Origin: Somniosus microcephalus
Lineage: Eukaryota
Reading direction: 5' to 3'
DNA length: 64,000 bases
NCBI GenBank assembly: GCA_052327205.1
Contig: CM126230.1
Span: 43,896,001-43,960,000, forward strand
In this document: piece after piece, positions 1 through 64,000 of the stretch
Layout: each line of letters begins with the position of its first letter
How positions within the stretch are numbered: position 1 is the stretch's first letter
Program-made: the position numbers and the translations under genes
The notes under the pieces: generated by a model
What the model was told of the DNA's origin: nothing
Database searches by the model: none
The model's input: only the letters and a program-made list of their open reading frames with translations

Positions 1-39
1 ATCTAATCTCATTAATTTTCCTACTTTTCCCCGTTTTTG

Positions 40-600
40 CAGGTAGGCCTCGAAGCCTGGGCGTCTGTTGCCAGCCATGCTGGACCCTAGGCAATTGTTT
101 TGTGACAAGCTCCTCCCACCCCTCAACCCCACCCCCCCGCTGGGCCCCATTCCGAACCAGCGGCCAGCCATCTTGGTAAAGGCTGGCTGGGCTCACTGCA
201 AGCTCCTCGCGCTTCATTCACTGCACGGCGCACGCGCACCTCCACACAGAGCGCGGCCAGAGGGAAGCGAGCAGGTTAGCGGGGGGGGCGGGGCTCGGGA
301 GGGGAGGGGGAGCGGGAACGGAGAGGGTTACCCCGGCAACAGGGCTCGCCAGCCGCAATCGGCCATCTCAAGCCGCTCAGGCCTGGTCCCGGAGATCGGC
401 AGGCGGAGAGGGGAGGAGGGTTACCAAGGCAACCGGGCCCGGCCAGCCGCAATCGGCCGTCTCAAGCCGCCTCAGGCCCGGCCTCGGGAGGGCGGGGCTC
501 GGGCTGACCGGGGCACTGCGCTCAGCATATCAGTGCGTGGGGCGGCACGGAGCTCAGCGGAGCCATCGCCGGCAGAGGGGAGAGGGTCTGCTGGCTCCCC
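40..600. promoter_or_regulatory. CpG/GC-rich block with two RFX X-box-like motifs, GC boxes, YY1-like and NRF1-like motifs
   Basis: GTTACCCCGGCAAC (327-340), GTTACCAAGGCAAC (420-433), GCCATCTT (~167), GCGCACGCGCA (~228), GGGGCGGGG; high CpG versus the rest of the window. Confidence 0.4.
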
Positions 601-1772
601 CCTCCCCTCCCCCTCCCCCCTCATCTACCTCCCCTCCCCCTCCCCATCTCCCTCCTCCCCCCTCCCTTCCTCCCCCCGCTCCCTCCTCCCCCTCCCTCCC
701 CCCTCCCTTCCTCCCCCCCGCTCCCCCTCCCCTCCCCTTTCCCCCCCTTCCCCCCAGTTGCTCTCTCTCTTCCCCCAGTCGCTCTCACTCTTCCCCCCAG
801 TCGCTCTCTCTTTTCCCCCCAGTCGCTCTCTCTTTTCCCCCCAGTCGCTCTCTCTTTTCCCCCCAGTCGCTCTCACTCTTCCCCCCAGTCGCTCTCTCTC
901 TTCCCCCCCAGTCGCTCTCTCTCTTCCCCCCAGTTGCGCTCTCTCTTCCCCCCCATCGCTCTCTCTCTTCCCCCCAGTCGCTCTCTCTCTTCCCCCCCAG
1001 TCGCTCTCTCTCTTCCCCCCCAGTCGCTCTCTCTCTTCCCCCCAGTCGCTCTCTCTCTTCCCCCCCAGTCGCTCTCTCTCTTCCCCCCCAGTCGCTCTCT
1101 CTCTTCCCCCCAGTCGCTCTCTCTCTTCCCCCCAGTCGCTCTCTCTCTTCCCCCCCAGTCGCTCTCTCTCTTCCCCCCCAGTCGCTCTCTCTCTTCCCCC
1201 CCAGTCGCTCTCTCTCTTCCCCCCCAGTCGCTCTCTCTCTTCCCCCCCCAGTCGCTCTCTCTCTTCCCCCCCAGTCGCTCTCTCTCTTCCCCCCTAATCG
1301 CTCTCTCTCTTCCCCCCAGTCGCTCTCTCTCTTCCCCCCAGTCGCTCTCTCTCTTCCCCCCAGTCACGCTCTCTCTCTTCCCCCCCAGTCGCTCTCTCTC
1401 TTCCCCCCCAGTCGCGCTCTCTCTTCCCCCCCAGTCGCGCTCTCTCTTCCCCCCCAGTCGCGCTCTCTCTTCCCCCCCAGTCGCGCTCTCTCTTCCCCCC
1501 CAGTCGCGCTCTCTCTTCCCCCCCAGTCGCGCTCTCTCTTCCCCCCAGTCGCGCACTCTCTTCCCCCCAGTCGCGCAATCTCTTCCCCCCCCAGTCGCGC
1601 TCTCTCCCCCCCAGTCGCGCTCTCTCTTCCCCCCCCAATCGCGCTCTCTCTTCCCCCCCCCAGTCGCTCTCTCTCTTCCCCCCCAGTCGCGCTCTCTCTT
1701 CCCCCCAGTCACGCTCTCTCTTCCACCCAGTCGCTCTCTCTCTTCCCCCCAGTCGCTCTCTCTCTCTCTTCC
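594..1772. repeat. Polypyrimidine tract (594-765) followed by a ~22-23-bp minisatellite (C5-7 AGTCGCTCTCTCTCTT), roughly 40-45 copies
   Basis: Directly visible tandem array; explains all long low-complexity ORFs at 68-1850. Confidence 0.97.
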
Positions 1773-2707
1773 AACAACAACATGCCCTTGAAAAAGCCTC
1801 GGCACCGCCGGGCACTCCAGCTAGTATTATATAAATGTAAGTCTTTTTAACGAGCTCCTTGTTTCATGACATACAGTAAATGGAAAATCGCAATTAGTTC
1901 AGGCTAGATTTTGTTAGTAATGACAGCTCTATCTTTTCAATCCCAATTCTCTGCTCTTTTTCCATATCCCCATACTTCCCAAGTATCTCCCTTCTGAACA
2001 CCTCAATCAAAGTTGCCTCTATCGCTATTGGAAATAGTGGATCCACATCCTTGCAAACCTTAGTATGAACACATTTTTCTGGATTTATTTTCTTCAATAT
2101 TCTCTCATATTCTGGACTCCCCCACAAGAGGGAAGAGTAATTTCCTATCAACGCTGTCGATTCCATTCATTATTTTAAACATCTCAATCTGATCACATAT
2201 TCTCACAGCTGGTCAATGTGACCCAGTTATCCAGACTTTCAGTTCAGCCAATTGTCTTGATCCCATCCTGGTGAACTGTTGCAGAGTTCTCCAAGATACC
2301 CTTGCTAATTTGGGCATCAATTCCCATTTAGCACAGTGCAGGCTAAGCCCCAAATCAAAGCAGTAATTTACAAAGTCTGCTATAGTTGAACACAAGGCAG
2401 TTGGTTGAGAGGAGGAGCTTGGGTTATATTGCCGAGAGATGGGATCAAGGGATGTGATCTTATAGGCGCAGAAAATAATGAATGCAATTGACAGTTAATG
2501 TGGAATTAATCCGGATCAAAAAAAATGTATTCAGGAAGGGCACTTATTTTCATAAGGGATGTGGCAGTAGACTGGGTGTTAAATATTGCCCGTGGGGATA
2601 TTTACTGTTTTGGTAATTTTTAAAACATATTTGCTTACTTACACGTCGGACTAATATCCAATTGGTTTGTCCCATTCCTCCTATGATCCATATTCTGTGT
2701 TTTGCAG

Positions 2708-2855
2708 GGTCCCTGGAGAGATCTATATGATTGAGCAAGGTATCGATTACAGCACCTGGGGCTTCTGGCAAAATGAAGTTGCACTTCTTTGTATAATGAC
2801 AATATTCTTGTTCCTGGCATTCATACAACTTGCAAGAATTAACAAGTGGAAGTAG
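2708..2855 (+). CDS. ABCG2: Last coding exon of an ABCG2-like half transporter (final TM helix): VPGEIYMIEQGIDYSTWGFWQNEVALLCIMTIFLFLAFIQLARINKWK*
   Basis: Pyrimidine tract plus tttgcag| acceptor; GExYxxxQGID-xxWG-W-N-VAL is the ABCG2 C-terminal motif; may be a paralog rather than the mammalian ortholog. Confidence 0.88.
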
Positions 2856-3363
2856 AACATTGTTAATTTTGTGTGACGAGTACTTGGTTGTATACTTGGT
2901 GTTCTTTGAACTCTCTCTACTCTGGAACATGCATTACCAGCAGCTCCAACTTAGCAATTGAAAAGTAACTCAGAGGTCAATGATAGTACAGTCCCCACCG
3001 CTTGTAGCAAGCGCATTCCTGTGAAGATGATTTGCCCGCTATACATGATGGCCGGCATAAAGTGGTAGTGCTAAAGAACAATAATGTTATCACCACTCAG
3101 TATCCGGAACTCCACTGAGCCACGACCTGAACGAACCTCCCAGCTCCTGGACCTGAACTCCGCAGTGCCAAACGCTCCCCGGCCGCAGCCATGAGAGCCC
3201 GTCATTCAGAAACAAGCCATTGCCAGGTAGAGCATCTCCGCAAGATCCAGAGAGGGAACAAAATCTCAACTCCTTCACCCAACAACCATTGAAACAACCT
3301 AAACACCTAATTAGGGCACTAAATTACAGCTGCTGGGATTATTGTGCATGAAGTGTTATTTTT

Positions 3364-3376
3364 ATTAAATATTAAA
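3364..3376 (+). terminator. Candidate ABCG2-like poly(A) signals (two ATTAAA)
   Basis: ATTAAA at 3364 and 3371 followed by U/GU-rich sequence, ~500 nt after the stop. Confidence 0.4.
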
Positions 3377-3954
3377 AACATGCATCAGTTTTTCATGTGT
3401 ACTTAACTCATTATTACGTGTAAGGACAGTTGTTTCTGCCTGAATTAAATGGAACATTTAAGACAACTTTTAATTTGATGTTAATGCAAATGGCTAATGA
3501 TTACCGAATTTTGGCCAATATAAGCGGCTGCCAGGTTTAAATGTGGACGTTTTAAGGGGGTGGGGGCTGTACATGGCCTGAATTTGATGGGAATGCCCAG
3601 ACTGAATCAGCAGTGTAACTACAGCAATCTTAAACCTACGTTGCAGCAGTCTCGCACTGCCTTGGCTTCACACTGCATTAAGTCTACCCTAAACCACTAC
3701 AAGACAAGTTTAAAAGAAAAACTTCCAATGTTAAACAGCTAACTTATCTCATTAGCTCTTTCCTAACATTAACAATTTTACCAGCAGTTGGGTAGCTGTG
3801 GAGGAATCCTGCAAATATCTACACAGCCGTTTCCTTTTCCAGGGACCATGGTATAACTTGCACTGCTCTAAAGCAGGTACTAGCACTTGCTGTATAAGGG
3901 AGGCATTATACAAAAACTGTTTGGGAACACAAAGGAATTGATGGGGTTTTTATA

Positions 3955-4310
3955 TTCATTCTCGGGATATCGATGACACGAGCAAGACCACCTTTCTCGC
4001 CCATCCCCAGCTGCCCGGAAGGGGTGGTGATGGGCCTTTATCCTGTGATGACTTTTACAAGTCAGTGGCTTAACTGGGTCACTTCAGGGGACATTAAAAA
4101 TCAATTTAATGATATCAGAGTCACATGTAGGGCATACTTGGTCAAGTGGCAGATCCTTTCCCTCAAGGACATCAGTGAACTAGTTGGGTTTTTATAACAA
4201 TCAGGCAACCTTCACTGCCAGTTTCTGATGCCAGTCCACAAACGGCCAGATTTATTAAATTCAACTTTGTAATTTGCCATGGTGAGATTTGATGATCTGA
4301 CCCCTGGGTT
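3955..4310 (-). mobile_element. SINE with CR1-derived tail (related partial copy ~60395-60625)
   Basis: Shares the GCCCATCCC.AGCTGCC end with the CR1-clade LINE and a GAGTCACAT..AG...GGCAG.T..TTCC core with ~60580. Confidence 0.55.
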
Positions 4311-4789
4311 GTTCATACGACATCATATTTTTTGTTGTTCAGATATCAAGTTAGTAATTTGTGACACACACACAAAGTGAACCAGCTGAGGGGGAGGAGC
4401 AAGCAGCAGCAACACACCAGGAGTACAGTTTCATTACTTTTGAATTGACGTCAGTATTGTAATAAACTCGTGTATTTGAGAATATTTCACAGAAATTCAT
4501 CCCATTATAGATAACAGAATACTAAGCTGACATGGAAACATTTATCGTGCAGAGTAATACCACTGCTCCAAGAAATGTATAACATTTCGTATGGCGGCTG
4601 CCCATCTGACACAACGAAAGCTGTCTCCATCTCACCATTACAAAAGCAAGATACTGCAGATGCTGGAAATACTCAGCAGGTCAGGCAGCACCTGTGGTGA
4701 GAGAAACAGAGTTAACGTTTCAGGTTGGTGACCTCTTCCATTCATTTCAACTTCAACTTCAGAAGAACTTTATGAATTTTTTTAAAATT

Positions 4790-5150
4790 TTGTTTATGGG
4801 ATCAGGGCGTCGCTGGTAAGGCCAGCATTTATTGCCCATCCCTAGCTGCCCTTGAGAAGGTGGTGGTGAGCCGACTTCTTGAACCGCTGCAGTCCGGGTG
4901 GTGATGGTACTCCCACAGTGCTGTTAGGGAGGAAGTTCCAGGATTTTGACCCAGCGATGATGAAGGATTGGCGATATACTTCTAAGTCAGGATGGTGTGT
5001 GACTTGGAGGGGAACTTGCATGTGGTGGTGTTCCCATGCGCCTGCTGCCCTTGTCCTTCTAGGTGGAAGAGGTCACAGGTTTGGGAGGTGCTGCAGTGCA
5101 TCTTGTAGATGGCACACACTGCAGCCACGGTACGCCGGGGGTGGAGGGAG
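4790..5150 (-). mobile_element. 3' fragment of the same CR1-clade family
   Basis: RRTVAAVCAIYKMHCS; GGCCAGCATTTATTGCCCATCCCTAG end shared with ~47010 and ~60420. Confidence 0.85.
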
Positions 5151-5209
5151 CCAAGGCTTCTTTGGCAGCTGAAATACTCAGTTGAAGGCAAACAGCAGGT
5201 TCAACATGA

Positions 5210-6142
5210 TACCCCTTGGTGACATCATCTGAAAACACAGCGTCAGTTTCCACATGTACGCTGACCACACCCAGCTCTACCTCACCACCACTTTTCTCGA
5301 CCCCTCCACGGTCTCTAAATTGTCAGACAGCTTTTGTCCGACCTCCAGTACTAGATGAGCAGAAATTTTCTCCAATTAAATATTGGGAAGACCGAAGCCA
5401 TTGTTTGTTTTCGGTCCCCGCTACAAACTCCGTTCCCTAGCCCCTGACTCCATCCCTCTCCCCAGCATCTGTCTGAGGCTGAACCACACTGTTTGCAACC
5501 TTGGTGTCATATTTGACCCCGAAATGAGCTTCCGACCACATATCCGCAGCATAACTAAGACCGCCTATTTCCACCTCTGTAACATCGCCCACCTCAACTC
5601 ATCTGCTGCTGAAACCCTCATCCATGCTGTTACCTCTAGACTTGACTATTCCAATGCACCCCTGGCTGGCCTCCTACATTCTACCCTACGTAAACTTGAG
5701 GTCATCCAAAACTCGGCTGCCCATGTCCTAACTTGCACCAAGTCCCGTTCACCCATCTCCCCTGTGCTCGCTGATCTACATTGGCTCTCAGTTAAGCAAT
5801 GCCGTGATTTCAAAATTCTTATCCTTGTTTTCAAATCCCTACATGGCCTCGCTCCTCCCTATCTCTAATCTCCTCCAGCTCCACATCACTGATTTTAATC
5901 GCTCCACCATTGACGGCTGTGCCTTCAGTTGCCTAGGCCCTCAGCTCTAGAATCCCCTTCCTAAACCTCTCCACCTCTCTTTCCTCCTTTAAAACCTACC
6001 TCTTTGACCAAGCTTTTGGTCATCTGCCCTAATTTCTCCTCTTGTGGCTCTGTGTTGAATGTTGTTTGATAATCACTCCCGTGAAGCTCCTTGGGACATT
6101 TTACAACGTTAAAGGCGCTATATGAATACAAGTTGTTGTTGT
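5210..6142 (+). mobile_element. L2-type LINE 3' fragment
   Basis: ORF 5383..5868 (NLGVIFDPEMSF, TSRLDYSNA, VLADLHWL, HGLAPPYL); AAGTTGTTGTTG tail. Confidence 0.9.
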
Positions 6143-6355
6143 TCTGACGAAAGGCCACCAATATGTAATGTTAAATGTTTCTCTCTCCACAGTAGCTGCC
6201 TGGCCTACTGAATAATTCCAGCATTTTCTGTTTTTATTCCTTCTCATCAATTGTTTTAAATTGGGAAACTTGGGTAAAGAACAGATGCCCACAATAAATG
6301 ACAGCTAAGCTGAGGAGAGTAGGAGTCACTAGAAAATAAATGAACAAGCACCAGC

Positions 6356-6582
6356 TAGATGGATGTGAATTTTTGGAAATCTCTGCGCCAGAGGGCTGTG
6401 GATGCGGAGTCTTTGAGTATACTCAAGGCTGAGATGGATTGATTTTTGGACTCTAGGGGAATTAAGGGATATGGAGATCGGGCAGGAAAGTGGAGTTGAG
6501 GTCGATGATCAACCATGGTCTTGTTGGGTGGCGGAGCCGGCTCGAGGGGCCGTATGGCCTATTCCTGCTCTTCTGTCTTTAT
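6356..6582 (+). mobile_element. CR1 3' end fragment (similar short pieces at ~1880-2290 -, ~14820-15300 -, 25648-25735 -, 31577-31900 -, ~35980-36135 +, ~60630-60945 +)
   Basis: GGCTCGAGGGGCCG..TGGCCTA.TCCTGCTC CR1 3' UTR signature and WNSLP-type codons. Confidence 0.75.
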
Positions 6583-6780
6583 GACAGCAGCCTTGGTTTT
6601 TAAGTCTGTAGATTGTAAGATGAAGGGAGGAAAGAGGTTCCACAGGTTTAAGGCTTAAGAAGGAACGAGGGAGGAAAATTCAGTGAGACCTCAGTATCAA
6701 AAACTGGAGGCTGAAGGAGAAGGCTGCCATCACCAGGCACACTGCCTCTGTTTTGGTAAGTATGTAATATACTCAATCTA

Positions 6781-7152
6781 AGAACTTGCATTTCTGTAGC
6801 ACTTTTCACAACCTCGGGAAGTCCCAAAGCCGGTTGCAATCAATTAAGTACTTTTGAAGTGTAGACACTGTTGTAATGTAGGAAAACCCAGTAGCCAATT
6901 TGTGCACAGCAAGCTCCCACAAACAGCAATGAGATAATGGCCAGGTAATAGGCTTTGAGAGATGTTGGTTGGGGGATAAATATTGGGCAGGACACCAGGA
7001 AGAACTTCTCTGCTTTTCTTTGAAATAGTGCGTGGGATCTTTTACATCCACCTGAAAGGGCAGAAGGGGCCTCGGCTAAACTTCTCATCGCAAGACGGCT
7101 CTTCCGACAGTGCAGCACTCCCTCAGCACGGAACTGGGGTGTTGGCCTAGAT
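6781..7152 (-). mobile_element. DeuSINE copy
   Basis: Reverse-complement similarity to 59487-59912. Confidence 0.8.
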
Positions 7153-7814
7153 CTTTATCTACATTGAGAGAGAACCAGATAGAAACAAATCAACAGCTTC
7201 TCTCGTGTGTTCTGCTATAATAAAATGCATTTTTTTCAGTCCCTTGTATGAGGAAAGTGTGGGAGAAACACAGCGGAACAGTCAGCATCTGAAAGAGAAA
7301 GACCGATCGACATTTTCAGTGGGGCCCAGACTTCTAATACAGAGGTACATCTAAAACTTTAACCCAGCTTTCTTTCAGAAGGAAGCAGCAGTGCTGTGCA
7401 TTGGTATCATTTCCTGTTTTAACTTCTGATTTCAGCAGTCTGGAAACAAAATTCAGGAGAATGAAAACAGTCAGGAAAACTACAAGGCACCTACTTACAA
7501 TTAGAATTTTCAATTGAAAATCTACCACTCCTTACAACCAGCAAGCATCGTAGCCAGCCTTCTAATATGAGCAAGGCGATTGGCCTTCATTTTTCTTAGA
7601 GAAACCAATTGTAGAATGTGATCGCTAAAACACCCAAGACGACAAAATTTCGCTTATTCTGTCTGGAAAATGACCCAACGTGGTTAACGTGAAGCTCTGA
7701 ACTTTATGAAATTAAGCTTCATCAAGCCTGAGCAAGTCCCTTAGTCAGAAATCCACATTCTTACCAAGATAGCAATCATTCTTTAGAAGGTTTGAGCTGA
7801 CACTTGCACCTTGA

Positions 7815-7850
7815 GGCAGATGTTCTGGGACGGCAGATGTTCTGGGACGA
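7815..7850 (+). repeat. Short tandem duplication GGCAGATGTTCTGGGAC x2
   Basis: Directly visible. Confidence 0.9.
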
Positions 7851-8814
7851 CGTTAAGACCTTCCGACACTTGGCTGGGAGGGTCGGAGGAGTGTGCAATG
7901 CTTTGCTCAGTGTCGAGCTTACTGAACAAGAGTCGTAGTTAAAAGTGGAATGGACAAGGTGATTCTGATCAAAGGAAAGGCTGGAACCTTTTCTGTAGGA
8001 GAACAGCAGCGAGAGGCTGCTCTTTACACCAAGAACTAATGGAGCATTGCAGGCTGAAGCTGGGATACAGAGCAGGATGGGGGAAAGGAGGAGGAGGAGA
8101 GGCGAGGGGGAAAGATCACATGCTTTTCTGCAAGCTCGGAAATAAAAATGAAACCTTGTTGTAGTTGGAAAGCTCCTGAATAAAAGTAAAATTGGAGTCT
8201 CTATTTACAATAATTTAACCCGGCATAGAATTTAAAGCTATAATTTTAAGATGTAATAATCAAATATGAAATGTAGACTCAACTTTACTTCCCTTAGCCA
8301 CTAAAAGTAAAAGGTTAAATTTTGCCTGCATTAAAATGCAGGTGAGATCAGCATAAGATAAATGGTACATTTCAACAAACACTTAACTCACATCACTGAC
8401 AGATTCTATTTAGTTTATTACACAATATACATTCGTTTTCCTTTCACTAGTCAGGCCAGACGGAAGCTATTTTCTTTCCACTCAGAAACAGTAGTAAAGA
8501 CTGGTGAAGATCCTGGATATAAAGTAATCCATGCCTTGGGTTTTTACCCTTCCTGGGATAATGAGAGGTGCAGAAGATCTGCTTCTCAAATATTAACCAA
8601 CACATTTGATAGTGGAGATTAACGAGTAACCTTACATTTCCAAAATGCCTTTGTTCAGTCATCGGTCAGAATCCCACTCTCTTCTCCACTTCAGATATAC
8701 ATCCCCATCACTAGTGCTGCTCCTTTCCTTGGCCCCCAGTGCCAGAGTAGACTATGGGGCTGGACTAATCAAGCTCCAGTGTAAGTGAACATGGCGTGTT
8801 TCCTCCACTCGCAC

Positions 8815-9345
8815 TAATAGAGGAAGAGAGTACAAAAGCAAGGAAGTTCGGTTAAACCTTTATAAATCACCGCTTAGGCCTCAACTGGTGCAGTGTGTCC
8901 AGTTCTGGGCATCATATTTAGGAAGGATGTCAAGGCCTTGGAGAGGGTGCAGATTTGCCAGAATGATACCAGGGATGAGGGTTCAGAGATTAGAAAAGCT
9001 GGGATTGTTCTCCTTGGGGCAGAGAAGGTTAAGGGGAGATTTAATAAAGGCGTTCAAAATCATGAGTGCTTTTGATAGAGTAAATAAGGAGAAACTGTTT
9101 CCACTGGCTGGAGGGCCAGTAACCAGAGGACAAAGATTTAAAATAATTGGCAAAAGAACCAGAGGTGACATAAGGAGTAATGGTTTGCACAAGATGTCAT
9201 GATCGAGGGATGCACTGCCTGAAAGCAGATTCAACAGTAACGTTCAAATGGGATTTGGATAAATACTTGAAAAGGAAAACATTGGGGAAAGAGAGCCAGC
9301 AAAGGCACAATGGGCCAAATATTCTCCTTCAGTGCCGCGTGATTC
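8815..9345 (+). mobile_element. CR1 LINE 3' fragment
   Basis: CVQFW, RLEKLGLFSL..RRLRGDLI, TRG motifs in ORF 8888..9202. Confidence 0.85.
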
Positions 9346-9729
9346 TAATAATGCTAGAATAGTTGTATCATCCGAGAGGTCATTTATAGTAAAAGAACAA
9401 TGATGAGAGGAAGCAGCATAAGCAATAAAAAGAAATGTAGAAAGTCAGGAGGTCAGAAGGAGGTTGAAGATGGAGATACAGCAGAGGGGAAGGGAGGAGG
9501 AGGAGGAGGAGTGGTCTGGTCCGGACACTCGAGAGGCAGTATTGGATGGGTGCATAAGTTCATTCACAGTCGGCTTTTCCATTACTACCCATCTGTAGCC
9601 TAGCCTGCTTGAGCACGTATGTGTCAGAAGATAATTGAACCAAAATGCATAAGAATGTCCTACCCTCCCCACTGAAGAGGTCAGTGTGGTTGTGGGGAAA
9701 ACAATCACATTGTATCATCAATAGAAAAT

Positions 9730-10153
9730 AACTCCCATTTATACAGCACCTCTCAGGAGCTCAGGATGCTCCAAAGCATTTTACAGCCAATGTCGTACTT
9801 TTGAAGTGCAGTCACTGTTGTAATGTAGGGAAACAAGGCAACCAATTTGCGCATAGTCCCACAAACAGGAATGACAGCAGGTAGTTTGTGTGATGTTGGT
9901 TGAGGGATAAATGTTGATCAGAACACTGAAGTACTCCTCTACCTTCTTCCAAATAGTGCCATGGGATCTTTTAAATCCACCTAAGGGGGCAGACGGGGCC
10001 TCGGCTTAATGTTTCATCCAAAAGACAGCACCTCCGACAGTGCAGCACTCCCTCAGTATTGCACTGAAGGGACAGCTTAGATTTTGTGCTCAAGTCTCTG
10101 GAGTGGAACCTTCTGACTCAGAAGCAAGTGTTACTACTGAGCCATGGTTGGCA
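9730..10153 (-). mobile_element. DeuSINE copy
   Basis: Reverse-complement similarity to 59487-59912. Confidence 0.8.
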
Positions 10154-10950
10154 TCTTAAACACATCGTGGCTGCTTATTACACCTTTGGCTTTATTTGTT
10201 CCTCAGTGCCTTATTTATAAACAGATATGAAGTGCAGTTTATGAGGTCAAAGTTTCACGATAACCTGTTGCATTGGTATTTATTATTTTGATAGCCCAGT
10301 AAACATAGATTATTAATGTAGATAGTAAGTTGGTGAACTCTGTCACAGTTGTCTTACTTTCATTGTCCTAATGGTTGCTTCAATATCCAATTGCCTCCCA
10401 AGGGGGGAAAAGGGAGGCAGTTGTGCAAATACCTATCAATTAAACATCAGTTCAGGTGCTACGGTGGTTTTTCTGCTCAAGCACATTTTGGATTTTTTTT
10501 GTACATCTCTTCCCAACCTCCTGGATCCAAGACAGCACGGTTCAATTACTAGCTTTGCTAGAACTTCTTGCAGATCAGTTACTAGGAGGCACACTTGTGC
10601 CAAATCACTCCACCTAACACTTTGGAGTATTTTGATTGTAACTGTGACAGGCAGTTCTGGAACTATGACCCGTGACCCAAACATTGCGTGAGAGGAGCAC
10701 TGCAGTGTGTGACCCACATTTATGCTTTTTTTTAATAATATAATAAGAGAGAGTAAATTTATCTTAACTGGCTGTACAAATGATTTAACAATGCATATAA
10801 CTGATTATCAATGTTTCTTATAGGTAAAATCTGGTCTGATTACAAGCACTTGTTAATTTGTAACCATGGCTAGTTTTACCTCCCGAGCTCCGACATCACT
10901 TATAGCCCCTTTATCATTCGGGATCCCTCCTGTGGCCTTCCGAATATTCA

Positions 10951-11305
10951 AAGCTGACACTTCTGTGCAGTACTGAGGGAGCGTTGCATTCTGAGATGCT
11001 GTCTTTTAGAAGAGACGTTAAACTGAGGCCCCGTCTGCCTGTTCAAATAGGTGGAACACATCCCATGACACTATGCAAAGAACAGGGGAGTTCTCCCAGT
11101 GTCCTGGCTAACATTTATACCTCAACCAACACCAAGAACAAATTAACCAGTCATTTACCTTATGCCGTTTGTGGAACCTTGCTCTGCGCAAATTGGTTGC
11201 CGTGTTGCCCTGCCAAACAAAAGTGATGACACTAACAGTAATTCATCGGCAGTGAAGATCCTTTGGGCAGAACGAGGACACGAAAGGTGCTTTATAATTG
11301 CAAGA
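10951..11305 (+). mobile_element. DeuSINE copy, 5'-truncated and diverged
   Basis: GCAGTACTGAGGGAG..GAGACGTTAAAC.GAGGCCCCGTCTGCC core. Confidence 0.75.
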
Positions 11306-11492
11306 CTGTTCCTGACTCGTGCAGTTCACTAAATAAACCTCCGTCAGCTAGTGAAGGAACAAACTGTTTGTGAATTGAGACATTGGGAATTGTTGCAAAG
11401 GAAAAAAAAGACGTCAATTCTCGTCTTAAACCGTTTGTTCATCATCAGGGTCAGACCAACGACAGACCCAAATTATTAGCACATTTGAATAC

Positions 11493-11498
11493 TTTATT
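11493..11498 (-). terminator. Candidate USP54 polyadenylation signal (AATAAA), giving a ~2-kb 3' UTR
   Basis: tttatt on plus at the end of an AT-rich, TE-free stretch below the stop codon; other AATAAA candidates at ~12925 and ~12991. Confidence 0.55.
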
Positions 11499-13471
11499 GC
11501 AAAAATATGAGTCGCATTTCCTAGCACTGCAATTAAATACCAATAGGTACAGAAATTTTCCAATTCACATTTCATTGGCTGTCAAAGCTGTACACATTTT
11601 AACAGTAATACATTAGCAAGAATATCAAGCTTTACTAAGCAGACAATTATGAAATTACAGTAAAAATCTGTAAACAGTTTTCTACAATAAAATCTCTCAA
11701 CCCCACAACTGTACACCTGTAACTTTTATCATTGGGTAATCTTATAGGATATACACAAGGGTGTGAATGGCCCGGTACTCACTGCAGAAAAGTACCTCGC
11801 AATACCCTTTCATCAGTGGCACTATCAACGTCATGACTCCGCAGACACCACAACAGCTTGGGAGAAGTATTTACTGGCAACACTTCACATGGATCTTCAG
11901 CAGTTCGGAATACTGGCAAGTCACTATGAACTTTACAGACTTCCACAAATAAAAATCAGAATCGTACACATTATAAAAATAACAGACGAGTAGGAGAAAA
12001 TTAAAGGCAATCAGAGTCAGAGCTCACGTGTGCCTGCAGCTGAAGCTTTACTCCGATGGGCGAAGTCCTCTAAATATGACTGTCTTGTTGCCTTCTAACT
12101 TCCTTCTAGTTATCCAATCTTCATACATCAAAACTAATTTTCCCCAATTTATCACACCATCGTACTCATGCCCAGTGACCGGGTATACATGTACTTCTTC
12201 AATAATTACATTTTAACCTGCATCCTTCATTATTTTTTAACAGCAGCTTCTCATCCCTCATGGCCCTCAGTGAAACAACACCCACGCTGTCTCTCACATC
12301 AGGCCTACAATCAAGTACAATTTCAATTATATACAAATATACGGGACAGTGAATAAAGTGTCACGGTGTCTTCCATGTGGGCAGTCAGAACAGACACGTT
12401 TTAGCTCCTTCATGTGTTATAGAAAAAACAAGCTGTTCACAAATGGTAAGTACAAGCACGACCTCAGGCTGCAACCAAACAGAACTACAACTGTACTAAA
12501 CCTACACAGTAAGCTGAATTATTGTGTAATTGTTTGTCTTTTAACCCCCCTTCAAGCCCAAGAATTGACGGAACAAAGTTTTTGCAGGTCAAGCTGACAA
12601 TCGTTTGTCATGCAGTCACTCCACTTCATTAAAAGAATTAACAGGGTTCAGAGACAGAAGAGCCGAGACGCTGAATGGATCCATCCAATTCCTCTCTCCA
12701 CTACTTTAGTGGAAGTGGTAACCTGATTACATTAAATGGGCGAACACCTCGGTTAAAACAGCAGAGACAGCGATTTCAGAGGAACGCATTAAACATCCGT
12801 AAGCTGGGATCCTGCGGCATAATTGTACGGTCACCTTTAATAAGTTGAGAGATGTTGGAACCGCCAAGTCCCAACCAGAATTTGAGGTTTGTTAAAATAC
12901 AGCGCTAAAGTGGCTTTCTGCAATTTATTTTCATACAGAACATTTCAACTTGATCGATTTGGAATGAGTTCAATGGGTTATTAAATTGTCTTTATTACAA
13001 TTACATCAGAAAATGCCTGTTGCAGCTTGACAATATGTAAACCACAAAAGGCATTTCGATCATTAGACTGTCGTACAGAATGCTGCACATTTTATATCAA
13101 GATCCTAATTAGTAGAGTGGCTATTACTGTGGTACAACAAAAAATAATTCTGTCTATCCACAGGAGAGCAGTGCAGTTATTATATCCAGCATCAGAACTC
13201 TAAACACAATTCCTAAATAGTAACTGAAAAGTTTGAATTTTAGGTTTTATAATTTAAATATATTCAATCTTTAGCCTTCATCATTTTTCATTTATACCAA
13301 CCATTAAATGCACTTTCAATTTTTAACATCACAGTTGGTAAGTGATCATTTTTACAGTGTTACCTATACATTCAGTTAGTGGCAGTACCAGTGTTTAGTC
13401 CAAGCATTAGCCTACTTTAAGATAAATTGCTTCTGACAGTCATTGCTTTTGGCTGACCTCGATCACAAGGG

Positions 13472-14223
13472 TCAGTGTCGGGGCTTAAACCGCGCCATGT
13501 ACACACTGCAGTTCCGGCAGTACACCTCGGCAGCATCGATGAACACCAGCTGGCATAAAGCGCACTGATGCCCCCAGGTGGCTAGCTGTGGAGTAGTCTG
13601 TTCCGTCACTGGTCGGCCAGCAGATGGCCGTCTCGTATACACACCAGTATCGCTGGTCCTTGCAGGAGTGCGAGGGGCCAAATGCTTCCTCTCACTGGGC
13701 TGAGGCTGGGTATAAGTTGCCTTCCTCCAATCCTCATCTGGAGGAACATCAAGGCGGACTGGACCTGCAGAGTTGGAGCATGAAGACTTGTGATAAGGGG
13801 ATTTTGGAGGGTCCAAGGTATTTGCCGCGTTGTTGTTTTTTGGAAAAGTGTTCTGGCCAGTGCCAAGCACGGGTCTGTAATGCACAGGAAAACGGTCAGC
13901 ACAACCATAACTATCGGGCACCTCAGTCCTAGTTTGGTGTGGAGGCCTGCTCAATGCGGTTATGCTGGATGGATCTCTGCGAAGTTGCTCCACTTTTCTC
14001 TTGTCTGGCAGCACTGCTCGGATGCCTTGAGCCAGTCTCTGCTTGATGACATTCTTATTCTCGACATGCATCTGGTCTATTCTGCTGGGTCTCTGTCCTT
14101 TACTCAAACTCCTCTGAGAGCGTGGCAGTGTGCCATAGTTCACTGCAACGTTCTGGTAGTTCTCATGGTTGAGAGCTTCACCCCGGTCAAACACAGCCAG
14201 AAATTTTTCGATGTTCTTATCTG
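13472..14223 (-). CDS. USP54: USP54 last coding exon (..IEKFLAVFDRGE..RLDVPPDEDWR..CALC..CRNC..RFKPRH*)
   Basis: ORF 13472..14275; tandem AAG/CAG acceptor (start 14223 or 14220), phase 1; TGA at 13472-13474. Confidence 0.92.
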
Positions 14224-15856
14224 CTTTCACAAGAAACAGAAAAAGGTAATTACTGAGGATTTTGATCAGGGACAAAACTGTATTAACTACACATTCAAAA
14301 ATCTAGCACAAGAACTTCCACACTGGTTCCCCAATGGCCCACTGTAACTTTGGTAGAAACCTTGGAGAAATGGCTGTCCCAACCCAACTTCTGCCGAAGT
14401 TATGGCAGATCATCACAAGAACCCCCAGAGAAATTCCAGCCATAGTCTTCAGCTACACATCAAGAGCTGGAGAGCGAGTGAGCAAGAGGACATTTTGTAT
14501 CCCTACAGATTTCTTCTCAAGTCATGAAAAATATTTTTATATATTAGTGCAAATAATTGTTTTAATGTGTCCTAGCAGACATTTAGCCACGGAATCACTT
14601 GTTACATCTGGCTTAAAGGGTTTGTAACGAAGTTGCCTCTGTCACTGATGCTGTGTGGTGTCCATTACTGCATCAGATACGAGCACAATGTTTCACCTGC
14701 ATTCATAGAATTTACCAATGTTGAGACTGAATAAGGTACCACTGAAGTCCTTCACTTTCACAAGTGGCTTTTTAAATGACATTAATGGCCCTGTAGATCA
14801 GCAACAATCATCACTCGTCTTCAGCACAGGAGACGACTATTCGGCCCATTGTGCCGATACTGGCTCTCTGAAAGAGCTATCCACTTAGTTGTAGTTTCTT
14901 GCCCCTTTGGTGTACCGTTTTAAATTTGTAATTTTCAAATATTTATTCACTTCCTTTTTAGAAGTCATGATTAATTCTGTTTCCACCACTGTTTCGAGAT
15001 GAGCATTTCATGCTCCAACAACTCTGCATTTAAAAAAAAAATTCTAACCACCCCTTCGATCTATTGAGGTTCTTAAATTTATGACTTCTAATTACTGGTT
15101 CAGTGAACAATGAAAATAGTTTTCCTTTATTTATTCATTCATTCATTCACACAATTTTGAACATCTTGATCAGGTCTCTCTTAGCTTCCTCTGTTGGAGT
15201 GAAGAGTGCCCCAGTTTCTTCAGTCTCAACTCAATGAAAGCTTCTCATTTCTGATACCATCTTAGCAACTCTCTTCTGCACCCTCTCTATGGCCATAATG
15301 TCCTGGTATTTTAAAAATTGCTTTACAAGATCCCAATGGTAACAATTTCAAAGTAGGCACAAACAATTTTGATGAGCTGCTATATAACTAACATTGCATC
15401 CATTCACGATGCATCAGATTTAACCCGTTGCAACGTTTTGTTCCTGGTCATTTAATAATTTTAAATATTACTACAATATTAAAACAACAAATGCCATGAA
15501 CCTGTCAGAAATGATAGTGTATTAGCATTTTTCAAATTACTGCTATATGCTGAATCTGAATGTTACAATTATAATGCCTCAGTACCTGGTCAAACTAATG
15601 CTGCCTCTTGCACTTAGTGCCAGTAAACATTAAAACATAGTGTTACGCTGCAAGAAAAAGTTGCCATGTAAAGTAATCTCTTCAATACCATGTTGATGAT
15701 CATTTCATATTTGAAGACCAGCTCAGAAGTAATGATAACAATACAACAATGGAAGGGAAATGAGCCGGACAAGGACAGTCAGTCATGCAACCTTACATAC
15801 GATGGATACGCGTACAGAAAAGGAGATGCAAATGCAAGTCGAGAAGCCAAGATTAC

Positions 15857-16052
15857 CTGATGCTCTGTTTGCCTCACCAGCCTTGCTGGGCTGCAGTGGA
15901 TCAGACGGAAGGTGCGGTGATAGGTAGGGATGGTGCTGTGGGCAAGAGGTTAACACAATAGGATCATGGGAGGGAGCTTGGGACGTGGTCAAGGAAGAGG
16001 AACTGACCGATCTTTGTCGAGGCTCCACGTGTTTTCTCAGAGTTGCTGTTTC
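15857..16052 (-). CDS. USP54: USP54 exon: ETATLRKHVEPRQRSVSSSSL...HDPIVL...AGEANRAS
   Basis: aag|GAA ... G|gtaatc, 196 nt, phase 0-1. Confidence 0.87.
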
Positions 16053-16250
16053 CTTGCAACATAAAATGGACATAACTGTCAGATGCAGAGACTTTCCAAA
16101 AAGACAGACAGAAAATGAATTGCTTCAAATTTATTCCCCTAAACCTCTTCCACAATGTTAAGCAATTCACTAAGATCATAACACTAGAATAAACAAAACA
16201 TTAAAAAAAAATCATTTACAGGTCTATATTGCCGCAGGAAGTTTACTTAC

Positions 16251-16391
16251 GACACTGTGAGAAGTAACCACAGGATTATCTCTGTTAGCAAGGATGGTTC
16301 CACTCAGGCTGCGAGCGATACGGCGGAAATTCTCTGCACTGTAATCATCATTTTCCATATTTTCTCTTGGAGCAAATTCATTGAAGTGTAC
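16251..16391 (-). CDS. USP54: USP54 exon: VHFNEFAPRENMENDDYSAENFRRIARSLSGTILANRDNPVVTSHSV
   Basis: Read manually; aag|GTA ... GTC|gtaagt, 141 nt; acceptor position less certain. Confidence 0.87.
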
Positions 16392-17377
16392 CTTATCAGA
16401 TTAGAGGATAAAAATCAATACAGGAGACTGATTAAACCCTCATGGCAGCAGCAAAAGTTCTGTAACAAAGCAAAATATATGTCCTTTCAAGTACAGGGGC
16501 TCAGAATAAATCCAGCTAAAGGCTAAAGAGTGGAGGTCTCTTCAGAAACTCCAGCCATTTATATTGGTCATAAATGGATATAACAGCAATCTCAACTAAA
16601 CGTGGCAGAGCTTACAGTGAAAGGAAGCATCCACGTAGTGGATACTTAGAGAACAGCACAAAAGGTTAAAGTCGAGGGAGAGCTTTGAAATGCATTTGGA
16701 TCATGCATTAACTATATGTAAACCTTGGTAGCATATAAAATAATGTAACAGGATAGCAAACTCCCAAGCTTGACTCATCTACCGTCAATAGTTATGGCTG
16801 GTTCTTGACCAGCTTTTAAATGGATCCTTCGTAACACAGTGCTTCATTTCTGTAGGATCCTCATGAGAAGGTTGGTGCTGCCCATTAGAAGCACCGCTTG
16901 CATTGCCCAATCGAGCAACAGCTAGCCATGGTCAGGCAGCTCCGACCTGCTCCCATGTCGCTCCAAAGTCACCACTCCCATTGCAATGATGGAGCAGCTC
17001 CTCGGGCTGGGGGAGGATGGTGGTTCTTCCCCGTCAATGCTGCTGAAGCAGCCAAGAGCCACATCACTACTGAAGGAAAAAATAAATTAGCAATAGGGGA
17101 GTACTTTGAATTAAAAGGACTCCACAAAACCTGCCTTTTCCTTTAACCAGTTTAGAAGAGTAACCCTTCCCCCCCCCCCCCCCCAAATACACCATGATAT
17201 TTCCAAATCCAACACCACCCATATTGATAGCCTGAGAGAGACTGCCAATTTAATGGAAATTAGTACACATGATGGGCAACATCATAGGGTAGATAAGACA
17301 TTTTCTATTCACTTCTGAATAAAATTGATAAAGCAAAAGGGACAATAAGTATCTTTTCCTGCTAAGTTTTCAAGTAC

Positions 17378-17511
17378 CTTTGCACTGACTGGTACGGGTG
17401 CTCCGTAGGATACTGTCCCATAAGCACTGCGCTCAATCTCCGCGGTCGGAGTCTTTGAGCGACCTCTTTCAGGCAGAGAGAAGTGTTTTCTTGTAACTGT
17501 ATGTGCAGAAA
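17378..17511 (-). CDS. USP54: USP54 exon: VSAHTVTRKHFSLPERGRSKTPTAEIERSAYGTVSYGAPVPVSAK
   Basis: tag|TT ... AAG|gtactt, 134 nt, phase 1-0; SKTPTAEIE resembles human SKTSTAEME. Confidence 0.88.
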
Positions 17512-17995
17512 CTAGAGGAGGCACAAAAATCGAAGAGACATTAACACTTGCTTTACTGGAAGAGCTGAATAAATAACACGCTATAATTAGGTCTTTAATT
17601 AGTCCAGTCTTCAAAGGGTGACGCTTCACTCTACAACAATATTATTCCTTAATTACTGTATTCACAAAAATTATACGTGAAGCAAGATGTTCATTAAAAG
17701 CCTAGTAATTCGATGTAAACCGCGCTATACAGCGCTTAGAAAAGATTCTGGAAATGTCTTTGTTTAGTATACGCTCAGTGGGCCTGGATATCTCTGGTCG
17801 CAATGGTGCTCTAGACTTTTTCAGTACCTTCCAGAGTCTAAAATCAACTGATGGTGCACCACTCTGGCTCACATTTTCCAAATGGGGTCCGTGGGGCGAT
17901 CAGATACCTGTCCGTCTGCGGCCAGGCATACTGTGCACGACAATGTCACAAAAGCAGCATTTTCCCCGGATTTGTTGACTTATTAACAGATCGTT

Positions 17996-18112
17996 TTCTT
18001 CTGCTGTATTCTGATTTTAAAAAAGGTTCCCTGCAATGATGCCACTCTTTTCCTTTGGGAAAGTGTCTTTTGGAAGTTAAGACAAGAGATCTCTTGGAGC
18101 ATGTTAATATTT
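17996..18112 (+). repeat. ~116-bp direct repeat, copy 1 (copy 2 at 23513-23628)
   Basis: Near-identical TTCTTCTGCTGTATTCTG...GCATGTTAATATTT at both sites. Confidence 0.95.
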
Positions 18113-18225
18113 TCAGCTTGTCTCTCACTCTGCCAGCGCAATTTACACTTCATCTAGAGCCATCCTTTGTTTCTTAACCTGTCCCATTACCATCTCCTCT
18201 CGCCTTGAATATCTCTTAACATCTC

Positions 18226-18441
18226 TGTGGTAATTATTCTTTATGTTAGTAAGAAGTATTGTGATTGGTTGTTTGTTTCCTGCCTTGGGATATATGCTGT
18301 AATCTCATTGGTAGTTGAGGTCATGTGATTTGTGGTGGCCATCTTAAATTCAGTTCTTTCCAGCCTTTAGTTGGGACTGGGTGTTGAAGATGTGCTACAG
18401 ATGTGCCTTAGATTAGAAAGGCAAATCTATTCTTTATTTCA
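18226..18441 (+). repeat. 5' LTR (216 bp)
   Basis: Differs from the 3' LTR by one substitution, two small indels and one 21-to-8-nt replacement. Confidence 0.95.
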
Positions 18442-18462
18442 ATTTATTAACTTTATGTCAGA

Positions 18463-21400
18463 ATGGAGCGATATCTTCAACCAGAACGATTCAATGCTGA
18501 CCCTAATTCTGCAGGAGTGGATGATAAATGGAAACACTGGTATTGTACATTTAAAAACTTTTTGGGCGTGTTGGATCAAGAGTCTCTAAATAAGCTGAAT
18601 ATGCTGATCAACTACATTGCTCCGGATGTGTATAAGTATATTTTGGACTGTAAAACTTACGAAGTGTCTATTTCTACATTGGAAAAGATTTTTGTTAAAC
18701 CAAAGAATGAGGTATTTGCACGTCACCTTCTATCTACCCGTAGGCAGCAGGTGGGAGAATCTTTGGATACTTATTTACAAGCACTTCGGTGCCTTAGTAT
18801 TAACTGTAATTATAAGGCCGTGACGGCTGAAGAATATAAGGAAGAATCGGTACGGGATGCTTTTATTAATGGATTACTGTCTAGATCAATTCGTCAGCGG
18901 TTGTTAGAAAATAAGACTTTGGATCTTAAGAGTGCTTTTGAGCAAGGTTCTACATTGGATGTGGCTCAGAGAAGTTCGGATTCTTATGCTCTTTTTAATC
19001 GGCCTGTGACTGTGGTTTCGGCAGTTCCGGATGAAAAGGAATTATGTGGACTTAATAGGAGTGGTTTACTAGATTCTGAAACAGTTTCTACTTCAGCGGC
19101 TGTTGCCTCTAGGATTCAGAAGTGTTATTTTTGTGGGAACGTCCGGCACCCTCGTCTGAAGTGTCCTGCTCGGGAGGCTGTGTGTAGTAAATGCGGCAAG
19201 AGAGGTCATTACGCACGTGTGTGTAAATCATCAGGTTCAATTACCTCCTCTGTGACTATTCAGCCTTTAGATAGGGCGTTTATTGCATCAATTTCTGCTG
19301 CATTTGCTCATGGCCTAAACAAAGCTATAGTTACGGCCCAAGTTAATGGGTTGGAAGTGAAGGCCCTTATAGATACGGGCAGTACCGAGAGTTTTATAAG
19401 TCTTCAGTTTGCAAAGGAGAAGCATTTAAAAATTTCGCCTGTTTCCTATCAGGTGTGTATGGCTCAGACGACTCTCACTTCACAAGTAGCTGGTTGTTGC
19501 CTTGTGAAATTGATTCTTCTAGGTAATACGTATACTGATATACGCCTATCTGTTTTGCCTAATCTCTGTGCGGATATTTTGATTGGTCATGATGTGCTTC
19601 AGTTACACGAGTCTCTCAGTCTTTCATTTGGAGGGACTAAGCCACCTTTATCTATTTGTGGATTAACCTCTTTATCCATTTCTCCATTATCACTTTTTTC
19701 CAATTTGATGCCGGATTGTAAGCCAATTGCTACCAAATCAAGAAGGTATAGCAGTCAGGATAGAGAATTTATTAATTCTGAAGTTCAACGTCTCTTATTG
19801 GAAGGAATCATTGAACCTAGTTGTTCGCCTTGGCGGGCACAGGTAGTTGTCACGACTAACGAGAGACATAAGAAACGAATGGTGATAGACTATTCCCAAA
19901 CTATTAATAGGTATACTCAATTAGATGCGTACCCTTTGCCTAAGATTGATGAGCTTATCAATAAAGTATCTCCGTATAAGGTTTTTAGCACTATTGACCT
20001 AAAGAGTGCTTATCATCAGATTCCTATTGTTAAGAAGGATCAACCATATACAGCCTTTGAGGCTGGTGGAAAGCTGTATCAGTTTTGCCGAATACCATTT
20101 GGTGTTACTAATGGTGTTGCTTGTTTTCAACGGGCAATGGATGCTTTTATAAGTGATAACTCTCTCTCTGACACCTTTTCATACTTAGATGACATCACGG
20201 TGTGTGGCAAATCAAGGGTGGAGCATGATTCTAATTCAGAAAGATTCCTTCAAGCTGCGGAAAAAGTTGGTTTAACTTTCAATAAAGAGAAGTGTACCTT
20301 TTCGACCACTGAGGTAAATCTACTGGGGTACATTATCTCGGGAAACAAGATTAAACCAGACCCAGAACGTCTGCGACCATTGATTGATTTACCTTATCCT
20401 ACTAATTCTAAGGCTTTGCAATGAGTTGTTGGACTGTTTTCTTACTATTCTAATTGGATTGCAAATTTTTCACAGAAGATCCGGCCTCTTATTCGGGTTA
20501 CGACATATCCTCTATCATGGGAGGCCAGGACGTGTTTTGATAATTTTAAAAAGGATATCCTTGGAGCAGTTGTGCATTCTATTGATGAGCAGGTTCCTTT
20601 TGTGATCGAGACGGACGCTTCTGATTTTGCAATTGGGGCTACTCTGAACCAAAATGGAAGACCTGTGGCCTTTTTCTCACGTACCTTGAACAATAGTGAA
20701 AAAAGGCATTCTTCAATAGAGAAAGAGGCGTATGCAATAGTAGAAGCACTGCGTAAATGGAGACATTATTTATCGGGACGACATTTTACGTTGGTAACTG
20801 ATCAAAAGTCTGTGTCCTTTATGTTTGATGTCAAACATTTTGGAAAGATTAAGAATGATAAAATAATGAGGTGGAGGATTGAGTTGGCATGTTACCATTT
20901 TGATATAGTTTATCGACCGGGGAAGGATAATGTTGCTGCTGATGCGCTGTCGAGGGCTTATTGTTCTGTGATTCACGGAGATACGCTTATTAATCTTCAT
21001 AATGCCTTATGCCATCCTGGGGTTACGAGGATGATACACTTCGTACGCAGTAAGAATTTGCCCTTTTCAGTTGAAGACGTCAAGCGGATGACTTCATCAT
21101 GTTCTATCTGTGCTCGGTGTAAACCGAATTTCTTTAAGCCTCAACAAGCTCATCTTATAAAGGCTACATCTCCTTTTGAACGTTTGAGCGTCGATTTTAA
21201 GGGGCCTCTTCCTTCAACTACTCAAAACCGATATATATTTACTGTTGTGGATGAGTTTTCAAGGTTCCCTTTTGCTTTTCCTTGCGCAGATGTATCAGCT
21301 GCTACAGTTATCAAATGTCTGACTCAACTTTTTGTCATCTTTGGGATGCCTGCGTATATCCATTCGGATCAGGGAAGTTCTTTTATGTCTTCCCAGTTGA

Positions 21401-22167
21401 AGGAATACCTTCAGAGTCGGGGAATTTCTACTAGCAGAACTACCCTGTACAATCCCCAGGGTAATGGACAGTGCGAATGATACAATGGGGTGATCTGGAA
21501 GGCAGTTATGTTGGCTTTGACATCCCGGAACCTTAAGAATACACAGTGGGAAATGGTACTGCCTGATGCCCTGCATTCCATTAGATCATTGCTTTCAACG
21601 GCTACTAATGTGACCCCCCATGAAAGGCTCTTTAACTATCCGCGGAGATCTACTACGGGATATTCGGTACCTTCATGGCTTACTATGCAAGGACCTGTGC
21701 TGCTTCGACGCCATGTTAGATTGTCAAAATATGATCCTTTAGTGGAGGAGGTGGAGCTGTTGGAGGCAAATTCCCAATATGCTCACATTCGATTCCAAGA
21801 TGGGAAAGAAAGTACCGTTTCAATTAAAGACTTGGCTCCTTGTGGTGGCCAGCCTTCTTCTGAGGATATTAACAATAGTCATGATTCAGATAATGTGGAT
21901 GCTGTTACAAATACTACGAATATTTCCAATCCGACTGCAGATAATTATACTTCTATTAGTCAGCCCTCGATGGATGTTCATGACCGTCCCAGTTTACCTC
22001 CTGATGGGATTTCTAATCCGGAAACCGTTGAAAATCGGGATATGGATAGCCTTCCTGCAGAAGATACTTCTGTCTCTCCTGGTGTGGGAGGGCAAGGAAT
22101 TTCACCAAGGTTAAGAAGGTCGACACGAACAAGATATCCGGTCGACCGATTGAAAATGGACTTTTAA
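18463..22167 (+). pseudogene. Gypsy gag-pol single reading frame with two premature TGA stops (20422-24, 21478-80)
   Basis: ORFs 18463, 20572 and 21490 share one frame. Two Zn knuckles (CYFC..H..C, CSKC..H..C), protease LIDTGS, RT YLDD, RNase H ETDAS, integrase HHCC and D-D-E (VDF, SDQG, CE). Confidence 0.95.
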
Positions 22168-22389
22168 ATTGATAGTAATGTTTTAAAATTGTTGAAATAT
22201 TATATTATATTGTTTTAGTTGAGAGATACTTAATACTTATGTGCAATGTTACTATTTGTTGTTGCTCACTTAGTATTGTGTCATGTTGAATAGTTTTATT
22301 TTGTCTGTGCATAGTTTTAGTTGTAAATAATTAATCATAAATTGTAAAGGCTATTTAGGTTGGAGTATATTTTTAAAAGGAGGGGTGAA

Positions 22390-22612
22390 TGTGGTGATTA
22401 TTCTTTGTTAGTAAGAAGTATTGTGATTGGTTGTTTCCTGCCTTGGGATATATGCTGTAATCTCATTGGTAGTTGAGGTCATGTGATTTGTGGTGGCCAT
22501 CTTAAATTCAGTTCTTTCCAGCCTTTAGTTGGGACTGGGTGTTGAAGATGTGCTACAGGATTTTTAAGTTAATATAGCCTAGATTAGAAAGGCAAATCTA
22601 TTCTTTATTTCA
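22390..22612 (+). repeat. 3' LTR (223 bp)
   Basis: Follows the PPT, ends in CA plus the TSD. Confidence 0.95.
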
Positions 22613-22618
22613 ATCTCT

Positions 22619-23512
22619 CATAGAAATATAGAAGATAGGAGCAGGAGTAGGCCATTCGGCCCCTCAAGCCTGCTCCGCCATTCAGTGCGATCATGGCCGA
22701 TCATCTAAACTCAGTACCCGGTCCCTGCTTTCTCCCCATACCCTTGATCCCTTTAGCCTTGAGAAATATATCCAGCTCCTTCTTGAATATATTTAATGAA
22801 TTGGCCTCAACTGCCTTCTGTGGTAGAGAATTCCACAGGTTCACCACTCTCTGGGTGAAGAAATTCCTCCTCATCTCTGTCCTAAATGGCTTACCCCTTA
22901 CCTTTAGACTATGACCCCTGGTTCTGGACTCCCCCACCATCGGGAACATCCTTCCTGCATCTAGTCTGTCTAGTCCTGTTAGAATTTTATAAGTTTCAAT
23001 GAGATCCCCTCTCATTCTTCTAAACTCCAGCGAGTATAAGCCCAATCGACCCAATCTCTCCTCATACGTCTGGTGAATCTTCACTGTACTCCCTCCATGG
23101 CAAGAACATCCTTCCTCAGATAAGGCGACCAAAACGGCACACAATACTCAAGGTGTGGTCTCACCAAGGCCCTGTACAACTGCAGCAAGACATCCTTGTT
23201 CCTGTACTCGAATCCTCTCGCTATGAAGACCAACATACCATTTGCCTTCTTAACCGCCTGCTGCACCTGCATGCTTACCTTCAGCGACTGGTGCACAAGG
23301 ACACCCAGGTCTCGTACTTCCCCTTCTCCCAATCTATTGCCGTTCAGATAATAATCTGCCTTCCTGTTTTTGCCACCAAAGTGGATAACCTCGCATTTAT
23401 CCACATTATACTGCATCTGCCATATCACCCAACCTGTCCAAATCATACTGGAGTTTCTCAGCATCCTCCTCACAGCACACCCCCCCCACCCAGCTTTGTG
23501 TCGTCTGCAAAC
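22619..23512 (-). mobile_element. CR1 LINE, 5'-truncated, young, with internal deletions
   Basis: ORFs 23081..23473 and 22701..23144 encode the CR1 RT C-terminus (WQMQYNVDKCEVIHFG, LVRPHLEYC, FFTQRVVNLWNSLP); TTTCTATG-type tail at 22619. Confidence 0.93.
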
Positions 23513-23583
23513 TTCTTCTGCTGTATTCTGATTAAAAAAAGGTTCCCTGCAATGATGCCACGCTTTTCCTTTGGGAAAGTGTC

Positions 23584-24113
23584 TTTTGGAAGTTAAGACA
23601 AGAGATCTCTTGGAGCATGTTAATATTTGTGGGATTCCCCAACACAGTAAAGTTTTAAAACCGTTGCTCTAACTTAACTAAGCCTAACTTTACTTGATCT
23701 GTAACTAATCATGAGCAGGCTGCTAAACATATTTTGAGTCGAAATGAAACCCTTTAGAACATTACATCCTTCCATCGCGTAAGAGGTACGTAGACTTGAA
23801 TGTACAGTTCAAATTCTGCCTCCACATACACGCTGTAGTCTTGCAACACAGTGTCTACAGAAAGAATGCATTACTTTACTCTGCAAACCTGCCGGGCCAA
23901 TCTGGTTTGGTGCCATTTTCAGCTTGCCAATCGAGGAATTTTTCCAGAGGGGAACATACCACTGCCGTAAATTTTACACTTTAATCTCAACAGTATTATA
24001 AACTCACTACAATATTTATCTTCAAACTAATGTCTGAGATTAAACTTTACTGTGTTGGGGAATCCCACAAATATTAACATGCTCCAAGAGATCTCTTGTC
24101 TTAACTTCCAAAA
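23584..24113. repeat. Perfect 72-bp inverted repeat (23584-23655 and 24042-24113), 386-bp spacer
   Basis: Base-by-base reverse-complement match. Confidence 0.95.
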
Positions 24114-24959
24114 TTAAGATTTAATTCCATGTTTAAAATCTATCATGTGATTTCAAACATGGACTCCTTCCATAAGGAAAGACCCCTTTTAATTTAAAGA
24201 ACCCTTTATAAAAATTCTGAAGAATATGACCCACCAAAGAAAGGTATGCACTTTCCTCAATCCCGGTTGGTCCTGAAGTAACCAGCACCAATGTTTCCTA
24301 CCGAACCTTAATAGCAGCCTACACAGAAGGAAGTTGAAACTAAGAAAGATTTGACAAATTGGCACATGCACCAGATGCAAATGGAAAGTCTACTGACATC
24401 AGAACTCTCTGCTGCTGCTTCGATACCCAACCAGGTGCTGAGTAGTACCGCATTCTTCAAAAGAAACAGAAAATGCCAGCATGCTGCAAAGAAGCCGCCC
24501 AAGCCCGCTGGTACCATTGAAGGACGTGCTCCTGGCCTTCCTCCTCTTCAGAGACAATGGGATTGAGCACCTGGCAAATCAGGGCAAAAACCAAAAGCTC
24601 CACATGCACCAACCTGAGGCATGGCTTGGAGCTGCAACAGACACTTTATACGGCCAGGGCACAAGCCAGCTTTATTGAGCAGTGGAAATCTAGCTTAGAA
24701 ATTGTTGTACTCGAGCATTCCACTGAAGGAGATGGTCATTTTAAGCCCTCTTACCAAGACTGCATTAATCTTTCCAAGCACATAAACCTGTATTGATTAT
24801 CGATCACTGGTAAAGATTTATGACATTAAATTCTTAAATCTAGGTGCTGGTACCAACCGGAAAACTCAACTGAAATCAAACCGATGCTGGTCCAGGGTGT
24901 CAAAGATTGCAACGGGTACTAAGCAAAGCAGAGGGGGGAAAAGTTTTTCAATAGTTATT

Positions 24960-25620
24960 TTATCAAAGACAGACCAAGATGTCATCATCATACATGTGGA
25001 AATTGAGCCCATGTTTATGGATGATGTCACCAAGGGGAAGCAAGAAGGTGAGGAAGAGGAGGTTGTTAAGGATAGATCCTTCAGGAACTCCAGGGGGAAT
25101 GGTTGGGAGGTAGGAAGAGAAGCTATTGTTGCAAGATGCTCCAGGTATGATCAACTGTTAAAAGTGGAACTAAGTGAAGGCTGACCTACCAAATTGGACA
25201 GTGGAGGAGAGGCATTGGAGGAGGATGGTGTGGTTAACTGTTTCAGTGGCTGCAAAGAAGTCAAGGATGAAAAGGGACAATTCACCGTGGTCAGAGTCAC
25301 AGAGGATGGCATTTGTGACTTGGTTTAGGGCCGTTTTGGTGCTGTGGCAAAGGCAGAAACCTGATTGGAGAGATTCAAACAGAGGCTGGCACAAAAGCTG
25401 CCCATGGATTTGGGAAGTGACAACATGTTCAAGGACTGGAGAGAAAAGGGAGGTCGGAAATGAGGCAGTAATTTGCAAGGACAAAGGGCTGGGTTTTTTG
25501 AAGGGGGTGATGGCAGCAGTTTTGAAAGGGAGGGGGGTTACACTACCCGAGGAGAGGGAACCATTTACGTTGTCAACTAACGTGGGGGCCAGGAAGGGGA
25601 GCTTGGTGGTCAAACTGTAC
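24960..25620 (-). mobile_element. L2-type LINE RT fragment
   Basis: ORFs show ESLQSGF...HSTKTAL, GVPEGSIL, FHMYDDD (degenerate YADD). Confidence 0.85.
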
Positions 25621-26098
25621 ATGGAGATTGATGAATCAAGAAGAAGAACATAAGAAATAGGAGCAGGAGTAGGCCAATCGGCCCCTCGAGCCTGCTCCGC
25701 CATTCAATAAGATCATGGCTGATCTGATCCTAACCGCCAATCTTCTTTAGTTTAGTCTATTTTCATTTAAACAATCCGCAAATGACTTGGAATTAATGAG
25801 CCAGACAGCATGAGGGTGCAAAGTTCTAAGTAGATATGATCATTAACCCAAGATGTCTTAGTGGTGACACTTTAATCGAGCACGGTGATTGATCGTCCCT
25901 GCACAGTCAAGCTGACGTACTCCTCCCAGCAAACTCCCCTGGTTCCATCTAAATCTCACCGCTTGAACAAAACATTCAACAACTGAGCAATTTGTCCTTA
26001 ATTACTGAACATCATAAATAATACATTCGCATTTCGGTACACTTTCCAAAAAATTGGAAATGCTATTACTTGCTTATCGCGCGTGCCGATCCTCTCAC

Positions 26099-27624
26099 CT
26101 GGTTTCGCGCTACTTTGTCTGGTGGCGTTCTCAGCCAGCCGTCTCCCTGGTGAATATCTGCTACTCTCAGAAGCCTGCAGACTTGCTTGATACAGGGACT
26201 CCAGCTCTGAAAACTCCAGCTCTATATCCTGATCTTTACTATTAATCGGCTGCACCTGTTGGTTTCCATGATTGTGGGTATTATTTTCTTGACTGGACAG
26301 ATTACCATGCAGGTGTTGCTGTTCAACATTTTTGTAATCTGGTGGAGACGTGCAATGTTTTCTAACACCGTCAATCCATCGGTCTACAGGCACAGAAGCA
26401 GTACTAACAGAAAGCTCATTTTGCTGCCTCACTGGTTCAGGGGTTTTGCTGGAACAGGTTTCTCTGAAAAATGATTGGACAGCATTTTGGTATCTTTGTC
26501 CATATGTCTCATCTGTTTGAGGGGCAGGTGAAAACTCTGACCCTCTGGAGTGACTGTTTACGTCTCTTGTAACAGCATCAGTCTTTGCTCTGTAAGTGGG
26601 AGCAGATGGAGAAACAGGCACCTCAGCTTTACAATCCAAAGGTCTGTGTGAAACCTGGGGAGAATATAAGCTATCAGAAGACCGCTTTGCGCTGCCCAAC
26701 TGATCCTTGTCTTGGAGAACCCCCATCTTTTGATGCGACGTCAGAGGTAGCTGGGATACTTCCTGATCAAATTTCTTTGGTAGAAAATTCGAACATGCAC
26801 TTTTATAATTACCTTCATGATTTCCCTGGCCCAACTTGACATTTAGTCTTTGAAACTGTGCGGTCGTTGACTTTACATTAACCCCATCAACTGTGGTCTT
26901 GGACTTGGGTGAATGGGCACTGTCAATCTCTGCCGAGTTCAATTCCAAATTCAAATCACTTTTGTGTGATTGATAAGTAGCAGATTGTACAGGGGACCAG
27001 TTCAAGCTTGTGGAAGACAAAGTTGTACATGGAGAGATTTTGGTATCAGTTGTGTTGAACTGCCTTGAATTGCAATATAAAGAAGAATGGGAATTGCTGT
27101 TTGAATAGACATCTGTTTCATCCTTTTGTGTTAACACTTGCACGTGGGGAGATGGTGATGGAAACGTGTGGCTCATGTTTCCGTACTCAGCCGTAAGCAA
27201 CGGCAAGGAGCCATATTTGCTCATTTTCTGTTTATGGTTGAGTGCTGAACAGTCCGACTCATCCTTCTCTTCCACTGGCTCATCAATATTCTTCACCTGA
27301 CGTTTGGGCATTGTGCCAGTTACACATTTCTCCTCCACCTTCTCCCCAGGGAAAAAAGCTGGACCCCAATTGCAGTTGTGGGGAGATGGAAGCTCGGTGG
27401 TATATCTGGCAGATTGGCTTCTGAACTGAAACAAAACCAATGAAGCGGAAGCTTGGCCATGCGGCTCCGAGTGAGGATTGTGGAACCTGGGTGCATGTTG
27501 GGCGTGTAGTTGGTGATGGGAGGATGAGTGGACCAGGGAAGATTTGGGCCTGTGATCTGGCTCGCTGATGGGTTCCATTACTCTCTCTGACGCTAACAGT
27601 ACTTTGACCTGGCTAGCCTGCACA
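26099..27624 (-). CDS. USP54: USP54 large exon (Ser/Pro-rich, probably disordered; ends ...SELESLYQASLQAS...SAKP)
   Basis: cag|T ... G|gtgaga, 1526 nt, phase 2-1; ORF 25998..27716. Confidence 0.92.
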
Positions 27625-28325
27625 CTGAAATAAAAAATGTGTGTGTTATTTCTGAAGATTAACAGTGGAAACAATTCAATGCCAGAAAACACATATTGCA
27701 TGCTCCTCTCTACCAATAGATACGAGGTTTTAATTAAACGCTACATTTAAAACCGTACATCAGCATTTTGTTATTTATTTCAGAAAGTATAATTTTGTAT
27801 TCCACTTACTGTCCCACCTAAGGAACTGCTGAGAGGCACGGTGGAAAAGCTGGGAATCAACTCATTGTTAGAATTCATGAAAAAAATAAGATTTTGTACA
27901 TCCGCTCTACAGTAGAATCTGCATATTTCTAAATATCTCATGGAAATGTAATGTTCAAGGGGCTAGAAATTAAAATGAATCTCAAAAGGAGTTACCAACA
28001 GCACACAGACCTTCACCCAAGTTAATCAAATTTATGGAAGCATGACTAATACTTGCTCCATTACAATTCTGATCATAAAGAACAGTCTCATTTAATTCAG
28101 TGCAAGTGACATACTATCTCATAGCAGTTCTGTATATTTCTTTTTAAAAAAGGCACCATGAGAAAGTTTTCAAAATAATTTTAAATGGTTACTGAACATT
28201 TTGTCCAACAACGACAAGCTCATTTTCTATAAAACAAAAGGTCTTATTTTCAAAGCATTATTTGCTGTATCAATGCTCAAATGGCTTCTATCTGACGTTT
28301 GTCCCTCTTAATCCTCAGATACTAC

Positions 28326-28491
28326 CTTTTGCATTCAGTCACGGGGTCCCCTGGTGGAGGGGAGTGGATGGATTGTTGCATGCGCTCCTGCAGACTTCGA
28401 ACCTTCTTCATGCAAATATGCAGCTTCTTATCAGCAAGGGCTCTGCTGTGTGTGATGGCACTGCCTTCATGCATAGCAAGTCTTAGTTTAG
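28326..28491 (-). CDS. USP54: USP54 exon (MIT-like domain, part 2): [39 protein letters not shown]...
   Basis: tag|CT ... AG|gtagta, 166 nt, phase 1-2. Confidence 0.9.
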
Positions 28492-29359
28492 CTAAAATGC
28501 AAAACAGCAGAAAAAAAAATGCACACGCAGACCCAAACAACATGCAGTTGTAAAACAGAAGTATGAGAAACTCACAAAATGCTCTGATGAAATGTTAGCA
28601 GTGATTTGTAACAGCAATGTTATACAGCTTCAATCACAAAAAGGTGTTCTGCACACAGCGGCTTATCAAATGCTCACGGAATCACATATCCTACTGAGAA
28701 TATGCATAACCACATAGCTAAGCAAATGTCAAAATAAAGTGAATGAGTGGCACAATCATTACTCTGCCCCTCAATGACATTAAAGGTGCTCAAACATGGA
28801 AATGCTCAAAGGCGTGAAAGAAATACTGAGCGAAAAGCAATTCATGTTTATCTAGTTTGCCGCACTGAGAATCTGTATTCTCAAGCAAAATCTAAGTACA
28901 AGTTTTAAATTTACTGCAAGTGTAATTTAAGAAAACTGCAGTTTTTGTACATATTTGGCTAAAAGCAAATGAGAAATTAAAAAAGCACAATTTTATAAAG
29001 GATTCTCTTGAAAAGAGCATTTTAGAATAGACATAATAATAGTTTTGAACTGATTAAAAATGACAAGAGCCCTTGGTTCAAATATTATTTCAAATTTGAA
29101 AATCCAGATATTCATCAATTACATTTTCCCAAAAAAAACTCCCAATAAAACATTCTGATGAAATGATTTCAAGACAATTTTTGATGCTTGAAGAATTTCC
29201 AAATGGGAACACGACATGCATACAAAGAGAAATGGGTAACTGGCAGGTTTTTGCTTCAGTTTCTAGCCAAATGAAGAACCGGTTTTAGTGGGAAAGATAT
29301 CATAACAGGTTAGCAGAGCATTTAGGCTGCGAGCAGCAGAGGCGGTTAGGCTTACTTAC

Positions 29360-29479
29360 ACACAGCTTCATGGCAGAGATTGAGCGCTGCAGCCAAGTCA
29401 TCCTTCTGTTCAAGACGGAAAGACTGTTCTAATAGAGAGTCTACCTCCTGCAATGATCTCTCAAACTTGTCAGTCTTCC
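29360..29479 (-). CDS. USP54: USP54 exon (MIT-like domain, part 1): KTDKFERSLQEVDSLLEQSFRLEQKDDLAAALNLCHEAV
   Basis: Read manually; cag|GG ... T|gtaagt, 120 nt, phase 1-1. Confidence 0.93.
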
Positions 29480-30849
29480 CTGCAGAAGCAACATCAAGTT
29501 GTTTCACATGCACTTGATTAAAGAACAAGGTAATATGCTCAGTAGCAGCAAAAATTCATTACACAAGAACAACTGCTTTCAAATCTAACACTTTGTATCA
29601 TACTTTGGTAAAAGTTTTCTATACTTTGGTAACATTTTCTATATAAAAGCTTTTAGTGTCAAACATTTATTAAAAAAAAAAAAATCTCAAAGAAGTCATA
29701 TTTTCAGGCTGCTGTTTTCACCTGGAGCCAGAAATTGACAAACCTCTTCCAGTCTGCAAATCTCCCTCACCGAAAAGCAATTAAACTCAACCTCATGCCG
29801 TCTCCAGTTAAATGAATTGTATATTGTGGCTTTAAAGTGACAGGCAACCTTAAACACAGCTCCGGATTAGCAGCGTGTTACGTGATTCAACGCTCCAGTC
29901 ATTATAAAATACTTACTGCGAGCAATGCCACGAAATCTGCTAGACACCAGAAGTGCTGGGCTCCCCCGTGTAATGCAGAAACATAGTTGTAATTAGAGTG
30001 CAAACAAGGGGACCAACTCCAACCATTTACTTCACGAGAACTAGCCACCTTAACCACACAGTAGATTCCCAAGCACCAATGATTTTTGTGGGTCTGCAAA
30101 ATGGTTGGCGCCAGGTGGATGGGTCATTTACACGAAGGAATGCAGTAGCTGCAATCCTGTAATATCAATACACCTTTAGACGATTCAGTAAGCTGTGACA
30201 TTAAAAAAGTTTTACCAAAAAAGCGAATGAAACGATCAGCATTACCAAAGAGAAAGCAATCCAACGGCAATGAGGAGGAAGTCAGATATATTATAAGGGG
30301 GTCAAATAAAGAAATAACAAAGGAAGATTGTGGAAACACGGCAAAATATGGGGGTGAAAAAATTAACAGATTTAATTGAACGGTCAGCTCAGTCACATGC
30401 TATTCCCTCTTGCTGTGTATTCATAAAAGCATGAATAATCACAATAAAAAACCCACAGACTGTAAGAAGGTTAGATGGGCCTTCATGCTAACCTTAATGT
30501 AGCTGTATGATAACATAACCATGAAAATGGAGGAAATTATACAAATCCCAAAACAAATTTCAAATGCTTGTACCCTTCTAAAGCACCAAAAAATATTACA
30601 CTGGCACGTGAAGCAGTTCTGTTTTACTGATGCTCCTTCACATAGATGGTGGTATTGTTTTATCAAAAGTACATTTAATTTAGAACTACAAACTTTTAAG
30701 GGGAACATACAAATGAGGTGGTGAAATATAATTCCCCTGTAAGTTTCCTAGCAGTGATATCGGGGGTTCACATTTCCCAAGCTGGTCATTGCTGTTTCAC
30801 ACTAGGTCATGAGGTTATTCGTGTGCCTTCATATTTGAGAAAACTTGCC

Positions 30850-31320
30850 GGTTTTTCCAAGTTACGTCTGCAGACACTGGAGTACTGCTCCCTTATGTGG
30901 GAAGACTCGCACCTCTCCGAGCTTACTGGACAGGATCCAATAAAAGCCCTCCCCTATTTTGTAGATCCTGTTATAATCAAGTGCTCCTCTGAACTTTTCT
31001 CCTGCTTAAGCTCAAAATATGCAATTCTAGATAATCCTGCTTACATCCTCGCCAAAATCAAGTCGTCAACGCCATCTCTTAGTCGAACTCTTAATTTCCC
31101 AGAGCCTAAAAACTATCGAGCCATTTACCACCCCTCGGTATTCCCCGCCTCTCATTATCTTCAGGCTTCTAAGATTTGGTTTCGTCCAAATCACAACTTC
31201 TCGATTTGCCTGGTCTTCCCCTTTAGTCAAGCACTTCACCGTTGTATATCTCAACTTCTTTCTCCCTCTCTATATTGCGTGGTCAGACTTGAGCTTGCAG
31301 AGCAAGTTCCTTTCCCCAAC
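30850..31320 (+). mobile_element. Ancient CR1-clade (Zenon-like) RT C-terminus relic
   Basis: TLEYCSLMW, KCSSELFS, SRTL...PSVFPASH.LQA.K in ORF 30718..31332 resemble the thumb/C-terminal motifs of these LINEs. Confidence 0.55.
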
Positions 31321-32601
31321 TGCTTTAACTAGAGCTGCTGCAAAGTGGAAGCGGGCCATGCCTCAGGAGGGTGGGTAAAATAAAAGAAATATGACAAGTC
31401 ACCCCGAGCACCCCTCCCAGCAACTGAATGCACAGCACCAGAGACACTGCAGCAGACTGTCTTGTCTGCTTGTCATCTCACTCAAGATGTTATACCAAAT
31501 ACAAGAGGAAAGCAATGTTGGAAATTGTTATGCTAGACACCAGCACTGATGAAACAAATTTCTAGCATCTCCAATTCATCGACTCTTACAGCAGAGGAGG
31601 CCATTCGGCCCGTCGTGCCTGTGCTGACTCTTTGAAAGAGCCGTCGTGTTTAGCCCCACATCCCAGCTTTCGGTCTGTAACTTGGAGTTCCCCGTCCTCA
31701 AGTCAATGTCCAACTCCCTCTTCAAATTATTGATGGAATCAGCTTTCTCCACCTTTTCAGGCAAGGTGTTCCAGATCCCCACAACTCAGGGAAGAAAATC
31801 CTCATCTCTAGATTGTTTGCCAATGATTTTAAATCTATGACCTCTGGTTATTGACCCACTTCCTAGAGGGAGTAGCCTTTCCTCGATCTACTCGATCAAA
31901 AACAATTGGAAATATTTAATTGAGGGACAGGTAGTAATGAGAAAATATCGATCATACTCTGGAATTGAATTCTGGCTGCTAACTGAACCCTTATTAAAAT
32001 GTAGTCTTCTGAAGTAAAGTATCCTCCAGCCAACAAATGCTGCCATATTTCAGTTTGTTCCTTTCTTGCAAAATGAACTATTCCAGTAGATTATGAGATT
32101 AAATTTACAAGATTAGGGAAAATATCCTTTGAGAGCAGGGGGAATATAATCTTGACAAAATAGAAGATTCCCCGACAAACTGTTGCGATGTCTACTTGTG
32201 ATGAAACCCAGTTTCCTTAACTTCAGCAACACTTAACAGAATTATAAAATAAAAACGTACTCTCCTATTAATTGTGCAAGTGTACTACATAGTGTGGTAC
32301 GGAGCCTTTTAGGTCCCAGGCTTGTTTCTTAACTTAACTGAACTCAATTCAGGTAATGGGGACACTAATATCAGAGGCAAGGGAGGAGATAGATCGATCA
32401 GCTCGTTTTCCATTTGTGATCAGTACCCAGTGATTGTGGCTGGAAAGCGCATGCATGAGGCTGCTGCTGCAGGACCAGAGTGAGCTCAACGACAATAGAC
32501 CCCCAGCAGAGAACTACGTGCCTTTAATTCGTTTCCCTTAATGTGAACCTGAAACAAATGTTGTATTATCGGCCGGGGCCAGACAGCAGCCAAACACTCA
32601 C

Positions 32602-32775
32602 CCTGATTCTGTAGCTCATCCAGGTCCATGAATTTGCTCGGTCGGGGGTTGAACACCATAGCTGCTTCCTTTTCCCGCAGTTTCTTTCGCCTCAGTTCCT
32701 CTTCTTTAGTTCTCCTTTTAATCTCCTCTTCCAGCTCATCCAACTCACTTCGCATGGGATGACTGTAGTTTTCAT
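32602..32775 (-). CDS. USP54: USP54 exon (coiled coil): [21 protein letters not shown]...[17 protein letters not shown](G)
   Basis: tag|AT ... G|gtgagt, 174 nt, phase 1-1. Confidence 0.94.
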
Positions 32776-35700
32776 CTATATGAAGCAGATTTAACAATTT
32801 AACAACTATACAAATTTGTTTTTGTCTAAAATTTTTGGTTCAAATATAGTACTTTTTAGTAAGTATGAAAACAGGTATGGCGATGTACACTTTTTTAAAA
32901 AAGCAAACTAAAAAACAAAGTTTTGTTGAAAGACCACAGATTTTCAATAAATAAGGAACCAGTCATTTATTCCCAGAAGTGATTACACCGACTAGGGAGT
33001 CCAGAGGTTCAGATGTCAAACTGCACTTGCAGCTTAAGCTCCTTAGTTATTTGAACTAAAACGGCATTACAGGTTTGAACTTACACTACTGCATATTTTT
33101 TGGTATCACAATGAGGTACGAGTGTGTGCTGGACAATAGAGTCCTTGCTGTGCTTTGCCAAATTGCACCAATATGAAATGAAGAATGCCAGTTTAGTCCA
33201 GTGGGTCCCTGCCTTGAGAATGATAATGAGATGACCTAACTTGTTCACTTACATCCCTTACAACGAAGGAAGGCAGAATTTCACCCCATCGATTTGGGCT
33301 GATTACAAACTCATATCCCATGGTGAAAGGACTGTGTGAAGATGCACTGCATCTCCCAAGTCCCCATCACACCAAAATGCTATACTACACTTTGCCACCA
33401 TTAGGTTTTGGGTTTCCTTCACAGCAAGCAGCTATATGTGCTGGGGAACAATATTGTGCAGTTTAATAATGAATTAATTTCTTTCTGTACAGTAAAAGTC
33501 ACCAAATTTGTGTTGTATGCAAACATTCACACTGAATTCTTAATATGCAGAGTCTTGGTGCATTATTCCCTGAAATGTAAAAAAAGAATTCCGTTGCTCA
33601 TCTTGCCTACAAGAATCTCATAAGCAAGGAGTGTCTGCATGCAGCAGGGGCAATCAGACTGCCAGATACACCTTCCAAAAATATATTTAAGGCCCAACAT
33701 GCAAAAATGAACAAAGTTGACTGTGGGAACGCTTAAACATTACTAAGTCTACAACTGTGCCACTATTGAACAATCATTCAATACCAAAGTAGCAGAAAAG
33801 CAACACATACCCACAGCTTGCCCACCAGCTTCCCTCTCTTACGGCCCTTTGTGTCATTATTCCTTTCAGATACAATAGAGTCAATGCGTTGGTGCAGTCT
33901 TTCTCAGGGCAGGTCAAGGGCCCCTAAATTAGCCATGGACAAAATTATTGGGTAGAACTCAATGTACATCTGTGCCACAATCCAATGCACGTGGGTCTCT
34001 GTTTTTGGATCACCTCTATGGCTTTCTCTATCCCCGAACCTGCACAGTATCCTCCTATTCCTCAATCTCTCATCACAGACAAAACTCATTTCAAGCACTT
34101 AGAAGTCTCCTCTCATTCTCAGCTTTTGAACACTTACTCCCAATTTAATGATCAGCACCGATGATCAAGGTTCAGCAGGCTCGCTCTTGGGTTTGTGCCG
34201 GGCGATTGCGAACGTTCCTAAAATCACAAACCTTTGCGCAGCTGTGGTCACTCGGCCAACGGAGCTCAACATTTTTGATACACGTCGCTTCGCCTTTGAG
34301 CGGATCTCCTCGATGCTCAAACCCATCAACCCAATTAAGCGAAGGAAGCATACACGTCAATGGAGAGAACCCTAAATACTGAAATCTTGAGGCTCCTCAC
34401 ATATTTTCAGACCTATTCCAGAGCTCTAGAAGCAACGGTTTTCAACTGTGCCTCTTGACTGTGCTAACAATCCAATACCAGCGCAGCACAGGTTATTAAG
34501 CTGCAGCTTTGATACCCCAGCTTGAATCGGCAGGTACCTTATGGTTGTGTCAATGATCACTTCGACTGTGATGCCGCCATGATGTAGAGGCAGCATTTTT
34601 GTTGAGCGCTCACGTGTACTTTGAACCATTTGTCATTTCACTGGACGCAAATTGGAGAATGCTTTTCAGCATCTGAACTTTTTCCAGAGAAGCACAATAT
34701 TTCATCAGTACTAAGAGGCCTTTTCATCTGATGCTATCAACAGCACATTCTTTAAAGTAATTCAACACATCAACTGATCAACAAACTTCCTGCACTCCAG
34801 AGCAATCTCAAGGTATCTCGCTTGTGCTCTCAGTTCCCCGATTGATGTTTTACCGCAAGGGTGCGGATTCTAATTTAGTCTAATTGTCCAGACTTGGGTA
34901 AGGTATAGGGGGAGCCTGGCACCTGCAGAACTGTACGGCAAGGGTCAATTAGTTCAGCACAGTTGGGGGGGGGGGGGGGGGTGTGAATAAAACAAAGGCA
35001 ATTCTTATTTTATATTTAGAGACAATATATTGTTTTTTGAATTTCTTTTTTTAAATGGGTTACAAAGTTCAGCTAAATATAATCAGGCTAGTGGGGGAAA
35101 AACATGGATTTTGGTACAAATTAATTTCTGAATGTTGCAGCTAGGCAGTTTCTTAATTTGCAAACAAAAAGCAGGATGAGGATCTAGATGAGTTAAGTTA
35201 CACCATCATGAACATCCTAGCAAAATTACAGAAGATTTTAGCTGTTTAAATTAACAGCTGAACAACCAAAGGAAAGATTCCCATTTCTTCAAAATCTGTT
35301 ATTCGGTCGGTCGGCAGTAGCAGATCACTGATTAATACGGCCCATCTACAGGCATGGTGTTGGGTTCCAGTGACAAGTGCTGGGGGGAGGGGAGGAACGG
35401 ACTCCTTTCCTCATCAATTATACTGACCGTTTGTCAGGGGCAGCTGCTGTATTACTGTGCCAGGAGAACGATTCACCGCCAGACACTGTTGGCCAATATT
35501 TCTACCATTCAGGGACATGGAAGCTTCCCAAAGTATGAAACAGAACCGTAACATCCAGTGAGTTCATATCAGTGGATTCAGCAGTAGCACTATAGTTCTA
35601 TTTCTAGTCTGAATACAGTACATTTTCCACATAATTTAACACATTTTCAGTTAAGTCAGAATTTATTCGTCAGTCGACAAAATTAAAACAAATTACGTTG

Positions 35701-37188
35701 TTGAAGTTTTGTATAAAACTGAACATATGCGAACAATATAAGAGAGTTACAATGTAGAGCGCTTCTTGCTGAACACCCTCCTGAGCGGTCGGTCACTTCC
35801 AAGCCAACTTCAGCGCCAGGGGTTATTGGACATGGTCAATGACCATGGGTGGGTGGAGGGGGGAGGAGAGGTAGGAGCATTAATAGCCAGCATTCCAGAG
35901 CCAGAATGCTGCAGTATTGCCAACTTCACAGACCCTTCGGTTCAGTCATGGTTGAAACTTGCAAAAAAATCCCAGGGGAAAATTAGGAGATTTTTTATTT
36001 TTTTTTTTAAATGCAGGAAGTTATTCCGATCTGGAATGCGCTGCCCAAAAGAGCGGTGGAAGCAGATTCAATGGCAACTTTCTAAAGGGAATTGGATAAA
36101 TATTGAAAAAGGAGAAATCTGCAGGGCTATGGGGAAATCCTCAAAAACGGTCACGAATTTCTATCTGTAGCAGTGGCAGCAAACTCTCTGAATGACTGCT
36201 GGGAGTGACGGAACCAGAGAGAGGGTTTCTTGCTCTCAACCCTTGCGGCCCACTCTGACTGGAATATCTGAATCCTGGGGTAATGTTAAAGCCACCTCTT
36301 GCCCCCCCCCCCCCAAAAGAGTTTGCCTGCCCATGGACAGAGTGAGAAAGACGGGAGTAAGTTGGACAGGCTGTGGCTGTGGTTTTAGACACAGCTCCCC
36401 ACTGCGCTCTGACAACACCCAGGCTGGGTTTGATTTGATGAAAGACTGTCTTCCCAATCACAACAGTTCTAGGAGCTTAGTTTAGAGAATCGCTAGGAAC
36501 CAGAAAGTCAGCCATCACGTCTACATAGCAGGATGCGTTTGACTGCCGAGGGTATCTGACATCAGCCTGGGTATCTAATAGTTCGGACTTTTTTTTTTTG
36601 AAAGCAGCACAGCAGAGTCCGAACGTGTCAGCTTTACTTCAATAAATGAAAACAGTGAAAACCTGGGAGAAAATTATTAGGTTTTCACAATGAAAATGGT
36701 AGTGGGGGGAATGATGGGGAAGAAATAACAGTTAAAAAACCCCACAATTTTGCACACTATTCCCACTTAACCTTGAACTATGATTTGTGTGAATGTATTT
36801 ATTGGTTTATTTTATTTAGCTTAAATGAGTCAAGGTGATTGCTGCAGAGTACATCAGGCATTGGCCTGGATTTTCCTCCCATTGACAGATTTGCAAAAGG
36901 GCATTCCTAACAGCCACCAACGTGAAGCTGCTACGAGCCTGTTGTAATTTCCTCCTAGCCATGCAGGGCAGTTTGAAAGCGGGATTGGGAGAAGATCACC
37001 TTTCCAAAAGACAGCACCAGGTTATTGATTTCCTGGAAAGAACAGTGCCCCCGGGTACATCAAGATGATCTTAACCGGAGGTTATTTTTGGGGTCAGCCC
37101 AGATATCTGATGTGCAGGAACCCACCACCCATGCTCAAGAGTCTCCAACCCTCCTCCTGAATCACTGTTCAGAGAGCTACAACAGTTG

Positions 37189-37274
37189 GAGCCTGAATAT
37201 AAGAGTATCTTTCACATACCCAACCATGACATGCACCAGAGCCCGAATATACGAGTATCTTTCACATACCCAAC
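37189..37274 (+). repeat. 36-bp direct repeat x2 (period 50)
   Basis: GAGCC(T/C)GAATATA(A/C)GAGTATCTTTCACATACCCAAC at 37189 and 37239. Confidence 0.9.
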
Positions 37275-39907
37275 TTCCAGGTAACATTGTTGAGCAGCTG
37301 TTGTGCCAAGTCACAGAGTTTGTTCATCAGCTATATGATGGAAATCCGCTTTCATTGTGATGGAAGGAACTACACAGGACAGCATGCTAGCCACTGATGT
37401 TCCAGATGTCCACAGTCAAGTACCAGGCTTATTCATCAATTGCTTAATCTAGGCCCTTGTGCGAGGGGCTTTCACACAGATATGCCCGCTGCTTTCCCCG
37501 TCTGGTGCTACTTGGCTGAATGAGAGAGAAGCACCTGCCATAGTAATTGTCCACCACTAGATGGTGCATGTGCCCTTTGCTGTGAATCATCTACTAAACG
37601 CCACTTTTGCGGCTGTGGATAACTGGCTGGCAAACACAACTGAAGTAACACACAGATTAAACACCAGCTAACGCAGCATCCAGGGGACTGGGCAAAGGTG
37701 GATGACTTAGCAAGGTAGTCATGTCACCAGATCTGGGGTCAGCTGTGGCGTATCAGGAGGATTAACTGTCACTGATGTGGCTGCATACAAAAACAGAACA
37801 CAAAATACCGTTTAAAAAGAAAAGAAATTGGAAAGAGAATTGTTATAGTCAAGTCTAAGTTTCAGTACCTGGGAGAATGTGTCTAATTCAAGCGAAACTA
37901 GTGGGGAGCTACACTGCAGCTGGTAAAGGGACACAAATGGAGGGGAAGAGTGTATTTTTCAGAAACTTGAAAAATACACTCCCCATCCTGTGTGCGCACA
38001 GGGAGCAGCAGTAGTGCCGGGTGGAGCAGTTGCTGCAGCATTGTGTCAGTGCAGCCACGTTACAACCGATTGTTCTGCTGATCCTATGCACGGAGGCTTC
38101 ATTTAAATACCTTTCCTGTTAATATGGCAAGCAATTTAAAGTTCAAAATGGGAGTTGGGGACAGAACAAGTGGTCAACTTCCTGACAACAGGATGGTTAA
38201 GTTTGTACACATAAAAACAGGACTACAGGAAGCAGTCGACTGGGCGGGTGATCGGCCCACACGTTTCCACCGTGCTGCACTCCAAACTGAAAACCCAGTT
38301 GGTTTTAAGATTCTTGCAGATAAGCTGTGAACAGTTAGCTGCTTAAATTAAGTGCTCAGCTACGGCAATGGCTTGTGTTCACATCATTAGTGGCCGCTTT
38401 GTTTCAGCTTGCACCTCTAGGTGGACCCGCTGACCACGTCCTTATACAAGAGACTCCGCGGCACTCGATGCATCAGTGAAAGCTGAGAATTTGTGGTTCT
38501 GTGGAAATCTTTGTTTAAAAAAAGTAAGTGTGTGTGTGTGTTGGGAAGAGAGAGATTAAAAACACAATCAGGAGTAGTTGCTGTGCCAGAAGAGTAATTT
38601 TATCAGCTCATCGAAGTGAACAGGCCTTAAAGATCCTATTACAGAATGTACGAGATGCTTAACTGAACTCAATCCATGGGGGTGTCCCTGGCAGCTATTG
38701 GTCATGAGTTTGTACAGTTGCAGCCGAGTCCACTGTAAGACTGTTACAAAGAGAACGTCAGAATCACTTACTGCAACAAATATCAGAGCAAGTCGCAAGA
38801 ACATTTGCTAACTGCAAGGACGGGCGAGTGGTGACAGCGCATCAGAATGTTGCTCTTTCAGCACTTGCACCCGGGTTAAAATCAATTCAGAACCTTCTGC
38901 TCCCTCTTAATACTAAGTGGGTTTGGGTCATCTCAATCCAATTCCCAATTAACATGGGTAACAGCACAAAACAGCCCATAACTGGACAACCTCACTGGGA
39001 ATATACTTGCTGTGGGGATGAGGAAATGTTGCACTGGTGCGTAAAGAGTAATCTTCCAAAGTTCAGGTTAAAGTACACTACATTTACCAAGACGGCACAT
39101 TGCTCTGGACTTTACCCAGAAGGTACCAGACCCAAGAGTGCTCAGTGCAGACAGTGAATTCAAAGAACAAATAATCCACTCCCGGAGGAGCCACCACATG
39201 CCTCAGTGCTTCTAAACACCAATTTTCCAGCCAATCAGGAGACAGAGCATCACAGTTTGATGTGGTTGAATCGACCAGGTTACATTTGAATAATTTCATC
39301 AGGTTGCATTTAACAAGTACGAAGCATTGCCGAGATGTCAGTAGCTGCTAATTATAAGCTGCATTGTCACCAGGAGTGCAAGAGTTAAATGTACACTTAC
39401 CATCCCGGAGAACACTGTCCTTTAGCTGCAAAGGTGACCTCAATGCAACAGAATAAACATCCCTTCAATAGCTCCAGCTGGACAAAATGGTAGCCAAGAT
39501 ATTGAGCCCATCACATCTGACACTACAACGCTCAACTTGAAAATGGGCAGATTGCACAGCTACAGCTCAGTACAAATTAGCAGCCGGAGTAAAGCTACTA
39601 TGAATTGTTTAAAAGAAAATGGGTGGAGAAGTGTTGGAATCCTATTAACAATTCAACCACCAAAACCCAATTAACATGCAAGTTAATTGCAATGGAGTCC
39701 AACTCTCTTACGGCCATTAATATAATTAAACAGCATTATAAACTTTTTTTTTTTTTTATAAAAAGAGATGTTTCATGACAAGTTCTGCAACAAATATTTA
39801 AAACAACAAAAAACTGCTTCGCTATGTCTAACGATTTGGGACTTTCTCTTGGATCGATGTATTTTAGTGCTGGCACTCATTGCTCTTCCAGCCCATATAT
39901 TGGAAGG

Positions 39908-40315
39908 TCATAAGAAAATAACAAATAGGAGCAGGAGTCGGCCAATCGGCCCTTCGAGCCTGCTTCGCCATTCAATAAGATCATGGCTGATCTTCAACTC
40001 ACCTCCACCTTCCCACCCTATCCACATATCCCTCGATTCCCTAAATATCCAAAAATCTATCGATCTCTGCCTTGAATATACTCAACGACTGAGCCTCCAC
40101 AGCCCTCTGGGGTAGAGAATTCCAAAGATTCACCACCGAGTGAAGAAATTTCTCCTCATCTCAGTCCTAAATGGCCGACCCCTTATTCTGAGACTGTGAC
40201 CCCTGGTTCTAGACTCCCCAGCCAGGGGAAACAGCCTCTCAGCGTCTACTCTGTGAAGCCCCTTAAGAAGTTTGTATGTTTCAATGAGATCACCTCTCAG
40301 TTTTCTAAACTCTAG
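39908..40315 (-). mobile_element. CR1 LINE 3' fragment
   Basis: LRGDLIETYK..ESRTRGHSLRIRGRPFRTEMRRNFF; 3' UTR like the 22619 copy. Confidence 0.9.
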
Positions 40316-40948
40316 GGTCATCTAAAGTCAGCTTCAGGAGGTAACTGAGAGACAATCACCTCCGGCATTGACCAACCTGTAGAAGTCAATGTATTATTAC
40401 AACAGGCTGGATACAGTCATCAGGTCTCAGAATACAACTCACGTGAAAGTCAATTAGGACAGAAAATTGCAGTTATTCTTTTTTAAAAAGTGGTAAAGTC
40501 TAATACAAGTTACTAAAAATTGGAAGGGGTGAAATGGAAGGATTTTTACTGCTGATTCAACTCAACTGATAAGCAGAAACTCTTGAGCAAATGTGTCAAT
40601 CATCCACTGCTGAACATGTCACACCACCCAGGGAAGACACACACTGCTCTTCCTTTTTTTTTAAAATTAGGAAGATAAACATGTTCATGCAGAAGTTATT
40701 TCACCAATATAATGATGCTCAAGACCATCAGGAACAGTTTCAACATCTTGTTTTATGCATTTTCAAAATAATAATGAAATACTTTTTTTAAACAAACTTT
40801 TAACTTATGTTCATATGTTAAATGGAGAAAGAAGAAAAAGCTATTCGTCATGACATTATATGCAAGTGTGACACGGTGCAATTTCAATACAATTACCATC
40901 CATCAGAAAAAACACCATTCAGCATTAGGATATAAAAGGTTTTCTTAC

Positions 40949-41082
40949 TGAAATTCTGCTGCATATTCACCCAGCTCTTGGAGGCTGCAGACGATTCCTG
41001 TTGTAAGGCACTGCTGCTCTTGGACTTGGGAACAGTTTTCCACGAAGGACCAGAACTGACTGGTTTCTTAGCATTGGTTTCC
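40949..41082 (-). CDS. USP54: USP54 exon: ETNAKKPVSSGPSWKTVPKSKSSSALQQESSAASKSWVNMQQNF
   Basis: Read manually; aag|G ... A|gtaaga, 134 nt, phase 2-1; PSW..PKS.SSS motif conserved. Confidence 0.88.
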
Positions 41083-41857
41083 CTTTAAAAAGAGCAGGAC
41101 ACACAGAGCCTCAGAGAAATCGACATTTACTGCAAGGCACCGGAGTGCCCACTGAGACTGACAGATTATATCAATTCCCACAGGTATATTGGAGGAAAGT
41201 CCAAAGGGAAATTAACTGAGGTAGACAGGGATGTCATCTCGCAATGAAGGATGGATTGCAGGCATAAAGAGGAGTTTGCAGTATTTTTATGATAATCGCT
41301 GTTGTGTCTATCATGTATTTAGTTTGCACATCTGGAGCAATGTTTATAATTGATATCAAATTAATTAAATGGTTTGTAGACAAACACACACTAACCAAAA
41401 TTATCTGCTTTTGCCAATATATTTACTGCAGAAAATAAAAAATAAATTGTACTTCAATCCTAACTGCCAGTCAAAGAATAAATGTACGTTAGTACAGCAA
41501 GAATCCCATGGTGCTGTTACCATTGTTTCTGCTACTACTGAACATATAGCCCACACTGGATAGGGCGGAGGCGAGGCAAGGCGGAGCGGATTGGGCGGTG
41601 GATTGGGCTGTGGCGAGGCGGATTGGGCGGTACACTACACTCGGTCAAGCTCACTGGATTTCATTTTCATTTCCCCCTTAAAAATATTGATATTGGAAAA
41701 AATATATACACTAGAAACTTTGAAAGTTACTTGGTACAAATGGAGGCAATTCTTGAACTTTCATGTATCTGACATACAATATAAAGCAAAATTAAATTCA
41801 TGACTCCCTGCTCTGACAGCGAGTAAGAAATGCTAAGTAATCAGACAACTAATTTAC

Positions 41858-42548
41858 CTGAAAGGATTGGCACTGGAGTTGTGCACTCCACCTGGTATCC
41901 CATCAGTAACCGAAGTATCCAAACTGACTGGACTGTTGCTGTTGCGCTCACTGCTCTCGTAGCCAGACTCCATTCTCTGAATAAAACGTTCACTTTCTCC
42001 CAGACTGTGGACCCCCGTTTGTTGCATACTTTTACCAGGATACCCAGCCTTCTCGTATCTGTCATTATTTATCTGTACGCCTTTTCCTTCATTCTTTGTA
42101 TTGTCTAGTGTCAAAGGAGCACCTCCAACACCTACTGAACTCTCAGCCTTATTGTGGTTCAAATCTTTAATGCCATCCTCAGTCGTCGTATTCATCTGTG
42201 TGTAACATGCAATTCTCCTTTTCTCTTTCGTGAAAATACTGTCAATATTGAGGACCTCCCGTTTGGGTTTCCACAAGTAGGTCTTTGACCTGCTCGATGA
42301 GCTCGATTTAGATTCACTGCTGGTGCTTTCTATTTCCCAGTCTCGTGCCCGGCCACCTGACATTCGGAAGCTGCTATTATCTACAGGGTCCACCACCTTG
42401 GCTGGAATGGGTTTGTTGTTACTCTGGTCTTGGTTATGTAAAGGTCGGTTATGAATAATGTTGCTCATCGTTTCTCTGAAGTCCTTTAATCTACTAGTAG
42501 CAGGTTTCGGTCCAGTTCTCGGGGCTTGTTTCTCTTTCAACGTTTCGC
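41858..42548 (-). CDS. USP54: USP54 exon: (G)ETLKEKQAPR...RMESGYESSERNSNSPVSLD...SANPF(R)
   Basis: tag|GC ... AG|gtaaat, 691 nt, phase 1-2; ORF 41854..42621. Confidence 0.95.
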
Positions 42549-42714
42549 CTACAATTTCGGACATGAAAGATACAAAGACTAAAGTGTGCACAAGAGCAGC
42601 AACTCCACTATTCACGAGCACCCATCACCCTTCACCGCCGCACCCGTACCAACCTGCACTTCCAAGTTCATGGCACTTTCACAACAGGGGCGCTAGATAA
42701 ATTCCTTTCCTCAC

Positions 42715-42870
42715 CTTCACTGTGATAACCACAGGACGGAACTTCCTCCAATTTCTCCGGTTTCCCTCGATTATCAGGGCGCCTAGGTCGGCTGGAACTC
42801 CGCCGTCTATCCACAGAAATCCCTTTTTTGAAAGGAGGCCGTTGGTTAGATTCACTGTCTGTATGATGCC
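42715..42870 (-). CDS. USP54: USP54 exon: (G)HHTDSESNQRPPFKKG...EEVPSCGYHSE(G)
   Basis: Read manually; cag|GG ... G|gtgagg, 156 nt, phase 1-1; matches HLTDSECNQ...GYHSEG of the human protein. Confidence 0.92.
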
Positions 42871-43403
42871 CTGGGACAAAATATCAATTTCTTAAGATAA
42901 AATGAATAATTTTAAAAAGAAAAGAATGGCAGAGCCAACTAAATGGATTGCCCCACCTCCAACTCACTGGCGGACAGTGCTGTCAATACTCACTGCGATA
43001 TCACCTGTGATTCATGGTACAGGGTATTAACACTCATGTCATTATCAAACAAACTCTCCCAACCAGTAAATTTGGTTTTGGGAGTATGAGTGTGTCCACA
43101 AACACAAACCTTTTCAAAAGCTCTGCTGGACAATATGAAGTGCCACTCTGTGTGAAGGAAATGTTTCTAACCTCCCCTTCCCATCTGTGTCCTGATCTTA
43201 CATGTGCCCTCTCATCAAGCAGTGGAAACAATATCACTATTTACATCATAAGCCCTCCATCAAGTCACTGCTTAACCTTCCAACTCTAATGAAAACATCC
43301 CAAGCTTCTCAAGTCACATTGCATTTGTGCACTAAATGCCAATACATGGGCAATTTCTTTCTTGGAAACAAAGGCCCTTAAAGTAAAATTGTGTATGCAT
43401 CAG

Positions 43404-43441
<38 letters not shown>

Positions 43442-43499
43442 GGACAGTCAGCCAGATGTTCAATATGCAATGAAACCCGCCACCAGGGCCGAGTGTCCA

Positions 43500-44390
43500 A
43501 CCCAAGCTACTGAGAGATCCCCACAGTCTCCCAATCCATGCCCATCTCCACTGCAAGTCCTTGTCTGAACCTCTCCAATCAGGTTTCCACCCCGACCACA
43601 GCACTAAAACAGCCCTAACCATCGCCACAAATATACACGACCCTGCCTTGCCCTTTCTGTACTCTTACTGCAGACATGGGTCCGTTACACGTCCCTCCTT
43701 TAAGGCTTCTCCTCTGTAGTCCAGCTCAGTGGAATTGCCCTTGCTTGGTTCCACTCTTAGACGATTGTAGCCAGAACATCTCCAGCAATAGTTTCCCTTC
43801 CTGTCCCTGCACTGTGATCCTCCCCAGAGTTCCCCAATGATCTATCCTTGACCTCTTCCTCTCCTACATGGTGCCCCTTGATGACATCATCTGCAGACAT
43901 AGGATCAGCTTACACATGTGTGCTGATGACGCCCAGTTCTACCTTTCCATCACTTCTGTCACCCTCTCCATGGCCCGTGTGCTTGACCAATATCCAGTCT
44001 TGGATGAGCCACAATATTTTTCAGTTAAAAACATTGGTAAGACTGGAGCCATCGTCTTCAGCCCCCACCACAAACTTTAGCTATGCCGCTGATTCCAGCC
44101 CCCCCCTCTGGCTGAACCAGACAGTCACAACCTCGTTGTCCTGTTCAACCCCGAGCTGAGCTTCCCACCCAATACCCTCGTCAATACAAAGACTATGTAC
44201 TTCCACATCCGGAGTTCCTGTACTAAACCCCGCCACCTCCCTTTCCTCTTTTAAGACCCTCCCTAAATGCTTTTGGTTGCCCATCCCAATATCTAGTTCT
44301 TTGGCTTGGCATCCATTTTTTTTTATTATGCCTCAAAGTGCATTGGATGTTTTTCTACGTTGAAGGCACTGTATAAATCCAAGTAGATGT
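43500..44390 (+). mobile_element. Degenerate L2-type LINE fragment
   Basis: HMCADDAQFY, QSGF..HSTKTAL remnants; 3' tail like that of the 5210-6142 copy. Confidence 0.8.
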
Positions 44391-45313
44391 TTTGAGAAAT
44401 CCACACTGATCGGGTTTCTGTTTGCCCATTTTGAATACGTACTCCTCGCAGTGATACACCAGACGGACTTAACTCCAGAGCGCGTAGGCAAGAACCAGAG
44501 CTCAGGGACCACAAGTGTGTGCAGAGGTGCTGCTGGAATATACAAAGTGCAATACAAAGCACTGGCAAGTTTTCCATTGCTTGTCCAGCCATGACCACCC
44601 AGCAACTGGGCATTAGCTTGCTGGCTTACCTGGAGCCTCGTCAGAAGAATCCCACTTCCCAATGACAGGTCTACCCCACCCCAGTCCCTTTGACCTGCAA
44701 GGTTGGCTGGTTAATCATCAGCAGTGACCATAACATAGCAAGCAGTGACCCAGGTAAGCAGCAGCAAAACTTCTGCAAGTGAAATACAGCTGGCTGCAGA
44801 ACAGGCAACTGTCATGGCAACCACTTGTTAAAGAGACCGAGGAGTTCTCCAGGCACCGTGTACATTATTTCAGCTGATTCGACTGTTTTAATTCCAAGTG
44901 GCAGGTCAATATATTAGATAAAGGAGCACGCCTACTCCATACGACAGCACATCAAAAGCCTACACGAGCTGATGAATCTGAACCCATGCATCATAAGTAA
45001 AACAAAAAGGAATCTACAAGGTTTAATTCCTTCAACAGGACTTGTACTCTCAAAATATTACTTAGCGATATTTTCGAAGGTTCTAACAAAACACGTACTC
45101 TTAATGGCTCATGCATTGGGTTGAAAATTTGAGAATTTATTCAATTTCTTTCAGATTTTATTACACTTCAATTCGCTGGATCCACTGTAAAATTTCTTCT
45201 CCTAAAATGACAATCCTTTATTGTCTTAATTTAATCCATTTTGCCAGGATCTGTTCTGCCAGAGATTGATTTTCTATTCTTAGGGCTACGCATCATTTCT
45301 CAACTTATAGTAC

Positions 45314-45484
45314 CTGTGTCCCTGCTGCTTTGAGAGGCTGTATCATTCTCCAGGTTATAAATCACTGTACCCTGGGAGTCGGAAGAGAAATGGCTGACCA
45401 TAGACTCCTGATGGCTGTGTTTGTAATGGTAGCTCTCATTAGAAGAATCTGTCCTGCTGTCACTCGCTATAGATGGCTCTCTTC
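45314..45484 (-). CDS. USP54: USP54 exon: (G)[56 protein letters not shown](G)
   Basis: cag|GA ... G|gtacta, 171 nt, phase 1-1. Confidence 0.94.
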
Positions 45485-46439
45485 CTGCAGAAAGACAAGC
45501 CATAAAAACAGGAGTCAGTAAGACTATCCAGGGCACACAATATATTCCAGACAGTTATACCTGCCATCTAAATTGGTTTTGCCGCGCACCAGTTCTGGCG
45601 AACTCTTTTAAAGGAGTGCAATCCGGCGGAGGAAACAGAAGCCTTTTCATGTTAGAACAGTCAGGCCCCCATGAATCAATTCTTAATCTACACAAGCCTT
45701 TCAAACTCAGCAACTTTCAAGGGGAAATAGCTTCAAAAACATCATTTCTACATGGTCACCTTTATCAGTTAATTTAAGAAAAACAGGAAATCCAAGTATT
45801 GTGCTTAGCAAGTAAACACTCCATACAGACTTCTCCCCAAACTTCAGTTTACATCATATCTAAACAAACTTAAATCATTAATGAGAGAGTTTCGTCAGCA
45901 CCCTTTTCCAAGAGGAAAAAGTAAATTCAACATCGAATTGTAATGAAATGTTTGTGTGCGTTGGTTGTGAATATGTTGGCTTGAACTGCGATTGTAGAGG
46001 ACATCTGCAGGGGAACTAATGAGCAGAAGCTAGAGCTAGCAACTAACAACTCCGCCACCACCCCCCAACTCATATTCTCACCCCTTTCTCCCCTACAGCC
46101 CCAACGGTCCAACTCCTGCTCAGGTGCGATTCCGCAGGCACCAGCTACCCTCTGGTACCTTGGGATGTATCGCTTCGAAGCCAGTCCCTCATTCTTATTT
46201 CAGCTTGGACAGTTAGTGTCGCGATCAAGCCTGATTCTGCCATCAGCTAGTGTGCACAGCACCATTCCTGGATCACAGCCAAGAGCCCACGGCCAAGTGG
46301 AGCACCCAACCACCCTGGCTGAGATCTGTTAACAGACCAGATTGGGGATCATCCTCGCCCGTGCATCTCAGTAACAGACTGGGCAGTGCATTTACCAACT
46401 TTGATTTCTAATGTTTTCTACTGATGGATTTGTTTTTGT

Positions 46440-46666
46440 GGGCTGTCATCCTACTGAACTCCACAAATAAACACTAAAGCCTGCACACCTGCCGATGCAC
46501 TTTATTATGGTCATATTTATGCTAATATATATGTACAAATGTATGTTGAAATGTTTAAGTGTCCTAATCCAAATTGTACACTCTCGGGAGCCGCAAGCCT
46601 ACATTTCGTTGTACTGCACTTGTGCACTAACAATGACAATAAAAGTTGATTTGATTTGATTTGATT
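46440..46666 (+). mobile_element. Rex1/Babar-like non-LTR 3' end
   Basis: ORF-end remnant AVILLNS, then ATTTCGTTGTAC...ACAATGACAATAAA and a (TTGAT)n tail. Confidence 0.6.
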
Positions 46667-46989
46667 CTAACCCTTTCTACTTTTCGGACCACAAACTAGC
46701 AGATGATCTGCTCTTATGATCCCACCGATGGCATTCTGAACAACCTTCAAAAAGCATGAGAAAGTTCAGGGACTTCATACATCTCTAAGAAAGGGGTTCT
46801 CATGTGAAGACTGCTTTCATCCTCACCAGCGATGTCCAATTTTCCCCAAGAGCAAATATGAAAACATGAGTAACAGTCTCTACAGGCTGATGGTGAGCAT
46901 TTGGAAAAACTGGCCATTTTCACAAGGGATACAAATCAATTTCAAAACACAAAAGCAGCATGAATACTTCAGTGGTAAAAAATAATTCT

Positions 46990-48670
46990 CAGGATGTAGG
47001 CATCATTGGCAAGGCCAGAATTTATTGCCCATCCCTAGTTGCCCCTGAGAAAGTGGTGATGGGCCTTCTTCTTGAACTGCTACAGTTCCGGTGACGAAGG
47101 TGCTTCCACAATGCTGTTAGATAGGGAGTCCCAAGGAGGGATGGCATGAGACTTGGAGGTGGTGGTGTTTCCCATGCGCCTGCTGCCCTTGTCCTTCTAG
47201 GTGGTAGAGGTCGAGGGTTTGGGAGTTGCTGCCGAAGGTGCTTTGGTAAGTTGCTGTAGTGCATCCTGTAGATAGTACACACTACAGCCATGGTACACCA
47301 ATGGTGGAGGGAGTAGATGGTTAAGCTGGTGGATGGGGTGCCGATTAAACAAACTGGATGGTGTCGAACTTCTCAAATGTTGTTGCAACTGCTTCCACCC
47401 AGGCAAGGAGAGTATTCAATCACACTCCTGACTTGTGCTTTGTAGGTGGTAGAGGCGCATTGGGGAGTCAATAAATGAGCCACTCGCCACAGAGTACTCA
47501 GCCTCTGACATACTCTTGTAGCCATGGCATATATAGCTGGTCCAGTTGAGTTTCTGGTCAATGGTAACCCCCCAGGATGTTGACAGTGGGGGACTCGGCA
47601 ATGCTAATGCCACTGACTGTCAAGAGGAGGTGATTATGCTCTCCCATTAGTGGTGTTCTTTGCCTGACACCTGAGGGGCGCGAATGTTACTTGCCACTTA
47701 TCAGTCCAAGCCTGGATGTTGTTCAGGTCGTGCTACATACAGGCATGGACTACTTCATTATCTGAGGAACTGAACACTGTAATCATTATTTGAACATCCC
47801 CACTTTTGACCTTATGTTGGAGGGAAGGTCATTGATGAAGCAGCTGAAGATGGTTGGGCCTAGGACGCTGCCCTGAGGAAATCCTGCAGCGTCATCCGGG
47901 AGCCAAGGTGATTGACCTCCAACAACGACAACCATTTTCCTTTGAATCAGGTATGACTCCAGCCACTGGTAATTTTCCCCACTAAGCCCCATTGACTTCA
48001 GTTTTGCTAGGGCTCCTGGGTGCCACGCTCAGTCAAATGCTGCCTTGATGTCAAGGGCAGTCACTCTCTCCTCACCTTTGGAATTCACCTCTTGTGTTTG
48101 GATCAAAGCTGTAATGAGGTCTGGAACAGAGTGGTCCTGACGGAACCCAAACAGAGCATTGGTGAGCAGGTTTTTGGTGAGTAAGTGCCGCTTGATAGCA
48201 CTGTCGACGTATCCCTTCCATCACGTTGCTGATGATTGGGAGTAGGCTAATGGGGCGGTAATTGGCTTTTTATGGGCATGACATAGCTGGGCAATTTTCC
48301 ATATTGTCGGTTCGATGCCAATGTTGTAGCTGTACTGGAACAGCTTGGCTAAAGGCTAGTTCTGGAGCACAGGTCTTCAGCACTACAACCTGGATATTGT
48401 CAGTACCTGTAGCACTTCACCGAATTGGCTGAAGACTGGCATCTGTGATGGTGGGGACCTCAGGAGGAGGCCGAGAAGGATCATCCTCTCAGCACTTCTG
48501 GCTGGGGATGGTGGCAAACACTTCAGCCTTGTCTTTTGCAATCACATGCTGGGCTCCTCCAGCACTGAGGTTGGGGATGTTCAGGGAGCCTACTCTGCCA
48601 ATTAGTTGGGTAATTGCCCACCACCATTCGCGACTTGATGTGGCAGGACAGCAGAGCTTTGACCTGATTA
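46990..48670 (-). mobile_element. CR1-clade LINE (second family), degenerate RT and 3' end
   Basis: GFPQGSVLGPTIFSCFINDLP, GVTIDQKLNWTS, YKAQVRSVIEYSP in ORFs; 3' end shared with 4790-5150. Confidence 0.88.
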
Positions 48671-49150
48671 AAATATGTGGAAGCCTTTAAACGGAGCCTT
48701 TATAATGTAACATTTTGTGCCAAGAAATTAACTGGCTAAGGATCGAAGATTTTAAAGCAAGAAGTAAATCATGCAAGACATGACTTTCATCCTGTAATTC
48801 CCCCACATAGCAGCTTTCCAATCACATCCTAGATGCTGCAGGAGACAACAAGGGACAGTCACGTCCTCACAAAGGAAGAACTTGTATTCATTCCTGATTA
48901 CTCCTACAAAGTTCCAAGACACAATTATCTCATCGGAAATGCTAGCGGAGGCCTGACAGCAGACTGCCTGCTGGCCTAGGAGGAACACTGCGTGGTATTG
49001 GCATTGGTGAGTGGGGGAAGAATGCAAAATATAAAGTTTAAGAAAAAAACTGGAACTTGTGCAATTCTTCTGGGGTAAAATGAGGCACTCGGAGTCCTTT
49101 CCTCGCTAGAGATATTTTAATCACCCATGAATAATTAAAGTCATAATTAC

Positions 49151-49316
49151 CTGAATCTTCACTGTCATAACAGGTTCTGCTGTACTGATGGCCATCTGCT
49201 AGGGGCAGATCCTGTACAGACACAGGAGTGCCTCTTGGATCTGCATACAAAAGTAGTAACGGCTGATAGTGGCTTTTAATGCATCTGGTCACTACGTCCT
49301 TCCATTTGGGTCCAAT
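49151..49316 (-). CDS. USP54: USP54 exon: [55 protein letters not shown](G)
   Basis: tag|ATT ... G|gtaatt, 166 nt, phase 0-1. Confidence 0.95.
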
Positions 49317-50142
49317 CTAAATCGAAAATAGGAAGAGTTGTGACACTGTACTTATTACTGTACAACTTCAACTGCCTCATCAGCACTGAAACTGTTTCAA
49401 TGTTTTTAAACTAGCATTCACAATACAAATAAGCCTAAAAACATGGCCTTCATAAAAGGTCAATTGTACTTAGTCTTGTTATATGCTAACTTATTAGTAG
49501 CTGTGTGGGGTAAGGAAACTGGTGCGATTTACTCCTTGCAACAGTAGCAAACATAATGCATTCATTTGTTTACGTTGAGATCTGAGTGCAGAGATTATTT
49601 ATAAAGGGGAGCAGGGAGCAACACTCCTTATTTGGCAATCTAAGCTGCGAATTGAATGTAGAGGTGAAGTGGAGAGTGCAAAGGTCACTAATACACCATA
49701 AGAAAGGCTGCAACGCCACAGGTAGACTTAGATCACGTCGCCCCTCTCTTCCAACAGTGATGCAGCTCTGAATTAAACGTTGTTACTCTCAGATGGAATT
49801 ACTGAGAGGAGGAACTGTCCTGACCTTACCACACTTAAAAACTGTGCACTCCTTTTACTGAGAAGCAGCTTCAGAGTGTGGGGGAGGCTGCCTCCCAGCA
49901 GGATTCATTCAGACATAACTGTCAGAGTATACAGTTCAAAACACCATTCTAAACCATGTGCAGGGGAAGCAAAGACATGAGCTAAGCATAAGACAGCTGA
50001 AGAAGAGGCTGTCACAGTTACTTTATTCATGTACTGTGGTTATTGCCGACCCTGAGGCAATCAGCAACACAAAAGGCCAGTAATAATCATGACTCTCTGA
50101 CTAAATTACATCAATGACGCATTTTAGGTAAAGAACTCCTAC

Positions 50143-50292
50143 CTCTTTCACATGGGCATCATCAAAATACATCCATTTGCGAATTTTTGTTTGGAAAAAG
50201 AAGGTAGAATAGTGTTTACCATAGTAACACACCATCCCCACCAAATAGAGCTCTGTGTGTTTAGCTTTGTCATCTGTCACCCGATAGAATAG
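50143..50292 (-). CDS. USP54: USP54 exon with His/Asp catalytic box: [50 protein letters not shown]
   Basis: cag|CTA ... GAG|gtagga, 150 nt; ORF 50101..50316. Confidence 0.96.
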
Positions 50293-51899
50293 CTGTAAAA
50301 TACAAAGGATATCCATTGAAGCTTGCTGAAATTGTGACGGGCTATATCTAATCAGTCTCAGTTTACCATGGTTAGAGATGTCTACGGCAATCCTTGCTTT
50401 AGTTAATATTCTGGTCTTTTAGAAAACAAAATTGACAAGAGTTTCTTAGTCTCATCAGCAAATGCACAATGTGCAAACGTTGATTGAACTACCTGGAATT
50501 AAATAATTAGCCAGTTTTATATGCAAGCCAAAGTTTCTGGTTTAGACCACAGGGTGCTGTATTTGCTCACGTTGTGACCTTGTTGGAAACCGTACTATGT
50601 TGCAAGGCTCCTAAACGTTCAGCAAGCTACTCAATGGGGTTTACAAGTCATCCTCCATAAATGAGGGGATTGTTAAACAAGTACACGTAGAGCTGAAAAA
50701 AAATACCCGAGAGGAACATAAACAAGTTCTGTGGCTAATATTAAGTTTCTGCAATCCTTGATGCACTTTCTCCGTCTCATTGTAGACCAGCCAAGAGTGA
50801 ACGGTGATGGGCTCAAAACAATCCCCATTAAAAAAAAAATAGCTTTTCTGTTAATGTCCATAATGAATCCCAAGATTTTGTCTTCAGTGTTGCGGACGCA
50901 TGCTGGTTCTTTGTAAACCACAGTAAAACCTTAATGATTGATCGAGGTCCAAGACGGTGGACTGAGCCAGCAGTTACACGACAACTGTAGTGCTGGTGCG
51001 AAGTGACTTCACTTTGTAGTTTGAATCCAATAGCACAAAGGTTGCTAGGGGCCCAGAACTATACAACTAGGATTCATTTTAAAATTCAGGAAACGTTTCA
51101 GTGTTTTGCTGTTTCCACAGCATTGACAGAACACATGATAGACAACAGTGGAACGTGGAAAATGTACTCCGACAAGACAACTACTAAAAAGGAACAGACA
51201 GTTACCATAACAAATGCTGTGACTGGTGAGTTATTTAGTCAGTTCATCATTGAATTTATTTCCGCATTCCAGACCAGAGAGCTACCATTTAGAGAAAAGT
51301 GCAGTGCAATTAATGGCTATTCCCCAGACTTTCTTCCAGCTTCAGATGTATACACCAGTTCAAGGTCAAAGGTTTTCTTCAGGTACAATGGCATTAAAAA
51401 CGCTTCAAGTCGATGCGCTGCCAAGGTAGCCAGCAAATGCAGTTATGCTCATCTTCCAAACGCAGTATTGAAATATGGCACAATGGTGAAAAACTGTTTT
51501 TTTCCCTGCAAAACCTACACCCGTCAAAGCTCGAGTGAAACCCACAGACTGACCAGAAGCAAATCAGATTACAAAATTATAAACCAATTTGACCTTCATT
51601 TAAAATGATGAGTGGTGAAAGAAGCAGTACTGTGTGCAAATTAAATAATCGACATTAAAACCAAGATTACTACAATGGATCATTTGGCTTCAAATGGGGA
51701 CAATGGACCTATACAAAAATATTGCAGTTAAAATTTAAGTGAGTGCAATTGTTAACACAATTTTTACTATCCAAAAAATTATTTTTGACAAGCTGTTTTA
51801 ATCTTTACAAAGCTTAAATGTCTACAAAATGAATATTAAACTAATCTACAAAAATGGATAAAGAGTCATTGTTGTGGCTCTGGTTATCACAAACACAAT

Positions 51900-53560
51900 C
51901 AAGCATAGGAACAGGAGTTGGCCATTCAGCCCATCAAGTCTGTTCTGCCATTCTATTCGAGTATGGCTGATCCGTACTCAACTCCATTCCCCTGCCTTTG
52001 ATCCATATCCTTCAATACCCTTACCAAACAAAACTCGATCGATCTCAGTCTGGAAAATTTCAATTGACCCAGCAGTCACAGCCTTACAGGGGAACAGAGT
52101 ACCAGAACTCCACTGCCCCTTGTATCAGTGTTAGCCGATTTCACTCCGAAAAAGCCAAGTTCAAAGTTCAAGATCGTGGCCCCTTGTTCTGGATTCCCCC
52201 ACCAGGGAAAATAGCTTCTCTGTATCCACCCTATCAAATAGCTTTATCATTTTAAAGACTTTGAGTAGATCACCCCTCAACCTTCTAAACACAAGGGAAT
52301 ACAACCCAAGTTTATGCAACCTGTCCTCTGGTGAATGTGCGCTGTACCCCCTTCCAAGGCCAATTTATCTTTCCGGAGGTTTGGTGCTCAAAACTAAACG
52401 CAGTACTCCAGATGGGATCGGACCAAGACTATGTACAACCTAAACTTCACTTCCTCACTTCTGTATTCCAACCCCCTCCCATTAGCCATTCTGATTACTA
52501 TTTGTACCTGTGCACTAGCTTTTAGTGATGTGTGTACATGGACACCTAATCCCTTCGCTTTTCCATTGCTCCTAGTCCCACTATTAAGAAAATATTCCAA
52601 TTTGTCTTTCTCAAATCCAGAGTGAATTACCTCACACTTCTCCACGTTAAAATCCATCGGACACAGTTTTGCTCACTCACTAGTCTCTGTCTCCTTTGTA
52701 ACTTCCTGCTCCATCTACACAACTTACTGTGCCCCTTAACTTAGGGTCATCTGCAAACCTGGATATACAACTCTCTACTCCTTCATTCAAGTCATTAATA
52801 TATATGGTGAAAAGCTGAGGCCCCAGTACAGATTCCTGGGCAAAATAACCTGTCACATCCCAATCAGAGAACATTCTTTTCCCAAATCCCTGTCTCCTAC
52901 CTCCCAACCAATTATCAACCTACGTCACAAAATTCTGTGTGCTTTAATTTTTGTTAATAATCTCTTGTGTGCGACCTTATCAAATGCATTCTGGAAGCCC
53001 CTATAGACAACATCTATAGACACTCCTCTATCCACCATGCTACTGGTCTCAAGAAGTTCAAAAAATTTAGTCAGACATGATCCACCCATCAGAAATCCAT
53101 GATAACTCTCTTTGGTCAGTGCTCAGTCACTCTGTCTCTAATAAGTTTCCAGTAACTTCCCCACATCTGATGTTAAACTGACAGGTCTGTAGTTAGTTTG
53201 ATTCTCCCTCCCTCCTTAAATACTAGAATGAGGTTTACAATTTTCCAATCCAAAAGGCACAATTCCTGAATCTAGAGAGCTTTGGAAAATTATGACAAAT
53301 GCATCTAAAATTCACTCGCCAATTTTTTTTTTTTTTTTTTTTTTGAATACTGTGGGGTGGAAATCATCAGGTCCTGGAGATTTGTCTGTCTTAAGTCCCA
53401 TTATTTTCTCCATTGCCATTTCTTTACTTCAATTAAATCTAAGTTCCTCTGTTGGCCTTTTTTTGGTTCCTTGTACTGCTGGTATTTTGTCCTCTTCCTT
53501 CATTGTAAAAATGGATAAAAAGTACTCAATTCACAAGTCTGCCATTTCCTTATTGACCAG
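51900..53560 (-). mobile_element. Old CR1 LINE fragment
   Basis: MDFNVEKCEVIH, LVRSHLEYCV, SVLGPQLFTIYINDL, ISRFADD; CR1 3' end at ~51905. Confidence 0.88.
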
Positions 53561-53585
53561 TAATAAACTGTAATAACCATCTTAC

Positions 53586-53732
53586 ATCTCCTAGTTTGAG
53601 GCATGTTCCCAGGCTATGGATAACATCTTCAGCAAGATCAGAATGATCAGAGTCCCAGACCAGACCGATAGTGATTATCTCGGGGGAGTTCATCAACACT
53701 TTACGGATTCTGATCTTCTCGCCACAGTTGCT
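53586..53732 (-). CDS. USP54: USP54 exon: [49 protein letters not shown]
   Basis: Read manually; cag|AGC ... GAT|gtaag, 147 nt, phase 0-0. Confidence 0.95.
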
Positions 53733-56700
53733 CTGTAAAGAAAATCAAAAGTTTTAAAATAGATATATTTAGCTCCCTTCATGGTACCTACAAAACCAAA
53801 ACAAACTACAACAGCACGGAGTTTATGCAGCACTCATTGAAAGCTCAGTGAAGTGCTTCCACAGATGAAAGCTTTTTTTGTACAATATGCAGCACAGCAT
53901 ACTACTCTTACATGTGCTGTATCAGTGTGGTCAGCTGCAGGTTCACCCCAACAATGTGCTAACTCCTCAACCTCATCCAGCCAATGAGGCATCTGGTGGA
54001 AATCACACACTTCTCAAAACACAAGGAGAGAAATAAAAGATGACAATGACAGAAAAGGGGAAAGAGGAGAGCAAATCACTCCAGGTGATTCTTCTGCACT
54101 CCCATCAGTTTCCGTTTAGGTCAACTATAAAGTTACTACAGTGACACACTATTCAAACAACTGCAGTATACATTATAAATACATTCTCTTCTCTTTACTG
54201 GGCCACAGACAAGGCAGCAGGAAAGCCGAAGCTCCCAACAGCTTAGTGAGCACAAAGGCCAGGTTCAACATTCAGCCTCAGACAAGTCAACTGAGCGTGG
54301 TAATTGGGCTTAGTGCCCAGCTTAAGGAGGGCGGGGGGGGGGGGGGGGAAGGCAGCCACCCAATCTCACTTCTAATCCCCATCCAGAAACCCCACTGGCA
54401 ATGGAGTTTTCATTGTTTGCAAGGGTTGAACAAGAAGCAATCTGATTACAAATTTTAATTAACTTTAAAAAAGTGACTTGCATTAATAAAAGATTAGTAT
54501 TCTGAAAGCTTTGTGTGCAATTAAAATTGTGCACCCTACCATTTTTCTCACTTAATTGAATACTTGAAAAAACGTAGGAATTTTTGTGGTGATTACACGT
54601 TGAAATGGACAGACTGTATATTAAAAGTTATTTATTTGTAAATATGCTTTGCTATCTGCACCTCATATCTTCTTGGACTTCTGAAAGGTCATAAAAGCCA
54701 TTACAAATGTCATTGGGCAAACTCAGAGGTTTTGTTTGGTGGTAATTCAAGCATTGTGCAAAAGGCCAAAACATGATTCATTTAATAATTTCTAAATCCC
54801 AATTAGGTCATTGTATTTCATTTATTTTATATAATAAACTTATTTGCAAAAGAATATGCACAATGGTTCGCAATTTTCAAATAATCCCGTTAATAACTGG
54901 ACGGTGCAATTTCTGCTGAGCTGGTTCCAATAATCAATAAAAGGCGACCACTCATTGTGATATACCACAAGCATGTGCAAAAGGCAATGGATACAGATGT
55001 CATGTCTTTTAAAAGAGTCTTTCCAGTTTCTAATTAACTATTGCCAATGATTGATTAACCAGTCAGCGGCAATAATATGCTCAGCATCACTGCAACATAC
55101 TCTAAACATTAACTTCAGGATTTACCCTCCATATAGTAACTTGATGAATTTATTCACCCATTTTGGAATGTCGTCGATAACATTAACTCATGCAATGCCC
55201 AGAGGTCTATTCCAAGCAATATCGGCATCACAAACCAATGCAGCAAGAGTCGAAATGGCTGCTAATATTTTCAGTGCTTTTATCTGAAAATATTCTTAGA
55301 GCTGCTATACACCGCTGTCCATGAGACCAGTTACCGCCTTTCCTCTCCTTTCCAACCCCCATAATTGTCTGTGGCAGTCATTCAGGATCAACAGGCAGAA
55401 TGCACATGTTTCTACTAATCAGCAACTGTCAAGCTATATCAATCTGAAACTGAATGGAGTAAAGAAAACAGAGAGAAAAACACTTACTATACCAGAAGCA
55501 CAATCGTTGACAAACATGGAAAAACAATTTTACAATTAATGCCAAAGACAATTAGGGAAGCCTTCAGCCTTAATCAATAAAAAGACACTGCTTCTCTGCT
55601 TCAATTGCTTCAGCACACTGGCTTGTTGCTAGGGAGAACAGCAGCATTACACCAAACCCAATATTAAAGTTGAAGTCAAGCGGAGTGAGACCAAGAATTG
55701 TGCTCTTACATCAGACAACATGGGAGCAGACCCAGCCCTGATCTTTATTCAAGACTCTCATGTACATTACAACAGTAGGGCAGCTAGGTGAAGCTACAGC
55801 AGTGGCCCATGCAAGTGTAATTAGCATCAAATTGGTCCCCAGACTAGTGTGGACATTTGGGGGGGGGGGGGGGGGGGGTGACTAAGAGGGAGATTTGGGG
55901 GTGAGAAAAAGGAAAACAAGATGCATAAAATTTAAACCAACACTTCCAAGTACATTTTCAAAAATGGTTTGGAAAGTTATTACAGAAAGATGACATTCCA
56001 TTTTATACCTTTCAAAAATAAACAAACAGTGAATACATTTTAATAAAGTCTAACACGCAGTTATATAGAGCAGTTAACTTAAATTAGGTAGAATAGCCAA
56101 CGAAGAAACAATACCTTTTGCAGATGGACAAAATGAATAACATTTTAATTCCAAATTCTTGAAAGGTATTTATACCATGAAACCACTTCAGTGATTTGAA
56201 TAAAATGAAGAGTGGATCACATTCCACGGTCACATTTGTTTTATTACCACTCTTACTCTGTAGTCCAGTCAGGAGAAAGTGCTTACAGCTATTGAACTTT
56301 TCACATTCAACAATGAACTGTCGTCATTGAGATTCCAGTTACATTCTCAGACCATCTTCCAATGGAAGCAAAAGTTACCATGGAGCTGGGCATGTTGAGC
56401 ACAAAGCAATACCAACAGGTCATTAAATGGGCTCTAAACAGGCTTCATGTCATGAAGCAAAAATACTGCAGTGGAGGCAAGAATCTTGTACAACAAGTCC
56501 AAGATTCTCTTGAAAATGATTAAATTACATTACAAAATACTAATATGCAGGGGTGTTTTTATTTTAAAACAATTTTCTGTTCAATTTTGTCCTATTTGTT
56601 TCAATAATAATTTTAAACCAGTTTTTTCATGTACCTTTTCCTCACAACTTGCAAGTAAACACTAAATTAAAATACTAAACATTGCCAGCTGATGTGCTGG

Positions 56701-57092
56701 CAGTTTGTACACAGTGAAGAACCGCTGCCATGGATACACCCAGGCCAGGAATGCAGTATTCTGATCACTGCCCTGTGCAGATCTTCCCCAACCAATGGGC
56801 AAGGGCCAAGCAGCCAAAAATCAAGTGGCGATTTTCAAACACGAGCAAACTAGCACCTGCTCAGTGATCGGACTGTTGGCATGTTGCTATTCAACCTACA
56901 AGCCGCAGCATTAGAAACACCAATGCATTAGAGAATTACTTTGCAGTGATGTTGTTTTGTAATATATATTTGATAAGTGAAGTTAAAATGTTCACAGTCT
57001 TCATCTCTTAAGGTGCCAACATTCAAGTGCAGTAATACCTTTGTGTTTAGACCATCACAAATAGTGAGAAATAGGAGTGAATAGATACGTAC

Positions 57093-57198
57093 TGGACAGT
57101 TCCGAAGATCACCCATTGTGCTCGCGTTCTGTAGAAGCTCCCCAAACATGTCAGGCGTTGGTTTCTCACGTCTTTCCATCATACGTATTGCTTGATTA
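57093..57198 (-). CDS. USP54: USP54 exon: [35 protein letters not shown]
   Basis: tag|T ... CCA|gtacgt, 106 nt, phase 2-0; within ORF 56928..57275. Confidence 0.95.
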
Positions 57199-58597
57199 CT
57201 ACACAAAAGGGACAAAGCAGAAAGGAACTGGTTCCCATGAAAACAAACAAAGCCCTCACTCTGTAGGGCATCCACAGCAGAAACACTGACAACTAGATTA
57301 ACATCTCTCCTGAATTAAAAAGATTACTGCTTCGTCATGTACCAGACATTGCTCTGTTATTTGAATAGGATTAAGCGCCTAAACAATTTTCTATGTAAAA
57401 CATTATGCACAGCCCATCTTGATCATAATTAAGCGAGACTGCCATATTATCCCAAGGCATCTTACACAGTGCTTCTAAACTTTGTTAGGAAACTTTTTTT
57501 CCCCTTTAGGTTCACACATTATGCACGACTATTCCACTTAAATATTACATCTAGATTCAAAATGCAGGTCACCCTTTGCATCTCCCGAAAACACTCTTTA
57601 TTTGAAGAGCTTATTCCTGAACATTTAATATTTTTTTGCTCTATATAAATACAAGTTGTTGTTGTAAAAAAATGGTTTATCTTTATTCAGAAGCTCTGTA
57701 ATCTCCTTTATTTAATATCCCAATGTTAATCTATAATGCTTTATGCCAATTTCTCTTTCCAGTACACCTCAGTGAGCCCATCTTCCTAAATTCAGCCCTA
57801 TTACAATTTGGCGCACTTGTTCCTGTACGAACTTTTTCCCCTTTCTATTTGGAGCTTAAATCTCATCATAGTGCAGGCGCTGTTCCCGAGCTGCTCATCC
57901 ACATGTAACTCATCTACCTGATTTATTTGTTACTCATAACTAGATCTAGCAATGCCTCTTCCTTTGCAGGCAAACAGACATACTGCTCAAGAAAGGGGTC
58001 CTCCACTCGTTAGAAATTCCATTCCCTTTTCCTCCCTTGGAGAATTACACCAAATTTAGAACACACCGCGATCTAAATTCATAGTACACATCGAGGGTTA
58101 AGTGCAAGATGCTGCAAAACATTAAGTAACGCATGGTGTTATTAGAGTAATGGTGTCAGCATTTCAAAGACACTCCCTCGTTCAGAGACTCAGACAGACT
58201 GCCAGAACATAGCAGAAATACTGCAGCGTTTATTATTAGATAAGATTTTTCTTCATCAGCAAGAAGCTTCCTCCAGCAACTACAGCATTTTAAAACGTTT
58301 ACCATTAAAATGTGACTAGTATAGTCTTGTTTCATGAAAAGCAGACAAAACTATATTTGAAACCCTTAATTTCTAAACCCATATATAAATCTGTTTAAAG
58401 TCAATGTTTGTGGTTTCAGCATTTAGAATTGTAAGTGAAAGCTGACTGATTTCCCAGTAAGTCAACAGGGAACACTGCACGCTGCACAGTAAGCTTCTTT
58501 TATTTTTAACTTCATCCCAGTTCTGTTAGAATCTTCTTGTGAGAAAGTTGCTGTGTAAAGTTCATGCTTAGTACAATGGTTTTTAGCAATAGCTTAC

Positions 58598-58680
58598 CAC
58601 AACGCAGTTGTGGAAATGTAGTTCACCATCTGGATAAAAGGCAGTGGATCAGATGTTGCGCCACAGCTGGTACAAACACA
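58598..58680 (-). CDS. USP54: USP54 exon: [27 protein letters not shown](C)
   Basis: Read manually (absent from ORF track); cag|TGT ... TG|gtaagc, 83 nt, phase 0-2. Confidence 0.95.
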
Positions 58681-59486
58681 CTGCAAGAAAGAATTGTTCC
58701 ACAAAATCCATCAAAATGGACAAACCTATTACTAAGTTTCGAAGCTTTTCGGCTTAGTTTTCACACATCACTACATGGGTCATAAAATCCAAACGTACTT
58801 GCTGAGTATTGAATATTACTAATAAGATTGGAAAGACTAGTTAACAGTTCATGGAGACAACTACATCCAATACTAAGTATAAGAAAAACCTTCCAACTTC
58901 ATGTTATACTGAACATAGATTCCACCACGCCACACAAATAAATGTGATACTGCATTGTCAAAAAAAAATCTACTTTATGTTGTTGCAGTTTCTACACGAG
59001 GATCACGCAGTCCAAATGTAAAGCTTGTTGGAAATCCCTTCACTCAAACATACTGCACGTTACGATTTTGGTGGGAGGGGGGAATCAGGCTAGTTACACT
59101 ATCAAAAAGGACTTTGCTGTGAAACATTCATCAGGCACCTGAAGGAATGAGGTAGAGTTTTACAATTTAGCACCATTGGATAAGGTGTCCTACATGGGAC
59201 CTTTTTTAATTAACTATCTTAGCCTGTGCTGTGTCTGTCTCCAGTAAGCACAGCAGGAGGAGAATGAGCAGTCAAGATTTCTGAATACCACACATGTTTA
59301 ATACGTTTTTGTTTACCTCGGTGATTTATGTTACATTACTTAATCTCAGGACACTCGGTTATGACTATAACAGTTTAAAAAGATGTATCGCTCAAGCTTC
59401 TCGGTCCAAATGTCAGGGCTCAGCTCGGTATTGGAAAAACTTGGTTTGGCGACGGGACTAAACAATACATCGCTAACAATCAATTT

Positions 59487-59912
59487 GATTCAGAAGGTTG
59501 TGGGTTCAAGTCCCACTCCAGAGGCTTGAGCACAAAAATCTAGGTTGACACTCCAGTGCAGTAGAGGGAGTGCCGCACTGTCGGAGGGGCCGTCTTTTGG
59601 ATGAGACGTTAAACAGAGGCCCTTGTCTGCGCTCTCAGGTGAACGTAAAAGATCGCATGGCACTATTTCGAAGAAGAGCAGGGAAGTTAGCCGGTGTCCT
59701 GGGGCCAATATTTACCCCTCAATCAACATCACTAAAACAGATTGTCTGATCATTATCACATTGCTGTTTGTGGAAGCTTGCCGTGCACAAATTGGCTGCC
59801 ACGTTTTCTACATTACAACAGTGACTACACTTCAAAAAAAATTCTTAATTGGCTGTAAAGCACTTTGAGATGACCGATGGTCATGAAAGGCGCTATAGAA
59901 ATGCAAGTCTTT
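59487..59912 (+). mobile_element. DeuSINE (SacSINE1-like) SINE, nearly full length
   Basis: tRNA B-box GGGTTCAAGTCCC, Deu-like core (GATGAGACGTTAAAC.GAGG..GTAAAAGATC.CATGGCACTATT), L2-like tail; several copies in window. Confidence 0.8.
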
Positions 59913-61200
59913 TATCTTTTTAACCTGATCCATTTGTGAAATCTTCAGTGCTTTAATGTCTTCTGACAATCTAGTGCAGGGAGAACTGGGGAACATTGGA
60001 GCCCTGTCCTTTAACCAAGGCTTGCCTCCCAGGGTGTGCACAATCGTCTGTTTAAATCGTCCAGTCAGGACATAATAGATTATAATTCTACCAAGCTTGA
60101 CGAAGGTCATTAAGGTTAGCCTTGGTCTGCTGCACTCTAAAATTAAGTACCATTGCGGTCGAGGGTTGCTGACTTCTCACTACAGCGGCGTTTGCACCGA
60201 GACAAGTAGCTGCAGCTCAGATTTCAGCCACGGATTACTGTGTCCACATCGACAGGGTTCCTGCCGGGCAGCAGCCAAACTGTCCAGCACAGGAAAGCTC
60301 TCTCCCAACAGTTCAAAATGTAAACATTCCAAAAGCATGGAGGAAGGTCCCGGCTCTCGGCATTCAGGTTAAGGCGAGGTCCACTTCTTAATTATTCATT
60401 CTTGGACGTGGTCATTGCTGGCAAGACCGGCTGCTATTGCCCATCCCTAGCTGCCTTGAATAGGTGCTGATGGGCCATCTTCCTGAACGACTAAACTGTA
60501 GTGATTATGATACAACGGAGTGGCTTTGCTAGGCCATTTCAGAGGGCAGTTGTTGAGAGTCAACGACATTGGTGTGGGACTGGAGTCACATATAGATCAG
60601 GTAAAGGTGGCAGTTTTCCTTCCTCATCACCCTTAAGGTGATTAAAGGAGTTGACGAGAGAGAGAAACTCTTTCCCCTGGTGGGAGGGTCCAGAACAAGG
60701 GGGCCGTTCAGGGGTGATGTCAGGAAGCACATTTTCTCAAAGGGTGGTGGAAATCTGGAACTCTCTCTTTCAGTAAGTTGTTGAGGCTAGGTCAATTGAA
60801 AAATTCAAAACAGAGACATAGATTTGTTAGGTAAAGGTATCAAGGAATATAGAGCAAAAGCACGTAAATGGAGTTTAGGTAAAGATCAGCCATAATCTAA
60901 TTGAATGGCGGAACAGGCGCGAGGGGCTCAATGCCTGTTCCTAAGAATTTATTATAAACATGATAAAAAAATTGTACAATCAGGTCTCAAGTAGCAAGCT
61001 ATGAATGATTCAGTAATGTGTGACATATAAAGTCATTCACACTTAATAATGCAGGCTCTGCCCAAAACACATGGAACCACGTACTTTTTCCATTCGGATT
61101 GAAAGCATCATTCTAAAACTATGCTGGTCAAACAGTCGGAAAATCTGCATTTGGTTTCCTTTTTAAATTTAGCCGTTCCTATTTCACTCATTTTCTTGTA

Positions 61201-61523
61201 CAGGAAACTTTGTGCTATCTGGCACCGACGGGACCGAGCTGCTGCCATTCTCTCAAAACTGCCGTACACTCCAGAGCTAATGTTGAAACATACGGAGATT
61301 TTCATCTCCGTATGAATCAACAAACCCTGTTGCTTAGCAACAGCCTCTAAACAGTCGGCAAGCGCCTCTGGCTGAAGCTGTTGCTTAGCTACAGACGTTG
61401 CAGAGCTTGACTGTTCAAAAAAAGCAAAGAAAAGAAACAAAAAGAATAAAAAACGGCTCCTGATTTTTGCCGGTGGCTCGAGCTTGCCGGACGGTTTGCC
61501 TCCGGATAACACAAAGTTTCCTG
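61201..61523. mobile_element. Tc1/mariner (Tigger/pogo-like) MITE
   Basis: TA TSDs; 22-bp TIRs CAGGAAACTTTGTG(C/T)TATC(T/C)GG. Confidence 0.88.
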
Positions 61524-61877
61524 TAATACATGCAGCATACATAATATTGTAGCGAACTCAAAAGATCTGAATTCCATTTCATAAATATAACACTTTTACT
61601 GCTTTTAACACTAACGTAGCATTTTTACACGACTTAAAAAAAAATATCAACTTGCATTTTTCACAAGCAACCATTTTACACCATTGTAATACTTTGAAAC
61701 ACTCTTAGATGTTAATATTCCTTTTGGTAAAAGGTGCCAAGGAAATTCAGCATTAAAGGGGATAAACCTCAAACCTCAGTGTAAAACATGTAATTAAAAA
61801 ATTGAATACAAAACTAAATTGTTGTACAAGACGTTTTAAAATCCATGCTTAATCCTGGGAATGGGAACACCTCCTAC

Positions 61878-61991
61878 CTGTTCAAACAAAGTCATGGCAA
61901 ATTTCTGGTGAGGAATGCAGTGTTTTGCCGTGCAAATGTCCTCTTTTGTTTCATCAGCGATATGAAAGTGTATACGCATGAGGATATTTTC
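61878..61991 (-). CDS. USP54: USP54 exon (USP domain): [38 protein letters not shown]
   Basis: cag|GAA acceptor, CAG|gtagga donor, 114 nt, phase 0-0. Confidence 0.95.
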
Positions 61992-62287
61992 CTGCGACGA
62001 ATATAAACCGTTATTTGCTGCAGATGAGCTTGTCCATAATTGAAAACAAAGCATTCAATATTGAATTTCAACACATCAACCATCAATAATAATGTCTCAC
62101 GGCAAGACTACCGTCTTAATCCTAAGTTTTTACTTGACTATTATGGGCTATATCAGTGTTATTAAATAAGTTAGTCACAAGCCATGAGTGGCTAATTAGG
62201 AATCCAGATGTGGCTAATTGCACATAGATTAGCAAATACTGTACCTAATGAGTAATAGACACCATTGTTGGGTATGTGATCTCAATA

Positions 62288-62700
62288 CAGGAAACTCTCG
62301 TTTAAACGGCATCTAAATATCTGGCAAAATTCATCCTCCGAAAACAACACCTCAATAACCGGAAATGTTGCAGAGTCCGAGTCTCCCGCAGTGGCCGAGT
62401 TAGTCAGTGGGGGGGTAGTTCTCCAAACTGCCACTACTCGGCTTCTTGGCGCTGTCGGAAGTCCAAACACCTCAATAACAGGAGTCTGACTCTCCCGCGC
62501 TGCCACCATCTTCCACCATCCATTTAACACAACATTCTGTAGGTGAGTACCCAATTACTTTATACTGCACATCTCTTGATTTTTTAAATTTCTGTTTGTT
62601 AAAAAATAGCCTCGGTAGATAACCCTCTCCGTCATCTGGAATTTTTAATCAACTGGCACCATCCCGGTCCCGTCGGTGCCGGATACCAAAGAGTTTCCTG
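62288..62700. mobile_element. Related Tigger-like MITE in opposite orientation
   Basis: TA-CAGGAAACTCT...AGAGTTTCCTG-TA; subterminal GGCACCGACGGGACCG shared with the 61201 element. Confidence 0.82.
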
Positions 62701-62729
62701 TACTCATATTTGCGGGTCTGGCGCGTCTC

Positions 62730-62830
62730 GTTGTGTGAAACAACATTCTCAGCAATCGCTCTGATGAAGTCGAAGTACAGCTCACAACTGCTGGACAAAA
62801 ACCTAGAAGCTGCACTAAGATGTGCTGCAA
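62730..62830 (+). pseudogene. hAT (Buster/SPIN/Charlie-like) transposase C-terminal dimerisation-domain relic
   Basis: LCETTFSAIALMKSKYSSQLLDKNLEAALRCA resembles the hATC pattern CExxFSxxxxxKSKxRSxLxDxxLxxxLR. Confidence 0.7.
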
Positions 62831-63064
62831 TAAAAACAGAAAATGCTGGAAATACTCAAGTCAGGCAGCAACTGTGGAGAGAGAAACAGAGTTAATGTTT
62901 CAGGTCGATGACCTTTCGGCAGAACGAATCTTCGTCAGAATCAGGTCATTGACCTGAAACGTTAACTCGGTTTCTTTCTCCACAGATGCTGCCTGACCTG
63001 CTGAGTATTTCCAGCATTTTGTGTTTTTATTTCAGATATCCAGCACCCGCAGTATTTTGCTTTT
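62829..63064. mobile_element. Inverted pair of Penelope-type terminal repeats containing minimal hammerhead motif relics
   Basis: Arms ~62829-62914 and ~62943-63031 are reverse complements; single copies at 4641-4737 (-) and 6141-6238 (+). Confidence 0.75.
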
Positions 63065-64000
63065 GTACCAACATGTGCCGTGTCTGTTAAATTCATGCCA
63101 GAGTTCAAAATTTATACTTCAGTCACTTATCACAAGAGTAACGTATCTCTCTCTCTGCTACAATAGCCAGCTCCCGTTACCATGCATCTTTTTAATTTTC
63201 ATATGTAGCCTTAATGCAGAATTGGGTCTGCGAGGAAAAATAATGCTGTGCATTTTGTAGCTTTTAAACGAAGCAATAAATTGGTCAAGAAAATATCTTG
63301 TTGTTTCGAAACCAAAATCCACAAATACTCAGCCAAGAGCAAACTCAGCTAGCTGGCCAAGTTACAGATGTTGACTTTGCTTCTTTAATTGTTTCAATCT
63401 AAAGCAGTCCAGATAAGGAAATGTGCCCAAGCAGATAATGGGAGAGTCAGGAAAGGAGAACAGAAACATGATTTTGAAATGCTATCCATTACCTTAGAGT
63501 GAATTTGAAGCCACTTTGCTGAATAGGACTGTCCAAAACAACTAGACCAAAATACTGTCAGTTTTTTTTAAGCAAATAATTTAAATTGAAGTCACGAGTA
63601 ATGCAAGTATCTGGGGGAACAATAGTTACTTTCTTTTGGCGGGCCGGTTGCAAATTCAAAACCTGCATAAACCGTCTAAGCATGCAAGGGACTGTACGTA
63701 AAAGCCATCCTCCAGATTCGGATTCAAGTTTAATTATATTCCTGTATATCATTCATTTTCACTAAAATGCCCAATATCAAAAAGTAAACCTAGTTATCAT
63801 CCATCCAGAAGAACGCTGATAGATTTACTTTTAATCTTAAGTAGCATCCTATTGTGATAGGACACTACAATTGGAAAAAGCTGCAGCGACAGTCACTGTT
63901 ATAGGTCTGGATAGATTCCCAATGATGCAGACTGCTGTAGTTTAATAATGTTTCTCCTGTGGGGCGAGGCGAGAAAGGAGAGAAGGAAAGGACTTCTCTG

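Follow-up and report, generated by a model that had tools for sequence, protein, structure and literature searches.

The retrotransposon described here belongs to a Ty3/Gypsy family that very probably primes reverse transcription with a segment of its own RNA, in a Tf1-like manner and with putative RNA start, cleavage and poly(A) sites. The decisive evidence for the predicted pairing between this segment, the arm, and the primer-binding site is its conservation within the family together with its covariation across families. The new part of the finding is a population of fold-back products and a mutational hot spot at base 12 behind the LTR spacer, both read directly from the genome. To our knowledge, experimental proof of self-priming comes mainly from yeast Tf1, and a second, distant and widespread animal lineage following the 11-nt rule would mean either convergence or a very old origin. 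We lean slightly against, while taking seriously, a wider reading in which a metazoan-wide Gypsy clade would self-prime independently of Tf1/sushi, with an 11-nt primer that is also the poly(A)-signal segment and with snap-back both seeding integrase-inserted palindromes and lengthening the site.

Structure of the element and proposed priming

The window, a stretch of 64,000 nt from Somniosus microcephalus (contig CM126230.1, positions 43,896,001 to 43,960,000 of the forward strand), holds one complete Ty3/Gypsy LTR retrotransposon, recognizable by its TG..CA LTRs, target duplication, polypurine tract and PR-RT-RH-IN order; all its features lie on the plus strand. The target-site duplication ATCTC, identified in the sequence, stands on the left at 18221–18225 and on the right at 22613–22617. 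It encloses a 5' LTR of 216 nt (18226–18441, TG..CA, delimited by sequence and LTR alignment), which is devoid of the pairing arm, and a 3' LTR of 223 nt (22390–22612). Between the LTRs are a single-frame gag-pol (18463–22167) encoding protease, RT, RNase H and integrase and interrupted by in-frame stops at 20422–20424 and 21478–21480, and a polypurine tract at 22375–22389. Two CX2CX4HX4C zinc knuckles are seen in the translation of 19123–19224, the second with a weak zf-CCHC match. The best solved-structure match of the element is the Ty3 RT, and no match to a Tf2-type SH3 domain or chromodomain at the integrase C-terminus was found in the C-terminal frame of the window or in any of the four full-length relatives (4/4).

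A first-pass annotation of this DNA had pointed out that no TGG-type primer site follows the 5' LTR, that the gag ATG lies a mere 21 nt downstream and that an 11-nt site matches the 3' LTR at ten positions, and had proposed self-priming through the element's own LTR. Each of these observations was reproduced, and the proposal is now supported by family conservation, covariation and fold-back footprints. Behind the 5' LTR of the window element there is no TGG-type site, and the gag ATG at 18463 is 21 nt from that LTR. A spacer of one base (18442) separates the LTR from the predicted primer-binding site TTTATTAACTT (18443–18453), an 11-nt segment complementary to the element's own LTR. Its partner, the pairing arm AAGTTAATATA and predicted self-primer, lies in the 3' LTR at 22566–22576 and carries one mismatch in this copy (10/11).

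In the 5' LTR, four bases at 18401–18404 replace 18 nt of the sister copies, arm included, and the right edge of this lesion is the 3' boundary of the arm. Because its 5' LTR lost the arm, the window copy is unable to form the arm–site stem; with stops in gag-pol and the arm missing, it is dead, for priming too. The lesion ends at the predicted cleavage point and appears templated from a few bases upstream, and may itself be a reverse-transcription error.

In Tf1, the first 11 bases are described as pairing with the primer site, with RNase H cutting between bases 11 and 12 (PMC7175516). By analogy, the RNA of the present family would begin with the arm itself, at nt 184 of an LTR of 230 nt. 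The arm would then pair with the site beyond the one-base spacer, as complementarity and covariation suggest, enclosing a loop of 37 nt whose first part is a GCCT/AGGC helix. The element's own RNase H would cut at the 3' end of the arm, as in Tf1, leaving the spacer and U5 to be copied by RT.

Pairing within the family and across relatives

A family search of the 6.4 Gb host genome returned 1787 candidates, from which 30 loci were fetched and 26 parsed. Arm and site pair at 11/11 positions in the 5' LTR of 24 of these, the remaining two being one mismatched locus and the window copy; in a wider parse, perfect 11/11 arms were present in 48 of 50 sister copies. A junction pattern in which the primer site was left free matched 799 junctions in the host genome, and among the matches listed, 97 of 100 had the exact 11-mer and none of the 100 had a TGG start. 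A tRNA site that has merely decayed in the window copy, one of the outcomes the first-pass annotation had named as fatal to its proposal, is thus not what the family shows. Pairing is likewise kept in 29 of 30 loci of a second subfamily (335 matches), and a protein search of the host genome gave 39 matches that by length and identity resemble the same family. The end branches of the copy tree measure about 0.5%, indicating a recent burst of the family. A published prediction rule for self-priming looks for an LTR match of at least 10 bp starting 0–5 bp behind the 5' LTR (PMC6317226); by this rule the family would be predicted to self-prime, and the window copy, judged by its own 5' LTR, would not.

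Full-length relatives with Gag identities of 41–55% were found in a fluke, an aphid, a tunicate and an isopod, and RT relatives in an ant, a damselfly, a sea slug, a soft coral, a nematode and a ray; the viral contigs searched contained no relatives of the element. Of 80 metagenome loci, 45 included the start of gag, and in 40 the DNA ahead of it was sufficiently long; these 40 together with one of our own copies form 23 families. A perfect stem of 11–19 bp stands at the same place in 20 of the 23, a result reached by 0 of 60 shuffles per locus, and the stems of the other three are 5, 8 and 9 bp long. The register alignment comprises 21 families, with L080 and L108 dropped and L092 out of register through an indel. 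In four related families, LTR pairs set the LTR boundary independently of the stem; in most other relatives the boundary was placed by the CA motif beside the stem, a partly circular criterion, and a few samples account for many of the loci.

The 21 aligned families have 21 different 11-mers at the site. On average, each site pairs with its own arm at 10.5 of 11 positions and with the arms of other families at 6.8, and none of 420 arm swaps between families reaches 11 pairs. Positions 5, 7, 8 and 9 of the stem show three or four pair types. The pairing is preserved through matched changes across families, one of the two points on which the first-pass annotation had made its proposal hinge. Pairing continues past 11 nt in most relatives (18/21 at position 12, 19/21 at 13 and 14/21 at 14–16), so that the primer is perhaps not 11 nt long everywhere, which, from sequence alone, argues against a sharp 11-nt rule.

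Two further suggestions of that annotation stood in part. It had seen a poly(A) signal overlapping the arm, and 12 of 21 families indeed have AATAAA or ATTAAA at the end of the arm, but the other nine do not; the conserved feature of the arm end is AAA followed by GCC-like letters. It had also drawn attention to a TAGATT/AATCTA hairpin, which is present at 18409–18429 (strands 18409–18414 and 18424–18429) but is probably the wrong helix, and was rejected as the conserved one: two older variants lose it yet keep GCCT/AGGC. The helix conserved across families, GCCT/AGGY, follows right after the arm and has at least 4 bp in 16 of 20 families, where 6.2 would be expected; in the window it takes the form GCCT/AGGC and occupies 18405–18422, immediately 3' of the arm position.

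Fold-back products and the predicted primer boundary

A search for junctions departing from the normal sequence after the 11-mer yielded 37 non-standard junctions, 26 of which continue as the reverse complement of the LTR, starting exactly at the 3' end of the arm. Three pairs among these share flanks, leaving 23 independent events. Where both ends were checked, a 5-bp target duplication was present in nine of ten, the tenth falling short of the LTR start and having none. The nine comprise five stand-alone 425-bp insertions with two U3 ends, one head-to-head LTR join and three fold-backs attached to whole elements. Because of these duplications, the fold-backs likely arose as cDNA and were inserted by integrase. 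Their extensions are of many lengths, and a good number reach precisely LTR base 1, in keeping with snap-back of the plus-strand strong-stop DNA.

Under the proposed mechanism, a primer copy would form the end of plus-strand strong-stop DNA; being complementary to the arm of the same strand, it would occasionally snap back and be extended. Fold-back insertions and the base-12 hot spot are both seen in the genome, and snap-back is their putative origin; repeated short snap-backs could also have produced the pairing of 13–19 nt found in many relatives. In Tf1, about half of the cDNA still has the copied site at its 3' end in single-stranded form, and RT adds untemplated bases (PMC11042837); both properties fit the footprints of the present family.

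Several molecules bear on where the plus strand ends. L142 consists of a 3' LTR, the spacer and exactly 11 nt, followed by a C and flank; it has no target duplication, and its C possibly belongs to the flank. The head-to-head join L145/L146 ends at nt 11. In L163, a single molecule, copying stops at LTR nt 184 and a C is added, which by itself proves little because a similar product, L153, stops at nt 32. In 21 of 799 copies the T at base 12 is replaced by A, where 0.5 would be expected, and no copy has C or G there. The 21 changes are unclustered on the copy tree, a weak, star-like tree that requires no more than two origins. From the boundary molecules and base 12 we infer that the plus strand ends at nt 11–12 of the site, where an arm-derived primer would place it, and the folded-back copies likely mark the primer edge. 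A genome search for LTRs cut at the arm found none with three non-T bases before it and seven matches with one G or C before it; one of the latter (L211, identical to L163) starts at the arm, and the other six are point changes or small rearrangements. A sushi-like family of the same genome, tested over an unspecified number of copies, gave no match to the fold-back pattern, which leaves the footprint without a link to a proven self-primer. The fold-back insertions, like the hot spot at base 12, offer a genome-only readout of primer boundaries, and together they suggest one route by which LTR elements may give rise to short palindromic insertions with target duplications.

These products also bear on a self-priming variant in which the primer is longer or derived from the 3' repeat, the RNA starting upstream of the arm, or the 3'-repeat arm pairing, with only the last 11 nt paired. 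Inverted extensions of many lengths would suit such a primer, but the extensions often end at LTR base 1 and carry a target duplication, as a DNA template starting at U3 would explain. Relatives with up to 19 nt paired would suit it as well, yet three products and the base-12 hot spot set the plus-strand end at nt 11–12, and the register is fixed, with A at arm base −11 in 13 of 21 families and G at base −10 in 18 of 21. The promoter and RNA data speak for this variant and against the main reading: unlike the sushi-like control, the family has no TATA-like box at the expected distance, 25–30 nt upstream of the arm, and RNA reads from two runs show transcription across the LTR, U3 included, without a start pile. 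In the rows examined of two ordinary RNA libraries, spanning thousands of copies, read starts did not pile up at the arm, nor was there a poly(A) pile, which is a weak test. Taken together, we consider a longer or 3'-derived primer unlikely.

Alternative roles and alternative primers

The stem might instead serve mainly to mask the poly(A) signal of the 5' LTR, with priming by something else. The hexamers of the 12 families and a pairing partner found only behind the 5' LTR would both make sense if this were so, but most of the nine families without a hexamer still pair, the one-base spacer is fixed and no TGG stands at the LTR end in any of the 21 families. We therefore regard masking as a very improbable main role, although it may be a second function of the stem.

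That a tRNA fragment or another host small RNA primes, the LTR match being a by-product of snap-back conversion, strikes us as extremely improbable. Snap-back does rewrite bases behind the site; however, since it copies the LTR into the site, a match to an outside RNA would be destroyed, and the 11-mers of the 21 families each fit their own LTR. The host tRNA search found 63 genes, three loci of which were typed, as Lys and Cys, and the longest complement of the site is 5 nt to tRNA-Lys and 4 nt to tRNA-Cys; the screen covered these two only, which leaves this explanation some room, but Rfam gave no match in 18100–18700. Control exerted through tRNA-derived small RNAs would presumably not reach a lineage that primes itself.

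In one intact sister copy, the arm–site stem is better than in 60 of 60 dinucleotide shuffles, although this copy does not fold with unusual total energy (z −1.2; 22 of 200 shuffles do equally well). A chance match of two A/T-rich 11-mers would accord with such single-copy z-scores, which range from −1.2 to −1.8 for an A/U-rich stem, but is refuted by the covariation, and also opposed by the family conservation (97/100 listed junctions, 48/50 copies) and the shuffles, and retains next to no probability.

Relationship to known self-priming elements

Self-priming has been proposed for Tj1, Tf1/sushi, Tcn1 and TAR Copia elements (PMC4600332, PMC6317226). Tf1 and Tf2 of Schizosaccharomyces pombe and Tj1 of S. 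japonicus likewise have no tRNA site and carry an 11-nt LTR-complementary site. The family described here differs from them in having two zinc knuckles and no Tf2-type SH3 or chromodomain match, and in the position of its arm, only 47 nt from the LTR end and often overlapping a poly(A)-type hexamer; its cleavage point and RNA start are, moreover, putative.

Vertebrate Tf1/sushi chromoviruses, represented in the same genome by elements that we presumptively call sushi-like after their Pfam SH3_Tf2-1 domain, share the one-base spacer and the 11-nt site. Both were found in 5 of 10 SH3_Tf2-1 loci, the rest having no usable LTR pair, and in three further sushi-like loci. The sushi-like arm, unlike ours, lies about 25 nt behind a TATA box and about 160 nt from the LTR end. 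Two other Gypsy lineages of the host genome carry TGG sites, and the window RT is 29–33% identical to those of the sushi-like and TGG-site lineages. In the RT tree, the clade of the element (support 100/99) stands apart from the SH3_Tf2-1 elements of the genome, Tf1 itself not being in the tree. The best tree places the two TGG-site lineages between this clade and the sushi-like group, across a long, fully supported branch; a tree uniting the self-primers in one clade survives the AU test (p=0.057). The tree thus suggests that self-priming may have originated separately from that of Tf1/sushi. Judged by its RT grouping and the integrase-tail results, the element is not assigned to Tf1/sushi.

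Other Gypsy elements came to light during this work. L231/L266 has a TGG-type site, and its integrase-tail match recurs three times at a spacing of 4939 nt. L225/L264 and L236 represent a lineage with the integrase-tail domain upstream of RT, an order that would be Gmr1-like; in L225, two bases separate the LTR from a TGG site.

For Tcn1 chromoviruses and for the Copia elements TAR, Houba and Osr-1, self-priming was predicted by the same LTR-match rule that would single out the present family (PMC6317226); they belong to other lineages and hosts, and for them there is prediction only.

The Mag/SURL group, to which the first-pass annotation had likened the element, has marine and other animal hosts in common with our family. 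Two CCHC knuckles in Gag are a Mag trait, and the Gag described here has two. Compared by eye with the motifs in Table 3 of PMC3601003, the LTR ends fit neither Mag A nor Mag C; the 5' end fits the CsRN1 motif, and the 3' end does not. Mag A LTRs are characterized in the same source by a clear AATAAA and no conserved TATA (PMC3601003).

A search of published papers, with Repbase and GyDB outside its scope, turned up no account of snap-back LTR insertions and none of self-priming in this clade. Repbase Reports of 2005 reportedly presented "self-primed Gypsy" families from the purple sea urchin; if so, self-priming had been suggested earlier for Gypsy families of marine invertebrates, possibly those of this very clade.

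Genomic surroundings and related insertions

Long open stretches on the minus strand of the window, at 13472–14302, 25998–27740 and 41854–42624, resemble exons of a host gene, presumably one encoding a USP53/USP54-type protein, in which case the element would sit in an intron in the opposite orientation. A near-identical direct repeat of 97 nt flanks the element (18016–18112 and 23532–23628), and a perfect inverted repeat of 72 nt is found at 23584–23655 and 24042–24113; together these are possibly a small non-autonomous DNA element. A LINE-like reverse-transcriptase fragment on the minus strand (22618–23700) adjoins the 3' LTR.

Elsewhere in the genome, junctions of the family occur 4175 nt apart (C1:271062080 and 271066255) and 5065 nt apart (C2:380918735–380928899); by analogy with integrase-independent Tf1 insertion, these closely spaced junctions are possibly tandem elements with a shared LTR. 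In an older subfamily (L171, L177, L208–L210 and L214), the LTR begins with a duplicated head of 30–45 nt, and the same joint is seen in RNA reads.
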